DNA from: Pyrinomonadaceae bacterium
GTDB lineage: Bacteria > Acidobacteriota > Blastocatellia > Pyrinomonadales > Pyrinomonadaceae
Direction of reading: 5' to 3'
DNA: 64,000 nucleotides
Assembly (NCBI GenBank): GCA_046313635.1
Contig: JBKBYA010000013.1
Coordinates: 9,795-73,794, forward strand
In this document: positions 1 to 64,000 of the stretch, piece by piece
Layout of the letters: every line of letters begins with the position of its first letter
Numbering within the stretch: position 1 is the stretch's first letter
The notes under the pieces: generated by a model
What the model saw: the letters and a program-made list of their open reading frames with translations, nothing else
Told to the model about the DNA's origin: nothing
Database searches by the model: none
Program-made: the position numbers and the translations under genes

Positions 1-567
1 GGCGGCGATGGTCTGCTGCTCGCTGTCGAGAAGGAAGATCGACGCACCGATCGACTCCCAGTAACGGACGGACCTTCGTTTTTTGAATGTCGCGTCCATC
101 TCCTCCACCCGCCAGAGACCGCGTTTGTCGATCCCTGCTACGCGATAGCACTGCTGCGGATTTGCCAGATAGCTTCGCGGAGCGTCCTTGCCGATGAACG
201 CCACGCCGACATGGTAAAGAGCCTCGCCTTCGGTATCCGACCTGTAGCAGTACTGTACAAGTCCCCAGATCCGATAGAGCTTTTTGTCCTGATCGTAGCT
301 TCTCATATGGGCCGGCATCGGGATCATCAACGCCAGCAAGCGGCCGGGCTCGCATGGTCGCGAGAGGTGAAACCCGGCGCCGTTGCTCGACAAACTTGTA
401 AGGGTCGTATTCTCGGTCCAGGAAATAACGGTTGACTCCTTTCCTTTGACTATCGCGGTCGCGTCGGTCGCGGGGGCTCGGTCGATCGTAGTTTTGATAG
501 GGGATTCTGACATAAGCGAGTGCTGCGCGTACGGCATGGGGGCCGCGCGGCCCTGAATGGTCTTCAT
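1..567 (-). CDS. PilZ-like domain protein, paralog of the next gene (leaves window at position 1)
   Basis: Own minus-strand translation (absent from ORF track because it runs off the window): MKTIQGRAAPMPYAQHSLMSESPIKTT..SLSSNGAGFHLSRPCEPGRLLALMIPMPAHMRSYDQDKKLYRIWGLVQYCYRSDTEGEALYHVGVAFIGKDAPRSY..KKRRSVRYWES. Colinear with the 564..1322 protein. ATG 565-567 overlaps the upstream TGA (ATGA). Confidence 0.6.
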   Translation of the reverse strand, partial: MKTIQGRAAPMPYAQHSLMSESPIKTTIDRAPATDATAIVKGKESTVISWTENTTLTSLSSNGAGFHLSRPCEPGRLLALMIPMPAHMRSYDQDKKLYRIWGLVQYCYRSDTEGEALYHVGVAFIGKDAPRSYLANPQQCYRVAGIDKRGLWRVEEMDATFKKRRSVRYWESIGASIFLLDSEQQTIAA

Positions 568-1322
568 TCTATTCCCTCGAGCGGAAAGAAATGGTCGATG
601 AATTCGAGATGCAGCCGAGGCAAACCGTCGGGCCCCGTCCTGCGCCCGCGCACGACCGAGATGATCTTTGTGCCGTGCCGTTCGCTGGTGACGCGAACGA
701 AGTTTCCGGCCTCGGCCCTGAGCGTCGTAAAGACCGCCGCTCCGCCGAGGCTTACATTCTCGGTGACCGTCGACTCGACGGCGACGACGTTGTTTTCCGG
801 ATCGAGCAGCTCGAGCGTCACGGCCTCGGGGATGAAGAGCCGCGTCTGGCGTCGGGCCTCTTTGGGAATGTTGTCTTGATCGATCGCCGACGGCGCGTCG
901 ACGATCTGCCAGAGGCCGCCCTCTTCGCGATGACTGATGTCGTAGAGGCGGGCCGGGTCCTCGATATAGCTCTGGGGCGGGTTCTTGCCGACGAACGCCA
1001 CACCGATAACGTAAGACCTTTCACCGTCGGGCGAGCGGACCGCGAAGCAGCGGCGAACAAGCGCCCACACCCGGTATTGCGGCTCCGAGTGATCAAAGCA
1101 CCTGAGCTGCCGGGGCATCGGCGTTGTGATCATCGCGAGCCGGCCGCGCTTGATCGGTCGCTTGAGCTGGAATCCGGCGCCGAAGGCCGATACGTCCGCG
1201 AGCCGCGTGATCTCCGTCCAGCTTGAGCTCGGATCGATCTTTACCTCGACGCGCGTCGGCAAGGGGAGTGTGACGCGCTGAATACGACGCTTGTCCTTTG
1301 GGCTAACAACATTTGAGGGCAT
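564..1322 (-). CDS. Tandem PilZ-domain protein (putative c-di-GMP receptor)
   Basis: Two RxxxR ... D/NxSxxG signatures (RRIQR..DVSAFG; RRQTR..NVSLGG). Start trimmed to MPSNVVSPKDKRR (ATG at 1320-1322) because the first 50 aa of the track ORF look non-coding. Confidence 0.7.
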   Translation of the reverse strand: MPSNVVSPKDKRRIQRVTLPLPTRVEVKIDPSSSWTEITRLADVSAFGAGFQLKRPIKRGRLAMITTPMPRQLRCFDHSEPQYRVWALVRRCFAVRSPDGERSYVIGVAFVGKNPPQSYIEDPARLYDISHREEGGLWQIVDAPSAIDQDNIPKEARRQTRLFIPEAVTLELLDPENNVVAVESTVTENVSLGGAAVFTTLRAEAGNFVRVTSERHGTKIISVVRGRRTGPDGLPRLHLEFIDHFFPLEGIE

Positions 1323-1560
1323 CGGAGTGGAACGGGGTCGATGACACTGGGGAACTCCTGCAATATCAAATTCTGGAAAATATTGATTTTGCGAGGACTT
1401 AGTAGGTGTTTTGCGGGTTGCGGCCCTGGGTCTGAGCCGGTAAAATAGAGAGTAGCATAAAGACCAGATCATTGGCCATTATTTTTTTTTCGCCGTCCCG
1501 TCTGACAGCCCCTGAAGCAGTCAAATAGAGCAGGTTTTTTAGAACAAGAAAGGTATAAGA

Positions 1561-4107
1561 ATGGATTCAACGTTAGAACGCAATCAAGTCAATATCGAAG
1601 ACGAGATGCGGCGATCGTATCTCGACTACGCGATGTCGGTCATCATCGGCCGCGCGCTGCCGGACGTGCGTGACGGGCTCAAGCCCGTGCACCGCCGCGT
1701 GCTGTGGGCGATGCACGAGCTCGGCAACACGCACAACAAGCCTTACAAAAAGAGCGCCCGCGTCGTCGGCGACGTGATCGGCAAATATCACCCTCACGGT
1801 GACACGGCCGTGTACGATACGGTCGTCCGGCTCGCGCAGGATTTCTCGATGCGGTACCCGCTCGTCGACGGGCAGGGAAACTTCGGCTCGATCGACGGCG
1901 ACAATGCCGCGGCGATGCGTTACACCGAGGTCCGCATGGCGAAGCTCACCAACGAGGTGCTCGCCGATATCGAAAAGGAGACCGTCGACTTTCAGCCGAA
2001 CTACGACGACTCGCTCTCTGAGCCGACCGTTCTGCCGACGCGAATTCCAAACCTTCTCGTTAACGGTTCGGAGGGCATCGCCGTCGGAATGGCGACCAAG
2101 ATACCCCCGCATAACCTGACCGAGATCGTGGACGCCACGATCGCGCTGCTCAAGGACCCCGAGATCTCGATCGACAAGCTGATCAAGATCGTTCCCGGGC
2201 CTGACTTTCCGACGGCGGGTTTTATTTACGGCCGCGAAGAGATCCATCGCGCGTATCGCGAGGGTCGCGGCGTCATCCAGATGCGGGCCAAAGCGGCGAT
2301 CGACCGCATCGGCCGCGGCGAGCGCGAACGCGACGCCGTCGTTGTCACAGAGATCCCGTATCAGGTCAACAAAGCTCGCCTTATCGAAAAGATCGCCGAA
2401 CTCGTCAACGAAAAAAAGCTCGACGGCATCTCGGAGATCCGCGACGAGTCAAATCGCGAGGGAATGCGCATCGTGATCGAGCTCAAACGCGACGCCGTGG
2501 CGCAGGTCGTGCTGAACAAGCTCTACAAGCTCACGCCGATGCAGGCCTCGTTCGGCATCATCAACATCGCGATCGTCGACGGCCAGCCGCGGCTCTTGAA
2601 CCTCAAGGACATGCTCGAGGCCTTTGTCGAGTTTCGCCGCGAGGTCGTCCGCCGCAGGACCGAATTCGACCTCCGCAAAGCCCAGGCCCGTGCACATATT
2701 TTGGAGGGTCTGAACAAGGCAATTGACGCTCTCGACTACATCATTCCGCTGATCCGCAATTCGCGTTCGGTGGACGAAGCGAGGACGTGGCTGACGGCGC
2801 AGAATTTCGGGTCGCTGACCGAGGTCAAGAACTGGCGCGGCATTGCGGGCAGCAAGACGCAGGAAGTATTTCTAAAAGACCTCCAAAAGGTGATCAGCTC
2901 GCTCGCCTTTACAGAGATCCAGGCACAGGCGATCCTCGACCTGCAGCTCCGCAGGCTCTCGGCCCTCGAGCGGCAAAAGATCCTCGACGAGTACGAGGCG
3001 ATCATCAAGTACATCGCCGAGCTCGAGAACATCCTCGCCAACGAGTCGGTCCTCCGTCAGGTGATCGTCGACGAGCTGCAAGAGGTGAAAAAGCAGTATG
3101 GCGACGAGCGTCGAACGCAGATCGTCGACGCCGGCGTCGAGCTCAAGATCGAAGACCTCATCCCGGACGAGGATGTCGCGATCACCGTCACCAAGGCGGG
3201 CTACATCAAGCGCACGCCGGTCTCGACCTACTCGCGTCAGGGCCGCGGCGGCAAAGGCCGGCTCGGTGCGACGGCGAAGAACGACGATTTTGTCGAGCAC
3301 ATCTTTGTCGCGTCGACGCACGCGTATCTGATGATCTTTACCGACGACGGCCAGGTGTACAAGATCAAGGTGCACGAGATACCCGAGGCCGCACCGGCCG
3401 CACGCGGCAAGGCGGTTGTCAACCTCATTCAGATCTCGTCCGAGAGGAAGCTCGTCGCGGTGATGCCCGTGCGCGACTTTACCGAGGAAGTTTATCTGAC
3501 GATGGTGACCAAGCAGGGCGTGATCAAAAAGACGGCGTTGAGCGAGTACCAGAACATCCGCTCGAACGGCATCAATGCCATCAACATCGACGAGGGCGAC
3601 GAGCTGCTCAATGTCATCCGCACCGACGGCAAGTGCCAGATCTTTATCGCGACGCGTGACGGTATGGCGGTAAAGTTCAACGAGTCGGACGTCCGCCCGA
3701 TGGGCCGCGTGGCCCGCGGCGTTCGCGGCGTGAACCTGCGAGGCGGCGACCAGGTCGTTTCGGTCTGCGCGGTCGATGCCGACGGCAAGCAAAAGATACT
3801 TTCCGTTTCTGAGAAAGGCTTTGGCAAGCAGACGCAGGTCTCGAGCTATCGGCTCACAAAGCGCGGCGGCGTCGGCGTCATCAATATGAAGACCACCGAA
3901 AAGACTGGCAAGGTCGTCTCGGCCTTCCCGGTGGTCGACGACAGCGAGATCATGATCATCACGCAGCAGGCGAAGCTCATCCGCCTCGGCGTCGATAAGA
4001 TCCGCGAAACAGGCCGCTCGGCCCAGGGCGTCACGCTGATCAAGACCGGCGAGGACGACCTCGTCACCAGCGCGACGCTGTTGGCTGAAGCAGAAGACGA
4101 AGAGTAA
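1561..4107 (+). CDS. gyrA: DNA gyrase subunit A
   Basis: 848 aa. N-terminal hallmarks: [18 protein letters not shown] region [11 protein letters not shown], active-site AAMRYTE. C-terminal beta-pinwheel repeats. Confidence 0.97.
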
Positions 4108-4124
4108 CCGGCAAAGCAGTAATG

Positions 4125-4163
4125 AAAACTAGCTGACAGCTAATAGCTGTCAGCTAGTTTTTT
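4125..4163. terminator. Bidirectional hairpin terminator between convergent gyrA and ruvB
   Basis: Perfect 17-bp stem aaaactagctgacagct / agctgtcagctagtttt with a 3-nt loop. A-run on one side and T-run on the other. Confidence 0.7.
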
Positions 4164-4182
4164 ATGCGCGATGTTCGACCTC

Positions 4183-5211
4183 TCATTCAAATAGAGGCGT
4201 AGCCTGCGCTGGCATGTTGAGGCCGAAGTGTTCGTAGGCCCGGCGTGTCGCCATTCGGCCGCGGGGCGTGCGGTTGAGAAAGCCGATCTGCATCAGATAG
4301 GGCTCGATGATCTCCTCGATCGAGTCCTTTTCTTCGTGGATAGACGCCGAGAGCGTGCCGAGACCGACCGGGCCGCCGTCGAATTTTTCGATGATCGTGA
4401 GCAGCATCTTGCGGTCCATCTCGTCGAGGCCGAACGTGTCGACCTCCATCCGGTCGAGCGCGGCTCGGGCGACCGGCTCGTCGATGTGGCCCTCATAATC
4501 GACCTCGGCAAAGTCGCGCACGCGGCGAAGCAGACGGTTCGCGATACGCGGCGTCCCGCGCGAGCGGCGTGCGATCTCGTGCGCTCCCGACTCGTCGATC
4601 GAGACGCCGAGAATGCCTGCCGAACGCTCGACGATCGTGCGGAGGTCTTCGATCTGGTAAAAGTCGAGATTGAAGACGATCCCGAATCTTCCGCGCAGCG
4701 GCGCCGTGATCATCCCGGGCCGCGTCGTCGCCCCGACGAGCGTGAACTTTGGCAGCTCAAGCTTGATCGAACGCGCGGCCGTGCCCTGGCCGATCATAAT
4801 GTCGAGGCTGTAATCCTCCATCGCCGGATAGAGGATCTCCTCGATCGCCGGGTTGAGACGATGGATCTCGTCGATAAAGAGCACGTCGCCCTCCTGCAGG
4901 TTGGTCAGGATGGCGGCGAGGTCGCCGGCCTTTTCGATGATCGGCCCGGCGGTCGATCTGAGCTCGGACGCCATCTCGTTGGCGACGATGTTTGACAGCG
5001 TCGTCTTGCCGACGCCGGGCGGGCCGGTCAGCAGGATGTGGTCGAGAGACTCACGGCGCTTGAGCGCGGCCTTCATAAAGACGCGGAGGTTCTCTTTGAT
5101 CTTTTTTTGCCCGATATACTCGGCCAGACGTGTCGGCCGCAGAGACAGCTCGAACTGTTTGTCCTCGTCGAGCACACCGCCGCGAACTTCTATGTTGGAA
5201 GAATTCTCCAT
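4183..5211 (-). CDS. ruvB: Holliday junction branch migration helicase RuvB
   Basis: Walker [16 protein letters not shown], RuvB C-terminal winged helix. Start trimmed to MENSSNIEV (cat at 5209-5211). Confidence 0.95.
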
Positions 5212-5215
5212 CGAA

Positions 5216-5980
5216 TCAGAACAATAATCCTTTGTGCCCCAGCGCCAAAATGTCCATCGATAATGCCACCGTGCAGTGCAGCACGAGGCCCATCCAGATA
5301 TTGCCGGTGCGGTAGCTGAGCCAGCCGAGGAATATGCCCGCGACGATCGCGGCAAATGCCTCCGGCATCGGCTTGCCGAGATGGATCATCGTGTAGGGCA
5401 CCGTCATCACAAAGACCGAGTAGACGCCGAGCGACCGCTTTAGGCTGTGGATTAAAAAACCTCTGAAAAAGAACTCAAGCCCGAAGAACTGCAAAAAGTA
5501 CATCAGCTCCCAAACCGCGAGCGTCCAGCCGATGTACGGGTCGCCGTTGTAGATCTTCAGGAACGGATATCGCGATGCAAAGCCCTCGGTCGTCGACATC
5601 CAGTAGACGAGCGGCAGCATGACCGCGACGCATTGCGCGAGCAGCGGCCAGAAGCCTGGTTCGATCCGCAGGCTGAGCCCGAGGTCCGCGAGTCGGCCGC
5701 GGAACATTCTACGGACGATCACGGCTGGCAAGCCGACGTAAAAGACCATCGTCACGGCGGCCCAATAGCCGAGCAGTCGAATATTGCTGGCGTGCGGCTC
5801 GAGTATCCACGCGGCCGCATGATCGAGCGCCGGGGCGAACTTTGCGGCTGCCTCGACAAAGTCGGCGTTCTTGAAATAAAAGATCGCCGTCAGCCCGAAA
5901 GCGGCGTAAACGAGAGCGATCACGGCGCGTCGATCGAGCAGCTCGATGTCGTCGCGTAGCTTTGCGATGAGTTCAAACAT
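5216..5980 (-). CDS. CPBP family intramembrane glutamic endopeptidase (CAAX protease-like)
   Basis: Polytopic membrane protein with EExxxR-like motif (GLEFFFRG) and downstream His motifs (IHLG, LHCT). Sits between ruvA and ruvB. Confidence 0.8.
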
Positions 5981-5995
5981 CGAACGAGCGGCAGA

Positions 5996-6613
5996 TCATT
6001 TTGCCAGCAGCTGCAGGCCGCGTCGGAGGAGCTTCTGGACCGAAACTTCGGTGCCGTCCTGCACCGCCTGCTTGAGAGCTTTTTCCGCCATGCTGCGCTG
6101 GTAGCCGAGATTGACGAGGGCCGAAAGCGCGTCGTCGAATACAGCATCCGCCGGCAGCTGAGAGCTCGCGGCGGAACCTGCCGCGACGGCGCGTGCGGCT
6201 CCCTCTGACAGCTCGCCGATCTTGTCGCGGAGCTCGATCACGAGCCGCTCGGCGGTCTTTTTGCCGACGCCCGGGATCGAGGTGATCCGTGCGAGGTCCT
6301 CCGTGCGGATGGCCAGGATCAGCTCGTCGGCACTCATTCCGGAGAGAAAAGCGATGCCCGACTTTGCGCCAATGCCCTGTACCGAGATGAGCTTGAGATA
6401 GAGCTCGCGCTCGCGGGCCGTCTTAAAACCGAAAAGCTGGATCGCATCTTCTCGAACGTGCGTGTAGATGCGCAGGCTCACGTCCGAACCGACGTCGCCG
6501 AGCTCGTAATAGGTCGAGAGCGGGACCGTGATCTCGTAGCCGACACCGCCGACATCGACGATCACGACATTTGCATATTTCTCGAGGAGCTTGCCTGACA
6601 GGGATCCGATCAT
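5996..6613 (-). CDS. ruvA: Holliday junction DNA helicase RuvA
   Basis: MIGSLSGKL..VDVGGVGYEI.. and HhH motifs (LISVQGIGAKSG, IPGVGKKTAERL). Start trimmed to ATG at 6611-6613. Confidence 0.93.
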   Translation of the reverse strand: MIGSLSGKLLEKYANVVIVDVGGVGYEITVPLSTYYELGDVGSDVSLRIYTHVREDAIQLFGFKTARERELYLKLISVQGIGAKSGIAFLSGMSADELILAIRTEDLARITSIPGVGKKTAERLVIELRDKIGELSEGAARAVAAGSAASSQLPADAVFDDALSALVNLGYQRSMAEKALKQAVQDGTEVSVQKLLRRGLQLLAK

Positions 6614-6888
6614 TGTTTCACGCGTGCAACACAATTGTAGAGTAAACCTCAGCGCGGGGCAAAGCATTCGACCCGGGTCACGCTTCGTCCGCTCCCGAGC
6701 GATCGCCGCTGACCGACCCGCACGGGGCTAGATCTTTCCCGAGCACCGAAATCCTTGGCCTCGGCGATAGAAACGAGTAATATGGGCTTACGGCTATTGC
6801 TTCTCGGTCGCAGGCACGATGCCCGCGGGCCGATCTGATCCGGTTGCGGCGGCGCAAGTCGTCTTAGAAGTTTTGAAAAGAGGTTTTT

Positions 6889-7212
6889 ATGCGTAATAGC
6901 GTTTTTGTTAAGCGGGTCTTGCCGTTCTTCCTAGCCCTTGCAGCAGGTCTGTACGTCGCAAGCTTCTTTGTGGACATAATGCCGCGATTCAATGCGAGCG
7001 ATCGCAGGATCGAGGGCTGCCGCGAGATGCAGCGACTGCGGATCGAGAATGACGAGCTGCGTCGCCAGAATCAGGACCTCCGCGACGAGGTCGATAGTTA
7101 CAGATTCAGCCGTCCGACGTCAGCGCATGGTGTGCCTCGGAGCGATTGGGGAACGTCGCGATTTGAAGTTCCGCCCCCGCCGACGGTGACGTCGCCGCGA
7201 ACCGTGAGATAG
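6889..7212 (+). CDS. Hypothetical membrane-anchored coiled-coil protein
   Basis: N-terminal TM helix (VLPFFLALAAGLYVASFFV) followed by a heptad-rich segment (MQRLRIENDELRRQNQDLRDEV). No family recognised. Confidence 0.4.
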   Translation: MRNSVFVKRVLPFFLALAAGLYVASFFVDIMPRFNASDRRIEGCREMQRLRIENDELRRQNQDLRDEVDSYRFSRPTSAHGVPRSDWGTSRFEVPPPPTVTSPRTVR

Positions 7213-7323
7213 CGGCACGCTGACCTTTCAAACTGGCCACGGATTAACCCGACCGTACGGTTGTGTTAATCTGTGGCTTCGTTTTTTGGTCCGCCCGACA
7301 TTCTGCCGTCGGCGGACGTTTCT

Positions 7324-8127
7324 ATGGACGAGTCTCAAGCCCGAAAAGAAATTGTCGAGATCGGCCGCCTGATGTACGAGCGGAGCTACGTCGTCTCGTC
7401 GGACGGCAACATCAGCGTGCGTCTTGACGATAATACCGTGCTCGCGACGCCGACGATGACCTGCAAGGGGCGAATGACCGAGAACTCGCTTGCGCTTACC
7501 GATATGGAAGGCAAGCCCCTGTCGGACAAACGGGCATCGTCCGAGCTGGCGATGCACCTCTTGATCTATCGCGAGCGGCCTGACGTCAAGGCGGTCTGTC
7601 ACGCTCACCCGCCGCACGGAACGGCTTTCGCCGTTGCCGGGCTGGCGATCGACAAGCCGATACTCTCCGAAGTGATCCTGACCCTGGGCTGCGTGCCGCT
7701 GACCGAGTACGGTACGCCTTCGACATCGGAGCTGACCGAGGCGATGAAGCCTTACGTTACGCATCACAACGCGCTCCTGATGGCCAATCACGGCGCGGTC
7801 GCGTACGGCGAAGACCTGTGGCAGGCTTGGGACCGTCTCGAGACGCTCGAGCACACCGCAAAGATCGCGATCCTCGCAAAGGCGCTCGGCGGTGCCAACG
7901 ACCTGCCGACCGATGCGATCGAAAAGCTGATCAGCATTCGCGAAAAGGCCGGTTATCTAAAAGAGAACGCCCGCTGCCAGGCCTGCGGCTACCTGCATAC
8001 GGCCGGCATCGCGTGCGACCTCGACGTCGAATATCCAGGAGCGGCGGGCTCCAACGGCGCGGCTAGAATTTCGTTCACGCGCGAAGAGCTGATCGAGCTT
8101 TTGAGCCAGGCGGCGCGATTGAGTTAA
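7324..8127 (+). CDS. Class II (FucA/RhaD-type) aldolase with C-terminal encapsulation-peptide-like extension
   Basis: Catalytic Glu context SSELAMHLLIY and Zn ligands HAHPPHG and MANHGAV. Extra ~65 aa tail with a Cys pair (CQACGYLHTAGIAC), ending in amphipathic helix FTREELIELLSQAARL. Start trimmed to MDESQARKEIVEIG. Confidence 0.85.
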   Translation: MDESQARKEIVEIGRLMYERSYVVSSDGNISVRLDDNTVLATPTMTCKGRMTENSLALTDMEGKPLSDKRASSELAMHLLIYRERPDVKAVCHAHPPHGTAFAVAGLAIDKPILSEVILTLGCVPLTEYGTPSTSELTEAMKPYVTHHNALLMANHGAVAYGEDLWQAWDRLETLEHTAKIAILAKALGGANDLPTDAIEKLISIREKAGYLKENARCQACGYLHTAGIACDLDVEYPGAAGSNGAARISFTREELIELLSQAARLS

Positions 8128-8178
8128 ACTGACTTCACTTCAAATCCCGTTTTTTAACGATTCAGGAGCAAAAACTAA

Positions 8179-8457
8179 ATGCAGGAAGCATTAGGAATGG
8201 TCGAGACCAAAGGTCTCGTGGCGATGATCGAGGCAGCCGACGCGATGGTCAAGGCCGCGAATGTGCAGCTCGTCGGTTACGAAAAGATCGGCGCCGGATT
8301 TGTCACAGCCATCGTTCGCGGTGACGTCGCCGCCGTCAAGGCCGCGACCGACGCCGGCGCCGCCGCCGCCCGCCGCGTCGGCGAGCTCGTCAGCGTACAC
8401 GTCATCCCGCGTCCGCACTCAAGCGTCGACGAGACACTGCCGGTCGTAATGAAATAG
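8179..8457 (+). CDS. Bacterial microcompartment shell protein, hexamer type (BMC-H)
   Basis: [55 protein letters not shown] is the canonical PduA/EutM/CcmK fold signature. Confidence 0.93.
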
Positions 8458-8530
8458 TGGTCAGTGATCCGTGGTCAGTGGTCAGAAATTTCTGATACTG
8501 ACCACCGACCGCTGACAACCGACCACTGAC
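8458..8530. repeat. Heptamer-array hairpin (unit TGGTCAG / CTGACCA)
   Basis: tggtcag tgatccg tggtcag tggtcag, then loop, then ctgaccaccgaccgctgacaaccgaccactgac. Fills the entire BMC-H / BMC-P gap. Confidence 0.75.
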
Positions 8531-8800
8531 ATGATCATCGGACGCATTTTAGGCACCGTCGTTTCGACGCAGAAGGACCCGCGGCTCAGCGGCAAGAAGC
8601 TGCTGATCGTAAAGCCCATTAACCTCGACGGCTCCGACCAGAGCGGATACGTCGTCGCGGTCGATACGGTCGGCGCGGGCTTTCATGAAAAGGTGATCGT
8701 CGTCGGCGGCTCGTCGGCACGCATGGCCGAGGGCAACAAGGATTGCCCGGTCGACTCCGCGATAATCGGCGTCATCGACACCATCGACTTCACTTCATAG
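8531..8800 (+). CDS. BMC vertex protein, pentamer type (BMC-P) 1
   Basis: MIIGRILGTVVSTQKDPRLSGKKLLIV..VAVDTVGAGFHEKVIVVGGSSAR..DSAIIGVID is the EutN/CcmL signature. Confidence 0.9.
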   Translation: MIIGRILGTVVSTQKDPRLSGKKLLIVKPINLDGSDQSGYVVAVDTVGAGFHEKVIVVGGSSARMAEGNKDCPVDSAIIGVIDTIDFTS

Positions 8801-8805
8801 ACCCC

Positions 8806-9087
8806 GTGCAAATTGCCCGCGTCATCGGAACCGTTGTCTCGACCGTCAAAAACGAAACGCTCGAGGGCCGAAAGTTCTTGATCGTCCAGACGCTCGACGC
8901 CGATCTCAAACCTAAGGGATCGCCGCAGGTCGCGCTCGACGCGGTCGGAGCCGGCATCGGCGAATTGGTCTTCTGGTGCCGAGGAAAGGAAGCATCGTTT
9001 CCGTTCAAGCGCGACGAGACGCCGACCGACTGCACTATCGTCGGGATCATCGACTCGGACGCGCACGTTTATAACGGCGAGGGATGA
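8806..9087 (+). CDS. BMC vertex protein, pentamer type (BMC-P) 2
   Basis: GTG start (VQIARVIGTVVSTVKNETLEGRKFLIV..DAVGAGIGELV..DCTIVGIID). The track ORF start at 8743 overlaps the previous gene and was trimmed. Confidence 0.85.
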   Translation: MQIARVIGTVVSTVKNETLEGRKFLIVQTLDADLKPKGSPQVALDAVGAGIGELVFWCRGKEASFPFKRDETPTDCTIVGIIDSDAHVYNGEG

Positions 9088-9262
9088 ATGGTAAGAGGCA
9101 AACTGTAAGCGGTAAATGTTAGGTCGCACGGCGTAAATGGTGAATCGTAAATCGTAAATGAATTGCTTACGGTCATACCAGGTAGTTGGAGTCAAAAATT
9201 TACCGTTTACCAGTTACCTCTTACCGTTCACCATTCACCACTGACACTTCACCGCTAAAGAG
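9088..9262. repeat. Heptamer-array hairpin (arm unit GGTAAAC/GGTGAAT, inner GTAAATC array), related to 58398..58875
   Basis: Left arm ggtaagaggcaaactgtaagcggtaaatg pairs with right arm atttaccgtttaccagttacctcttacc. The inner gtgaatcgtaaatcgtaaatgaattg is the reverse complement of the core of the 58.4-kb element. Confidence 0.75.
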
Positions 9263-9264
9263 AG

Positions 9265-9558
9265 ATGTTGATCGCCAGAGTCATCGGTAATGTCGTCGCG
9301 ACGCAGAAGAATCAGCGTTACGAGGGAACGCGCGTGATGCTCTGCCGGCAGATCACGCCCGAGGGCCAGGACATGGATTACACCTGCCTCGCGCTCGACT
9401 CGGTCAACGCCGGCGAAGGCGACATCGTCGTCATCGCGCAGGAAGGCTGGTCGGCATCGACCGCTTCGACCGGGCGGCCCGGAGCGGCGATCGACTCGGC
9501 GATCGTCGGTATGGTGGATTACATCGATCTGCTGGGGACCGATCTCTCCAGTGAATAG
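9265..9558 (+). CDS. BMC vertex protein, pentamer type (BMC-P) 3
   Basis: MLIARVIGNVVATQKNQRYEGTRVML..DSVNAGEGDIVVIAQ..DSAIVGMVD. Confidence 0.9.
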   Translation: MLIARVIGNVVATQKNQRYEGTRVMLCRQITPEGQDMDYTCLALDSVNAGEGDIVVIAQEGWSASTASTGRPGAAIDSAIVGMVDYIDLLGTDLSSE

Positions 9559-9621
9559 TTAGTAGTGGGTAGTTGTTAGTTAAGAAACCAACTACCCACT
9601 CTCCACTTTTAACTATTAACT
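9556..9621. repeat. Heptamer-array hairpin (unit AGTTAGT-like / AACTA-like)
   Basis: agttagt agtgggt agttgtt agttaag, then loop, then ccaactacccac..ttaactattaac. gtgggtagttg pairs with caactacccac. Confidence 0.65.
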
Positions 9622-9633
9622 GAAAAAACGTGT

Positions 9634-9993
9634 ATGGCTGACAGTATCGTCCTCCAGAAATCGATAAAGTTCGCCCTCAGGATCGTCGGTCTATACAAAT
9701 ATCTAACCGAGCAGAAACAGGAGTTCATCCTCTCCAAACAGGTTCTTCTTTCCGGAGCCTATATCGCCAAACACGTCAAAGCCGAGCTTCACGCACGCGG
9801 GCGAGACAGGTTCTCCGCGGACATGTTTGTCGCGATGCAAAAGGCTTTGGAGACAGAACTCTGGCTGCTGCTGCTGAAGGAGGCCGAATTTATCAGCTCG
9901 GACCAGTACGACTCGATGAACGCGGATTGCGTCGAGCTGATCAAGCTGACATCATCGATCTCTAAGACCTCATACGAAAATGAAACAGCGTGA
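9634..9993 (+). CDS. Four-helix-bundle protein (23S rRNA intervening-sequence protein / Avd-like family), divergent member
   Basis: 119 aa, all-helical, colinear with the clearer family member at 19150..19509 (..KFALRIVGLYKYL..LSKQVLLSGAYIA..ELWLLLLKEAEFIS..). Confidence 0.7.
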   Translation: MADSIVLQKSIKFALRIVGLYKYLTEQKQEFILSKQVLLSGAYIAKHVKAELHARGRDRFSADMFVAMQKALETELWLLLLKEAEFISSDQYDSMNADCVELIKLTSSISKTSYENETA

Positions 9994-10297
9994 ATCGCTC
10001 GCCGAAAAGATCGCCCAGCTTATCGAGTCAGAGAGGCCGCAGCCCGCTGACCTTGCGTCGATCTTTGCGAGCATCGAAAAATTGAATCATCGGCTCGACA
10101 AGCTCGAGTCCTCGCTTTCTCAGAATTCCGCAGCCCGCGTTTCCCATTCGGCGCATCCGAGCGTTGAGAGGTTCAATGTCGCCGAGGCGATCGCCGACGC
10201 TCTCTTCGACGCCAAGACAAAAGAAAAGGCCTGCACGTTCGAGCCGAACGCGAGGCCTTGCGATAACTGCGGGTTGTGCAGCTCCCGCGGATTCTAG
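9980..10297 (+). CDS. Hypothetical protein with amphipathic N-terminal helices and C-terminal Cys cluster
   Basis: Overlaps the previous gene by 14 nt (operonic). N-terminus ESLAEKIAQLIESE, C-terminus CTFEPNARPCDNCGLC (C-x9-C-x2-C-x2-C). No family recognised. Confidence 0.5.
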   Translation: MKQRESLAEKIAQLIESERPQPADLASIFASIEKLNHRLDKLESSLSQNSAARVSHSAHPSVERFNVAEAIADALFDAKTKEKACTFEPNARPCDNCGLCSSRGF

Positions 10298-10953
10298 CGA
10301 TCTGCCGGAGCGGCCGGCTGCGCGGGGGCAGCCGGTGCGGTCTGGTTTCTCCGCATTGCGTTCGGGTCGCCGATGTCGGGCGCCTGACGTGATGACGGGT
10401 CGGCCTGGAAGAACGGCTCTTCTTTGAATCCGAGCAGACCGGCCGTGAGCACCGCCGGGAAAGAATTTCTCGTCGTGTTGTAATCGGTCACCGCCGCGTT
10501 GTAATCGTCACGAGCGACCTTGATACGGTTCTCGGTGCCGGCCAGCTCGGTTTGCACGTTCATGAACGCCTCGGTCGAACGCAGCTGCGGATACGATTCC
10601 TGCAGGCTCAGTAGTCGGCCGAGAGTGCCGCCAAAACTGTTGTTTGCCTCGATGATCGCCTGGACCTGCTCGGGCGACCGTCCGCCTTCGGCCGCCGGCG
10701 GGGCTGACGTCGCGTTCAGCAGCCGTGAACGGGCCTCGGCGATCTGGCCAAAGACCTCCTGCTCCTGCACGCCTGCCATCTGCGCCGCCTTGACGAGATT
10801 GGGCACGAGATCGGCACGCCTCTGCAGTGCGCTCTCGACGTTGGCCCAGGCGCCGCGCACCTTCTGCTGCTTGGCCGTCAATTCGTTGTAACTGCAGCCG
10901 CTCAGGCCAAAGGCCGCAAGCATTACGATCGTTAACAAAAGAACTTTTTTCAT
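10294..10953 (-). CDS. LemA family lipoprotein
   Basis: Lipobox LSGC and the LemA core (VRGAWANVESALQRRADLVPNLV..AQ..LRSTEAFMNVQTELAGTENRI..AR..YN). Confidence 0.9.
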   Translation of the reverse strand: MKKVLLLTIVMLAAFGLSGCSYNELTAKQQKVRGAWANVESALQRRADLVPNLVKAAQMAGVQEQEVFGQIAEARSRLLNATSAPPAAEGGRSPEQVQAIIEANNSFGGTLGRLLSLQESYPQLRSTEAFMNVQTELAGTENRIKVARDDYNAAVTDYNTTRNSFPAVLTAGLLGFKEEPFFQADPSSRQAPDIGDPNAMRRNQTAPAAPAQPAAPADR

Positions 10954-11027
10954 AGCTTCACTCCTCTAAAGACTCCAAACAGATATCGTATCCAAAACCA
11001 AGTAACGAACGGGAGCAACTTACGGGA

Positions 11028-11753
11028 TCAAGCGGCGTCGAGACGGTCGACAGCGTCGATGACCGCCTCGATCTGCGTCATATATTCGCCAAACAATTCG
11101 TTTGCCTCAGACTCGGTCATTCGGTGATCGAGATTGTCGCCGCGGACGTTAAAGATCTTTTCAAATACCGTACCGTCGAGACCGAGCCGTTCGACGGCGA
11201 GGGCCACGACCTCGTGCTTTTTTACCGGCGGCCGCAGACCGTGCAGCAGCAGCACCGCGCGAAACAGTGTCGCAAAGCTCGCGAGACTGTCGGCCATCAG
11301 ATCCTGAAGTCCCTCGACAGACGCCGATGCCGGGATGTACTGCCGCCGGAGCAGCAGCAGCTTGCTCCGAAGCTCATACTCGGTCTGGTGTCGCAGGTTT
11401 GCGTCGGTGAGTTTGATGTCGGCAAGCAGGTCCGGGCCGTAGAGCACGCGACGCGCAGCCTCGATCTGGCGAAACTCGATCGGGAAGACATCGGCCGCAT
11501 TCTCGAGCTCGGACGCGGTGAAATAGATCGGCACCGGATGGCCGAGCTTCGCCCATTCGCGGACGGCGGCGTGAGCGTTTCTCAGATCGCTCGGCCCTAT
11601 CTGCCGCAGCACGACCAGCAGATTCTGCTCCGACGGCAGGCCGCCGTCGTCGCCCGCCGCGGCGGCCCCGTATAGGACGACCGAAACGAGGTTGCTGCCG
11701 TGCGTCGCCCGCAGATCTTCGATGAATGCCTGGTACTGTTGTCTCATCGTCAT
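11028..11753 (-). CDS. Hypothetical protein with degenerate nucleotidyltransferase-fold N-terminus
   Basis: VVLYGAAAAGD..SEQNLLVVL resembles the pol-beta NTase hG[GS]..DxD region, but the Ser and both Asp are substituted. Helical C-terminal half. Confidence 0.5.
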   Translation of the reverse strand: MTMRQQYQAFIEDLRATHGSNLVSVVLYGAAAAGDDGGLPSEQNLLVVLRQIGPSDLRNAHAAVREWAKLGHPVPIYFTASELENAADVFPIEFRQIEAARRVLYGPDLLADIKLTDANLRHQTEYELRSKLLLLRRQYIPASASVEGLQDLMADSLASFATLFRAVLLLHGLRPPVKKHEVVALAVERLGLDGTVFEKIFNVRGDNLDHRMTESEANELFGEYMTQIEAVIDAVDRLDAA

Positions 11754-11810
11754 CTCGTTCTAGTTGTGATCGTGATGTTCACCACCTGCCTGTCCACGGA
11801 TCACCGTCAA

Positions 11811-12725
11811 TTACCAGCTTCCGCCCGAGCCGCCGCCGCCGAAATCGCCTCCGCCGCCAAAGCCGCCAAAGCCTCCTCCTCCACCGCCGAAGCCGCCGCC
11901 GAAGCCTCCCCAATCGCTCGACGATCCGCCGCGCGACGAGGCCGCGTTCGCGATCATCGAGCCGATGATCCACGGAAGCACGTCGCCGCCGCCTCCGCCG
12001 CCCCAGCCCCCGCGTCCGCCGCGGCCGCCGCGCGACGACAGCATCACGATCAGGAGCAAGATCCCGATGCCGATGAAGCAGATCAGCCCGGAGCCGCTGC
12101 TGCGGATGCGAGCAGGCGTGCCGCTGCGGGGCGTCGGAGTCGGTGTCGCCGATGCGATGCCGCCGCGGCGCTCGTTGATCGTTCGGATGTAGGCGTCGAC
12201 AGTGTCGGCGATGCCTTTAGCGTAATTGCCTTTGCGGAACTCAGGCACGAGGTACTGCCGCTGAATGCTGCCGGCGAGCGCGTCAGGCAGCTCGTCCTCG
12301 AGATCGCGGCTGATCTGCGTGAAATACTTCCGGTCGTCGATCGCGACCAGAAGCAAAGCACTCGGGTTGTCGTCCTCTTGTGAACCGATCTTCCAGCCCC
12401 GGGCAACGGCAAGCGAATAATCGAAGATGTCGCGTTCGCCGGTCGTTCGAACCACGACGACGGCGATCTCGGTCGAGGGCGAAGAGGTGTCGCGAAAATT
12501 CTTCAGCTTCTCTTCGAGCTGCTGTTTGGTCGCGGCGTCGATCACGCCGGCGAAGTCATTGACGAATCCGGTCGGTGCGGGCAGCGGGGAAGTGTTGATC
12601 GAGAAGTCCTGCGAGCCTGACTGTTCGCCCTGCGCCAAAACGGCGATGCCCGCGGCGATCATCACGATCGACGCGAGCACACAAGCACGCAGCTTCACCG
12701 GGGCAGACATTCTAAACATCGGCAA
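11811..12725 (-). CDS. TPM-domain protein (YgcG-like) with Gly-rich C-terminal tail
   Basis: FVNDFAGVIDAATKQQLEEKL..EIAVVVV..ALLLVAIDDRKYFTQISRDLE is the TPM phosphatase-like domain, followed by a TM helix and GGGFGG low-complexity tail. Same strand as LemA. Confidence 0.85.
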   Translation of the reverse strand: MPMFRMSAPVKLRACVLASIVMIAAGIAVLAQGEQSGSQDFSINTSPLPAPTGFVNDFAGVIDAATKQQLEEKLKNFRDTSSPSTEIAVVVVRTTGERDIFDYSLAVARGWKIGSQEDDNPSALLLVAIDDRKYFTQISRDLEDELPDALAGSIQRQYLVPEFRKGNYAKGIADTVDAYIRTINERRGGIASATPTPTPRSGTPARIRSSGSGLICFIGIGILLLIVMLSSRGGRGGRGGWGGGGGGDVLPWIIGSMIANAASSRGGSSSDWGGFGGGFGGGGGGFGGFGGGGDFGGGGSGGSW

Positions 12726-12785
12726 TAAAATAATTTTGCCAGATATGGGTTGAATACGAAAGAAATGGTCCGGGCGTTCCGCGAG

Positions 12786-14588
<1,803 letters not shown>

Positions 14589-14594
14589 CGGTAG

Positions 14595-14676
14595 AAAGGA
14601 TAAAGGATGAAGGATGAAGGATAAAGGGAAGAGCGGCGATCGTGCGGCCGCGGTCCCTGATCCTTCATCCTTTAAG
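14595..14676. repeat. Heptamer-array hairpin (unit AAGGATG / CATCCTT) between SRP RNA and dnaX
   Basis: aaggata aaggatg aaggatg aaggata aaggga, then a 24-nt GC loop, then tccctgatccttcatcctttaag. Confidence 0.8.
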
Positions 14677-14682
14677 AAACTG

Positions 14683-14785
14683 GTGGCTTCAGACTTACCC
14701 GCAACACAGGCTGAAATCGCTACCGTTGCTCGATTCCTCGCCTAGCGGATTCACGACTCAAACCTTGTGCGGAGCCTGAAGCCGT
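14683..14785 (-). ncRNA. ffs: Signal recognition particle RNA (small/4.5S type)
   Basis: Minus strand: 5' ggcuucag pairs with 3' cugaagcc. Domain IV motif AGG-CGA-GGAA-UCG-AGCA-ACGGUAG (GGAA tetraloop plus AGCA). ffs immediately upstream of dnaX is a common synteny. Confidence 0.75.
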
Positions 14786-14791
14786 ATGTGA

Positions 14792-14869
14792 ATTTTGGAT
14801 TTTAGATTTTGGATTGTCGAAAAACGGTCGCTTACTTCAATCCGAAATCCGAAATCTAAAATCCAAAAT
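14792..14869. repeat. Heptamer-array hairpin (unit ATTTTGG / CCGAAAT) between tRNA-Ser and SRP RNA
   Basis: attttgg attttag attttgg attg, then loop, then caatccgaaatccgaaatctaaaatccaaaat. Confidence 0.8.
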
Positions 14870-14874
14870 CGATC

Positions 14875-14965
14875 TGGCGGAAAGGGTGGGATTCGAACCC
14901 ACGGTACCCTTTTGAGGTACACAGCATTTCCAGTGCTGCCAGTTCAACCACTCCTGCACCTTTCC
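14875..14965 (-). tRNA. tRNA-Ser (anticodon GGA), CCA encoded
   Basis: Minus strand GGAAAGGTGCAGGAGTGGTTGAACTGGCAGCACTGGAAATGCTG..long variable arm..GGGTTCGAATCCCACCCTTTCCGCCA. Anticodon loop CU-GGA-AA. Confidence 0.9.
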
Positions 14966-14966
14966 G

Positions 14967-15048
14967 GGAATTAAAAATTCCAAATTTCAAATTCCAAATT
15001 TAGGCTTGCCTCGATCAATCTGGAATTTGGAATTTGGAATCCTTAATC
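14967..15048. repeat. Heptamer-array hairpin (unit AAATTCC / GGAATTT) between the two tRNA-Ser genes
   Basis: aaattcc aaatttc aaattcc aaattta, then loop, then tggaatt tggaatt tggaatc. Same unit type as 24592..24636. Confidence 0.8.
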
Positions 15049-15053
15049 GATCG

Positions 15054-15144
<91 letters not shown>

Positions 15145-15200
15145 GCGCGAAGTGTTAATTCTAAGTGCCGCCTTCGGAATGCGCAAGTCACGATCAAAAA

Positions 15201-15365
15201 GTCAGAACCGCCCCGCGTAAGCGGGCGGGTCGAACCATCGGCGACTTATTTGTCGGGGAAATACGCGAGAGATCGCGAAAGCAAATTGGGCGAAAGAGCC
15301 CGCCCGCTTGCGCGGGTGGTTCTGACGGGCAAAAGAGCCCGCCCGCTTACGCGGGTGGTTCTGAC
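15201..15365. repeat. REP-like palindromic elements: three ~31-bp copies (one inverted, two tandem)
   Basis: gtcagaaccgccccgcGTAAgcgggcgggtc (15201-15231) is the reverse complement of gagcccgcccgcttgcgcgggtggttctgac (15296-15326) and gagcccgcccgcttacgcgggtggttctgac (15335-15365). Each has a CCCGC/GCGGG stem with a GNRA-type loop. Confidence 0.8.
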
Positions 15366-15826
15366 CGGCGTCTTGCTCTGAAAAACTCCTGCATCAGCGA
15401 GCGGCATTCTTCCTGCAGCACTCCGCCGCGGATCTCAAAGCGGTGATTCAACAGTTCGCTCGTTCCGATGCCGAAATGCGTGACCAGTCCGCCAAAGCGC
15501 TCGTCGGCAGCGCCGTAAACCACGCGTGCGACCCGCGCACCGACGAGAGCACCGGCGCACATTACGCACGGTTCGATGGTCGTGTAGAGCGTTGTGCCGG
15601 TGAGGCGATAGTTGCCGAGCTTGCGCGCGGCCTCGCGCAGGGCGAGGACCTCGGCGTGGGCGGTCGGGTCGCTCTCGGCGATCGTACGATTCGAGGCCGA
15701 TGCGAGCAACTCACCATTCTCGTCGACAACGCACGCTCCGACGGGCACCTCGTCGAGGTCGCGAGCCTCGCGTGCGCGTGCGAGGGCCTCGCGCATCCAG
15801 ATCTCGTCTTCGATCGTCTCGTGCAT
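15347..15826 (-). CDS. tadA: tRNA adenosine(34) deaminase
   Basis: HAEVLALREA and TIEPCVMCAGAL zinc motifs. Start trimmed to MHETIEDEIWM (cat 15824-15826). The last ~7 codons and the stop lie inside REP copy C. Confidence 0.9.
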   Translation of the reverse strand: MHETIEDEIWMREALARAREARDLDEVPVGACVVDENGELLASASNRTIAESDPTAHAEVLALREAARKLGNYRLTGTTLYTTIEPCVMCAGALVGARVARVVYGAADERFGGLVTHFGIGTSELLNHRFEIRGGVLQEECRSLMQEFFRARRRSEPPA

Positions 15827-15971
15827 CGGTCTGATTGTAACTCGCCGCCTTGCCCGCTCCAACGACGAGAACATTCGCGAATTCCTTGCATCTAAAGGCC
15901 TAGAATGTAAAATGGCGAGTGGCGGGCGGCAGCCCTGCGGAGCTGCCCGCCGTTCTTTGGACCCTATCATT

Positions 15972-16892
15972 ATGAAAGACGAGGTCAGACTCGGTTCCCC
16001 CTCGGTCGGCCAGGCGGTCGACGACGATATTCACACAACAAACGTGCCCGAGGCATTCCGTTCTTTTGCCGAGGAGGTCCGCCGCCGAAATCAAAAGGCC
16101 AAGTCCACCCCGCTTACCATTGCGCAAAAGCTGCAGCCCGCCGAATTCAATACCGCGATGGTCCACTTCTACCGCGGCGAGGTGCAGAGGTCAAACACCT
16201 GGCGCAACCGCCTCGATACAACGACCAACTGGGCCGTGATCACGGCGGGCGCGACGCTGTCGTTCGTTTTCAGCTCGCCGGGAAATCCGCATTTCGCCAT
16301 TCCGATCAACACGCTTTTGGTGGCCACCTTCCTGATGATGGAGGCGCGGCGCTACCGGTACTACGAGGTCTGGGCCAACCGTGTGCGCGTTGTCGAGACC
16401 GGCTACTTTGCGCCGATGCTGTCGCAGCGCACGGTGCCGCCCGATCAGGAATGGGCCGAGCACATCTCTGCCGATCTGGTCTCGCCGCACTTCACGATCA
16501 GCGAGTGGGAGGCGGTCGGCCGGCGTCTGCGGGCGAATTATCTCTGGATATTCCTGCTGCTCTCGCTGAGCTGGATGCTGAAGCTGTACATCCATCCCGA
16601 GCCGGCGGCGGACGTCGCGGAGTTTGTTCAGCGCGCAAAGATCGGGCTGCTCCCGGGCCCGGTCGTCTTTGCCGGCCTGATCGGATTCAATATGGCGATG
16701 TTCTTTATCGCGATGACGACGCGCAAGCTCAATCAGTCCTCGAGCGAGGTGCTCCCGATGGCCGACTTTGAATGGCATCCTTTCAAGCAGGTCTCGGACT
16801 GGGCCGAGAGCAGCCTCAAACGACGCAGCACCATCCGCCGCTCAAAAAAGGCCCGCAACCGCCTGCGGGCGATCCACAAGACAGAGGCGTGA
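15972..16892 (+). CDS. DUF2270-like membrane protein
   Basis: ..FYRGEVQRSNTWRNRLDTTTNWAVITAGATLSF..LMMEARRYRYYEVW.. The first ~120 codons of the track ORF are antisense to tadA and were trimmed. Start 15972 (MKDEV) or 15912 is uncertain. Confidence 0.65.
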   Translation: MKDEVRLGSPSVGQAVDDDIHTTNVPEAFRSFAEEVRRRNQKAKSTPLTIAQKLQPAEFNTAMVHFYRGEVQRSNTWRNRLDTTTNWAVITAGATLSFVFSSPGNPHFAIPINTLLVATFLMMEARRYRYYEVWANRVRVVETGYFAPMLSQRTVPPDQEWAEHISADLVSPHFTISEWEAVGRRLRANYLWIFLLLSLSWMLKLYIHPEPAADVAEFVQRAKIGLLPGPVVFAGLIGFNMAMFFIAMTTRKLNQSSSEVLPMADFEWHPFKQVSDWAESSLKRRSTIRRSKKARNRLRAIHKTEA

Positions 16893-17024
16893 CGGCCCTT
16901 CAAGCTCCGACGCCCGACACCGCGAGCAGAACGACGCCGGTTGTCGGGCATTCGACTTTGTATCGCGCGTGCTGATATTTTTTTTGCTGACCGAAAGATC
17001 TTTTTTGACAAGGAGAACCGACAA

Positions 17025-17315
17025 ATGCCGATCGAACTGGAAGACCGCGGGCAGGCGCTCGAGAACGAGTACTTTCGCCGCAAAGAGCAGGAACTGATCC
17101 AAAAAATGAAGCAGAAGCTCGAGGCCGAGTCGACGCGCAGCCTCGAGATAAAGTGCCCAAAGTGTGACGGCACGCTGCACGAGACCGACTTTGACGGCGT
17201 CAAGATCGACGTCTGCGGCGGCTGCTCGGGCGTCTGGCTCGACGCGGGCGAGCTGGCGCAGATCGCCGGCAAGGACGAGAAGGGATCGGGCTGGTTTGGG
17301 CGATTCTTTTCGTAG
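17025..17315 (+). CDS. Zinc-ribbon (zf-TFIIB-like) domain protein
   Basis: AGGAGA 9 nt upstream of the ATG. CPKCDG..x..CGGCSGVWLDAGEL matches the TFIIB-type Zn-ribbon family. Confidence 0.7.
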   Translation: MPIELEDRGQALENEYFRRKEQELIQKMKQKLEAESTRSLEIKCPKCDGTLHETDFDGVKIDVCGGCSGVWLDAGELAQIAGKDEKGSGWFGRFFS

Positions 17316-17336
17316 AGCGCCGAGACCTGGATCGAA

Positions 17337-17804
17337 ATGAAAAGCCGATATCTGCACGCGTCGATCGTGATAGCCGCAACCTTTGTGTTGACGGCAGCCG
17401 CACTCGCGCAGCAAAAGACGGTCGTCAGCGACAAGGCCGCGGCCGCGATGCTGCTCGGCCGGCACCGGCTGTCGCTGCAGTGGGTGAGCTGGGACCGCTT
17501 CGGCACGGCGACGGTGACCGATCGCGGCGGTGTCTATTTGCTCAAGGGCGAGCAGCGCGGACGCGGCCCGTCGCGCGGCGATCACTTGACGATCGACGGG
17601 CGGATCACGTCGATCTCGGCGAGAGAATTCAAGTTCGCCGGCAAGATCGTGACGCGTGTCAGCCATATCAACCGCGGCGAGCCGTGCGTGCGCGAGGGCG
17701 AATTCACGTTTCGCATCACCGGCAAGCGGCGGTACTGGCGTCTGCAGGAAATGGACAATCCGTGCGACGAGGCGACGGATTACGTGGACATTTACTTTAG
17801 ATAG
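17337..17804 (+). CDS. Hypothetical secreted protein
   Basis: Signal peptide (IVIAATFVLTAAALAQQ). No recognisable family. Followed by a hairpin. Confidence 0.5.
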   Translation: MKSRYLHASIVIAATFVLTAAALAQQKTVVSDKAAAAMLLGRHRLSLQWVSWDRFGTATVTDRGGVYLLKGEQRGRGPSRGDHLTIDGRITSISAREFKFAGKIVTRVSHINRGEPCVREGEFTFRITGKRRYWRLQEMDNPCDEATDYVDIYFR

Positions 17805-17807
17805 TTC

Positions 17808-17837
17808 GAGCGGGCCCGGCCCGCTCTTTGAGTTTTT
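17808..17837 (+). terminator. Possible intrinsic terminator
   Basis: gagcggg-cccgg-cccgctc stem-loop followed by tttgagttttt, directly before the next start codon. Confidence 0.45.
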
Positions 17838-19109
17838 ATGAAGACACTACTGGCGATCATCCTTACGCTCACGTGCTCGGCATTCGCTTTTTCGCAGACC
17901 GATCAGGCAAAGCGCGTCGCCGAGATCCAGGCCGCGCTGCAAAAGGCGAAACTCGACGGCTGGCTCTTTTACGATTTTCGCGGCAGCGACATTTTGATCC
18001 CGCGGATACTGCGCTCCGAGCGTATGAGCGGCTCGCGCCGCTGGTATTACTACGTCCCGGCGAGGGGCGAGCCGACCAAGGTCGTTCACGCGATCGAGCC
18101 CGAAAGGCTCGACGCGCTGCCGGGCAAAAAGCTTATCTATCGCGAGTGGCAGCTGATCAATTCAAATCTGAAGCAGGCGATCTTCGGCACCGCGAAGGGC
18201 AAGACGACCGCCCGCCGGCCGCGCGTCGCGATGCAGTACTCGCCAAACAACGACATCCCGTACATCTCGCGGGTGGACGCGGGCACGGTCGAGATGGTCC
18301 GCTCGCTCGGCGTCGACGTCGTCACGAGCGCCGATCTCGTTCAGCAGTTTGAGGCGGTCTGGACGCCCGAGCAGCTCGCGATGCACAACGAGGCCGCGGC
18401 GAAGATGCAGAAGATAATTCTCGAGACGTTTGCCGAGATCAAGCGGCGGATCAGCGACGATGTGCCGACAACCGAGATCGACATTCAGCAGTTCATGATG
18501 AAGCGCTACGGCGAGGTCGGCATGCAGCCGTCGCCGATGATCGTTGCCGTGAACGCAAACGCCGCCTCGCCGCATTACTTTCCGACAAAGGAGCGCAACT
18601 CGCCGATCCGCCGCGGCGACCTCGTGCTGATCGACACGGTCAGCAAACTCGCCAAGCCAAAAGCTCCGGCCGTCGATATGACCTGGGTCGGCTACGTCGG
18701 CGAGACCGTGCCGGAGGAATACACGCGGATCTGGAACATCGTCTATGAAGCGCAGCAGGCGGCGTTTAATTTTGTGCGCGATTCGTTTCGCGCCGGTAAG
18801 CCGATCCGCGGGGCCGACGTTGACGACGTCGCCCGCGGCATCATCCGCCGGGCCGGCTACGCGGACCGGTTCCTGCACCGCACCGGCCACTCGATCGGCG
18901 AAGAAGGTCACGGCAACGGCGCCAATATCGACAATCTCGAGACGCGCGACACGAGGATACTAATTCCCGGAACGGCATTCTCGATCGAGCCGGGGATCTA
19001 TCTCGAGGGCAAATTCGGCATCCGCTCGGAGATCGACGTGTACGTCAGCGACCGCGATGCCGTCATCACCGCGCCGCACCAGACCGAGATCATCGCGATA
19101 ATGAAATAG
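17838..19109 (+). CDS. M24 family metallopeptidase (Xaa-Pro aminopeptidase-like), secreted
   Basis: Signal peptide. Metal-ligand motifs DTV..D, HRTGHSIG, FSIEPGIY, SEID. Confidence 0.9.
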   Translation: MKTLLAIILTLTCSAFAFSQTDQAKRVAEIQAALQKAKLDGWLFYDFRGSDILIPRILRSERMSGSRRWYYYVPARGEPTKVVHAIEPERLDALPGKKLIYREWQLINSNLKQAIFGTAKGKTTARRPRVAMQYSPNNDIPYISRVDAGTVEMVRSLGVDVVTSADLVQQFEAVWTPEQLAMHNEAAAKMQKIILETFAEIKRRISDDVPTTEIDIQQFMMKRYGEVGMQPSPMIVAVNANAASPHYFPTKERNSPIRRGDLVLIDTVSKLAKPKAPAVDMTWVGYVGETVPEEYTRIWNIVYEAQQAAFNFVRDSFRAGKPIRGADVDDVARGIIRRAGYADRFLHRTGHSIGEEGHGNGANIDNLETRDTRILIPGTAFSIEPGIYLEGKFGIRSEIDVYVSDRDAVITAPHQTEIIAIMK

Positions 19110-19143
19110 CTGTCAGCGGTCAGCTTTCAGCGTTCGGCAGCGG
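19110..19143. repeat. Heptamer array (unit GGTCAGC), left flank of four-helix-bundle gene
   Basis: ctgtcagc ggtcagc tttcagc gttcggcagc. Complementary array at 19491..19528. Confidence 0.7.
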
Positions 19144-19149
19144 ATTGCT

Positions 19150-19509
19150 ATGAAAGACTTTAGGAAGTTAGCCGTTTGGCAGAAGTCCCATGAATTAGCT
19201 TTGGCGGTCTACTCGGTCACCGGCACTTTTCCGAGAGAAGAGATGTTTGGACTGACAAGCCAATTGAGACGTGCAACAGCGTCGATTCCTGCAAATATCG
19301 CGGAAGGTTGCGGTAAAGCGACGGATTCGGACTTTGCGCGTTTCCTTCAGATCGCGTTTGGTTCGGCGTGCGAAGTTGAATATCACTTAATCCTATCGCG
19401 GGATCTGCGGTACATCGGCGGAGAGAAATACGAGGAATTAAACACTGGCCTCGTCGAGATAAAGAGAATGCTCGCGTCGCTGATTTCCACGGTCAGGGCT
19501 GAACGCTGA
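19150..19509 (+). CDS. Four-helix-bundle protein (23S rRNA intervening-sequence protein / Avd-like family)
   Basis: KLAVWQKSHELALAVYSVTGTFPREEMFGLTSQLRRATASIPANIAEGCGK..FLQIAFGSACEVEYHLILSRDL is a textbook family signature. Confidence 0.9.
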   Translation: MKDFRKLAVWQKSHELALAVYSVTGTFPREEMFGLTSQLRRATASIPANIAEGCGKATDSDFARFLQIAFGSACEVEYHLILSRDLRYIGGEKYEELNTGLVEIKRMLASLISTVRAER

Positions 19510-19528
19510 CCGCTGAAGGCTGAGAGCT
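19491..19528. repeat. Heptamer array (unit GCTGACC), right flank; overlaps the last codons and stop of the four-helix-bundle gene
   Basis: ggtcagg gctgaac gctgacc gctgaag gctgaga gct. The TGA stop lies within the gctgacc unit. Confidence 0.7.
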
Positions 19529-19534
19529 TACACT

Positions 19535-20299
19535 ATGCTTAATTTTGCAGTCGAGACTGCCAGGGCCGCGGGCGGCCTGCTTCTGGAAAAGTTTGGCCGC
19601 ATCACGGCCGTCACTAAAAAGGGCGACATCAATCTTGTCACCGAGGCTGATCTCGCCTCTGAGGCGTTGATCATCGAGCGGATCAAATCGCACTTTCCGC
19701 GGCACTCGATCCTGGCAGAGGAATCGGGCGAGGCCGTCGTGGTCGGCGGCGACTCGCGTTGGAAGTGGATCATAGACCCGCTCGACGGGACGACCAATTT
19801 CGCGCACGGCTACCCGTGCTTTTGCGTCACGCTCGCGCTCGAGCACGACGGCGAGGTCGTGATCGGGGTGACGTACGACCCGACCCGAAACGAGCTCTTC
19901 ACGGCCGAGCGCGGTCAGGGAGCGAGCCTCAACTTCAAACCGATCCACGTCTCGACGACGCCGAAGCTGAGCGAATCGCTGGTGGTCACGGGCTTCCCGT
20001 ACGACTTCAAATCCCGAGAGAATTTTGCGCGGCATTTGACCGAGTTCATGCTCGGCTCTCGCGGCGTGCGGCGTGACGGCTCGGCGGCGATCGATATGGC
20101 GTATGTGGCGTGCGGCCGTTTTGACGGCTTTTGGGAAGAAGGCCTGAATCCGTGGGACGTCGCCGCCGGCGTGCTGATGATCGAGGAGGCCGGCGGCCGC
20201 GTCAGTAATTACGACGGTTCAAGGCTGAGCATCTACAAGCCCCCGATCTGCGCTTCGAACGGGCTTATACACGACGAGATGATCCGCATCCTCGCCTAG
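19535..20299 (+). CDS. Inositol monophosphatase family protein (SuhB-like)
   Basis: AEESG, WIIDPLDGTTNF and WDVAAG motifs. Confidence 0.9.
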   Translation: MLNFAVETARAAGGLLLEKFGRITAVTKKGDINLVTEADLASEALIIERIKSHFPRHSILAEESGEAVVVGGDSRWKWIIDPLDGTTNFAHGYPCFCVTLALEHDGEVVIGVTYDPTRNELFTAERGQGASLNFKPIHVSTTPKLSESLVVTGFPYDFKSRENFARHLTEFMLGSRGVRRDGSAAIDMAYVACGRFDGFWEEGLNPWDVAAGVLMIEEAGGRVSNYDGSRLSIYKPPICASNGLIHDEMIRILA

Positions 20300-22179
20300 C
20301 GGTAAAACGCTCCCGGCACCGGCGCTATGCCCGTCCACTGTGTCCCGCCGCGGTAACCGGCCGACGACTGCAGGATGTACCAGCCCGAATAATTCCCAAA
20401 CGACGCACGCTCGACGGCGATATCCGCTCGGCCGTCGCCGTCGTAATCCGCGACGACCGGCCGATCTCCGGGCACGCCCCAGGAGGCGTAGCTGACCGTC
20501 TGGTCCGAACTTCTCAGAACGAAAAAGTCAGGCTGAGCGGGATCGGCCGTCGCACGAAAAACGGCCGGGTCGGTCCGCCCGTCGCCGTCGTAGTCGGCCG
20601 GCACCGCGACATCGGTCGAGACGCCGAATGGAAATGCGAGATACGAATTGGTCCCACTCTGAAATACGTACCAGGCGCCCTCCGACGGCCGATACACCGC
20701 GATGTCGCCGATGCCGTCGCCGTCAAAGTCCATCATCAGCGGCTTGTCGCCCGATCGGCCGAACTGCTGCGCGTAGACCTGCCCCGAAAGGCTGCGGAGC
20801 TGCCACCACTCTCCGCCCGACGGACGAAAGATCGCGATATCGGCGCGCCCGTCGCCGTCGAAATCGTTCGGCACGGGAATGTCGCCATTCGCTCCGAACT
20901 GCAGTATCCGCGTCGTCGACGTCGCCGAATTCAGGATGTACCAGTCGCCGGTCGACGGCCGAAAGACGGCGACGTCCGTGCGGTTGTCACCGTCATAGTC
21001 CGCCGGAACGATAACGTCGGTCGGGAGTCCAAAGGCGACGAGCTGCAGCTGCGAGTCTGAGCTTCTCTCGATGTACCAGCCCTGATTCGAGAAGGATGAC
21101 AGGTCAGACTTGCCGTCGCCGTCAAAATCGAATTGGGCGCGAGCGACCCGCTGTATCGCGACGTCGTTGCCGTCGCCGCCGGCGTAGGTGATGCGAAACG
21201 CGGTGTTGAGCGGCCCCGCGAAAACCGAGCCTTCTGGAGCTCCTGCAAACGTGCCGCTGACCGCGTCGGTGCCGTCATTCCGAATGATCACGAACTGCGA
21301 TCCGACGGCCGGACGAAAGTTTGCCCACGGCAGCGGCGCGAGGCGGGAGCCGCCGAGGTTGACCGCGCCCGTGACATTCAGCTGATCGTGGCCGTTCGCG
21401 CCGGGCGCCGTACCGCCGATCTTGCAGACGTATGCGCCGTTTGGCGAGAGCGTAAGCCCGTTAGAGATATTCAGGATGCCGGTCGGCGACGTGAGAGTGC
21501 CCGCGCTGACGACGCCCTGCACGACGCTGACGGCGCCGACCGTCCCCGTGCCGCCAAAGCCGCTGAGGGCAAAGCTCGTCGGGGCCGTGCCGTTGACCGT
21601 GACCGAGCTCGACGGGATGTTAGCGTCGACGACAAAGATCCCGTCGTTGAGCGTGATCGGCCCGCTAAAGCTCGAGGCAGCGACGATCGCCGCGGCACCG
21701 GGGCCGAGCTTGGTGATCGCGCCGGTTCCGGAGATCAGCCCGATGCCCGTCGTTCCCGCGCCGTCGATGGCCAGAGGGAAGCTGCCGACCGACAGCACGA
21801 CCAGCGTGGCCGCCGCGCCCTGCCCGGTCGTAAAGGTCTGCGCCGCGCTCAGGGTGATCGCGAGATTGAAGGTCGAGGTGCCGGCCGCCACGTTCAATCC
21901 GGCCGTGAGCCTGATCGGGTTTCCGCCGAAGGTGTACGTACCGCCCTCGACCGTGATCGAGCGAAACGTGGTCAAGAAAAAGAAATTGTTGTTTGTCGCG
22001 AACTGCGCCGCCGCGGCCGGGAAGACGAGATCGTCATTCGCCGCCGGCGCGACGTCGCCGACCCAGTTGGCCGCGGTCTGCCAGTTGGCGTCGGCGCCGC
22101 CGCCGTCCCAGGTCCTTACGGCCGCTGCCGACGCTGAAGTGAAAACAAGAATCGCTACGATGGTGAGGAGTACTCGCAT
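20296..22179 (-). CDS. Secreted protein with autotransporter-associated beta-strand repeats and FG-GAP/VCBS repeats
   Basis: Signal peptide, TWDGGGADANWQTAANW start of PATR-type repeats, then six Ca-binding-like repeats (DFDGDGKSD, DYDGDNRTD, DFDGDGRAD, DFDGDGIGD, DYDGDGRTD, DYDGDGRAD). Confidence 0.8.
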   Translation of the reverse strand: MRVLLTIVAILVFTSASAAAVRTWDGGGADANWQTAANWVGDVAPAANDDLVFPAAAAQFATNNNFFFLTTFRSITVEGGTYTFGGNPIRLTAGLNVAAGTSTFNLAITLSAAQTFTTGQGAAATLVVLSVGSFPLAIDGAGTTGIGLISGTGAITKLGPGAAAIVAASSFSGPITLNDGIFVVDANIPSSSVTVNGTAPTSFALSGFGGTGTVGAVSVVQGVVSAGTLTSPTGILNISNGLTLSPNGAYVCKIGGTAPGANGHDQLNVTGAVNLGGSRLAPLPWANFRPAVGSQFVIIRNDGTDAVSGTFAGAPEGSVFAGPLNTAFRITYAGGDGNDVAIQRVARAQFDFDGDGKSDLSSFSNQGWYIERSSDSQLQLVAFGLPTDVIVPADYDGDNRTDVAVFRPSTGDWYILNSATSTTRILQFGANGDIPVPNDFDGDGRADIAIFRPSGGEWWQLRSLSGQVYAQQFGRSGDKPLMMDFDGDGIGDIAVYRPSEGAWYVFQSGTNSYLAFPFGVSTDVAVPADYDGDGRTDPAVFRATADPAQPDFFVLRSSDQTVSYASWGVPGDRPVVADYDGDGRADIAVERASFGNYSGWYILQSSAGYRGGTQWTGIAPVPGAFYR

Positions 22180-22324
22180 GCTGTATGGCCTCGATGTCGA
22201 TCGGTGAAGTTCGCGAGAAAGTTAGCATAGCCCGCACGGTTATCCAACATCGGCCGCGGCCGGCACGTCGCTTTTTCGCCCAAGGCCGCTGTGCTAACCT
22301 TTAACACTTGTAATTTCAATCCTT

Positions 22325-23188
22325 ATGGCGTGGTTTCGCAGGGACAAACCCAAGATCGAGGAGCAGGAAGTCGCCGACGGCGAGCGCACGGTCAAGACCG
22401 AGGGCATTTTCGTCAAGTGTCCGGAGTGCGAGAGTCCGCTCTACAAGCGCGAGCTGACCGAGTCGTTCGAGGTCTGCACGCATTGCTCGTATCACTTTCG
22501 CTACCCGGCAAAGCGGCGTCTCGAGATCCTTTTTGACGAAGGGAAGTTTACGGAGCTCGATACCGAGGTCACCTCGGCCGACCCGCTCGAGTTCGTCGAT
22601 TCAAAGCCGTATAAAGACCGTATCGAGCAGGCCAAGAAGTCTTCGGGTCTGCCCGAGGCGATCATCTCAGGCACCGGCACCGTCGGCGGACATCTGGTCT
22701 ACGCGGGCGCGATGGACATGGCCTTCATCGGCGGCTCGATGGGCTCGGCCGTCGGCGAAAAGATCACCCGCCAGATCGAACGCGCGATCGACAACAAAGG
22801 TGCGGTGATCATCTTTTCGGCCTCGGGCGGCGCACGAATGCAGGAAGGCACGCTGTCGCTGATGCAGATGGGCAAGGTCTCGGCCGCTCTCGCACGGCTT
22901 CATGAGAAGCGTCTGCCTTTTATATCTGTACTGACCGATCCGACGACCGGCGGCGTGACCGCGAGCTTCGCGATGCTCGGCGACGTCATCATTGGCGAAC
23001 CAAAAGCGCTGATCGGCTTTGCCGGCCCGCGCGTCATCGAGCAGACGATCCGTCAAAAACTGCCGAAAGGATTTCAGCGAAGCGAGTTCCTGCTCGAGCA
23101 CGGAATGATCGACATGGTCGTCGACCGCCGCGAGCTGCGCGATACGATAATTCGCCTGCTCGACTTTATGATGCGGGATAAATCGTAG
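22325..23188 (+). CDS. accD: Acetyl-CoA carboxylase carboxyltransferase subunit beta
   Basis: N-terminal Zn ribbon CPECESPLY..CTHCSYH and the CT-beta core (GGSMGSAVGEKI..GGARMQEG). Confidence 0.95.
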   Translation: MAWFRRDKPKIEEQEVADGERTVKTEGIFVKCPECESPLYKRELTESFEVCTHCSYHFRYPAKRRLEILFDEGKFTELDTEVTSADPLEFVDSKPYKDRIEQAKKSSGLPEAIISGTGTVGGHLVYAGAMDMAFIGGSMGSAVGEKITRQIERAIDNKGAVIIFSASGGARMQEGTLSLMQMGKVSAALARLHEKRLPFISVLTDPTTGGVTASFAMLGDVIIGEPKALIGFAGPRVIEQTIRQKLPKGFQRSEFLLEHGMIDMVVDRRELRDTIIRLLDFMMRDKS

Positions 23189-23283
23189 CTATCAGTTATT
23201 CCGAAGCAGAGCCATGATCTGCTCGCCCACTTCAACTATCGTCTCGGGCAGATCAACTGCCGTCGCCGAATGATCTCGCCGTC

Positions 23284-24588
23284 GTGAATTTCCGCGAGTC
23301 CCAATCGTATCTCTTCTCGCTCGGCAACGAAGTGTCGGCGATGAAGCTCGGCCTCGAGAGCATGCACGAGCTGCTCGCCGCACTCGGCAAACCTCAGCAA
23401 AATTACATCAAGGTTCAGGTCGCCGGCACCAACGGCAAAGGCTCGGTCTGCGCATTTCTGGGATCGATGTGCGTCGCCGCCCACGTTAAGGTCGGCGTCA
23501 CGACCTCACCGCATCTCGTCTCGGTCACGGAACGGGTACTGATCAACGGCGAGCCGATCGACGAGGACGAATTTGCCGAGTTTTCGACGCGAGTCCGCGA
23601 GGCATCAGAGGCGCTCGTTCGCGACGGCAGGCTCGAGACGGTCCCGACATATTTTGAGCAGGTAACCGCGATCGCTCTGCTGGCGTTTGCCGCTCACAAG
23701 GTCGAGCTCGCGATCCTCGAGACCGGTCTCGGCGGGCGACTCGACGCGACTACGGCCGCGAATGCCGAGATCGCCGCGATCACGCGGATCGACCTCGATC
23801 ATCAGGAATATCTCGGCGAGACGCTTCGGGAGATCGCCGGTGAAAAGGCGGCGATCATTCACCGCGACAGCCGCGTAGTCGTCGGCGAGCAGCAGCCCGA
23901 GGCGATGGCGGTCATTCTCGAGCGATGCCGCTCGCTGGGCGTCGAGCCGCGGCTTGCGTCAGACACGACAGCGACATTCGACGGCGAGACGGTCACATTT
24001 CGCGACGCCGATCTTGTGCTCTCGAATCTCCGCCTCGGCCTCGCCGGCGACCACCAGATCGAGAATGCAAAGATCGCGATCGGCCTCGCCCGTGAGATGA
24101 ATATTGAAGCGAAACATATCTCTCAAGGCCTCGCGTCTGCGCGACATCCTGGCCGTCTCGAGTGGATGACAACGAGCGACGGCGAATTCCTCCTCGACGG
24201 AGCGCACAATATCGGCGGAGCGGCGGCGTTGAGAGACTACATTCTTAAGTACCGGCCCGAACCGAGAATGACGCTCGTCTTTGGCTGCATGCGCGACAAG
24301 GACGTTCGCAAGATCGCGGCGCTGCTTTTCCCGCTGGCCGACGAGATCATCCTCACCGAGGCGAGCAATTCGCGCTCGATGCAGGCAGACGATCTTTACC
24401 GCATCGCGGCGGGGATAGTTCCCGCAGACGACTGCACGGCTGTCAAGCGACTTGCCGACGCGATCGACCTGGCCGTCAGATACTATCTCGGACGGCCCGA
24501 CGCGTCGCACCGTTTCATATGCGTCACCGGCTCGCTCTACCTCGTCGGCGAGGCAAAGAAGCTGCTGCGCAAGAGATCGGCGACTTGA
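23284..24588 (+). CDS. folC: Bifunctional folylpolyglutamate synthase / dihydrofolate synthase
   Basis: P-loop VAGTNGKGS and Mur-ligase middle and C-terminal domains. accD-folC synteny. GTG start assumed. Confidence 0.9.
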
Positions 24589-24591
24589 GAA

Positions 24592-24636
24592 CCCAAATTC
24601 AAAATTTGAAATCTGGAATTTGGAATCTAAAATTCC
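24592..24636. repeat. Heptamer-array hairpin (unit AAATTCA / GGAATTT) filling the folC-gpmA gap
   Basis: ccaaattcaaaattt, gaaat, ctggaatttggaatctaaaattcc. Confidence 0.65.
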
Positions 24637-24640
24637 TCAT

Positions 24641-25387
24641 ATGCACAAACTTGTACTTATCCGTCACGGCGAGAGCGAGTGGAACAAGGAGAATCGTTTC
24701 ACCGGTTGGAAGGACGTCGATCTCAGCGAAAAAGGACGAGAGGAGGCCCACGCCGCCGGGCGTCTGCTCAAGGCCGAGGGATTTACGTTTGACGAGGCAT
24801 ACGCGTCGGTGCTCAAGCGCGCGATCCGCACGATGTGGATCATCCTCGACGAGATGGACCTGATGTGGATACCGGAGACCAAATCGTGGCTGCTCAACGA
24901 GCGGCACTACGGTGCGCTTCAGGGCTTGAACAAAGCCGAGATGGCGGCTCAGTACGGTGAGGAGCAGGTACTCAAATGGCGGCGGAGCTTTGACATCCCG
25001 CCCGACCCGATGCCGGAGACCGATGAGCGCTGGCTGGGCAACGACCCGCGTTACGGCGACATCGAGCCGGACAAATTCCCCAGGACCGAATGTCTCAAGG
25101 ACACGGTCGCACGCGTCGTCCCGTACTATCAGTACGAGATCGAGCCCAAGATCAAGCAGGGAAAACGGATCCTCGTCGCCGCTCACGGCAACAGCCTGCG
25201 GGCGCTCGTCAAGCATCTCGACCACATTCCGGACGACGAGATCACCAGCCTCAACATTCCGACGGGCATCCCGCTCGTGTACGAGCTCGACGACAAACTG
25301 CAAAAGATAAACAGCTATTATCTCGGCGATCAGGAAGCGATCAAGGCCGCGCAGGAGGCGGTCGCGAATCAGGGAAAGGCGAAATAG
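24641..25387 (+). CDS. gpmA: 2,3-bisphosphoglycerate-dependent phosphoglycerate mutase
   Basis: [18 protein letters not shown] and [13 protein letters not shown] motifs. Start trimmed to [10 protein letters not shown] (ATG 24641). Confidence 0.95.
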
Positions 25388-25516
25388 GAACGCCACGATT
25401 TGCTACGCGCGACGGCCGAAATCGTGGATGAACTTTTAGGCTGCAGCCAAAATCAAAGGATCGGTCGACGAGCTATGTTTCTAGGCCGATCCTAAATTTT
25501 TTGGAGTACTGCAGAA

Positions 25517-26242
25517 ATGTTCAAGATCAGGAATTCTCTCGCCCTCACCGCGATAATTGTCGCTCTGGCGGGCGCGTCATTCGCGCAGACGACGCGGACG
25601 GCCCGCACGTCGGCGCGGCAGGCCTCGCTGTCGGATCTCGACATCTCGCGCGGCCTCAGAGCAGCGCTCGGCCAGGGCGTGCGAAACGCGGTCAGCGATC
25701 TCGGCCGCCGCAACGGCTTTCTCGACAACTCGCGCGTGCGCATTCCGCTGCCGCGTAACCTGCAGCGGACCGAACGGACGCTTCGCGCTCTCGGTCAGGG
25801 CCGCCGCGTTGACGAGTTTGTCGCGGCGATGAATCACGCGGCCGAAGAGGCCGTGCCGGTCGCGGCCGACATATTCTTTGACGCGATCATGCAGATGTCG
25901 TTCAGCGACGCGCGCAATATTTTGTTCAGCGGGCAGGACGACGCAGCGACGCAGTTCTTTCGCCGGACGAGCGAGCAAAGGCTGCGCGAGGAGTTTCGGC
26001 CGATCGTCGAGCGATTTACAGAGCAGGTCGGCGTCACGCAAAAGTACAAGCAGTTGATGGGACGCTACGGATTTCTCGGCCGTGCGGTCGGGCAGGATGC
26101 GTCGGATATCGACGGCTACGTCACCGAAAAGGCGCTCGACGGACTATTCCTGCTCGTCGCCGACGAGGAGCGACGCATTCGCCGCGACCCGATCGGGAGA
26201 ACGACGGCGATACTCAGGACGGTCTTCGGCGTGCTGAGATAA
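25517..26242 (+). CDS. DUF4197-like secreted protein
   Basis: Signal peptide plus the conserved pattern ..GLRAALGQGVRNAVSDLGRRNGFLDN..RIPLP.. ..YVTEKALDGLF... Confidence 0.75.
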   Translation: MFKIRNSLALTAIIVALAGASFAQTTRTARTSARQASLSDLDISRGLRAALGQGVRNAVSDLGRRNGFLDNSRVRIPLPRNLQRTERTLRALGQGRRVDEFVAAMNHAAEEAVPVAADIFFDAIMQMSFSDARNILFSGQDDAATQFFRRTSEQRLREEFRPIVERFTEQVGVTQKYKQLMGRYGFLGRAVGQDASDIDGYVTEKALDGLFLLVADEERRIRRDPIGRTTAILRTVFGVLR

Positions 26243-26345
26243 TTGATCGCCGCATCGCGAGCGCTGCAGCAACAGAGAAGTGAGAGGGAATCTGCGGATC
26301 GCATTTTCCTTTTCACTTTTCGACATTTAAACTCTGCTACTTTGT

Positions 26346-27290
26346 ATGCCCTGGCGTAAGGTCCTCTATTTTGCTCTCGTCGTCGTCTGTCTATCGCCGC
26401 TTGTCTCGCCGCCGGCCGCGCTTGCTCTCGGCCTCGCGCTCGCGCTGACGGTGGGCAATCCGTTCCCGGGGCCGACGCGCGAGACGACGCGCTATCTTTT
26501 GCGGATCTGCGTCGTTCTGCTGGGCTTTGGACTCAACCTGAATGACGTCTATCGAGCGGGCCGCGACGGCCTGCTCTTTACGATCGCGACGATCGCAGGC
26601 ACGCTGGTCCTGGGCTACATTCTCGGCCGCGCGCTGAAGGTCGGCGACAAGATCTCGACGCTGATCTCCTCGGGCACGGCGATCTGCGGCGGCAGCGCGA
26701 TCGCCGCGGTCGGGCCGGCGATCGAGGCCGACAGCGACGAGATGACCGTCTCGCTCGGCGCGGTATTTGTGCTCAACTCGATCGCGTTGTTCCTGTTTCC
26801 GGTCATCGGCGTCTCGCTCGGGCTCACGCAGGATCAGTTCGGGATCTGGGCCGCGATCGCGATACACGATACGAGCTCGGTCGTCGGCGCGGCCGCCGCC
26901 TACGGGCAGGAAGCCCTCGGCACGGCGACCGTCGTCAAGCTGACGCGGGCGCTGTGGATAGCACCGGTCGCGCTGTTCTTCGCATTTGTCTTTGGCCGCA
27001 GCGGCAATGGTGCCGCCGGCGGCCGGCGGGTCGAGGTGCCTTGGTTCATCTTCCTCTTTGTCGCCGCGACGGTCGCGCGCAGCTATGCGCCGAGCTTCGT
27101 CTTGCCGAGCCTCTTCGATTCGGTCGTCAATTTTGCAAAGGCAGGAATGACGCTGTGCCTCTTTTTTATCGGGGCCACGCTCTCGCGCGAGACGATCCGC
27201 AAGGTCGGAGCGCGTCCGCTGATTCAGGGCCTCGTGCTGTGGATCGCGATCTCCGTCGTCAGCCTTGCCGCGGTGCTGCGGCTGGTCTAA
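26346..27290 (+). CDS. YeiH/UPF0324 family putative sulfate exporter
   Basis: Polytopic membrane protein with SSGTAICGGSAIAA and WAAIAIHDTSSVVG motifs. Confidence 0.85.
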   Translation: MPWRKVLYFALVVVCLSPLVSPPAALALGLALALTVGNPFPGPTRETTRYLLRICVVLLGFGLNLNDVYRAGRDGLLFTIATIAGTLVLGYILGRALKVGDKISTLISSGTAICGGSAIAAVGPAIEADSDEMTVSLGAVFVLNSIALFLFPVIGVSLGLTQDQFGIWAAIAIHDTSSVVGAAAAYGQEALGTATVVKLTRALWIAPVALFFAFVFGRSGNGAAGGRRVEVPWFIFLFVAATVARSYAPSFVLPSLFDSVVNFAKAGMTLCLFFIGATLSRETIRKVGARPLIQGLVLWIAISVVSLAAVLRLV

Positions 27291-27336
27291 AAGTACAATT
27301 CGTGCCGCGAACTTGCGTCGGGTCTGCCGGCGTCTT

Positions 27337-28185
27337 TCAGGCCCGAGCGGTCCGCGTCCGAGCGGCCTGATCGTTGTCACTTGATTCGGCGTCCGAACCC
27401 GAGCGCATCGGCTCGCGTCCGGACGGCTGGCCTTCGTTGGTCACGATCCGACCGGTCTCCATCAGCATTTTGAATCGGCGAAGGTCGTCCTCGACCTGCA
27501 GGCCGGGCTCTTCGCCGAGCGCCCACGCGATCCATTCGCCGAGCTTGCCGCCGGGAGCCTCGTAGGTCAGATCGACGCGCACGAGCGTGCCGCGGTCGCC
27601 GCCCACCTCGCGAAAGTTCACTACGCCCGAATTGACGACGTCCGATCCCTCGAGAGATTTCCATCCGATGCGTTCGTTGGCGACATCGCTCGTCAATTCG
27701 GCGTCCCACTCGACCGACATTCCGAGCGGGGCCTTTGCCCTCCAGTGAGAGATCTTGCCGTCGCCGTCACGTACGCTGACCTTCTCAAGATGCTTCATAA
27801 AGCGCGGCAGATTCTCGAGCTCGCGCCAGTAGCCGTAGAGCTCGGCCGCGGGCTTTGCTATCAAGATCGAGCGGGTGACGTGCACCGGCCGCCCCAGCAG
27901 GCTGCGACCGTAGGGCGAACGCCGCGTGCCCTCGGCCTCACCGCCGCCGTGCGCGGTGTCGATGCCGGCCGCGTCGTAGAGGTGACAGTGGCCGGTCGAT
28001 CCGCGAAATAAGAGCACGCCGCCGAGAATGCCGAGCGCCGTTCCCAACACTCCCCCGCGGCTGATGCCGTACGCCAGCATCGCTCCGCCGCCGATCAGCG
28101 AAGCGACGCGCTCGGTGGTACCGACATTTATCGACAGGTCGGTAAAATGATCTAACCGGTTTTCGCTTTGTGTTTGGTGATGCAT
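27337..28185 (-). CDS. SRPBCC (cyclase/dehydrase) domain protein with N-terminal YgaP/DUF2892-like membrane segment
   Basis: ERVASLIGGGAMLAYGISRGG.. then AELYGYWRELENLPRFMKHL..WRAKAP..VEWDAE... Start trimmed to MHHQTQSENR (28183-28185). The upstream 186 codons of the track ORF look non-coding. Confidence 0.75.
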   Translation of the reverse strand: MHHQTQSENRLDHFTDLSINVGTTERVASLIGGGAMLAYGISRGGVLGTALGILGGVLLFRGSTGHCHLYDAAGIDTAHGGGEAEGTRRSPYGRSLLGRPVHVTRSILIAKPAAELYGYWRELENLPRFMKHLEKVSVRDGDGKISHWRAKAPLGMSVEWDAELTSDVANERIGWKSLEGSDVVNSGVVNFREVGGDRGTLVRVDLTYEAPGGKLGEWIAWALGEEPGLQVEDDLRRFKMLMETGRIVTNEGQPSGREPMRSGSDAESSDNDQAARTRTARA

Positions 28186-28344
28186 AAGAGACCTCGACCT
28201 GCCTGCCCCGGCGGGAGTACCGCTAACGGTACTCGTCCGTGTACCGACGAGAGACACTAGTTTCATTTGAAGGTGCCGTTGCGCAATAGGCGTGCCGCTC
28301 CGGCGGCGTAGAACCTGAACGCACGCGATTGCTATACTGCCGCT

Positions 28345-28593
28345 ATGGCAAGCGAAGACCCGGATGTCGTGGTCAAACTCAAGACCGAGCGGCGCGGTGT
28401 GCTCAACCCGCAGATCGTTCGCTGGATCGCATTCGTCGTGATCACGGTCTCGCTCGTCGCCTGCACCGTTCTCTGCATCCTCGCGATCTGGAAGTTCACA
28501 GAGTCGGACGCCGTCTGGCGCGCGATCGCGACCTTTATCGTCGTCAGCATCGCGACCGCGATATTTGCCCTCGTCAACGAAAAGCTCGGCTAA
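28345..28593 (+). CDS. Hypothetical small two-TM membrane protein
   Basis: 82 aa with two clear hydrophobic helices. Codon usage is consistent with the neighbours. Confidence 0.45.
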   Translation: MASEDPDVVVKLKTERRGVLNPQIVRWIAFVVITVSLVACTVLCILAIWKFTESDAVWRAIATFIVVSIATAIFALVNEKLG

Positions 28594-28594
28594 A

Positions 28595-28727
28595 GGAGCG
28601 CGGACATTCCTGTCCGCATAAGTGCGAAGCACGAAGAAACGCGCCGGAGAATGATCGAGTCGATCCTCCGGCGTACCTGTTCGCTCTCGGAGACGAACGC
28701 TCATGCGGACAGGAGTGTCCGCGCTCC
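28595..28727. repeat. MITE/REP-doublet-like element with 25-bp terminal inverted repeats
   Basis: ggagcgcggacattcctgtccgcat (28595-28619) versus the reverse complement of atgcggacaggagtgtccgcgctcc (28703-28727), 24/25 identical. Each arm is itself a GGACA-nnnn-TGTCC hairpin. The interior holds ccggag..ctccgg and gttcg..cgaac stems. Confidence 0.75.
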
Positions 28728-28807
28728 GTGCGGCCTCGCGCACCGTTCATTCGCTTTGCTAACATACTCGTTTCGACTATCGGCGAGATTCTTATCTGTA
28801 GTACGAG

Positions 28808-31714
<2,907 letters not shown>

Positions 31715-31756
31715 GCTGCTGCAAAAGTTAATTCGTTGAAACTACGATTCGTTATT

Positions 31757-31786
31757 CGGCCGGCGCTGCGAAGCCGGCCGTTTTTG
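31757..31786 (+). terminator. Intrinsic terminator after uvrA
   Basis: cggccggc-gctgcgaa-gccggccg followed by ttttt. Confidence 0.75.
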
Positions 31787-31836
31787 TCTCGTCGGCATAG
31801 CCATTGCAAAACTCGCGGTAAACGGAGGTTTATCGA

Positions 31837-32142
31837 ATGAGTAACGCAGAACAGAACCAGCAGAATCAAAAGGGCGCTCCGCAGGATACGGCGCAGATGC
31901 CGTCGAGCGGTAATTCGCCTTCGCCGACCGGCTCCACCGAGGGAACGGACGAATCGTCGCGCTCGCCCGAAGGCGGCGATCCCGAAAGTAAGGGCTCCTC
32001 GTCCGGAGCCGCGACGCAGACCGCGCCGGAGTCCGGCGAAAGCACGGCGTCGAATGTCTATAAGAACGACACAGGCGACCCGGGCCGCACGCCGGGATCG
32101 GCCGAGGGCGTCGAGGACTTTCAGAAGACGGGGAATGAGTGA
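31837..32142 (+). CDS. Hypothetical low-complexity acidic/Ser-Gly-rich protein
   Basis: 101 aa, predicted disordered. Only the ORF and GGAGG-like upstream context support it. Confidence 0.3.
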   Translation: MSNAEQNQQNQKGAPQDTAQMPSSGNSPSPTGSTEGTDESSRSPEGGDPESKGSSSGAATQTAPESGESTASNVYKNDTGDPGRTPGSAEGVEDFQKTGNE

Positions 32143-32223
32143 TCTGGTCGGTCAGAGGAAGTGAAGTTCTTCTCGTCGAGCGGAAAAGCTTTGCATTTCC
32201 GCTCGGCGAGATAACGGTCTCGA

Positions 32224-32976
32224 CTAACTACCGAGCATTATCGCGTCGAGCATTTCGCGGACGGCCTGCTCGAGGCCGACGAAGATCGCGCGGGAGATGA
32301 TGTGGTGGCCGATGTTGAATTCGGCGATCTCTGGCATCGCGGCGAGCGGGCCGATGTTGCGGGTCGTGAGGCCGTGGCCGGCAGCGACGACGAGGCCGCA
32401 ATTCTGGGCGTGAACGACGGCCTCGCGAATGCGGTCGATCTCGGCGGCGGCTTTACGCGAGCCTTCGCCGTGCGAAGCGCGAGAGCCTAACGTGAGCTCG
32501 GCGTATTCGGCGGTGCAGATCTCGATCTGCGCGGCCCCGGCGCGCTTTGCGGCGTCGATCTGGTCCGGCTCGGGGTCGATGAAGATGCTTACAAAAATGC
32601 CCGCGGCCTTGAGCCTTTCGACGGCGTGCTTGACCGTCTCAAAATTTCCGACCACATCGAGACCGCCCTCGGTCGTGACCTCGTTCGGACTCTCGGGCAC
32701 GAGCGAAACGGCATCGGGCTTGACGCGCGTCGCGATCTTGACCATCTCTTCCGTCGTCGCGTGCTCGACGTTTAGATAAGTGCTGACCGTGTCGCGCAGC
32801 AGCTCGATGTCGCGGTCCTGAATGTGGCGGCGGTCCTGCCTGAGGTGCACCGTGATGCCGTGCGCGCCGGCCTGCTCGCAAGCGACGGCCGCGGCGACGA
32901 CGCTCGGCTCGATGGTCTTGCGTGCCTGGCGAACGGTCGCGACGTGGTCGATATTCACATTCAGACGTGCGGGCAT
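32224..32976 (-). CDS. pdxJ: Pyridoxine 5'-phosphate synthase
   Basis: [39 protein letters not shown]. Confidence 0.95.
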
Positions 32977-33042
32977 TGGTCGATTCCTCGCTGAATTAAA
33001 TTAGTTTTCAAAATATAACACCATCGCTGGCGCGGTCGGACA

Positions 33043-33783
33043 TTAGGGCAGGCGGTAGCGGCCGTTGCGGGCGTTGCGGCGGATCTCGAGCAGCTCTGTG
33101 AACATCCGACGCGTGTCGCGAAAGACGCTGACCTTCGAGCCCTCGACGTTATTCCAGCGGACGGGGATCTCGCTCAGCCTCAGGCCGCGATACTTCGCGA
33201 CGAACAAAAACTCGACGTCGAAACCGAAGCGGTCGATCGTCATCATCGGCAGCAGGGGACGAAACTTCGTCATATCGAAAGCCTTGAATCCGCACTGCGT
33301 GTCGGCAAAATTCAGCCCGCTCATGGCGCGGATGACCAGGTTCATCACCTTGCCCCCCTGCTCGCGCCGCCACGGCTGGTGCGTGCCGATGAGGCTGCGG
33401 TCGAGAGCACGCGAGCCGAAGGCGACGTCGATCTCACCGCGGCGGATCGGGTCGACGAGCTTCGGCAGTTCTTCGATCGGCGTCGAAAGATCGGCGTCTG
33501 AAAACAGCGCGATGTCGGCCGACGCCGCCGCCAGTCCGGTGCGGACGGCGTGGCCCTTGCCGCGATTGACATCGTAGCGAATGACGCGCGAAGGAATGTC
33601 GTCATGCCCGGCAAAGATCGATCGTGCGACCTCGGCGGTGTCGTCCGACGAGCCGTCGTCCACGACGATAACCTCTGCGGCGACGCCGCTCGCCCCGATG
33701 TAATCGAGGATCTCGTCGAGCGGTCGGCCGATCCGCTCAGCCTCGTCAAAGGCGGGAATGACTATGGATACTGCCGGCTTCAT
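33043..33783 (-). CDS. Glycosyltransferase family 2 (polyprenyl-phosphate glycosyltransferase-like)
   Basis: VSIVIPAFDE..VVDDGSSDDT..FSDADLS..QCGFKAF. Confidence 0.9.
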   Translation of the reverse strand: MKPAVSIVIPAFDEAERIGRPLDEILDYIGASGVAAEVIVVDDGSSDDTAEVARSIFAGHDDIPSRVIRYDVNRGKGHAVRTGLAAASADIALFSDADLSTPIEELPKLVDPIRRGEIDVAFGSRALDRSLIGTHQPWRREQGGKVMNLVIRAMSGLNFADTQCGFKAFDMTKFRPLLPMMTIDRFGFDVEFLFVAKYRGLRLSEIPVRWNNVEGSKVSVFRDTRRMFTELLEIRRNARNGRYRLP

Positions 33784-33962
33784 CCAAACAAAAGGGAAAT
33801 GATAGAGCCTCGTTCGGCAAATGTAAATTTAGCGTTCGGCTGTCGCTCGAGCATTGCGAAAAGACGATCCGGAGCGATCCAAGTTCGACATTCGGACGGC
33901 AACGCCGCCTTCCTTTTTGGCCAACTAATATGTGCTATATTCGAATTTGCCGAAGGGGACCA

Positions 33963-35621
33963 ATGAACAAGAGATTTGGGATCATCGCACTCATCCTGGT
34001 GATCGGCGGCGGAGTCGTCGGCGGGCTGTTTGGCCGTTTGCCGCAGGCGACGTCGGCCGATAACAGCGTGACGCCGGCGAGAGTGATCGCAGACTACCGC
34101 GAGGCTCTCGACGTGATCGACAAGAATTATGTCGGGCCGGTCAGGCACGAGGAGATCACCGACAGCTCGATCCAGGGGATGCTCTTTGCGCTCGACCCGC
34201 ATTCGAGCTTTTTCACGCGTGACGAGCTGCGCAAGCTGATGGAGGAGCAAGCGTCCGAGTTTTACGGTATCGGCGTCTCGATCCTGCAGCATCACGACGG
34301 CGTTTATGTGCAGGCCGTGATCCCCAATACGCCGGCGCAGCGGGCCGGTCTCAGATACGGCGACCGCATCATCCGCGTCGACGGCAAGGACGCTCGCGAA
34401 TGGACGAGCGCCGAGGTCTCAAAGAACGTTCGCGGGCCCAAAGACACGCCGGTCAAAGTGACGGTCGAGCGAGCCGGGTCGAGCGCGCCCGTTGAGTACG
34501 AGATCGTCCGCGGAGGCGTGCCGCTGCCGTCTATCAGGAACTACTTTATGCTGCCGGACGGCGTCGGGTACATCGGATTGACCGGCGGGTTTCAGGAGAC
34601 CACGGCGGCCGAGCTCGACGACGCCGTCGCCGATCTCCGCAAGCGCGGAATGAAGAGTCTGCTGCTCGACCTTCGGGGCAATCCGGGCGGCATTCTCGAA
34701 CAGGCGATCGAGGTCGTCAGCCGCTTTATTCCCGAAAACAATGTTGTCGTCTCGGTCAAAGGCCGCACGAATTACGCTAAAGAGAGACAGCATCTCTCGC
34801 GCGGTGGTGCGACGATCGATACGCCTGTCGTAGTGCTGATCAACGGCGGTTCGGCTTCGGCGTCAGAGATCGTCGCCGGCGCTCTGCAGGACTACGGCCG
34901 CGGCCTGATCGTGGGCACCGAGTCATTTGGCAAGGGACTTGTGCAGCGCGTTTACCCGCTGCCGTACGGTACTGGGCTGACGCTGACGACGGCCAGATAT
35001 TACACGCCTTTTGGCCGAGCGCTGCAGCGCGACTATTCGGGCGGCTCGATCTACCAGTACTACATGCACGGCGACGAGCCCGAGTCGGAGGGCCAGCCGC
35101 AGAGCACGCCGCCGTCGGCACCGGCGCCGGCGGGCAGCCCCGTCGTCACGCCCGACGGCCGCAAGCTCTACAGCGGCCGCGGCATCGAGCCGGACGTTCG
35201 CATCCCGGGGCAGAATTTCAGCCAGCTGAGATCGCGTATCGCCGAGGCGTCGTTCTATTTTGTCCGTCAGCTCGTCGCGGGCCGCATCGCCGGTTTTGAG
35301 AATTACAAGGTCGACAAGCCGACCTACAAGACCGTGCTCTCGCCCGGCGAGCTCGCCGTCGGCGACAAGCTCCTCGAGGCCTTCAAGGCGTTTGCGGCGG
35401 CCGACAAGAGCCTCGGTCTTTCGGCCGAGAACGTGGCCGCGCAGCCCGATTACGCCCGGACGCGCATCAGGCAGGAGCTGGCCACCGCTAACTTCTCGAG
35501 CGAGGCCGGCGTGCAGGTGCTGCTCGAGAACGACCCGCAGATCATACGCGCCGTCGAGCTCGTACCGCAGGCGGCAAAGATGAATCAAAGCGTGGCCTAC
35601 AAACGCCCGAGCTCAAACTAG
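33963..35621 (+). CDS. S41 family C-terminal processing peptidase with PDZ domain
   Basis: PDZ (GIGVSIL..VIPNTPAQRAGLRYGDRIIRVDG), catalytic GGSASASEIVAGAL and ..FGKGLVQ... Start trimmed to MNKRFGIIAL. Confidence 0.9.
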   Translation: MNKRFGIIALILVIGGGVVGGLFGRLPQATSADNSVTPARVIADYREALDVIDKNYVGPVRHEEITDSSIQGMLFALDPHSSFFTRDELRKLMEEQASEFYGIGVSILQHHDGVYVQAVIPNTPAQRAGLRYGDRIIRVDGKDAREWTSAEVSKNVRGPKDTPVKVTVERAGSSAPVEYEIVRGGVPLPSIRNYFMLPDGVGYIGLTGGFQETTAAELDDAVADLRKRGMKSLLLDLRGNPGGILEQAIEVVSRFIPENNVVVSVKGRTNYAKERQHLSRGGATIDTPVVVLINGGSASASEIVAGALQDYGRGLIVGTESFGKGLVQRVYPLPYGTGLTLTTARYYTPFGRALQRDYSGGSIYQYYMHGDEPESEGQPQSTPPSAPAPAGSPVVTPDGRKLYSGRGIEPDVRIPGQNFSQLRSRIAEASFYFVRQLVAGRIAGFENYKVDKPTYKTVLSPGELAVGDKLLEAFKAFAAADKSLGLSAENVAAQPDYARTRIRQELATANFSSEAGVQVLLENDPQIIRAVELVPQAAKMNQSVAYKRPSSN

Positions 35622-35649
35622 CACAATACCGGCGGGCCGCGTCCAACTT

Positions 35650-35703
35650 GAGTCCGTGAGTCCATAAAGTAGAATAGTCCTTTACTTTGCGGACTCGTTT
35701 TTT
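35650..35703 (+). terminator. Intrinsic terminator after the S41 peptidase gene
   Basis: gagtccg..aaagta..tacttt..cggactc extended hairpin followed by gtttttt, ending at the pfkA start. Confidence 0.6.
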
Positions 35704-36813
35704 ATGTACAAGCAGATCGGCATTCTGACCGGCGGCGGTGACGCACCGGGGCTCAACGCGGTGATACGGGCCGTGGTGCGGACGGCTGTGCGCGAGTTTG
35801 GAATGAAGGTGGTCGGCATCGAGGACAGCTTTGAGGGCATCCTCGGCGAGCCTCACACGGTCAACCTCACGACGGCGTCGGTAAGCGGCATCCTGCCGCG
35901 CGGCGGTACCATCCTCGGCACGCGAAACCGCGGCAGCTTTGTCAAGATGGTCGACGGTCAGCCGGTGTTTCCCGAAATGCCGATCGGCGAGGCCCTCGCC
36001 AATCTCGACATTCTCGGCGTCGAGGCGCTGATCGTCGTCGGCGGCGAAGGCACGCTCGCGATCGCCGAGCAGTTTCACAAGCGCGGCTTCCCGGTGATCG
36101 GCGTGCCGAAAACGATCGATAACGATCTCGCGGCGACGGAACTCACGTTCGGATTCATGACCGCGATCGACATCGCGACCGAGGCGCTCGACCGGCTGCA
36201 CACGACCGCGGCCTCGCACGACCGCGTGATGATCCTCGAGGTGATGGGCCGGCACGCCGGCTGGATCGCGCTGCAGGCCGGGCTCGCCGGGAGCGCGGAC
36301 ATCATCCTGATCCCCGAGATCCCGTTCTCGTTCGAGTCGCTGATCAAAAAGGTCGAAGAACGCGAAAAGTCGGGCTCGCGTTTTACCAACATCGTCGTCG
36401 CCGAGGGCGCCATCGAGGTCGGAAAATCCGAGATCTATTTAGACGCGGGCCTCCGGCTCGGCGGCATCGGCGACTACGTCCGGCGCCGCGTCGAGGAGCT
36501 TACCGGCAAAGAGTCTCGCTGCGTGGTGCTCGGCCACCTTCAGCGCGGCGGCAGCCCGAACGCATTCGACCGGATGCTCGGCACAAGCTTTGGCACCTGC
36601 GCCGTGCGGGCCCTATCGGGCGGCGAGACCGGTAAAATGGTCGCTCTGCAGGCCGGACAGGTCATCACCGTGCCGCTGTCGGAAGCCTGCGCAAATCTCA
36701 AGACCGTGCCGGTCGAGGGTCAGCTCGTCAGGACGGCGCGCGACATCGGCATCTCGTTCGCGGCGCCGAACGAGGCCGACCTGCACGCCGCGCCGGCCAT
36801 CGGCGGAAGATAA
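35704..36813 (+). CDS. pfkA: 6-phosphofructokinase
   Basis: GILTGGGDAPGLNA, GGEGT, PKTIDNDL, MGRHAGW motifs. Confidence 0.92.
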   Translation: MYKQIGILTGGGDAPGLNAVIRAVVRTAVREFGMKVVGIEDSFEGILGEPHTVNLTTASVSGILPRGGTILGTRNRGSFVKMVDGQPVFPEMPIGEALANLDILGVEALIVVGGEGTLAIAEQFHKRGFPVIGVPKTIDNDLAATELTFGFMTAIDIATEALDRLHTTAASHDRVMILEVMGRHAGWIALQAGLAGSADIILIPEIPFSFESLIKKVEEREKSGSRFTNIVVAEGAIEVGKSEIYLDAGLRLGGIGDYVRRRVEELTGKESRCVVLGHLQRGGSPNAFDRMLGTSFGTCAVRALSGGETGKMVALQAGQVITVPLSEACANLKTVPVEGQLVRTARDIGISFAAPNEADLHAAPAIGGR

Positions 36814-36834
36814 GTTCAGCGTTTCATTTGTCCT

Positions 36835-37302
36835 ATGGAGGAAGTAAAAGCAAAACTGCAGGCCGAGCTGGCCTCGCTCGAAGAAGAGCTCCATCACAAG
36901 CTGCCGAAAGAGATCCAGAAGGCACGCGAATTCGGCGACCTGCGCGAGAACGCCGAGTACAAGGCCGCGCTCGAACGCCAGTCGATCGTGCAGGCCCGCA
37001 TCCGGCAGATCCACCTGCGGCTGAGCGAGGTCAAGTCGATCGATCTTTCAAAGATCCCGACCGACCGCATCGCCTACGGTTCGCGCGTCGTGCTGTACGA
37101 TCTGGATAAGGACGAAAAGGTCACGTACGAGCTCGTCACGTCTGAAGAGAGCGCTCCCGACAAGGGGTTGATCTCGACCGTCTCGCCTATCGGGCAGGCC
37201 CTGATGGGTAAAGAAGAGGGCGATACCGTGAAAGTAAAAACGCCGACCGGCTGGCGTAACTTCGAAGTTAGCCGGATCACCACGATCCACGAAAAGGAGT
37301 AA
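36835..37302 (+). CDS. greA: Transcription elongation factor GreA
   Basis: Coiled-coil N-terminus with GDLRENAEYKAA, plus C-terminal S..SPIGQALMGK..GD.V. Confidence 0.95.
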   Translation: MEEVKAKLQAELASLEEELHHKLPKEIQKAREFGDLRENAEYKAALERQSIVQARIRQIHLRLSEVKSIDLSKIPTDRIAYGSRVVLYDLDKDEKVTYELVTSEESAPDKGLISTVSPIGQALMGKEEGDTVKVKTPTGWRNFEVSRITTIHEKE

Positions 37303-37366
37303 GTACCGTCGGCGGCCGGTCGATCGCCGGCCGCTCTCTCACCGCCGGAGCTGAACGAGAACCGAG

Positions 37367-38002
37367 ATGCTGGGAGCAAGCATAGGCCGCGGTGCGATGA
37401 GCATCATCAACGCGATGGTGCGCGGGCTCGCGTCGGCGGGCGTACATCCGAATATCCTCACGTCGATCGGCGTGACGATCAATATCGGCTGCGGCGTGCT
37501 TTTCGGGCTGGGCGAATTTTTCTGGGCCGGCATCGTGCTGATCGTCGCGAATCTCTTTGACATGCTCGACGGCAGCGTCGCACGCCTGAGCGGCAACGTC
37601 ACCAAATTCGGCAGCTTCCTCGACTCGACGCTCGACCGCCTGTCGGATATGGTGGCGTTTGTCGGGATAATGATCTTTTACGCGGGCAATTCGCCGCAGC
37701 ACTCGCTGCTCAACGTCTTTCTCGCGGGCGTCGGACTGATGGCCTCGGTGCTGGTCAGTTACGCGACGGCGCGGTCGGAGGGACTGGGAGTAAAGGCGAA
37801 CGTCGGCTTTCTGCAGCGGCCCGAACGGGTCGTCCTGCTGATCATCGGAGCGCTGTCGACGTGGAACTGGGAGTCGCAGAGCTTCTTTGCCAACCGGATG
37901 CCGCAGGTGCTGTGGGTGCTCGCCGTCGGATCGGTCTGGACGCTGATCCACCGGATGTATTTTATCTGGAAGGAATTTGACAAGCTCGAGCCGCGGGCTT
38001 GA
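37367..38002 (+). CDS. CDP-alcohol phosphatidyltransferase family protein
   Basis: Signature DMLDGSVARLSGNVTKFGSFLDSTLDRLSD (D-x2-DG-x2-AR-x8-G-x3-D-x3-D). Confidence 0.85.
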   Translation: MLGASIGRGAMSIINAMVRGLASAGVHPNILTSIGVTINIGCGVLFGLGEFFWAGIVLIVANLFDMLDGSVARLSGNVTKFGSFLDSTLDRLSDMVAFVGIMIFYAGNSPQHSLLNVFLAGVGLMASVLVSYATARSEGLGVKANVGFLQRPERVVLLIIGALSTWNWESQSFFANRMPQVLWVLAVGSVWTLIHRMYFIWKEFDKLEPRA

Positions 38003-38011
38003 TGCGACGCC

Positions 38012-38446
38012 GTGCCGATGCTGGAACTGCTGATAAACTTTTGGTCCGCCCTGACGCTGCGTGACGTCTTGCTCGGCGTCGGATTGTTTTTGCTCTCGCT
38101 GGCGGCGAGCTTTGCGGCCATCGTTTTTGTGATGGTCAAGATACCGCCCGAGTATTTCAGCGTGCATCACCGGCGAGAATTCTTGCCGGGCAAGGTCTGG
38201 TACGTCCGCTACAGCGCGGTGATCGCAAAGAACGTTCTGGGAGCTTTCCTGATCGTGCTCGGGATACTGCTTTCGCTTCCCGGCGTGCCGGGGCAGGGGA
38301 TACTGACGATCCTGCTCGGGCTGATCATGCTCGACATTCCGGGCAAGCGGCCGCTCGAGGCCAAGATCATACAGCGGCCGGCGGTGCTCACGGCGGTCAA
38401 CAGGCTGCGGGCGCGTTACGGCAAGCCGCCGCTGATCATGGACTGA
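38012..38446 (+). CDS. Hypothetical membrane protein (PGPGW-like)
   Basis: TM hairpins. LPGVPGQGILTILLGL resembles the PGPGW family motif. Confidence 0.5.
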   Translation: MPMLELLINFWSALTLRDVLLGVGLFLLSLAASFAAIVFVMVKIPPEYFSVHHRREFLPGKVWYVRYSAVIAKNVLGAFLIVLGILLSLPGVPGQGILTILLGLIMLDIPGKRPLEAKIIQRPAVLTAVNRLRARYGKPPLIMD

Positions 38447-38455
38447 CGGATCGAT

Positions 38456-38740
38456 ATGTCTTTGTTCAAGAAGTTTCGGCGAAAGAGCGTGATGACCGAC
38501 GCGGATCGCCGCTCCCACCTTCGAGCGGTCGGGCGCATCACCGACGGCATCATCATCGACTGCGACGAGACGCCGAAGGGCGAGATCGTCTATTACGTCT
38601 ACACGCTCAACGGCGTCGACTTTGAATCGTCTGAACTGCTCAGCGAGGAGCAGCGCCGCGACCCGCTCAAGTACGCGCCCGGCGCAAAGGTGGGCGTGCG
38701 GTACGACCCGAAAAATCAGGGGAATTCGATGCTGGAGTGA
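38456..38740 (+). CDS. Hypothetical protein
   Basis: 94-aa ORF with tight spacing to the upstream genes. No family recognised. Confidence 0.4.
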   Translation: MSLFKKFRRKSVMTDADRRSHLRAVGRITDGIIIDCDETPKGEIVYYVYTLNGVDFESSELLSEEQRRDPLKYAPGAKVGVRYDPKNQGNSMLE

Positions 38741-38897
38741 GGGTTGGTTGTTTGTTCGTGGTTCGTTGATCGTGGTTCGTTGTTCGTTGTTCGTGGTTCG
38801 TTGTCAACCTGCGAACAATCAGCGATGAGCCACGACCGATTTACTACGAACAACAAACGACGATCAACGATCAACGATCGACGATCAACGAACAGCC
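38741..38897. repeat. Heptamer-array hairpin (unit GTTCGTT/GTTCGTG; complement CGATCAA/CGAACAA)
   Basis: gttcgtg gttcgtt gatcgtg gttcgtt gttcgtt gttcgtg gttcgtt, then loop, then ..cgaacaa caaacga cgatcaa cgatcaa cgatcga cgatcaa cgaacag. Confidence 0.8.
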
Positions 38898-38910
38898 CCG
38901 AACAAGTCCT

Positions 38911-40410
38911 ATGTTCAAAAAGATCCTTATCGCCAATCGCGGCGAGATCGCGTGCCGCGTGATCCGCGCCTGCCGCGAGATGGGCATCGCCGCGGTCGCT
39001 GTTTACTCCGATGCCGATCGTGACGCGCTGCACGTGCGGATGGCAGACGAGGCGTATCACATCGGCCCCGCCCCTTCGGCCGAGAGCTACCTCCGGGTCG
39101 AAAAGATCATCGCCGCCGCGAAACAGAGCGGGGCCGAGGCCATCCATCCCGGTTACGGTTTTTTGTCGGAGAATGCCGCATTTGTCCGCGCGGTCGAAGA
39201 GGCCGGGATAAAGTTCATCGGTCCGCCCGCCGAAGCGATGGAAAAGATGGGCGGCAAGATCTCGGCCCGCATCATCGCGATCGAGGCCGGCGTGCCCGTC
39301 GTGCCCGGCACGACCGAACCGCTCGGTTCGTTTGAAGAGGCAAAGAGCGTCGCGGCCGAGGTCGGCTATCCCGTTATGCTCAAGGCTGCGGCCGGCGGCG
39401 GCGGCAAAGGTATGAGGCTGGTCGCGTCGGAGGACGAGCTTCGCTCGGCTCTCGACACCGCGCGGTCGGAGGCGGCGTCGAGCTTTGGCGACAGCTCGGT
39501 CTACATCGAAAAGGCGGTCGTCAGGCCGCGGCACATCGAGATCCAGGTCTTTTCGGACGAGCACGGAAATCACGTGTATCTCGGCGAGCGCGAATGCTCG
39601 ATACAGCGAAGGCATCAGAAGGTGATCGAAGAAGCTCCGTCGCCGATAGACTCGGCCGAGCTCCGCGCCGCGATGGGCGAATGCGCCGTCAAGATCGCGC
39701 AGGCGGTCGGCTATGTCGGCGCGGGGACGGTCGAGTTTCTCGTCTCGGACGTTGACCGTTCATTATACTTTCTCGAGATGAATACTCGCCTGCAGGTCGA
39801 GCATCCCGTGACAGAGCTCGTTACGGGCATCGATCTGGTTCGCGAGCAGATCATGGTCGCGGCGGGTAAGGAGCTGTCGTTCAGGCAGGAGGACGTCAGA
39901 CTTAACGGTCATGCGATCGAGTGCCGGATCTACGCCGAGGACCCGGAGAATAACTTTTTGCCTTCGCCTGGCCGCATCGCACGTCTGAGGATCCCGCAGG
40001 GTCCGGGCGTTCGCGACGACGGCGGCGTCTATGAGGGAGCCGAGGTGTCGATCTTTTACGATCCGATGATCTCGAAATTTGCCGTCCATGGCCGCACACG
40101 GGCGGAGGCCGTCGAGCGAATGCGCCGGGCTCTGGCCGAATACGAGATCGGCGGGATCAAGACGACGCTGCCATTCTTTAGGCTGGTGATGGACGACGCA
40201 GAATTTGTCGCCGGCCAGATCGATACCGGTTTTATCCCGCGCTTTCTCGAGCGCATGAGGCTCGGACGGCCCTCGGGAGCGGCCGAGCTCGCCGACGTCG
40301 CGGTCCTGGCGGCGGCGCTCGCGACAACGAGAGCCTCGACCGACATGGATCAGCCCGTCGCTGCCACGAGAAGGCGTCTGAGCGAATGGGTCACGGCGAT
40401 CAGAACTTGA
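38911..40410 (+). CDS. accC: Biotin carboxylase (acetyl-CoA carboxylase subunit AccC-like)
   Basis: MFKKILIANRGEIA, ATP-grasp GGGGKGMR, EMNTRLQVEHPVTE. No accB next to it. Confidence 0.92.
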   Translation: MFKKILIANRGEIACRVIRACREMGIAAVAVYSDADRDALHVRMADEAYHIGPAPSAESYLRVEKIIAAAKQSGAEAIHPGYGFLSENAAFVRAVEEAGIKFIGPPAEAMEKMGGKISARIIAIEAGVPVVPGTTEPLGSFEEAKSVAAEVGYPVMLKAAAGGGGKGMRLVASEDELRSALDTARSEAASSFGDSSVYIEKAVVRPRHIEIQVFSDEHGNHVYLGERECSIQRRHQKVIEEAPSPIDSAELRAAMGECAVKIAQAVGYVGAGTVEFLVSDVDRSLYFLEMNTRLQVEHPVTELVTGIDLVREQIMVAAGKELSFRQEDVRLNGHAIECRIYAEDPENNFLPSPGRIARLRIPQGPGVRDDGGVYEGAEVSIFYDPMISKFAVHGRTRAEAVERMRRALAEYEIGGIKTTLPFFRLVMDDAEFVAGQIDTGFIPRFLERMRLGRPSGAAELADVAVLAAALATTRASTDMDQPVAATRRRLSEWVTAIRT

Positions 40411-40549
40411 CCCGCCGGGCGGCGGGATGTGTCGGGCCCGAAATGGATCTCGGCGTTCGCCGCGCCGAAAAATGGCTGACGCTGCGAACGCCGAGTTTCT
40501 GCCCGCTAAGATCAGAGTTTTTCTACCCCTGATCTATCGTCGTTCTTAT

Positions 40550-41485
40550 TTATCGTCCGCCGCCCGACGCGATGAAATCGACGTCCGATATACTCTCGCG
40601 CAAAGTGAAGCTCCTCTCCGGAGAAGCAAACTCATGCCCCTTGCTCGATACCGTCAAGACATAAAAGTCGTCGGTCATCACATCGTCGAACCGGTAGCTG
40701 CCGAAATTGTTGGTCACGGCGGAGCGCACCTCGCCCGTATTCATATTGCGAAGCGTCAGCCGCGCTCCTTCGATCGGCGAGCCGGCCTCGGTCCTCACCT
40801 GGCCGCCGATCGTCGCCGGGGCCGCCGTTACGCCCAACCCTGAATTTGTGAAGGTGCAGACGACGGTCTCGCCGGCCTGCAGATTGATGGTCGCCGGGCC
40901 GACCGAGTTGCGGGTGGAATCCTGCGTCATATTCTCGACGCAATCGACGTTGACCAACGTCCAGCCTCGCGGAGAGTTCGTTTCGGTGACGGTGAGGGTC
41001 GCAGTCATGCCCGGCGTCACGCTGAGAGTAGCGGACCGGAAGTCCTGGCCCGGCCCCGAATTGTCGTCGACCAGTGAAAAGGATGTGACGCCAAAATTTG
41101 GCGACGCCGAAAAGCCGAACGCGACCGTCGACGAACCCGTTCCGTCCGGAGTCACGACCTCCTTTCTGATCACGACCGTACTGCACTCGGGAGCACCTGA
41201 GTCACCCGTCGAGTCGGTCCTGCCAGCAAGTGCCTGACCTGCGTCAGAGGCCGCGCTACTTCCGCCGACAAAGAGGGAAGGATGGGTGTCGGTCGACCTG
41301 AGATGCGTCCAAAATGGGGCCGCTACGCGCGTATCCCATTTTAAGAAGCCCTTACTGTCAAGCCCCTCCTGCACCGCCGCTTGGCCGAACGCCAACGAGG
41401 CCCCAAAAAACAAAACCACGGCCAACGTCCCCAAACGCCCCGCGGTCAAACCTCCAAATGACAAATTAACGCGTGAAAGTAACAT
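40550..41485 (-). CDS. Secreted protein: prealbumin-like (SpaA/Cna-B-type) domain plus C-terminal carboxypeptidase-regulatory-like domain
   Basis: Signal peptide. ..TVTETNSPRGWTLVNVDCV..GETVVCTFTN.. then GGQVRTEAGSPIEGARLTLRNMNTGEVRSAVTNNFGSYRFDDV. The tail is shared with the 42039 and 44094 genes. Confidence 0.7.
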   Translation of the reverse strand: MLLSRVNLSFGGLTAGRLGTLAVVLFFGASLAFGQAAVQEGLDSKGFLKWDTRVAAPFWTHLRSTDTHPSLFVGGSSAASDAGQALAGRTDSTGDSGAPECSTVVIRKEVVTPDGTGSSTVAFGFSASPNFGVTSFSLVDDNSGPGQDFRSATLSVTPGMTATLTVTETNSPRGWTLVNVDCVENMTQDSTRNSVGPATINLQAGETVVCTFTNSGLGVTAAPATIGGQVRTEAGSPIEGARLTLRNMNTGEVRSAVTNNFGSYRFDDVMTDDFYVLTVSSKGHEFASPERSFTLRESISDVDFIASGGGR

Positions 41486-41759
41486 GTCTAACCCCCCAGT
41501 GTTCGATGAATTACCGATGACAGTTTCGGGCCGACCTTCGCGTCTGGATGATTCGCAGCTTCCTGCCCGACCTGACTCGTAGATTCACTATATCATCAAT
41601 AAAATCGACTTCCGAATATTTGGCTGAGTGAGGGTTCTTTGAGACTTTGCACATGAGCGGAAGCGGTACGGTTCCGACGGGGTCAGCATCCCTGACGCCA
41701 ACGGCGTGGGTGGGTACCAATGACAACATAAACGTAAACCTCGCCTAATTGTTACCAGT

Positions 41760-41963
41760 CTAAACGGAAGTTTTCGGGTCGATGAGAACTGGTCTGTGCG
41801 ATTCGCTTGGAGGAGCTCCTCCGAGCGAATAGTGCGGACGGCGATGGTTGTAGAAGTCTATCAATCGCGACGTCAGTCCTCGCACCTGGTCCAAACTGTC
41901 AAAGATGAACATATCGAGAATTTCCTGTCGATGTGAAAAGCCACCACCCCCGATCTGCGCCAA
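41760..41963 (-). pseudogene. Relic of a DDE (rve-type) transposase, C-terminal ~55 aa only
   Basis: ..FDSLDQVRGLTSRLIDFYNHRRPHYSLGGAPP.. matches the conserved end of the integrase-core domain (YN..RPH.sLgg..P). The catalytic region is absent. Confidence 0.6.
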
Positions 41964-41970
41964 AAAACAG

Positions 41971-42002
41971 AAAAAAATGAGGCCGCCTTTTCAGACAGCC
42001 TC
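41971..42002 (-). terminator. Intrinsic terminator after the 42039..43493 gene
   Basis: Minus strand: gaggctg-tctgaaaag-cggcctc followed by attttttt. Confidence 0.6.
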
Positions 42003-42038
42003 TTTCTGATCAAGCAGGATAGCTAGCCTGCGTTACTT

Positions 42039-43493
42039 TTAATTATCCGACTTAGGGATGCTTGAGCGAAAAAGCGGCGTAGCAGCATTTTCACCGTTTG
42101 CTATGAAGTTCACATCCGATACACTCTCGCGAAGTGTAAAAGTCTGAGTCGAGTTGAAGAACGTGTAACCCTTACTTGTGACGCTAAGATTGTATACATC
42201 GTCCGTCATTACATCCTGGAACGTGTACCGACCGAATGTATTCGATCGAGTGTAAAACGTCTCACCGGTCGACAGATTCGTCAGCGTGAGTAACGCACCA
42301 CGGATCGCAACTCCTTCACTCGTCATTACACTACCGGATATCTCCGCCGGAGCGGCCGTCGGAGTAAGGCGAGTGTTCTTGAAGATACACTCGGCTATGT
42401 TGCCCTCGAGCGGGTTGTACGTTACGGTCCGGGTATTAAAGTCCGTTGTAATCGTTCCAACAGCGCCCAAGCCTCCTGGGGAAATCGTACACGAAAGGTC
42501 CAATAGCGAGTAATTGAGCGGCTGGGGATTGTTTTCGGTCACCGTGTAGTTCACGCTAGATCCGAACGTCGTAATGTTATTGAACGTTGCGCTTCCGCCA
42601 GCCAACTCTGCGGGGTCGGTATCCATTAATGAAAACGCGGATGGAGTAAGCCCCGAGGTGGTGAACCCGAAGCTTACAAAATTGTTACTGTACGACAGAG
42701 GGCTAGCGTTGTACACGAGTTTCGTGATTCTAAGAACGGCTGGGTAGATCACCGCCGCGGCTGCCAGCGAACGGTCCTGATTTCCGCCCGAGCCATCCAG
42801 GTCGATCACTCGAGTGTGATAAGGAGAGCCGGAGATAGCGATTGCCGAGTTATTAACGCCCCAGTCAATTCGAGTAGCGATATGGCCACCCCAAGCCAGG
42901 ACAACAGTCGATTGCGTGGCATTGAATGTAATTGTTATGCGCGTCGAGCTGTCGCCGGCGTAGCTGCCTGTCAGCGTATATGCAGAAAGGCTGGTGATCG
43001 AACCGCCCCACATTGAGAAATTTCCTGCAATCGGGGTTACTCCGCCGCCCGTAACATTCGGATCAACTGGAATCGGGAAGTTAGTCGGAGACCCGCCGCA
43101 TGGGGCAACGCCGCTGCAGGGGTCACTGCCAATATTCACTGTCCGATCCCAGCTAGTAAGATAGTCGATCGCGTGTTTTCCGCTTTTGGTGGTATCCCAT
43201 CCGATCGTGAGTGAATGCGAGCCGAGGCTCAGGTTCGTCATCACGACGCGATACGGAATCGAGTCGCCCTCATAATACTTCGCCTGATTCGAATTTACGT
43301 TGCCGTTTTGCCATTGTGCGTTAAGACACGCCAGATCCCCATTAGATCCGTTTGCACATTGGTCAATGTCAGCTGCCGGATTGGGCATCAGCGATTGTGC
43401 AGATACGTCTGTGCCCGCAGCGGCCGCGAGAACCAAAATCGCTGAGGCGATCACCAATTTACTGAACAACATTTTTAACTGGGAAAACTTCAT
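42039..43493 (-). CDS. Secreted protein: unknown N-terminal beta-rich domain, prealbumin-like domain and C-terminal carboxypeptidase-regulatory-like domain
   Basis: AGGAGGGG SD and signal peptide. C-terminal 170 aa colinear with the 40550 protein (FGRYTFQDVMTDDVYNLSVTSKGYTF..FTLRESVSDVNFIA). GC visibly lower than the surroundings. Confidence 0.75.
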   Translation of the reverse strand: MKFSQLKMLFSKLVIASAILVLAAAAGTDVSAQSLMPNPAADIDQCANGSNGDLACLNAQWQNGNVNSNQAKYYEGDSIPYRVVMTNLSLGSHSLTIGWDTTKSGKHAIDYLTSWDRTVNIGSDPCSGVAPCGGSPTNFPIPVDPNVTGGGVTPIAGNFSMWGGSITSLSAYTLTGSYAGDSSTRITITFNATQSTVVLAWGGHIATRIDWGVNNSAIAISGSPYHTRVIDLDGSGGNQDRSLAAAAVIYPAVLRITKLVYNASPLSYSNNFVSFGFTTSGLTPSAFSLMDTDPAELAGGSATFNNITTFGSSVNYTVTENNPQPLNYSLLDLSCTISPGGLGAVGTITTDFNTRTVTYNPLEGNIAECIFKNTRLTPTAAPAEISGSVMTSEGVAIRGALLTLTNLSTGETFYTRSNTFGRYTFQDVMTDDVYNLSVTSKGYTFFNSTQTFTLRESVSDVNFIANGENAATPLFRSSIPKSDN

Positions 43494-44026
43494 TTTTAGC
43501 CCCTCCTAAGGTTGGCCCCGAAGCTACGAACATCTCGAGGGCAGTTTTTACAAAGAATTATCTAGTACGTCTCCACGCAAGCTCCCCCGGGTGCAGCGCT
43601 CGTAGATCGCGACCCGGGTTCGCAAATATGAATTGGAAGTGTGTCGAACTGTTTAACATACCCTTTCGAGTGGCGTCAAGACATTTCCTCGGGGGATTGA
43701 CGGTCCTCGCGAGGATCTCTCGAGCCCTCGGAAGCGGGCCGAATGCCCGAAAAGCTCTAAACGATTCGGAATGCCTATTCGCTGCATAAATCAAACAAAA
43801 GCAAACGTCTTAGCTTATTCGTGCAGCGAGCTGGTTAGTTCGTTTGACACAATATAGCACGAATCGAACGAAATTCCAGAAAAAAGCTCAGACCCCTAAA
43901 ACGGCTAATCCAAACGGCGGCTGCCCCGGCCCCCGACTTCGCGAAGGCGTGTTTTGCAGGGCGTTCACTTTTGATTTGTCACTCGGTAGAAAGAGCCAAT
44001 AGGCCAGGCTTCCAAGATTTGCGCGC

Positions 44027-44054
44027 AAAAAAAGGCAGGGCCGAAACCCTGCCT
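44027..44054 (-). terminator. Intrinsic terminator after the S8 peptidase gene
   Basis: Minus strand: aggcaggg-tttcgg-ccctgcct followed by ttttttt. Confidence 0.7.
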
Positions 44055-44093
44055 ATCACGCGGCATTCACCGCTCGTATTCAAACGACTGGTC

Positions 44094-46025
44094 TCATTCG
44101 CGATGCACGACGAAATCCATATCCGCGAGATCTTGGAGCAGCATGAAGGTCCTCGACTCGGTGATCGGCGTCCCCCGCTTCGACGGTAGAACCGACAGAA
44201 CGTAATATCGCGACACCGGAAGATCCTCGAAGGTGTAAAAGCCGAAGGAGTTTGAGATGCGGGTTACCGTCAGGCCCGTCTCCGTATCGAGAAGATTCAG
44301 GACCATACCCCGAACTCCCCGACCGTTCGCATCGACCACACGCCCGGTCACAAAGGCCGAAGCCGCCGTCGGAGCGAGAGGCTCGCTTGTGTAAGTGCAG
44401 AGAATGTCTGCTCCGGGCTGAGCCACGATCGACGCCGTCTTGTTAGCCAGATCAAGAGACGCGTCGGCCGCCGTCGTGGTGCCGTTCAATGTCTGCGTAC
44501 AGTCGATCGACGTCAGGCGGTAACCGTCAACCGGAGACTCGGTGACAATGATCGGATTCGAGCTGCCGAAGGCCTGCACGTTCGCATCTTGATAGGTCGT
44601 GTTGTCGACCAGTGTAAATGTCGCAGCGGCAAGACGTGTCGCACTAAAAGGGAAAGCCGCTGTCGATGAGGTGCTGGTGCTATTCTGTAGGCGCTTTTTG
44701 ACCGTTACGCGAGCGGAGCTTGGCGTCGGGCTGGGCGTCGGTGTGGCCGTCGGCGTCGGCGTCGGTGTCGCCGTCGGCGTCGGCGTCGGTGTGGCCGTCG
44801 GCGTCGGCGTCGGCGTCGGTGAGGTCGAGCTCAACCATGTATACAAAAGCAGATTGGGCGAGGCCGCATTGTTGGTGGTAAGCACACCGGTTGTCGCGGT
44901 GCTCCGAATGACCTGTGTAACTGTCGCAGCACTGGCAGTCGGATTTGCCGACAAGTAGATCGCCGCGGCACCGGCCACCATCGGAGCCGCCATAGACGAG
45001 CCGCCCAGCGTATTTGTAGCCGTATCGCTCGACGACCATGTGCTGATGATCTGGTGGCCGGGAGCAAAAAGGTCAACGCAGGATCCGTAATTCGAATAGA
45101 GTGCCCTAACGTCGTTGGGGTCGGAAGCTCCGACCGTGATGGCCGCCGGCGTGCGTGCAGGCGTGAAGTTGCACGCATCGTAGTTGCCGTTGCCGGACGC
45201 GACCGAATAGACGATTCCCGAGTTAATGGAGTTTGTAAGAGCGGTCTCGAGCGCCGGCGACGAACCCGCTGCAGCTACGCTGATATTTGCGACCGCAGGC
45301 CTGACGGCATTGGTCGTCACCCAGTTGATACCCGAGATCAAATTGGATATCTGGCCGTTGCCGTCGCACTGCATTACGCGCACGCCGTGAAGGTAGACGT
45401 TTTTTGCCACACCCCACGTAGCCGCGCCGATGGTTCCCGCGACGTGCGTGCCGTGACCGTTGCAGTCAAAACCATTTTGGCCGTCGCCGACAAAGTCGAC
45501 CGAAATGCTCGCGCGGCCACCAAACTCCACGTGCGTCGGCCGGATGCCCGTGTCGATCACGTAGGCGTGCACGCCCGCGCCGGCTGAGCTGTAGCTGTAC
45601 TGCGTATCGATCGGACGGTTGCGCTGGTCAACCCGATCGAGGTTCCATGGAGCTCCGGTTTGGGTGGCGGTGATCGAAATATAACCGTCCTCCTCGATCG
45701 ATCGGATGCTCGGATCGGCGGCCATTGCCTTGGCCTCCTCCGCTGACATCTCAGCGACAAATCCCTTGACGGCAGACGAAAAAACGGTCTTTACCGATCC
45801 GCCGTACAGCGAAACAAGGTAGAGACCTTGCGCCTCGACCTCCGGCTCGAGGGCCGCCGCTCCCGTTGTCTCCTCATCGAGAAGGATAATGTATCTATTT
45901 GGAACCGGTGATGCGGCGCGAACGACGTCGCTCTCTTTCTTTTGGGCTGAAGTCCCCGATGGGCCGATGGTCGCAATTCCGAGGACTGTGATGATAAATA
46001 CCGACAGGATCCAAAACTTTGTCAT
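44094..46025 (-). CDS. Secreted S8 (proteinase K/subtilisin-like) serine peptidase with I9 propeptide, Thr-Pro linker and the shared C-terminal tail
   Basis: Triad contexts YVIDTGI, NGHGTHVAGT, GGSSMAAPMVAG. TPTPTPTA linker, then prealbumin-like plus CarboxypepD_reg-like domains. Confidence 0.93.
   Translation of the reverse strand: MTKFWILSVFIITVLGIATIGPSGTSAQKKESDVVRAASPVPNRYIILLDEETTGAAALEPEVEAQGLYLVSLYGGSVKTVFSSAVKGFVAEMSAEEAKAMAADPSIRSIEEDGYISITATQTGAPWNLDRVDQRNRPIDTQYSYSSAGAGVHAYVIDTGIRPTHVEFGGRASISVDFVGDGQNGFDCNGHGTHVAGTIGAATWGVAKNVYLHGVRVMQCDGNGQISNLISGINWVTTNAVRPAVANISVAAAGSSPALETALTNSINSGIVYSVASGNGNYDACNFTPARTPAAITVGASDPNDVRALYSNYGSCVDLFAPGHQIISTWSSSDTATNTLGGSSMAAPMVAGAAAIYLSANPTASAATVTQVIRSTATTGVLTTNNAASPNLLLYTWLSSTSPTPTPTPTATPTPTPTATPTPTPTATPTPSPTPSSARVTVKKRLQNSTSTSSTAAFPFSATRLAAATFTLVDNTTYQDANVQAFGSSNPIIVTESPVDGYRLTSIDCTQTLNGTTTAADASLDLANKTASIVAQPGADILCTYTSEPLAPTAASAFVTGRVVDANGRGVRGMVLNLLDTETGLTVTRISNSFGFYTFEDLPVSRYYVLSVLPSKRGTPITESRTFMLLQDLADMDFVVHRE
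44727..44822. repeat. In-frame tandem repeat encoding the (TPTPTPTA)n linker of the S8 peptidase
   Basis: Iterated ggcgtcggcgtcggtgtggccgtc (24-bp period). Confidence 0.8.
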
Positions 46026-46258
46026 TTTTGACTTAACTCCGAGGAAGGTTTTTTAGAGAGGGGTTGGGAGTGCGAAGAGTTTTAGGGCGGATTTTGTCTC
46101 CCGTTTAACAAGGTACAACAAAGCCAAGCACGGGTCAACGGTTTTTCCGTTCAATTTGAGGCTTCTCTCGGTCAAACTGACCGATTCGCTGTCGGATTGG
46201 AATTTAGGCGGAGCGGACGATAAGATTTAAGCCGCGAAGGGAGGTCGCCGGCATTCAA

Positions 46259-46468
46259 ATGGAAGAACTCTTAATGGATTGCATTGGGAAGAGGATCGAC
46301 GTTTCGTGCTCGTCACCGGTAGTTTATCGCGGAGTGGCTGCGGAGATACGTTCGGGGCTGCTCGTGCTTAAGGGCGACGACGGCAATCCGGTTTACATCG
46401 CGATCGATAAGATATCGGCGGTGTACGAATGCAGCGACCATATATCACGTCCAGGCTTTATCGCGTGA
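46259..46468 (+). CDS. Hypothetical small protein (possible Sm-like beta-barrel)
   Basis: 69-aa ORF, pattern GKRIDV....VVYRGVAAEIRSGLLVLKGDDGNPVYIAIDKISAV. Followed by a perfect palindrome. Confidence 0.35.
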   Translation: MEELLMDCIGKRIDVSCSSPVVYRGVAAEIRSGLLVLKGDDGNPVYIAIDKISAVYECSDHISRPGFIA

Positions 46469-46494
46469 GCGTCGTCCGAACACGGAATGCAGAA

Positions 46495-46524
46495 AGAGCC
46501 CGCGTCGTGCACGACGCGGGCTCT
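46495..46524. terminator. Perfect 30-bp palindrome between convergent genes
   Basis: agagcccgcgtcgtg / cacgacgcgggctct. Confidence 0.55.
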
Positions 46525-46558
46525 CTATTTATCGCTTTAGGCTCAGTATCCGGTACGG

Positions 46559-47314
46559 CTACTTTGCAAGAGATTCCTCGATCGCCAGCTCGTTCGGCAC
46601 CGGCGACAGCCGGCGAAAGCCGACGATCCGGTTAGCCCAATATCCCTCAAATTTTGAGTACGTGATGCCCTTGCTTGACGAGGCGTGATAAAAACCGTCT
46701 TTGTCCGCGACGATGCCGACGTGTCCCAGACGGTTGAAGAAAACGAGAGTACCCAACTTAAACCGCTCATCGCCCTCGACCGGGACAGAAGCCTGCCAAA
46801 GGCTGCGTGCGCTCGAGCGTTCAAAGTCGATCCCGGCATCTCGGAAAACCGCCCAAACGAATCCCGAGCAGTCGTATCGATTCGGCCCGGTCGAGCCGTA
46901 GAGGTACGGAATGCCGAGCTTTGACGTGATCGACTGCAGCATTCTCGAGCTGACGTCATTGCCGTAGGCGGTGGCACGGCCCGCGAGCATGGTCGATACG
47001 TTCAGCGGTGAAGCGGAACCTGTCTTTTGAACGAGCGGCTTTTGGACGACGATCTCATTTGTCAGCGTCGGGCCCGCGGCCGAACGTTCGACATTTGTGG
47101 GCTGGGCTATGACCGGCTGGTTAACTGGGCGCGACGAAACGAGAGGCTGCGTACGTGCGGGTAGAGATGGTGTAACGGTCGGCTGATTGATCGGCCGGCT
47201 TGAGACCGGCCGTACGACTCGGTCGCGGGTTTGCGCCGTTGTGATCTCCACCGCGCCCGCGATCATAAAAACTGCACAGACCGCGAGACGAACGAACTTC
47301 TCAAATTTCATCAA
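46559..47314 (-). CDS. C40 family (NlpC/P60) peptidoglycan peptidase
   Basis: Signal anchor. GIPYLYGSTGPNRYDCSGFVWAVF ... GHVGIV ... YHASS (Cys-His-His). Confidence 0.9.
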   Translation of the reverse strand: MMKFEKFVRLAVCAVFMIAGAVEITTAQTRDRVVRPVSSRPINQPTVTPSLPARTQPLVSSRPVNQPVIAQPTNVERSAAGPTLTNEIVVQKPLVQKTGSASPLNVSTMLAGRATAYGNDVSSRMLQSITSKLGIPYLYGSTGPNRYDCSGFVWAVFRDAGIDFERSSARSLWQASVPVEGDERFKLGTLVFFNRLGHVGIVADKDGFYHASSSKGITYSKFEGYWANRIVGFRRLSPVPNELAIEESLAK

Positions 47315-47613
47315 GTAATAACTCCTTTTTAGTTTTGTCCGGCCGAAGTGAGGTTCGAGCTTATGAAGTATGCTCGTTCACAAAAAGAAAGCCGGTTCCC
47401 GCTTGTACTGTTTAATGACCCAGTTGTGTTTCTAGGGGTTGGTAGGCCAAACAAAGATTAGCAAAGCGCGGGCGACGCTGGCAAGTGAGATCTCCATTTT
47501 TTTGGAAATCATCAAAATTTTGGATGAAATTTGCCCTTGCAGCTATCTCGATCGAGTGCCGCGGGGGCGTGAGCGATATTGAAAGAGCTGAAAAAAAGCG
47601 CTGCTTCGGCCAT

Positions 47614-47653
47614 AAAAAAAGGCCCCGGATCGAAGCTCGACCCGAGGCCTTTT
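47614..47653 (-). terminator. Intrinsic terminator after the A-type Fe-S carrier gene
   Basis: Minus strand: ggcctcgggtcgagcttcgatccggggcc followed by ttttttt. Confidence 0.7.
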
Positions 47654-47674
47654 CAGTTGATTTGCCGTGACAGC

Positions 47675-48031
47675 TTAGGCCGAGAAAGAGGTTCCGCAGC
47701 CGCAGCCTCCTGTGGCGTTCGGATTCTCGAACGTAAAGCCCGAGCCCATCATGTTTGACGTGTAGTCGATAGTCACGCCGTTCAGGTACTGCGCCGAGAA
47801 CATATCGACAAAAAGCCTTATGCCCTGCTGATCGAGAATAAAGTCGCCCTGCCGCGAATCTTCCTCGATGTTGAGACTGTACTGGAAGCCGGAGCATCCG
47901 CCCGGCACGACGCGAACCCGCAGGCCGGCCGTCTCCGGGAGATCCTCTTCACCGGCCATGAATTTCTTTATCTCGACCGCCGCGTTCTCGGTCACATTCA
48001 ACTCAACTGTCGGGGCTGCAACTGCTGACAT
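47675..48031 (-). CDS. A-type iron-sulfur cluster carrier (HesB/IscA/ErpA family)
   Basis: ..GCSGFQYSL.. and C-terminal GCGCGTSF. AAGGAG SD before MSAVAAP. Confidence 0.9.
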   Translation of the reverse strand: MSAVAAPTVELNVTENAAVEIKKFMAGEEDLPETAGLRVRVVPGGCSGFQYSLNIEEDSRQGDFILDQQGIRLFVDMFSAQYLNGVTIDYTSNMMGSGFTFENPNATGGCGCGTSFSA

Positions 48032-48199
48032 CTTTTGTTTTCTCCTTTGCAAATGTGGGCCTCGGCCCTGACGGCCGAATCCTTACGATATTGTCAATAT
48101 TACACGAGGCCGAGCTGAATTAACAAGCTTGCAGATCGGCCCTCCGGAGCCGGTCTTTGTACCGCGGAGGGCATATCTGCGTGTCGACGTGACGAGCGG

Positions 48200-48560
48200 T
48201 CAATTGGGATTTTCGGTCAGCTTTTCGCGCCGCGTGACCCAGAGATCCTGATCACCCGAACCTCCCGGGCGAATCGACATAAAATACAGCTCGGTCCCGT
48301 CAAACGAAAGCGATGGGCCGCCATCGAGGGCACTGCTGTTCACGAGCGGTCCCAGGTTAGTGGGCGTGGACCAGGCGCATTCCGGCAGGTCGCCGACACA
48401 AGCTTTCTTCGAGGTGCACAGGTCTTGAAGACCGGTCGTGCCCGGCCGGTTTGAGTCAAAAAAGATCTCAAGCCCGTCTCGAATCCTGATCTTTGGCCTG
48501 ATGTCATTAGCCGTCGAGTTTAGCGATACGACGGGATAGGCGGGGCCGGCGGTCCCGTTC
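48200..48560 (-). pseudogene. 5'-truncated PD40 (TolB-like WD40-like beta-propeller) gene fragment
   Basis: Own translation: ..VVSLNSTANDIRPKIRIRDGLEIFFDSNRPGTTGLQDL..WSTPTNLGPLVNSSALDGGPSLSFDGTELYFMSIRPGGSGDQDLWVTRREKLTENPN*. In-frame TAG upstream and no start codon. Confidence 0.55.
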
Positions 48561-49065
48561 GATCGAATCGCGTTCGTCTCATCGCGGAGCGGTGTGTCCG
48601 ATTGTCTGTGCTTTTTTATCTACGGCACCGACCAACCGTTGATGGGCGGCGCGATCTGGGTGATGCCGACCTTTGGAGGCAGCCCGAGGAAGATCGTCGA
48701 CACGGGGACCTTTCCGTCCTGATCGCCCGACGGCTCCTCGCTGATCTTTACGAGAGGCCCTTGGTAGGGCCAAAGCATCTTTAAGGTCTCGGCAAATGGA
48801 GGCGAGCCCCAGGAGATAGCCGTAAACCTGAAAAAGGCCTCGCCGTTCATCGCCTATCCCAGTTATTCGCCCGACGGCGCCACTATCCTTTTCGAGGCGG
48901 CAAACAATATTTTTGTCGTACCCGCTGCGGGCGGCGATGCGACCCCGGTCGTCGAAGGAAAACATCCGGTCTGGAGTTCTGACGGAAACGCGATCTTTTA
49001 CACGAATGTCGAGGCAGGCAAGAACTACACGCTCTGGCAGCCGATATCTGGCTGCTGGCTTTGAA
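48540..49065 (+). pseudogene. 5'-truncated PD40 beta-propeller gene fragment with two in-frame stops
   Basis: Own translation: ..DRIAFVSSRSGVSD..FFIYGTDQPLMGGAIWVMPTFGGSPRKIVDTGTFPS*SPDGSSLIFTRGPW*GQSIFKVSANGGEPQEIAV..YSPDGATILFEA..PVWSSDGNAIFYT..*. TGA at 48720-48722, TAG at 48765-48767. Confidence 0.6.
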
Positions 49066-49224
49066 TCAATAGTCTCCGGAGGCCGCGGGCCTCGAGCGTG
49101 AAGCCACTGCAATAGAGATCACGACCCTCGACCTTGCGGCCGTGATGCAGCACGCGAGAGGCGATCTCCTTGTCGGGCGTTTCAAGTATCGACCCCCGTT
49201 TGCCGCCGGTCGCAAATAAATGTC

Positions 49225-50304
49225 TTACGCCCGGCGCATGACGACCAGCTCGGGCTTCATCGCTTCGATCGAGACCTGTCTTGCGACCTCCTCGGCGACC
49301 TTTCGGAATGCAGCGGCCTGGGGCGAATCGGGTGCCGAGACGACGACGGGCGAGCCTTTGTCGCCGCCTTCGCGGACCTCGATCCCGAGCGGCACCTCGC
49401 CGAGGAAGTTGAGGCCGTATTCGTCGGCCAGCTTTTGCCCGCCGCCTTTGCCAAAGATCTCGTACTTGTTGCCCGTGTCGGGCGCGATGAAGTACGACAT
49501 ATTCTCGATCACGCCGAGCACCGGCACATTCACCTGCTCAAACATCTTCACCGCACGCCGCACGTCCGAGAGCGAAACTTCCTGCGGCGTCGTCACAAGC
49601 ACCGAGCCCTGCACGGGCACGAGCTGCGCGAGCGAGAGCTGTACGTCGCCGGTCCCGGGCGGCATATCGACGATCAAGTAATCGAGTTCACCCCAATTCA
49701 CGTCCGTTAGGAATTGCCGCACCACGCCGTGCAGCATCGGGCCGCGGAGGATCATCGGCTTGTCGGGCGGCACGAGCACGGCCATCGAGATCATCTTCAC
49801 GCCGTGCGCCTCGATCGGCACGAGCTGGCCGTTGAGCACGTCGGGCTGGCCGTAGCCGGTACCGAGCATAAGCGGAACGTTCGGGCCGTAAACGTCGGCG
49901 TCCATCAGGCCGACCTTTGCACCGTCGAGCGCAAGCGCGACCGCGAGGTTGACGGCGACGGTCGATTTGCCGACGCCGCCTTTGCCGCTCGAGACGGCGA
50001 TGATGTTCTTGACGCCGGGAATGGCGACGTTGTTTGCGATGCCGCGTCCCTGCGGCACCTCGGCGTCCATCGTCACGTTCACGTTCGCGACGCCCGGCAG
50101 CACGCGGACGATCTCGCGGGCCATCCCTTCCATCTCGTCCTTGACCGGGCACGCCGGCGTCGTCAGCACGATGCGGAACGAGACGTCGCCGCCGTCGATC
50201 TTCAGGTCGCGGACGAAGCCGAGCGTGACGATATCCTTTCGCAGGTCGGGGTCGATGATCTGCTTAAGCGAATCCAATACGATCTCTTCTGATATTTGGC
50301 TCAT
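49225..50304 (-). CDS. apbC: Fe-S cluster carrier ATPase Mrp/ApbC (NBP35 family)
   Basis: N-terminal DUF59 (DPDLRKDIVTLGFV), deviant Walker A SGKGGVGKST, CPxC-like region. Start trimmed to MSQISEEIV. Confidence 0.93.
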   Translation of the reverse strand: MSQISEEIVLDSLKQIIDPDLRKDIVTLGFVRDLKIDGGDVSFRIVLTTPACPVKDEMEGMAREIVRVLPGVANVNVTMDAEVPQGRGIANNVAIPGVKNIIAVSSGKGGVGKSTVAVNLAVALALDGAKVGLMDADVYGPNVPLMLGTGYGQPDVLNGQLVPIEAHGVKMISMAVLVPPDKPMILRGPMLHGVVRQFLTDVNWGELDYLIVDMPPGTGDVQLSLAQLVPVQGSVLVTTPQEVSLSDVRRAVKMFEQVNVPVLGVIENMSYFIAPDTGNKYEIFGKGGGQKLADEYGLNFLGEVPLGIEVREGGDKGSPVVVSAPDSPQAAAFRKVAEEVARQVSIEAMKPELVVMRRA

Positions 50305-50424
50305 TACGGTTTGATAAACAGGCAAATTCGGAAAGTAGAATTCTACCAAACGGCGGTCGGATCATCGATCGCGGACGGGCGGCAAGTTGGCCTCGCAGGC
50401 CGCGGAATTCGATAATGGTCGTGA

Positions 50425-51039
50425 ATGAGCGCCTCACGATCCGAGCTTTTCCGAGAGTTTTACCTGCAGGCACAGGCGTGCCGCGTCTGCCCGGACCTTG
50501 CCGACAAGACCGCCGTTCTGAGCGAGCTTAACGGCAATCTCGCGCCGCGCGTCTTCTTTATCGGCGAGGCCCCGGGCCGGCAGGGGGCCGACCGCACGCG
50601 GCGGCCCTTCTACGGCGACAAGTCGGGCGCGAACTTTCAGCAGCTGCTCGACTCGATCGGGCTGAAGCGCGAAGACATCTTTATCACGAGTGCCGTGATG
50701 TGCAGCCCGCGTTCGGCGACCGACGCCAATCGCAGACCGACGCGCAGCGAGATCAAAAATTGCTCGACGCACCTTCGCCGCACGATCGAGCTCGTCGATC
50801 CGCCGCTGATCGCCACGCTCGGCAGCGTCGCGCTCGAGTCGCTCAAGCTGATCGAGCCGCACGACCTCACGCTCAAAATTCACGCAGGCACCGTCAACCG
50901 CTGGAACGGCCGCACGCTCGTTCCGCTCTATCACCCGAGCCCGCAGGTCATCGCATCGCAGCGCGGCCTCGCGCTGCAGCTCAAACACTTCGCGACGCTC
51001 GCTAGCTTGATCGATCCCTTCGGAATAACTGAGAACTGA
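50425..51039 (+). CDS. Uracil-DNA glycosylase superfamily protein (family 4-like)
   Basis: CRVCPDL.., FFIGEAPGRQG, ..LYHPSP... The last 6 codons and the stop lie in the left arm of a heptamer hairpin. Confidence 0.85.
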   Translation: MSASRSELFREFYLQAQACRVCPDLADKTAVLSELNGNLAPRVFFIGEAPGRQGADRTRRPFYGDKSGANFQQLLDSIGLKREDIFITSAVMCSPRSATDANRRPTRSEIKNCSTHLRRTIELVDPPLIATLGSVALESLKLIEPHDLTLKIHAGTVNRWNGRTLVPLYHPSPQVIASQRGLALQLKHFATLASLIDPFGITEN

Positions 51040-51088
51040 TAGCGAGAAGAAGTTGTCAGTTATCAGCTATCAGTTATCACTTATTCCG
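51021..51088. repeat. Heptamer-array hairpin (unit AACTGAT / CAGTTAT) overlapping the 3' end of the UDG gene
   Basis: cggaataactgagaactgatagc, then loop, then gtcagttat cagctat cagttat cacttattccg. The arms match at 21/23 positions. Confidence 0.8.
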
Positions 51089-51152
51089 AAAGTGTCCCGT
51101 TTTCATTTTCCCGACCCGGCAGAATAAACTGACAACAAGACAGCAGCGATAG

Positions 51153-52088
51153 ATGGAGCAGAATTTCACAGACGCTTACGACCGCATCCGCTCGGGCGGG
51201 TTGGGATTTATCCGGATGCCTCGCGGCATCGTTGCGGTGCACGGCAAAGAGGCCGTGCAGTTTCTCAACGGGCTGATCACCAACGACGTCGCAAAGCTCA
51301 ACGACGGCGACCAGATGCTCGCGGCCTTTCCGAATGCGCAGGGGCGACTGATCGCGGTCGTTCGAGTGGCGCGGATCGGCGATAGATTTATTTTTGAGAC
51401 CGAAGAAGCGACGCGCGAAAAGGTCTACAACAACCTGTTTCGTTTTACATTCGCGGGAGACTTCTTTGTCGAGGACCTGCACGAGAGCTATAGGTTCTTT
51501 TCGATCGCCGGTGAAATGACCGATGGAGCTTCGCTGCCTGAAGGGTCGATCGTCCTTGATTCACGGCTCGGCCGAGATGTTCTCGTGCCTGCGACAGAAG
51601 CGGAGAATTTTGTCGAAGATCTGCGTCGCATCGACGCGGTCGAGATCTCGCCCGAGCTTTACGAGACGCTGCGGATCGAGGCGGGCATTCCGCTTTACGG
51701 CGTCGATATGGACGAAACGACGATCGTGCCCGAGCTCGATCTTGACGGGATGATCTCTTATAACAAAGGCTGCTACATCGGTCAGGAGATCATCGCGCGG
51801 ATACACTTTCGCGGCCACGTGGCAAAGCAGTTGACCGGGATAGTTTTCGCATCGGCGCCCGGCCAACAGGCAGAAACACGACCGGTAGGGAGCGTGTCCC
51901 CAGAGGCGACCGAACTTGAAACAGCCGACGGAAAAAACGCCGGCCGGATCACATCGGTCACCTTTTCACCAAAGCTCGGCAAAACCGTCGCTCTGGCCTA
52001 CGTCCGCTACGACCATCTGGCCGAAGGCACTGAGTTGTACGCTAACGATCTGCCCGCAATCGTAAAGCCGCTGCCTTTCGTCAGCTAG
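51153..52088 (+). CDS. ygfZ: Folate-binding protein YgfZ (tRNA-modifying, GcvT-like)
   Basis: GcvT-like fold and signature KGCYIGQEIIARIHFRG. Confidence 0.85.
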   Translation: MEQNFTDAYDRIRSGGLGFIRMPRGIVAVHGKEAVQFLNGLITNDVAKLNDGDQMLAAFPNAQGRLIAVVRVARIGDRFIFETEEATREKVYNNLFRFTFAGDFFVEDLHESYRFFSIAGEMTDGASLPEGSIVLDSRLGRDVLVPATEAENFVEDLRRIDAVEISPELYETLRIEAGIPLYGVDMDETTIVPELDLDGMISYNKGCYIGQEIIARIHFRGHVAKQLTGIVFASAPGQQAETRPVGSVSPEATELETADGKNAGRITSVTFSPKLGKTVALAYVRYDHLAEGTELYANDLPAIVKPLPFVS

Positions 52089-52089
52089 A

Positions 52090-52365
52090 ATGAATGTCAA
52101 TCAAATCATTATGACCGACCGCGACATCGACCTGCCCAACGCCAAGCTCGCATACACGATCATCCAGTCTCTGCTCGAGGGCCACGAGGCGCTCAGCGAC
52201 CTGCTCGTCGTGATGTCGCACGCGCTCGACGAAGAGATGCTCAAAGCGCTGACCGGCACCGGCGAATGGCAGCGATATCTCGACTCAAAACGCGAGCTCG
52301 AACGCACGCACGCACAGATCGAAAAACTCACAGACGAACTGCGTCGATTAGATGCGGCGTCGTAA
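52090..52365 (+). CDS. Hypothetical helical protein
   Basis: 91-aa ORF starting 1 nt after the ygfZ stop. No family recognised. Confidence 0.4.
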   Translation: MNVNQIIMTDRDIDLPNAKLAYTIIQSLLEGHEALSDLLVVMSHALDEEMLKALTGTGEWQRYLDSKRELERTHAQIEKLTDELRRLDAAS

Positions 52366-52372
52366 CTGGAGC

Positions 52373-52410
52373 GTAATTATTGATTGAACAATTAGTAATT
52401 AGTAATTAAC
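52373..52410. repeat. Weak AT-rich heptamer-array hairpin (unit AGTAATT)
   Basis: gtaattattgattg, aa, caatt agtaatt agtaatt aac. Arm pairing is only approximate. Confidence 0.4.
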
Positions 52411-52417
52411 TATCGAA

Positions 52418-53443
52418 ATGCTCGACCTCATCATCATCGGCGCCGGCCCCGCGGGTATCTCGGCGGCTTTCGAAGCAAAGAAGCACGGACTCGAATACGT
52501 CGTTATCGAAAAGGGACTGATCGGCAATACGATCTACAACTATCCGGTCGGATTGACGGTCTTTTCGACGACGAACGAGCTCGAGTTTGCCGAGGGCGGC
52601 CTCAAGCCCGCGCGCGAAAAGCCGACGCGCGAAGAGCTGCTTTCGTATTACGTGCGCTTTGTACTCGACAATGAGTTGAATGTGCGGACCGAGGAGCGGG
52701 TCGTTCGGGTTGCAAGGATGTCAGAAGCGGAATTTCCCGCGGAGACGCAGAGACGCAAAGAACGATTCCGAGTTATTACCGACAAGGGCGAGTACACGGC
52801 GGCAAACGTTCTCTTCGCGATCGGCGCGATGGACCATCCGCGGCGACTGAACGTCCCGGGCGAAGATCTGCCGAAGGTGCACCATCAGTTTCGTGAGACC
52901 TACCCTTGGGTGCGAAAAAAGGCTTTGGTCGTCGGCGGCGGAAATTCAGCGGGCGAGGCCGCGCTGTTTCTCGCCGCGGAAGGCGCCGATGCGACGCTCG
53001 CCATCTTTCGTTCGGACTGGGAAAACACCGACCCCAAGCAGGGCTGCATCAAATACTGGGTCAAAGGCCCGCTCGAGAACGAGGTCAAAAAGCACTGCCT
53101 CAAACTCTTTTTTCTCGGCCGAGTCCTGGAGATACGCGAGCGCGAGGTCGAGCTCGAAAACGAGAGCGGCGAGCGCTGCACCGTCGAGAACGACGTTGTC
53201 TTTGTGCTGATCGGCTCTGACGCCGACCTGACGATGTTGAGAGATTTGGGCGTCGCGACCGAGCAGGGAAAGAACGGCGAAGTTCCGGTCTACGATGCCG
53301 AGACCTTTGAGACGAACGTGCCCGGAATCTATGTCGCGGGCCACTTCACAAATCAGCGGCATATCAAAGGCGCGATCGACGCCGGCAAGGCCATCGTCCC
53401 GCGGCTCGCGGCAAAGCTGAAGGGAATTGCCGCCGGCGAATGA
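52418..53443 (+). CDS. FAD/NAD(P)-dependent oxidoreductase, YpdA (putative bacillithiol-disulfide reductase)-like
   Basis: IIIGAGPAGISAA, second Rossmann VVGGGNSAGEAALFL, C-terminal GIYVAGH. Confidence 0.8.
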   Translation: MLDLIIIGAGPAGISAAFEAKKHGLEYVVIEKGLIGNTIYNYPVGLTVFSTTNELEFAEGGLKPAREKPTREELLSYYVRFVLDNELNVRTEERVVRVARMSEAEFPAETQRRKERFRVITDKGEYTAANVLFAIGAMDHPRRLNVPGEDLPKVHHQFRETYPWVRKKALVVGGGNSAGEAALFLAAEGADATLAIFRSDWENTDPKQGCIKYWVKGPLENEVKKHCLKLFFLGRVLEIREREVELENESGERCTVENDVVFVLIGSDADLTMLRDLGVATEQGKNGEVPVYDAETFETNVPGIYVAGHFTNQRHIKGAIDAGKAIVPRLAAKLKGIAAGE

Positions 53444-53463
53444 CCGGTGCATCTGTTTTATCT

Positions 53464-53491
53464 TTGACATCGAGCGCCGCTCAACTAAAAT
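53464..53491 (+). promoter_or_regulatory. Sigma70-type promoter of the lexA-like gene, implying a leaderless or near-leaderless mRNA
   Basis: TTGACA (53464-53469), 16-nt spacer, TAAAAT (53486-53491). The ATG at 53501 is only 9 nt past the -10 box and there is no SD. Confidence 0.5.
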
Positions 53492-53500
53492 GACTCCCGA

Positions 53501-54121
53501 ATGCACGCCCGAACTCGCCGACAGAAAGAGATACTCGACTTCATCACACGCTACATCAGCAAGCACGGTCACCGTCCGTCTTACCAGGTGATCGGCCGCG
53601 AAACGGGCATCAACGCAAAGTCCGGCGTGCACAAACACATCAAGGCGCTTGAGGAGCAGGGGCTGCTCGAGCGGCGGCGCGTGAATGGAACGTTTGACCT
53701 CGAGATCAAAACGGCGGCTGCCGGATCTGACAGCTTTTTTGAGATCCCGTGGCTCGATGTGCCGCTCAACGGCACGCGGCTCGAGGAATGGGAGCAGTTT
53801 CCGCTGATCGTGCCTTCGTTCATGTTTGCCGGCCGCGAGGCCGAGCGTTACTACGCCTACCGCGTCCGCGACAACGGCCTGTGCGAAAAGAACATTCTCG
53901 AGGACGACGTGATACTCGTCGAACGGCGTTCGCTCGTGCGCGACGGCGAATGCGCCGTTGCGGTCGTCGATCGCGAGACGACCGTCTTTCGCCGATACTA
54001 TCGGCGCGGCTCGCGCGTCGAGCTGCAGGCGTCGAATGACGACTTTGAGCCGATCGTCCGTTCGGCCGAGAAGGTCGACGTCAAGGGCATCTACCGCGCT
54101 CTGCTGCGGCCGGCGGGATAG
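53501..54121 (+). CDS. lexA: LexA-like repressor with degenerate S24 peptidase domain
   Basis: N-terminal winged HTH colinear with E. coli LexA (RRQKEILDFITRYISKHGHRPSYQVIG..HIKALEEQGLLE). The C-terminal domain aligns, but the Ser119 position is Gly (RVRDNGL) and the Lys156 position is Phe (TTVFRR). Confidence 0.85.
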   Translation: MHARTRRQKEILDFITRYISKHGHRPSYQVIGRETGINAKSGVHKHIKALEEQGLLERRRVNGTFDLEIKTAAAGSDSFFEIPWLDVPLNGTRLEEWEQFPLIVPSFMFAGREAERYYAYRVRDNGLCEKNILEDDVILVERRSLVRDGECAVAVVDRETTVFRRYYRRGSRVELQASNDDFEPIVRSAEKVDVKGIYRALLRPAG

Positions 54122-54218
54122 TCTCTCGCCGTTCGTTTTGTCGACGGCCGCCGCTCTTGCCGCAGCCGCACGGGCCTTTCATCATCGTTATCCGTCTCGC
54201 TTAGCGGAGGTTCAATTC

Positions 54219-54611
54219 ATGAGGATCGCGCTGCTGATCGTTCGCACGCTCACCGGGCTGCTGTTTATGTTCGCGTCATCGGTCTACTTTCTCGGCCTCA
54301 TTACGCCGCCGCCGATGGAGGGGCCGATCAAGACGTTCAATGAGGGGCTCGCGGCCGCCGGATACTTTCTGCCGCTGCTAAAGACGACCGAGCTCGTGGG
54401 CTCGATATTGCTCGTGTCGGGCCGGTTTGTCCCGCTGGCGCTCGTGGTGCTCGCGCCGGTCGTCGTCAACATTTTTATGGTGCACTTGGTTCTCGACCGG
54501 AGCGGGCTGCCCGTGGCGGTGTTTCTTGTCATCTCGTTTGCCTTCCTTGCGTACGGCTATCGCTCCGCCTTTCGCCCGCTGCTGACATCCCGATACGATG
54601 CGATGAATTAG
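54219..54611 (+). CDS. DoxX-like four-TM membrane protein
   Basis: GGAGG SD 9 nt upstream. 130 aa with four hydrophobic helices. The track ORF N-terminus (53958-) overlaps lexA and was trimmed. Confidence 0.55.
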   Translation: MRIALLIVRTLTGLLFMFASSVYFLGLITPPPMEGPIKTFNEGLAAAGYFLPLLKTTELVGSILLVSGRFVPLALVVLAPVVVNIFMVHLVLDRSGLPVAVFLVISFAFLAYGYRSAFRPLLTSRYDAMN

Positions 54612-54672
54612 GTCCGATCGCCGGCCATGCGAGTCGGTTGCGGGTCCAATCTATTTTCGCGATACTTTTTAT

Positions 54673-56112
54673 GTGACAAATTCACCGACCCCGAACGCGA
54701 GTTACAGTCTCACGCTGCGCGTCCGAATTCACAATAAGCCCGGCAAACTCGGCGAGATCACGACCGCCATCGGCAGGGCCGGCGGCGATATCGAGGGTAT
54801 CGATATCGTCAGCGTCGGCAAGGACTTTTTGATCCGCGACATCACCGTGAATGCGGCCAGCGAATCGCACGACCAACAGATCGTCGCGTCGCTCGACGAC
54901 ATCGACGGCGTCGAGGTCGTCAATGTCAGCGACCGCACATTCCTGATGCATCTCGGCGGCAAGATCGAGACCGTGTCGAAGATGCCGCTCAAGACGCGCT
55001 CGGACCTCTCGATGGCGTACACGCCCGGCGTCGCGCGTGTCTGCGAGGCGATCCGTAAAGATCCCGAAAAGGTCTTTAATCTCACCATCAAAAAGAACAC
55101 TGTCGCCGTCGTCTCGGACGGCACCGCCGTGCTCGGCCTCGGCGATATCGGCCCGGCGGCGGCGATGCCCGTGATGGAAGGCAAATGCCAGCTCTTTAAA
55201 GAATTCGGCGGCGTCGACGCCTTCCCGATCTGTCTCAGCACAAAAGATCCGCACGAGATCGTCCAGACCATCAAGCGGATCTCGGTCGCATTCGGCGGCA
55301 TCAATCTCGAGGACATCTCGGCGCCGCGGTGCTTCGAGATCGAGGAGCGTCTAAAGGAGGAGCTCGACATCCCGGTCTTTCACGACGATCAGCACGGCAC
55401 CGCCGTGGTCGTGCTCGCGGCGCTCATCAACGCACTCAAGATCGTCGGCAAAAAGATCGACGAGATCAAGGTCGTCGTCAACGGCGTCGGCGCCGCCGGC
55501 GTCGCCTGCTCAAAGATCGTGATGGCGGCCGGCGTCAAGAATATCGTCGGCTGCGACCAGACCGGCGCGCTCTACGAGGGCCGCACCGAGCATATGAACT
55601 GGGTCAAGGACTGGTACGCGCGAAACACCAACCCCGACCGCGAGACCGGCAGCATTCACGACGTGATCAAGGGGGCCGACGTGTTCTTTGGGCTCTCTGT
55701 GCCCGGCGTGATCGGCCAGGACGACCTCAAGGCGATGGCCAAGGACCCGATCGTGTTCGCGATGGCAAATCCGATCCCTGAGATAATGCCCGAGGACGCC
55801 GCCGGGCACGTCGCGGTGATGGCGACCGGGAGGTCGGACTACCCGAACCAGATCAACAACGTCCTTTGCTTTCCGGGCATTTTCCGCGGCGCGCTCAACT
55901 GCCGGGCCTCGCGCATCAACGAGGCGATGAAGCTCGCGGCCGCCCACGCTATCGCCGGCATCATCACCGACTCCGAGCTGCATCCCGATTACATTATCCC
56001 GTCCGTCTTTGATAAGCGTGTCGGCGAGGCCGTTGCCGACGGCGTCGAGGAGGCCGCGTACGCGTCGGGCGTCGCGCGGCGCGAGCGGACGACGACCGAA
56101 TCGGTGATCTGA
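54673..56112 (+). CDS. NAD(P)-dependent malic enzyme with N-terminal ACT domain
   Basis: ACT domain, then YTPGVA, VSDGTAVLGLGDIG, FGGINLEDI, FHDDQHGTA, NGVGAAG. Confidence 0.93.
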   Translation: MTNSPTPNASYSLTLRVRIHNKPGKLGEITTAIGRAGGDIEGIDIVSVGKDFLIRDITVNAASESHDQQIVASLDDIDGVEVVNVSDRTFLMHLGGKIETVSKMPLKTRSDLSMAYTPGVARVCEAIRKDPEKVFNLTIKKNTVAVVSDGTAVLGLGDIGPAAAMPVMEGKCQLFKEFGGVDAFPICLSTKDPHEIVQTIKRISVAFGGINLEDISAPRCFEIEERLKEELDIPVFHDDQHGTAVVVLAALINALKIVGKKIDEIKVVVNGVGAAGVACSKIVMAAGVKNIVGCDQTGALYEGRTEHMNWVKDWYARNTNPDRETGSIHDVIKGADVFFGLSVPGVIGQDDLKAMAKDPIVFAMANPIPEIMPEDAAGHVAVMATGRSDYPNQINNVLCFPGIFRGALNCRASRINEAMKLAAAHAIAGIITDSELHPDYIIPSVFDKRVGEAVADGVEEAAYASGVARRERTTTESVI

Positions 56113-56118
56113 ACACGC

Positions 56119-56146
56119 GGCGGCCGAACGAGGCCGCCTTTTTTTT
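56119..56146 (+). terminator. Intrinsic terminator after the malic enzyme gene
   Basis: ggcggcc-gaacga-ggccgcc followed by T8. Confidence 0.8.
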
Positions 56147-56160
56147 ACGCGTTTATCCCG

Positions 56161-56868
56161 TTGCGGCCGCTCGCGGGTCGAGTGTATCCTTCTCAGGAAC
56201 CAAGGCAGGGAACTTTGCTCAGACGACGTTTACAGCATCTATCGGTCGAGGAATTTGCCAATACGATCACGCACGGGTTTGGCCTCGTGTTGAGCGTGAT
56301 CGGATCTGTCATCCTCACCGCGATGGCCGTCTCTCGCGGCGGGACGGCTCTGATCGTGAGCTCGATCGTTTACGGCGTTTCGCTGCTCGTGCTCTACGCG
56401 GCGTCGACGGCGTATCACAGCGTGACGACACATGACCTCAAGCGCCGCCTGCAGATCGTCGATCACTGCTGCATCTACCTCCTGATCGCCGGGACGTACA
56501 CACCGTTTGGCGTGCTGGTGATCGGCGGTGAGCTCGGCCGCAACCTAATGATCGCCATCTGGGGATTAGCCGTCGTCGGGGTCGCGTCAAAGCTGATCTT
56601 CAAACATCGCTTCACCGCGGTCTCGGTCGTCTCGTACGTCCTGATGGGCTGGCTTGGCGCGTTTGGACTGCAGTCGCTGATCGACGCCCTCGGGATGACG
56701 GCCGCGGCGCTGGCGGTCGTCGGCGGCCTCGCGTACACCTTTGGCGTGATCTTTTTTGCCTGGCAGCGGCTGCCTCACAATCACGCGATCTTTCACGTCT
56801 TTGTGCTCGCCGGCAGCGTACTGCACTATCTCGCGGTGGTGATCTACGTCATTCCTTTGGCTCGCTGA
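56161..56868 (+). CDS. Hemolysin III / PAQR family membrane protein
   Basis: EEFANTITHG, DHCCIYLLIAGTYTPF, HAIFHVFVLAGSVLHY. TTG start is uncertain. Confidence 0.85.
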   Translation: MRPLAGRVYPSQEPRQGTLLRRRLQHLSVEEFANTITHGFGLVLSVIGSVILTAMAVSRGGTALIVSSIVYGVSLLVLYAASTAYHSVTTHDLKRRLQIVDHCCIYLLIAGTYTPFGVLVIGGELGRNLMIAIWGLAVVGVASKLIFKHRFTAVSVVSYVLMGWLGAFGLQSLIDALGMTAAALAVVGGLAYTFGVIFFAWQRLPHNHAIFHVFVLAGSVLHYLAVVIYVIPLAR

Positions 56869-56972
56869 TCGCGAGTCAGATCCCGAATTCATATTTTGCA
56901 ATGGCGGCTTGCCGCCCGACGCGTCGCTTTCGCTGTTTTGTCGACGCCGCTTTCGTCCGCGATACTTTGGTG

Positions 56973-57704
56973 ATGACGTACGAGGTAAAGGTCGGCACAT
57001 GCGGGTTTGGCCGCGCAAAAAAGGACGAGTACGCGCGGCGTCTGCCGACGGTCGAGATCCAGCACACGTTCTATAAGCCGCCGCAGATCAAGACGCTCGA
57101 GCGCTGGCGGGCCGAGATGCCGGCGGAGTTTGAGTTCACGCTCAAGGCGTGGCAGTTCATCACGCACGAGGCCGGCAGCCCGACCTACCGGCGTCTTAAG
57201 CGGCCGCTCACCGAAAAAGAAGAGAAGGAGGCCGGTGCCTTCAAACCGACCGACACCGTGATGGAAGCGTGGCAGGTCACGCTCGATTCGGCGCGGGCCC
57301 TGAAGGCGCGAACGATACTTTTTCAGTGCCCGGCAAAGTTCAAACAGACGCCGGAGAACATCAAGAACCTTCGCAAGTTCTTCAAGACGATCGCCCGCGA
57401 GGATATGAATTTCGTCTGGGAGCCGCGCGGCACGACGTGGGACGACAAGACCGTCAAAACGATCTGCGACGACCTCGGCCTATGGCACTGCGTCGATCCT
57501 TTCAAGGCTCGCACCGTCACGTCCGACCGGTGCTACTACCGCCTCCACGGCATCGGCGGCTGGCGATACAAGTACGAAGAAGGCGAACTCGACGAGCTCG
57601 TTTCGCTGCTGCCCGAAGACAAATTGGCCTACGTCGTCTTTAACAACAACGAGATGTTTGAGGACGCGATGCGGTTCAAGAGGATCGTCGAGTCGGCGGC
57701 CTAG
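56973..57704 (+). CDS. DUF72 family protein
   Basis: VGTCGFGR..LPTVEIQHTFYKPP..W....P.EFEFTLKAWQFITH. Start trimmed to MTYEVKVG. Confidence 0.85.
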   Translation: MTYEVKVGTCGFGRAKKDEYARRLPTVEIQHTFYKPPQIKTLERWRAEMPAEFEFTLKAWQFITHEAGSPTYRRLKRPLTEKEEKEAGAFKPTDTVMEAWQVTLDSARALKARTILFQCPAKFKQTPENIKNLRKFFKTIAREDMNFVWEPRGTTWDDKTVKTICDDLGLWHCVDPFKARTVTSDRCYYRLHGIGGWRYKYEEGELDELVSLLPEDKLAYVVFNNNEMFEDAMRFKRIVESAA

Positions 57705-57713
57705 CAAGATCGA

Positions 57714-58397
57714 TCAGGCGACAAACTTATAGCCAAAACCGTGCACCGTCTGAATGTACCGCGGGCGTCGCGGATTGACCTCCAGCTTTTGCCTGAGCCA
57801 TGCGATGTGGACGTCGACGGTGCGCGTCGTAGGCGTCGCGTCGTATCCCCAGACGGCGTCGAGCAGCTGGTCGCGCGAGTGGACGACGTTTGGATTTTCG
57901 ACGAGGTACTGCAGGAGCTTGAATTCGAGCGCCGACATCTCGACCGCTGAGCCGTTTCGCACGACCTCGGCCCTTCGAAGGTCGATCGCGACGTCGCCAA
58001 ATCTAAAGACATTGGTCGAGCGGCCTTTCCCCGCAGAAGGAGCGCGCCGCAGCAGCGCCTCGACGCGGGCCAGCAGCTCCATCACTTCGAAAGGCTTCGT
58101 AAGATAATCGTCCGCGCCGAGCTTTAGGCCTAAGACCTTATCGATGGTCTCGCCCTTTGCCGTGAGCATCAGGATCGGCGTCGCGACGCCCGCCGCGCGC
58201 AGATCGCGGCAGACGTCGTACCCGTTCTTTTTCGGCAGCATCACGTCGAGGATGATCAGGTCGTGCCCGCCGCCGAGCGCGAGCTCGTAACCCGTCAGCC
58301 CGTCCTCGGCGCTCAAAACCTCAAACCCCTCACTCCGCAGCCGATCGGTCAGCGTCAGTATCAGGCCCTGTTCATCTTCGACGAGAAGGATCTTCAT
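57714..58397 (-). CDS. OmpR/PhoB-family response regulator
   Basis: MKILLVEDE..DLIILDVMLP..LTAK.. receiver domain plus winged-helix output (..VHIAWLRQKLE..IQTVHGFGYKF). Confidence 0.93.
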   Translation of the reverse strand: MKILLVEDEQGLILTLTDRLRSEGFEVLSAEDGLTGYELALGGGHDLIILDVMLPKKNGYDVCRDLRAAGVATPILMLTAKGETIDKVLGLKLGADDYLTKPFEVMELLARVEALLRRAPSAGKGRSTNVFRFGDVAIDLRRAEVVRNGSAVEMSALEFKLLQYLVENPNVVHSRDQLLDAVWGYDATPTTRTVDVHIAWLRQKLEVNPRRPRYIQTVHGFGYKFVA

Positions 58398-58875
58398 TCG
58401 TTAGTGGTGAAGCGTGAAGCGTGAAGTGTGAACGGTGAATGGTGAGTGGTGAACGGTGAACGGTAAACGGTAAATGGTGAACGGTGAACGGTAAACGGTA
58501 AACGGTAAACGGTAAACGGTAAGCGGTAAACGGTAAATGGTGAACGGTGAACGGTAAATGGTGAACGGTGAACGGTAAACGGTAAGTGGTAAATGAAGGA
58601 TGCCATTCACAATTCACGATTTACGAGTCACGATTCACTATCCGCTCAAGTCTGTCCATTCACCATTTACCATTTACCGCTTACCGTTTATGAACGGTGA
58701 ACGGTGAACGGTAAACGGTAAGTGGTAAATGAAGGATGCCATTCACAATTCACGATTTACGATTTACGAGTCACGATCCGCTCAAAGCTGTCCATTTACC
58801 ATTTACCATTTACCACTTACCGTTTACCACTCACCACTTACCGTTTACCACTCACCACTCACCCTTCACCGTTAA
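58398..58875. repeat. Duplicated composite heptamer-array element (arms GGTGAAC/GGTAAAC, conserved ~65-nt core) between the kinase and regulator genes
   Basis: Unit 1: ~190-nt GGT[A/G]AAC array, core aaggatgccattcacaattcacgatttacgagtcacgat..ccgctcaa..ctgtcc, then a 33-nt GTTTACC-type array. Unit 2 (58690-58875): 40-nt array, the same core, then an 80-nt complementary array. 58470-58530 holds six near-perfect cggtaaa heptamers. Confidence 0.9.
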
Positions 58876-60700
58876 CCACGGGTAGCTCTATCGTAAACCT
58901 GCTTCCGCGCCCCGATCCGCTTTCGGCGGTGACGCGGCCGCCGTGGGCTTCGGCGATCTGTTTTACGAGCGAGAGGCCGAGGCCGCTGCCGTGGATCTGC
59001 GCGTCGACGACCGTTCTTGACCTGTAAAAAGGCTCGAATACATGTTTCAGATCAGCGCTCGATATGCCGATCCCGCGGTCTTCGACGACGATCTTCACCG
59101 TGCCGCCGCCGTTCGCCGCCGAGACCCTGATCCATCTTTGCCCGTTGGCGTACTTGACCGAGTTCGCGATGAGGTTTTGGATCGCCCTATTCAATGCCGC
59201 CTCGTCGGCCGAGACCGACGGCAGCGCCGGCGGGATGTCGGTCTCGACCGCAAAGCCCTCAGACTCGAGCAGCGGACGGCTGTCGTCGACGGCCCGTGCG
59301 ACAAGCGACGCGATGTCGACCGGGCGAAAGTTGTACTTCTGCCGGCCCGAATTTGCCCCGGCAAATTCGAGTATCTGCTCGACCATCGCCGAAAGTTTTT
59401 TACCCTCGCCCTTGATCAGCCGGCCGTAACGCGCGACCTGTGATCCGTCTTTTGCGACGCCGTCGGCGAGATTTTCGCCGGCGGAGTAGATCACCGCGAG
59501 CGGCGTGCGGAACTCGTGCGAGACGCTCGAGACAAAATCGACCTGCCGCTGGGCGAAAAGCCTCGCCCGCGCAGACGAGACGATGATCCCCGCGACCGCC
59601 GCGCCGAGCAGAGCGAGAATGCCAAATCCGACACCAAGATTTCGCCATTCGGTCTTCGCCACCGACGCGGCGACCGAACCGTCGCGGTGCCGCGCAGTGA
59701 GCGTCCACGGCGGCGGCTCGCCCGTTCTCGTTCGGGTCGCGATCATCGACGCTCTCGCCGGACCGTTCTGCTTCATCTCGACGGTCACCTGGCCGGTCTT
59801 TGCAACGCGCTTTTCGATCTGGCTGAACGAGTGCGTTTCGAGCCGCGAATCAAAAACTACGGTGCCCGGCCTTTTATCGCCGCCGCCGATCGACGAGAGC
59901 ACGTCGCGATTAGAAAAGAGAATGAAGTTCTCCGCCGACAGATCGAAGAGCCTCGCCCGCGCATCGCCGTCGCCGGCTGCTGCGTCGACCGGCACAGATC
60001 GATATTCGCTGCGGCCCGCGCCGTCGTCGACCGATATCGCAAACTCGCCGTCGCCAAAATGCCGGTCGGTGAGATCCGGCAGCAGGCGTCCGGTGATGGT
60101 CGACTTGTCGAGGCGGATCGCGAGATAGCCGACGGTCTTTGGTCTGGGGAGGGGCGGCGACGCTTCGTCGCCGCGCGTGCGGCGGATAAAGATGCGCTCG
60201 ATCTTTGGCGGAGCCTCGCTGATCGGCAGCACGAGCGTCGAGATGTCGGCGAGGACCGGCGTGAACGTATCGCCCGCGCCGATGCGCGAGCGCAGCGTGC
60301 GAAGCTCGTCGTTCCACGCTGCCTGCTCAAACCGGGCGCCGTCGGCGCCGCTGTGAACGAGAGGTTCGGCATCTTCGCTTTCGGCGTCGAAATATACAAA
60401 GCCCGCGACGAGCGTCGGGTACTGCGTCTTCGACCGCCAGTAGGCCAGTCGCTCGTTGAACTCGCTCCAGTCGCGGTCTCGCCACGACAGCGCGTCGGTC
60501 TGAAAGTTGAAATACGCGCCCTGCATCTCGCGATTGAAATCGCTCGCAAATCGCGTCGTCGCTTCGTGCACGCGCCGCTGCATCTTTTCGGCCTCGCTCG
60601 CGCTGATCTGCCGCTGCCAGCGGAACTGCAGCGCGCCGAGCAGCAACAGCAGTCCGACGAGCGCGGCAAAGAGCAGGATTGTCGAGAGCGATCGCTTCAT
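58859..60700 (-). CDS. Sensor histidine kinase (HisKA + HATPase_c)
   Basis: H-box FVSSVSHEFRTPL, N-box NLIANSVKY, G-boxes DRGIGI and GSGLGLS. Start trimmed to MKRSLSTILL. The last 6 codons (VVNGEG) and the stop derive from the repeat. Confidence 0.9.
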   Translation of the reverse strand: MKRSLSTILLFAALVGLLLLLGALQFRWQRQISASEAEKMQRRVHEATTRFASDFNREMQGAYFNFQTDALSWRDRDWSEFNERLAYWRSKTQYPTLVAGFVYFDAESEDAEPLVHSGADGARFEQAAWNDELRTLRSRIGAGDTFTPVLADISTLVLPISEAPPKIERIFIRRTRGDEASPPLPRPKTVGYLAIRLDKSTITGRLLPDLTDRHFGDGEFAISVDDGAGRSEYRSVPVDAAAGDGDARARLFDLSAENFILFSNRDVLSSIGGGDKRPGTVVFDSRLETHSFSQIEKRVAKTGQVTVEMKQNGPARASMIATRTRTGEPPPWTLTARHRDGSVAASVAKTEWRNLGVGFGILALLGAAVAGIIVSSARARLFAQRQVDFVSSVSHEFRTPLAVIYSAGENLADGVAKDGSQVARYGRLIKGEGKKLSAMVEQILEFAGANSGRQKYNFRPVDIASLVARAVDDSRPLLESEGFAVETDIPPALPSVSADEAALNRAIQNLIANSVKYANGQRWIRVSAANGGGTVKIVVEDRGIGISSADLKHVFEPFYRSRTVVDAQIHGSGLGLSLVKQIAEAHGGRVTAESGSGRGSRFTIELPVVNGEG

Positions 60701-60887
60701 TTCAAAAGCGCGAAGCACGCGCGGCCTCTCGTGGCCCATTGTCCACTCTGCACTTTTCGGTGTCCACTGCTTTTCGGCACTTTTTACATCCTTAACAATT
60801 TCTTTGCCTGGTCTTAACCACACGTTGGTCAGGCGGTGAAATAATCGGTACCGTCAGAAAACCATTCGACGGCTTGGGAGGCAATTT

Positions 60888-61982
60888 ATGAGACGATTCA
60901 TCACTTCAGTTTTATGCGTATCGGTCTTCTTCATCGGGCTCGGCGCCCTGGTAGAGAAGGCAGGGGCCGCGTTTCGCTCGGACGAGAAGGCGCTCGCCAT
61001 TATCGCCGCGGCACGCAAGGCGATCGGCGGCGACGCGGCGATCAACAACATTCGCAGCCTGCGCGTCAGAGGCAGCACGGTCAAGATCCTGAAGATCGGC
61101 GGCGAAGAAAAAAGCATTGCCGGCGAGACCGAGATCGCGATGCAGCTGCCCGACAAATTTTCCAAGATCGTTAAGCTCGGCAGCGGCGGAGAAGATCGGC
61201 CCGGCGACGCGAGCATCGACGTGCTGGTCACCAGCGACCGGCCGAGCGGCGTCGGACCGCATAAGGTAACGATCAAAAAAGGCGAAGGCGGCCAGGAGAT
61301 CGCGGTCAAAAGGTCGGATGCCGACGTAAAGGAGATCGAGACCGCCGACGGCGGGCGAGTCATCGTTCGCAGTATCTCGAAGGACGGCGAGCCGGCAAGA
61401 TCACGATCCGGTGATGGAGCCAAGGTGTTTGTCGACAAGCGTGTCGGTGACGCCGGCCGCCCGGGGCCGCGGCAAGACGAGTTTGCCCGGACGCTGCTCG
61501 CACTGCTGCTCTCGACGCCGGGCGACGCCGCGGCGAATTTCACGTTTGGCGGTGAACATCAGATCGACGGCCGACAATGTAATATGATCGTTGCCGACCT
61601 CGGCTCGTCGAGCGTGCGGCTGTACCTCGATCGCGACTCAAACCTCCCGGTGATGGTCGCTTACACGGCGGTCGAGCCGCAGGTCGTCTTTTTCCGAAAG
61701 GAGGCCCCGGCCGGCCGGGCGTTGGGCGAAAAGAAGGACGTCGTGACCTTTGACCGCAAGGCCGACGCGAGCACTACGGCGGTCGAATACCAGGTCCGCT
61801 TCTCAGACTACCGTTCGGTCGACGGCGTGCAGCTCCCGTACAAGTGGGTGACGACCGTCAACGGTGCGGCAGGTGAGACATTTGACGTCGCGTCGTACGA
61901 GGTCAATCCCGCGAATATCGCCGACGCGTTCGGCAAGCAGCGGATATTTGTTCGCGAGGCCAAGCCGGACCAGAACAAGTGA
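60888..61982 (+). CDS. Hypothetical secreted protein
   Basis: Signal peptide, 364 aa, divergent from the kinase operon. No family recognised. Confidence 0.5.
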   Translation: MRRFITSVLCVSVFFIGLGALVEKAGAAFRSDEKALAIIAAARKAIGGDAAINNIRSLRVRGSTVKILKIGGEEKSIAGETEIAMQLPDKFSKIVKLGSGGEDRPGDASIDVLVTSDRPSGVGPHKVTIKKGEGGQEIAVKRSDADVKEIETADGGRVIVRSISKDGEPARSRSGDGAKVFVDKRVGDAGRPGPRQDEFARTLLALLLSTPGDAAANFTFGGEHQIDGRQCNMIVADLGSSSVRLYLDRDSNLPVMVAYTAVEPQVVFFRKEAPAGRALGEKKDVVTFDRKADASTTAVEYQVRFSDYRSVDGVQLPYKWVTTVNGAAGETFDVASYEVNPANIADAFGKQRIFVREAKPDQNK

Positions 61983-61994
61983 TCCCCGTTCGAA

Positions 61995-62027
61995 GGGCGG
62001 GCGAGGCGGGGCGACCCGCCTTTTTTT
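61995..62027 (+). terminator. Intrinsic terminator
   Basis: gggcggg-cgaggcggggcga-cccgcc followed by T7. Confidence 0.75.
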
Positions 62028-62167
62028 CGTTTACGCGACGGCCTTGCCGGCCCGCACCTTCGCGGCACACGCATCCCGCCCGCAGACCATCAAAACCGGC
62101 GAATTTGTTATAATTTACGCTCCGGAGGAAGGTCAGTATCAGCAATATCCACGGCTTCACAAAAGGG

Positions 62168-63910
62168 TTGAAGCAAAACCAGCTCAAGCGCATCGAACGC
62201 CTCGCCACGCGGCGCGTCGCTCCCGATCAGATCATTTCACCCGAGCTTGCACGGCAGATGACCGAGATCTCGCACGAGACCAATCGGCAGGTCGGCGTAC
62301 TGCTCAATCGCAAGGGCCAGGTCGAGTACGTTATGGTCGGCACAGCGAAGCAGATCGAGATGCCCGACTTTGGCCGCGCCCGCGTGTCGGCCGACCGCTT
62401 CCGCGGACTCCGATGCGTTCACACGCACCTGCTCGGCGAAAAGCTCACGCAGGACGACCTCACCGACCTCGCCCTGCTGCGCCTCGACCTGATGTCGATC
62501 ATCCAGGTCGATAGATCAAACGGCCTGCCCGGTCTCGTCCACTCGGCGCACCTCGTACCGGCCCAGCCGGGTTCCGAGTTCGGGGTTCAGCGTTCCGGGG
62601 CGAACGGGCACTCTGAACTCGAAACCCCGAACTCTGAACTGCGAGGCTCTGACTCGCTCCCGTACGAATTCCTCGAGCCCGCGATCCCGGCCCATCTCGA
62701 GACCGACTTTCTCTCGCTGATCAACTCGCTCGAGGACGAGATGGCACGCGTCCGCCAAACGGCGCGCAGCCGGCAGGCAAACCGCGACCGGGCGATCCTG
62801 ATCAGCGTCACGACCGGCAGCACGGACGATGCCGCGGAGTCGCTCGCGGAGCTCGAGGAGCTCGCCGCGTCGGCGGGCGTCTTTGTCCTCGACAAGATCA
62901 TCCAGCGCCGCCCGCAGATCGATCCGCGAACCGTGCTCGGCCGCGGCAAGCTCGACGAGCTGCTCATCCGCTCGATGCGGCTCGGCGCGGATATGATCAT
63001 CTTTGACGCCGAGCTCGGCCCGGCGCAGGTGCGTTCGCTCTCGGAGGCGACCGAGCTCAAGGTCATCGACCGTCCGCAGCTCATCCTCGACATCTTTGCG
63101 CAGCGCGCGCAGAGCCGCGAGGGCAAGCTGCAGGTCGAGCTGGCGCAGCTCAAGTATCTTTTGCCCCGGCTGGTCGTCGGACAAAACTCCGCATTCTCGC
63201 GGCTTGCCGGCGGCATCGGCGGACGCGGGCCCGGCGAGACCAAGCTCGAGACAGACCGGCGCCGAGTGCGCGACCGCATCTCGCAATTGGAACGCGCCGT
63301 CGACGACCTCGGCCGCCAGCGGCAGGAGCGCCGCAAGAACCGCGTTCAAAAGCACCTGCCGATCATCTCGCTCGTCGGCTACACCAACGCCGGAAAATCG
63401 ACCCTGCTCAACGCGCTCACGCAATCGGACGTTTACGCCGAGCAGAAGATGTTCGCGACGCTCGACCCGACGTCGCGCCGACTGCGTCTGCCGTACGAGC
63501 AGGAGGTCATCATCAACGACACGGTCGGCTTCATTCGCGATCTGCCCGCAGCACTCGTCTCGGCGTTTCGCGCGACGCTCGAGGAGATCGCCGACAGCGA
63601 CCTGCTGGTTCACGTCGTCGACGCGTCAAATCCGCGCGTCGAGCAGCAGATCGGATCGGTCGAGGGCATTCTCAAGGAACTCTCTCTCGACCGCATTCCG
63701 CAGGTGCTCGTGCTGAACAAGTCAGACCTCATCGCGGCCGACGATCTCGACGCGCTGCGGCGCAGGGTGATGCTTGACAGGAGTGCGGAATGCGTGGCAA
63801 TTTCAGCTATCCGCCGGGATACCCTCCGTCCGCTGGTGGAAGCGATGGCAGTCAGGATAGGCATGTTCTCGGTACCGAGCGACGAGGTCGCGGCGGCCGG
63901 CAATCTTTAG
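62168..63910 (+). CDS. hflX: GTPase HflX (long form with ~190-aa N-terminal extension)
   Basis: HflX N-domain (..LILDIFAQRAQSREGKLQVELAQLKYLLPRL) and G-domain (GYTNAGKST, DTVGF, NKSD). TTG start assumed. Confidence 0.92.
   Translation: MKQNQLKRIERLATRRVAPDQIISPELARQMTEISHETNRQVGVLLNRKGQVEYVMVGTAKQIEMPDFGRARVSADRFRGLRCVHTHLLGEKLTQDDLTDLALLRLDLMSIIQVDRSNGLPGLVHSAHLVPAQPGSEFGVQRSGANGHSELETPNSELRGSDSLPYEFLEPAIPAHLETDFLSLINSLEDEMARVRQTARSRQANRDRAILISVTTGSTDDAAESLAELEELAASAGVFVLDKIIQRRPQIDPRTVLGRGKLDELLIRSMRLGADMIIFDAELGPAQVRSLSEATELKVIDRPQLILDIFAQRAQSREGKLQVELAQLKYLLPRLVVGQNSAFSRLAGGIGGRGPGETKLETDRRRVRDRISQLERAVDDLGRQRQERRKNRVQKHLPIISLVGYTNAGKSTLLNALTQSDVYAEQKMFATLDPTSRRLRLPYEQEVIINDTVGFIRDLPAALVSAFRATLEEIADSDLLVHVVDASNPRVEQQIGSVEGILKELSLDRIPQVLVLNKSDLIAADDLDALRRRVMLDRSAECVAISAIRRDTLRPLVEAMAVRIGMFSVPSDEVAAAGNL
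62568..62646. repeat. Heptamer-array hairpin embedded IN FRAME in hflX
   Basis: gggttcc gagttcg gggttca gcgttcc, then loop ggggcgaacgggcac, then tctgaac tcgaaac cccgaac tctgaac. gagttcggggtt pairs with aaccccgaactc. Encodes PGSEFGVQRSGANGHSELETPNSELRGS. Confidence 0.8.
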
Positions 63911-64000
63911 ACTTCGCTGCCGGCACGCGGATTCCATCAGATGGCAAAGCGAATCAGAGAGCTGAGATCTCCCGCCGCAAGATGGCGGCAGCAGTTGACG

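Follow-up and report, generated by a model that had tools for sequence, protein, structure and literature searches.

The hflX gene and the palindrome in its reading frame

The window, meaning the whole 64,000-nucleotide stretch of DNA analyzed here, carries a long-form hflX gene whose reading frame contains a palindrome built from 7-nt units. The gene, its upstream region, the element and the protein domains are listed below.

62104..62114, + strand: extended -10-like promoter motif TTTGTTATAAT upstream of hflX (conserved as TTTGnTATAAT in relatives)
62138..63910, + strand: long-form hflX, the host gene (ORF, Pfam, conserved start context)
62558..62570, + strand: small flanking hairpin CCGGCCCAGCCGG, directly 5' of the palindrome (minimum-free-energy structure)
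62568..62651, + strand: element product PGSEFGVQRSGANGHSELETPNSELRGS, residues 134-161 of the 580-aa ORF (ORF translation)
62570..62597, + strand: left arm, four tandem heptamers GGTTCCG AGTTCGG GGTTCAG CGTTCCG (sequence, TRF, inverted-repeat search)
62598..62610, + strand: loop of 13 nt, GGGCGAACGGGCA (sequence, RNA fold)
62611..62639, + strand: right arm, four complementary heptamers CTCTGAA CTCGAAA CCCCGAA CTCTGAA plus C (sequence, TRF)
62641..62657, + strand: small flanking hairpin (CGAGG...CTCG), directly 3' of the palindrome (minimum-free-energy structure)
Residues 224-311: GTP-bdg_N (Pfam, 100.6 bits, cut-off 25.4)
Residues 313-392: GTP-bdg_M (Pfam, 103.3 bits, cut-off 29.5)
Residues 400-518: MMR_HSR1 (Pfam, 74.9 bits, cut-off 21.9)
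Predicted element product: tryptic peptide SGANGHSELETPNSELR

The mechanical ORF (62168-63910, + strand) begins with TTG at 62168 and encodes 580 aa. It runs as a single frame through the element, in agreement with the original prediction. The true start of hflX is probably ATC at 62138, located 9 nt downstream of GGAGG (62124-62128), and an ATY start context of hflX was conserved in 44 loci. The promoter motif at 62104..62114 was missed by a two-hexamer promoter scan. A terminator scan of 61900-64000 placed the terminator of the gene upstream of hflX at 62003-62022. The product has the composition of an HflX protein, with N-terminal and middle domains followed by the MMR_HSR1 G domain, and its homologs are named GTPase HflX. 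A split of hflX at the element was ruled out by the continuous ORF and by the orthologs, which are single fused genes. The gene had been described beforehand as encoding an essential-type GTPase; to our knowledge, HflX is not essential in model bacteria.

The element occupies residues ~132-165, between a conserved N-terminal block of ~130 aa and a conserved segment of ~55 aa that precedes GTP-bdg_N, which itself begins at residue 224. The flanking hairpin at 62641..62657 adjoins the codons for the conserved SLPYEFLEP on their 5' side. Because the conserved ~55-aa segment separates the element from GTP-bdg_N, the element lies inside the N-terminal extension. It had been predicted to sit in the linker joining this extension to the canonical HflX N-domain; a linker position was retained, but the Pfam boundaries place it within the extension and not at that junction. 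AlphaFold2 assigned residues 134-164 a pLDDT below 50 and no secondary structure. Disorder of this linker is weakly supported by the model, since confidence was low across much of the N-terminal region (residues 64-129 were also below 50).

The arrangement of four heptamers, a loop and four complementary heptamers within the hflX frame was recovered alike from the sequence, from TRF and from the inverted-repeat search, as originally described. The left-arm unit is NGTTCNG, a GTTC core with three variable bases. TRF reported period-7 arrays at 62567-62599 on the left (4.7 copies, 73% matches) and at 62610-62640 on the right (70% matches), and the inverted-repeat search returned 25-nt arms (62571-62595 and 62615-62639) that are 84% complementary. 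The element starts with GGTTCC and ends with TGAAC. Its loop codes for part of Gly-Ala-Asn-Gly-His and contains AACGG, which is likewise present in the loops of three independent linker hairpins from other HflX loci (L164, L167 and L082). The low-complexity product is encoded by atypical codons, with a GC3 of 0.64 versus 0.84 in the remainder of hflX, a value under the 5th percentile of 28-codon windows within the gene.

The predicted RNA fold of 62555-62660 had a free energy of -55.9 kcal/mol versus -39.2 +/- 3.7 in 200 shuffles (z = -4.45), and none of the 200 shuffles reached the observed value. The expectation of a stable hairpin in the hflX mRNA was upheld by this predicted fold, and the translational pause, attenuation or RNase cleavage suggested for it beforehand are putative effects. 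Chance or an assembly artefact was ruled out by the fold z score, by the enrichment of arrays over shuffles and by the presence of homologues in independent assemblies. An intrinsic terminator was also ruled out; the hairpin lacks a T-run, and the scan of 61900-64000 gave no terminator at 62570-62650. At the gathering threshold, no Rfam family matched the element, the matches in the window being an SRP RNA and two tRNAs only.

The linker in HflX orthologs

The HflX linker is a hypervariable, permissive site. It measures 14 aa in 65 of 116 ortholog loci and 34 aa in the window, and ranges from 6 to 78 aa. The element is an insertion relative to most orthologs, as had been proposed, and the net gain amounted to 20 aa when measured from the modal ortholog and to 13 aa when measured from the close relative L083, where ~26 added residues had been expected. 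The closest relatives of the window (91-92% backbone identity) carry other inserts at the linker. No protein of > 87% overall identity to the window HflX was present in a collection of 5.8 billion proteins, and the best HflX identity in a metagenome scan was 78%.

Relatives carried several other array palindromes at the same linker, with the 7-mers AGTCGRG and AGACANN and two 9-mer types as units. Independent 7-mer palindromes were found in L164/L166 and in L167, and period-9 palindromes in L011 and L165. The linker of the close relative L081 holds a half-decayed 7-mer palindrome whose right arm has decayed, and REP-like hairpins lie in the linker of L082 (z = -4.3) and others. The sampled orthologs with arrays in the linker were all in frame. 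Several long linkers folded no better than shuffles.

Homologues of the element, in register and in the same frame, were identified in two distant HflX lineages (L164 and L166). Their backbones are 81-83% identical to that of the window, and the canonical, short linker is present in their nearest neighbors. The original prediction had proposed to check whether the indel is limited to the window's own lineage; these homologues show that it is not. Both homologues keep the palindromic nucleotide structure; a homologous peptide lacking the palindrome, which the prediction had named as the case against it, was not what these loci carried.

Across the three homologous copies, compensatory changes were present in 8 of 29 arm pairs and 88.5% of cells were paired, a level reached by 4 of 500 shuffles (slid controls, 17-52%). 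Left and right arms formed Watson-Crick pairs at 22 of 27 positions in the window element and at 24 of 27 in L164, while identity of the same arm between lineages was 15-20 of 27. The arms match better within an element than the same arm does between lineages, which fits homogenization by template switching. Selection on the hairpin could account equally well for pairing that has been maintained, with compensatory changes, in three diverged lineages.

Heptamer arrays and known repeat classes

The window contains 28 period-7 arrays, compared to 0-7 in shuffles (20 shuffles). On a crude ORF map, the element is one of ~12 period-7 arrays in the window and the sole intragenic one, and the others are intergenic, so that the earlier claim of the same architecture in intergenic regions held. 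At least six other complementary pairs, all intergenic, were recorded:

8456/8497
9132/9199
14792/14839
14975/15017
38754/38846
58406-58879 (field)

A different unit is used in each of the six. Heptamer hairpins in this genome occupy operon spacers and spacers between tRNA and SRP RNA genes. Apart from its own opposite arm, the element has no second copy in the 64-kb window at <=3 mismatches per 20 nt, and it shares only the 4-nt GTTC core with two other arrays in the window. In ~1 Mb of related DNA, 150 arrays comprised 107 distinct canonical units, and no single heptamer unit was found to dominate these loci. The lack of a second copy in the window and the diversity of units together argue against a sequence-defined mobile family.

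Related loci also differ in their arrays at fixed positions. The flanks upstream of hflX are nearly identical in L001 and L002, and the arrays between them differ in length and in unit (TTGTCAT versus GTTGATC/GTTGTTC). In lineages other than the window's own, array units could be matched to native sequence: GAGAGTC, which is repeated in the left arm of L164, is the same as the native codons GAG AGT C in the insert-free L168 (95% identical), and AGTCTTG, the final unit in the right arm of L167, matches the native CAGTCTTTG of L169. These comparisons of relatives with and without an array point to growth in place from native codons. The window element has 16 identical nt (CCGGGTTCCGAGTTCG) and the peptide PGSEF in common with an array that lies at the 3' end of the L086 hflX gene. 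In L086, L164, L165, L166, L099 and L100, GTTC-core arrays precede hflX and span its stop codon. The 16-nt identity and the GTTC-core arrays around hflX in several genomes hint at copying between sites.

By analogy, the element appears related to two known kinds of repeat, the RPE-like in-frame palindromes and the cyanobacterial STRR hairpins. Like Rickettsia palindromic elements (RPEs), it is a palindromic hairpin repeat read in frame at a fold-compatible, permissive site of a housekeeping protein, to which it adds a short extra peptide (PMC10969869). RPEs differ in being about 100-150 bp long and in forming ten families with many similar genomic copies and a conserved peptide, whereas the window element is ~70 nt long, consists of 7-nt tandem units, belongs to a nearly locus-specific class with no dispersed family within the 64-kb window, and resides in an acidobacterial host (Pyrinomonadaceae/Blastocatellia, judged by HflX similarity). 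The parallel with the Rickettsia elements that had been drawn holds for the outcome. Mobile insertion is not supported, as the window has no second copy and the comparison of relatives points to growth in place. Cyanobacterial STRR share the folding of complementary tandem 7-bp units into a hairpin, variability between close relatives, suggested roles in transcript stability or translational coupling, and a location in operon spacers (e.g. the hupS-hupL and nif intergenic regions) that matches the intergenic copies in the window (PMC2670836). They are, however, intergenic repeats of filamentous cyanobacteria with few named consensus units; the window element is acidobacterial, has the unit NGTTCNG and lies in frame within a gene.

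Other classes resemble the element less closely. REP, BIME and REPIN sequences are also short imperfect hairpin palindromes abundant in spacers, and REP-like hairpins occur in the HflX linker of relatives (L082). REP are described as 20-40 bp families with a GTAG or CGTC tag that are mobilized by RAYT transposases (PMC3733652); the window element has neither tag, no similarity to a dispersed family, and a substructure of tandem units. It also differs from MITEs, since its flanks (CCGG and TGCG) show no direct duplication and its arms are tandem arrays instead of unique terminal inverted repeats. Long heptanucleotide SSRs share the unit length; among long SSRs, 7-nt units are reported to be the commonest in many bacteria and are attributed to polymerase slippage (PMC4679880, PMC4692102). 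Those SSRs are described as direct repeats, while the window arrays are complementary pairs of imperfect units that form long hairpins. Quasi-palindrome template-switch mutagenesis likewise raises the complementarity of inverted-repeat arms, coding sequence included (PMC7202029, PMC8604942), but it is a mutational process and not a class of element, and we infer its action at hflX.

Origin of the element and its meaning

The element is most likely a tolerated passenger and not a new system, because hairpin repeats, some similar and some different, also occupy this linker in relatives. As to its origin, we consider the chances somewhat better than even that it is a palindromic heptamer minisatellite, formed and kept by slippage and template switching and tolerated in the permissive HflX linker. 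The element has a unique loop flanked by two short arrays of tandem 7-nt units that complement each other, belongs to a class that abounds in the non-coding spacers of this genome, and is read through in frame to give about 23-28 low-complexity residues. Replication slippage would multiply the units; heptanucleotides are reported to be the commonest long simple repeats in bacteria and are ascribed to polymerase slippage (PMC4679880). Intramolecular template switching between the arms, an established mutational mechanism that homogenizes inverted repeats (PMC7202029, PMC8604942), would create the inverted arm and keep it complementary (quasi-palindrome homogenization). Selection would purge only versions that break the frame, add a stop or disturb the flanking domains, and the remaining changes would be neutral. 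The allele, common to two other HflX lineages, would be old, and homologous recombination through the highly conserved flanking sequence has probably spread or removed it. We ascribe to it no dedicated part in how HflX works or is regulated, and the mRNA hairpin would be a by-product.

An unlikely alternative is that a mobile but non-autonomous palindromic element of MITE, REP or RPE type transposed into hflX and survived by in-frame luck in a permissive loop. The outcome would be the same as for the Rickettsia RPEs (PMC10969869), and REP-like hairpins of evidently dispersed families do occupy the same linker in relatives (L082), yet the window element has no further copy in 64 kb at <=3 mismatches in 20 nt, no target-site duplication and no terminal inverted repeats apart from the arrays. 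Insert types are indeed shared by HflX backbones scattered over the phylogeny, with canonical linkers in the nearest neighbors of these backbones, a distribution that would need either recombination or repeated targeted insertion. The GTTC-core arrays around hflX in six loci, together with the 16 nt and PGSEF shared with L086, also favor mobility. Set against these observations are the almost locus-specific units (107 canonical units in 150 arrays), the identity of array units in L164 and L167 with native codons of insert-free relatives, the difference in arrays between L001 and L002 at one fixed position with conserved sequence on both sides, and the fact that no transposase, RAYT types aside, was linked to the element.

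It is less likely still that the hairpin is a selected cis-acting structure of the hflX mRNA or of single-stranded DNA, serving ribosome pausing, expression tuning or as an RNase III/E site. In 65 of 116 orthologs the linker is short and has no hairpin, several long linkers show no fold beyond that of shuffles, and the right arm has decayed in the close relative L081, but the hairpin does lie between the segments for the N-terminal domain and the GTPase, and at least six hairpin insert types recur exactly there. In the three homologous copies, compensatory changes have kept the arms paired (88.5% paired; 8 double changes), although template switching by itself can maintain arm complementarity and the covariation rests on three sequences. 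The analogous cyanobacterial 7-bp-repeat hairpins have been suggested to stabilize transcripts or couple translation (PMC2670836). Equally doubtful is a broader proposal, in which the 7- and 9-mer array palindromes would form an undescribed acidobacterial class, seeded on native sequence and grown by slippage and template switching, with selected hairpins and with the HflX linker as a recurrent site of new protein segments and of mRNA structure modulating HflX synthesis. Phase variation, in which frameshifts caused by a single 7-nt unit being added or dropped would toggle the GTPase as at a contingency locus, seems highly improbable. The unit length is indeed not divisible by three, and arrays of this class change copy number over evolutionary time (L001/L002), but each arm has only four imperfect units (73% and 70% matches), which would strongly lower slippage rates; the array-bearing orthologs sampled are all in frame, and the period-9 arrays at the same site (L011, L165) are what a frame filter, and not switching, would be expected to leave.

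In the searchable literature, nothing specific was found on heptamer or palindromic repeats in Acidobacteria, Blastocatellia or Chloracidobacterium. The finding flags Pyrinomonadaceae genomes, here that of a soil acidobacterium, as rich in STRR-like heptamer hairpins. For the biology of HflX, little changes in practice; the insert is probably a disordered, tolerated segment, and is best taken neither as a domain nor as a sign of a split gene. If the minisatellite grew in place, slippage and template switching would have added new peptide to a conserved GTPase associated with the ribosome, more than once and in different forms at a single linker, and this would extend the picture of selfish DNA in coding genes beyond Rickettsia.

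The heptamer palindrome within hflX

The hflX element (62570-62639, +) consists of two tandem heptamer arrays that flank a loop. As read from the sequence, the left arm begins at 62570 with GGTTCCG AGTTCGG GGTTCAG CGTTCCG, the loop is GGGCGAACGGGCA, and the right arm, CTCTGAA CTCGAAA CCCCGAA CTCTGAA C, ends at 62639. An inverted-repeat search returned 25-nt arms (62571-62595 and 62615-62639) with 84% complementarity, and Tandem Repeats Finder (TRF) returned period-7 arrays at 62567-62599 and 62610-62640. Folded as RNA, 62555-62660 reached -55.9 kcal/mol, compared to -39.2 +/- 3.7 kcal/mol for 200 dinucleotide shuffles (z = -4.45), none of which folded as well. The host ORF (62168-63910, +) is unbroken over 580 aa and was identified as HflX by Pfam, with all three domains far over the cut-offs.

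Pfam domains of the HflX ORF
GTP-bdg_N, residues 224-311
GTP-bdg_M, residues 313-392
MMR_HSR1, residues 400-518

The sequence, the inverted repeat, the TRF arrays, the fold and the single HflX ORF therefore confirmed the heptamer, loop and complementary heptamer structure of the original prediction. The element codes for PGSEFGVQRSGANGHSELETPNSELRGS in the hflX frame, and stops occur in one of the two remaining forward frames. Its GC3 (0.64, against 0.84 for the rest of hflX) lies below the 5th percentile of 28-codon windows of that rest and is atypical for the coding sequence of the gene. Rfam returned no family at the site, and an intrinsic terminator was rejected because no T-run follows the hairpin.

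The closest genomic matches to the window HflX were Pyrinomonadaceae/Blastocatellia MAGs (Acidobacteriota; 75-79% identity), and the top protein matches in a 5.8-billion-protein collection reached 85-87%. With the ORF uninterrupted and all orthologs single fused genes, hflX is not split at the element. In the orthologs, a conserved N-terminal block of ~130 aa is followed by the linker, a conserved segment from (S)LPYEFLEP and the HflX domains. Measured between the anchors AHLxP and [YF]E[FY]L in 116 loci, the linker spanned 6 to 78 aa and was 14 aa in 65 of them (typical form TTAESLEAEAQSLP), compared to 34 aa in the window. The predicted in-frame extra segment was thus present, but the net gain was 20 aa relative to the modal form and 13 aa relative to the close relative L083, rather than ~26. 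Residues 134-164 were modelled by AlphaFold2 (55 homologs) with pLDDT <50 and without secondary structure; the adjoining N-terminal region was also poorly modelled.

Residues 1-131 (62168-62560) constitute the conserved ~130-aa N-terminal domain of long-form HflX, which has no Pfam match, is common to Myxococcota and Desulfobacterota homologs and was modelled at low confidence only. The hflX gene of this clade seems to start at a non-canonical ATC/ATT, judging from 62104-62140 of the window and the corresponding region in 44 related loci. Around this start, TTTGnTATAAT, GGAGG, 8-10 nt, ATY and an in-frame conserved ..GFT.GLK occur in conserved order, and ATG, GTG and TTG are absent from the upstream open stretch in most loci. 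Taking TTG 62168 as the start, as the mechanical ORF call does, probably makes the ORF 10 codons too short.

Hairpin inserts and arm evolution at the HflX linker

Hairpins of several kinds were found at the same linker in related hflX loci, whereas the remaining long linkers did not fold unusually.

Hairpin inserts in the HflX linkers of relatives (locus = protein)
L164 (=P0033): 5 x AGTCGRG, loop, 4-5 x TCNCGAC; -46.6 kcal/mol
L167 (=P0023): 4 x NNAGACA, loop, 4 x GTCTNNN
L081 (=P0002, among the window's closest relatives): 4 x NNAAGTC; right arm mostly decayed
L011 and L165 (=P0047): 3 x 9-mer, loop, 3 x complementary 9-mer
L082 (=P0005): long REP-like hairpin; z = -4.3
L088/L089 and L090: shorter hairpins

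Hairpin repeats of several kinds have repeatedly landed or grown in the Pyrinomonadaceae HflX linker. An indel confined to this lineage, as originally proposed, was not upheld, since the linkers of L166 (=P0100) and L164 carry elements that align with that of the window in register and in the same frame, with a mean column identity of 69% and matching peptides (GSEFGV..GANGHSELETPNSEL and GSESGV..GADGASSELKTHDSRL). The RNAalifold consensus hairpin of the three elements contained 29 pairs, 8 of them still paired after changes on both sides. Paired cells amounted to 88.5%, compared to 17-52% in slid controls, and 4 of 500 shuffles reached the observed values. Watson-Crick complementarity between the arms of one element (22/27 in the window, 24/27 in L164) exceeded the identity of the same arm between lineages (15-20/27), and the arms therefore evolve in concert.

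With the linker left out, P0033 has 95% identity with P0078, a protein whose linker is the canonical 14 aa, but only 81% with the window, and the window's sisters P0002-P0005 (91-92% identical outside the linker) bear other inserts. Insert type and HflX backbone were also incongruent for the AGACA-type, 9-mer and REP-like inserts. Given these dispersed backbones, linker alleles must either have recombined across the highly conserved flanks or have been gained repeatedly at one site.

Heptamer arrays in the window and in related loci

TRF returned 28 period-7 rows in the window, against 0-7 in 20 shuffles; apart from 14, no other period exceeded 8 rows. In at least six further loci a loop separates two complementary arrays, with a different unit at each.

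Other complementary heptamer loci in the window
8456/8497, AGTGGTC
9132/9199, CGTAAAT
14792/14839, ATTTTGG
14975/15017, AAATTCC
38754/38846, GTTCGTG
58406-58879, field of 470 nt, GGTGAAC/GGTAAAC

All six are intergenic on a crude ORF map based on GC3, in agreement with the architecture originally noted between genes, and the sole intragenic copy is that of hflX. No second copy of the hflX element was found in the window; the 4-nt GTTC core alone is common to two other arrays.

On the minus strand, the spacers between tRNA-Ser(CGA) (15055-15144), tRNA-Ser(GGA) (14875-14965) and SRP RNA (14684-14781) are filled exactly by heptamer palindromes (14975-15040 and 14792-14870), and a lone AAAGGAT x 4.7 array (14595-14627) lies between SRP RNA and the start of a 600-aa ORF (12786-14588). 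A possible role for the arrays of 14595-15144 is that of processing hairpins in a precursor of several RNAs. The field at 58406-58879 is made up of ~60 heptamers (GGTGAAC/GGTAAAC and complements) and contains nested sub-palindromes as well as an internal duplication of 136 nt. It occupies the spacer between a response-regulator ORF (57714-58397, -) and a histidine-kinase ORF (58859-60823, -), which is 58 nt in L082. At 15288-15369, a REP-like GC-rich hairpin (GGGCAAAAGAGCCCGCCCGCTTACGCGGGTGGTTCTGAC) is duplicated in tandem (39 nt); this repeat is a class apart from the heptamer arrays and resembles the REP-like HflX-linker inserts of relatives. Coding-region arrays were present in ORF 44094-46025 (-; GGCGTC hexamers and 24-mers, 44722-44819) and ORF 11811-12725 (-; GCC/CGC-rich 18-30-mers and triplets, 11829-12031). 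Window GC is lowest at ~41500-44100 (0.517 over 42001-44000 vs ~0.60), where no ORF passes the gene map's GC3 filter and the DNA may be foreign or non-coding.

Upstream of hflX, the close relatives L001 (262-414, TTGTCAT unit) and L002 (2687-2922, GTTGATC/GTTGTTC units, unequal arms of 9.6 vs 19.6 units) have near-identical flanks but palindromes unlike in unit, length and arm symmetry at the same site, which shows rapid array change in place. The L164 left-arm unit GAGAGTC equals native codons GAG AGT C(TC GAG), encoding Glu-Ser-Leu-Glu, of the insert-free L168 (95% identical), and the last right-arm unit of L167, AGTCTTG, matches native CAGTCTTTG of L169; these matches suggest that native sequence can seed the growth of arrays. 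Pointing the other way, several relatives have GTTC-core arrays upstream of hflX and spanning its stop codon.

GTTC-family palindromes near hflX
L086, 2640-2756
L165, 2728-2801
L100, 1768-1821
L166, 1935-1960
L164, 844-950 and 2705-2724

Where such a palindrome straddles the stop codon, the array encodes the HflX C-terminal tail; that of L086 (..VPGSEFEV..) resembles the window's linker peptide. L086 and the window element have 16 consecutive identical nucleotides and the peptide PGSEF in common. With the recurrence of the GTTC core around hflX, this match makes some copying between sites possible.

Origin of the hflX element

The element is moderately likely to be a heptamer minisatellite. 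Replication slippage of 7-nt units would generate the palindrome, template switching between the arms would keep them complementary, and the element would persist in hflX owing to a tolerant linker and an intact frame. Long simple repeats of bacteria are attributed to slippage with a preference for heptanucleotide units (PMC4679880), and homogenisation of inverted-repeat arms by template switching, including within genes, is established (PMC7202029, PMC8604942). Short tandemly repeated repetitive (STRR) sequences of cyanobacteria, intergenic hairpins of 7-bp repeats of unknown function (PMC2670836), are alike in architecture, but the hflX element differs in host, unit and intragenic position. 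Our literature searches yielded no account of such arrays for Acidobacteria.

A mobile insertion like a Rickettsia palindromic element (RPE) or a MITE appears unlikely. RPEs are translated in frame within housekeeping proteins of Rickettsia (PMC10969869), and the originally proposed parallel held for this outcome but not for family copies, size or lineage; mobile insertion was not demonstrable. The element lacks the target duplication of MITEs and the GTAG/CGTC tag described for REPs (PMC3733652). In addition, 150 period-7 arrays in ~1 Mb of related loci comprised 107 different canonical units, a diversity that does not fit a sequence-defined mobile family. Selection for a hairpin, in mRNA or DNA, as a modulator of HflX synthesis is supported by the recurrence of hairpins at the linker and by the covariation of the arms but is rather doubtful, as 65 of 116 orthologs carry no hairpin and an arm of L081 has decayed. 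A phase-variable switch is highly improbable, given imperfect arrays of four units. With the heptamer minisatellite as the preferred reading, the analysis adds that the linker is a repeated site of hairpin repeats, that their arms co-evolve, and that the arrays appear to grow from native codons.
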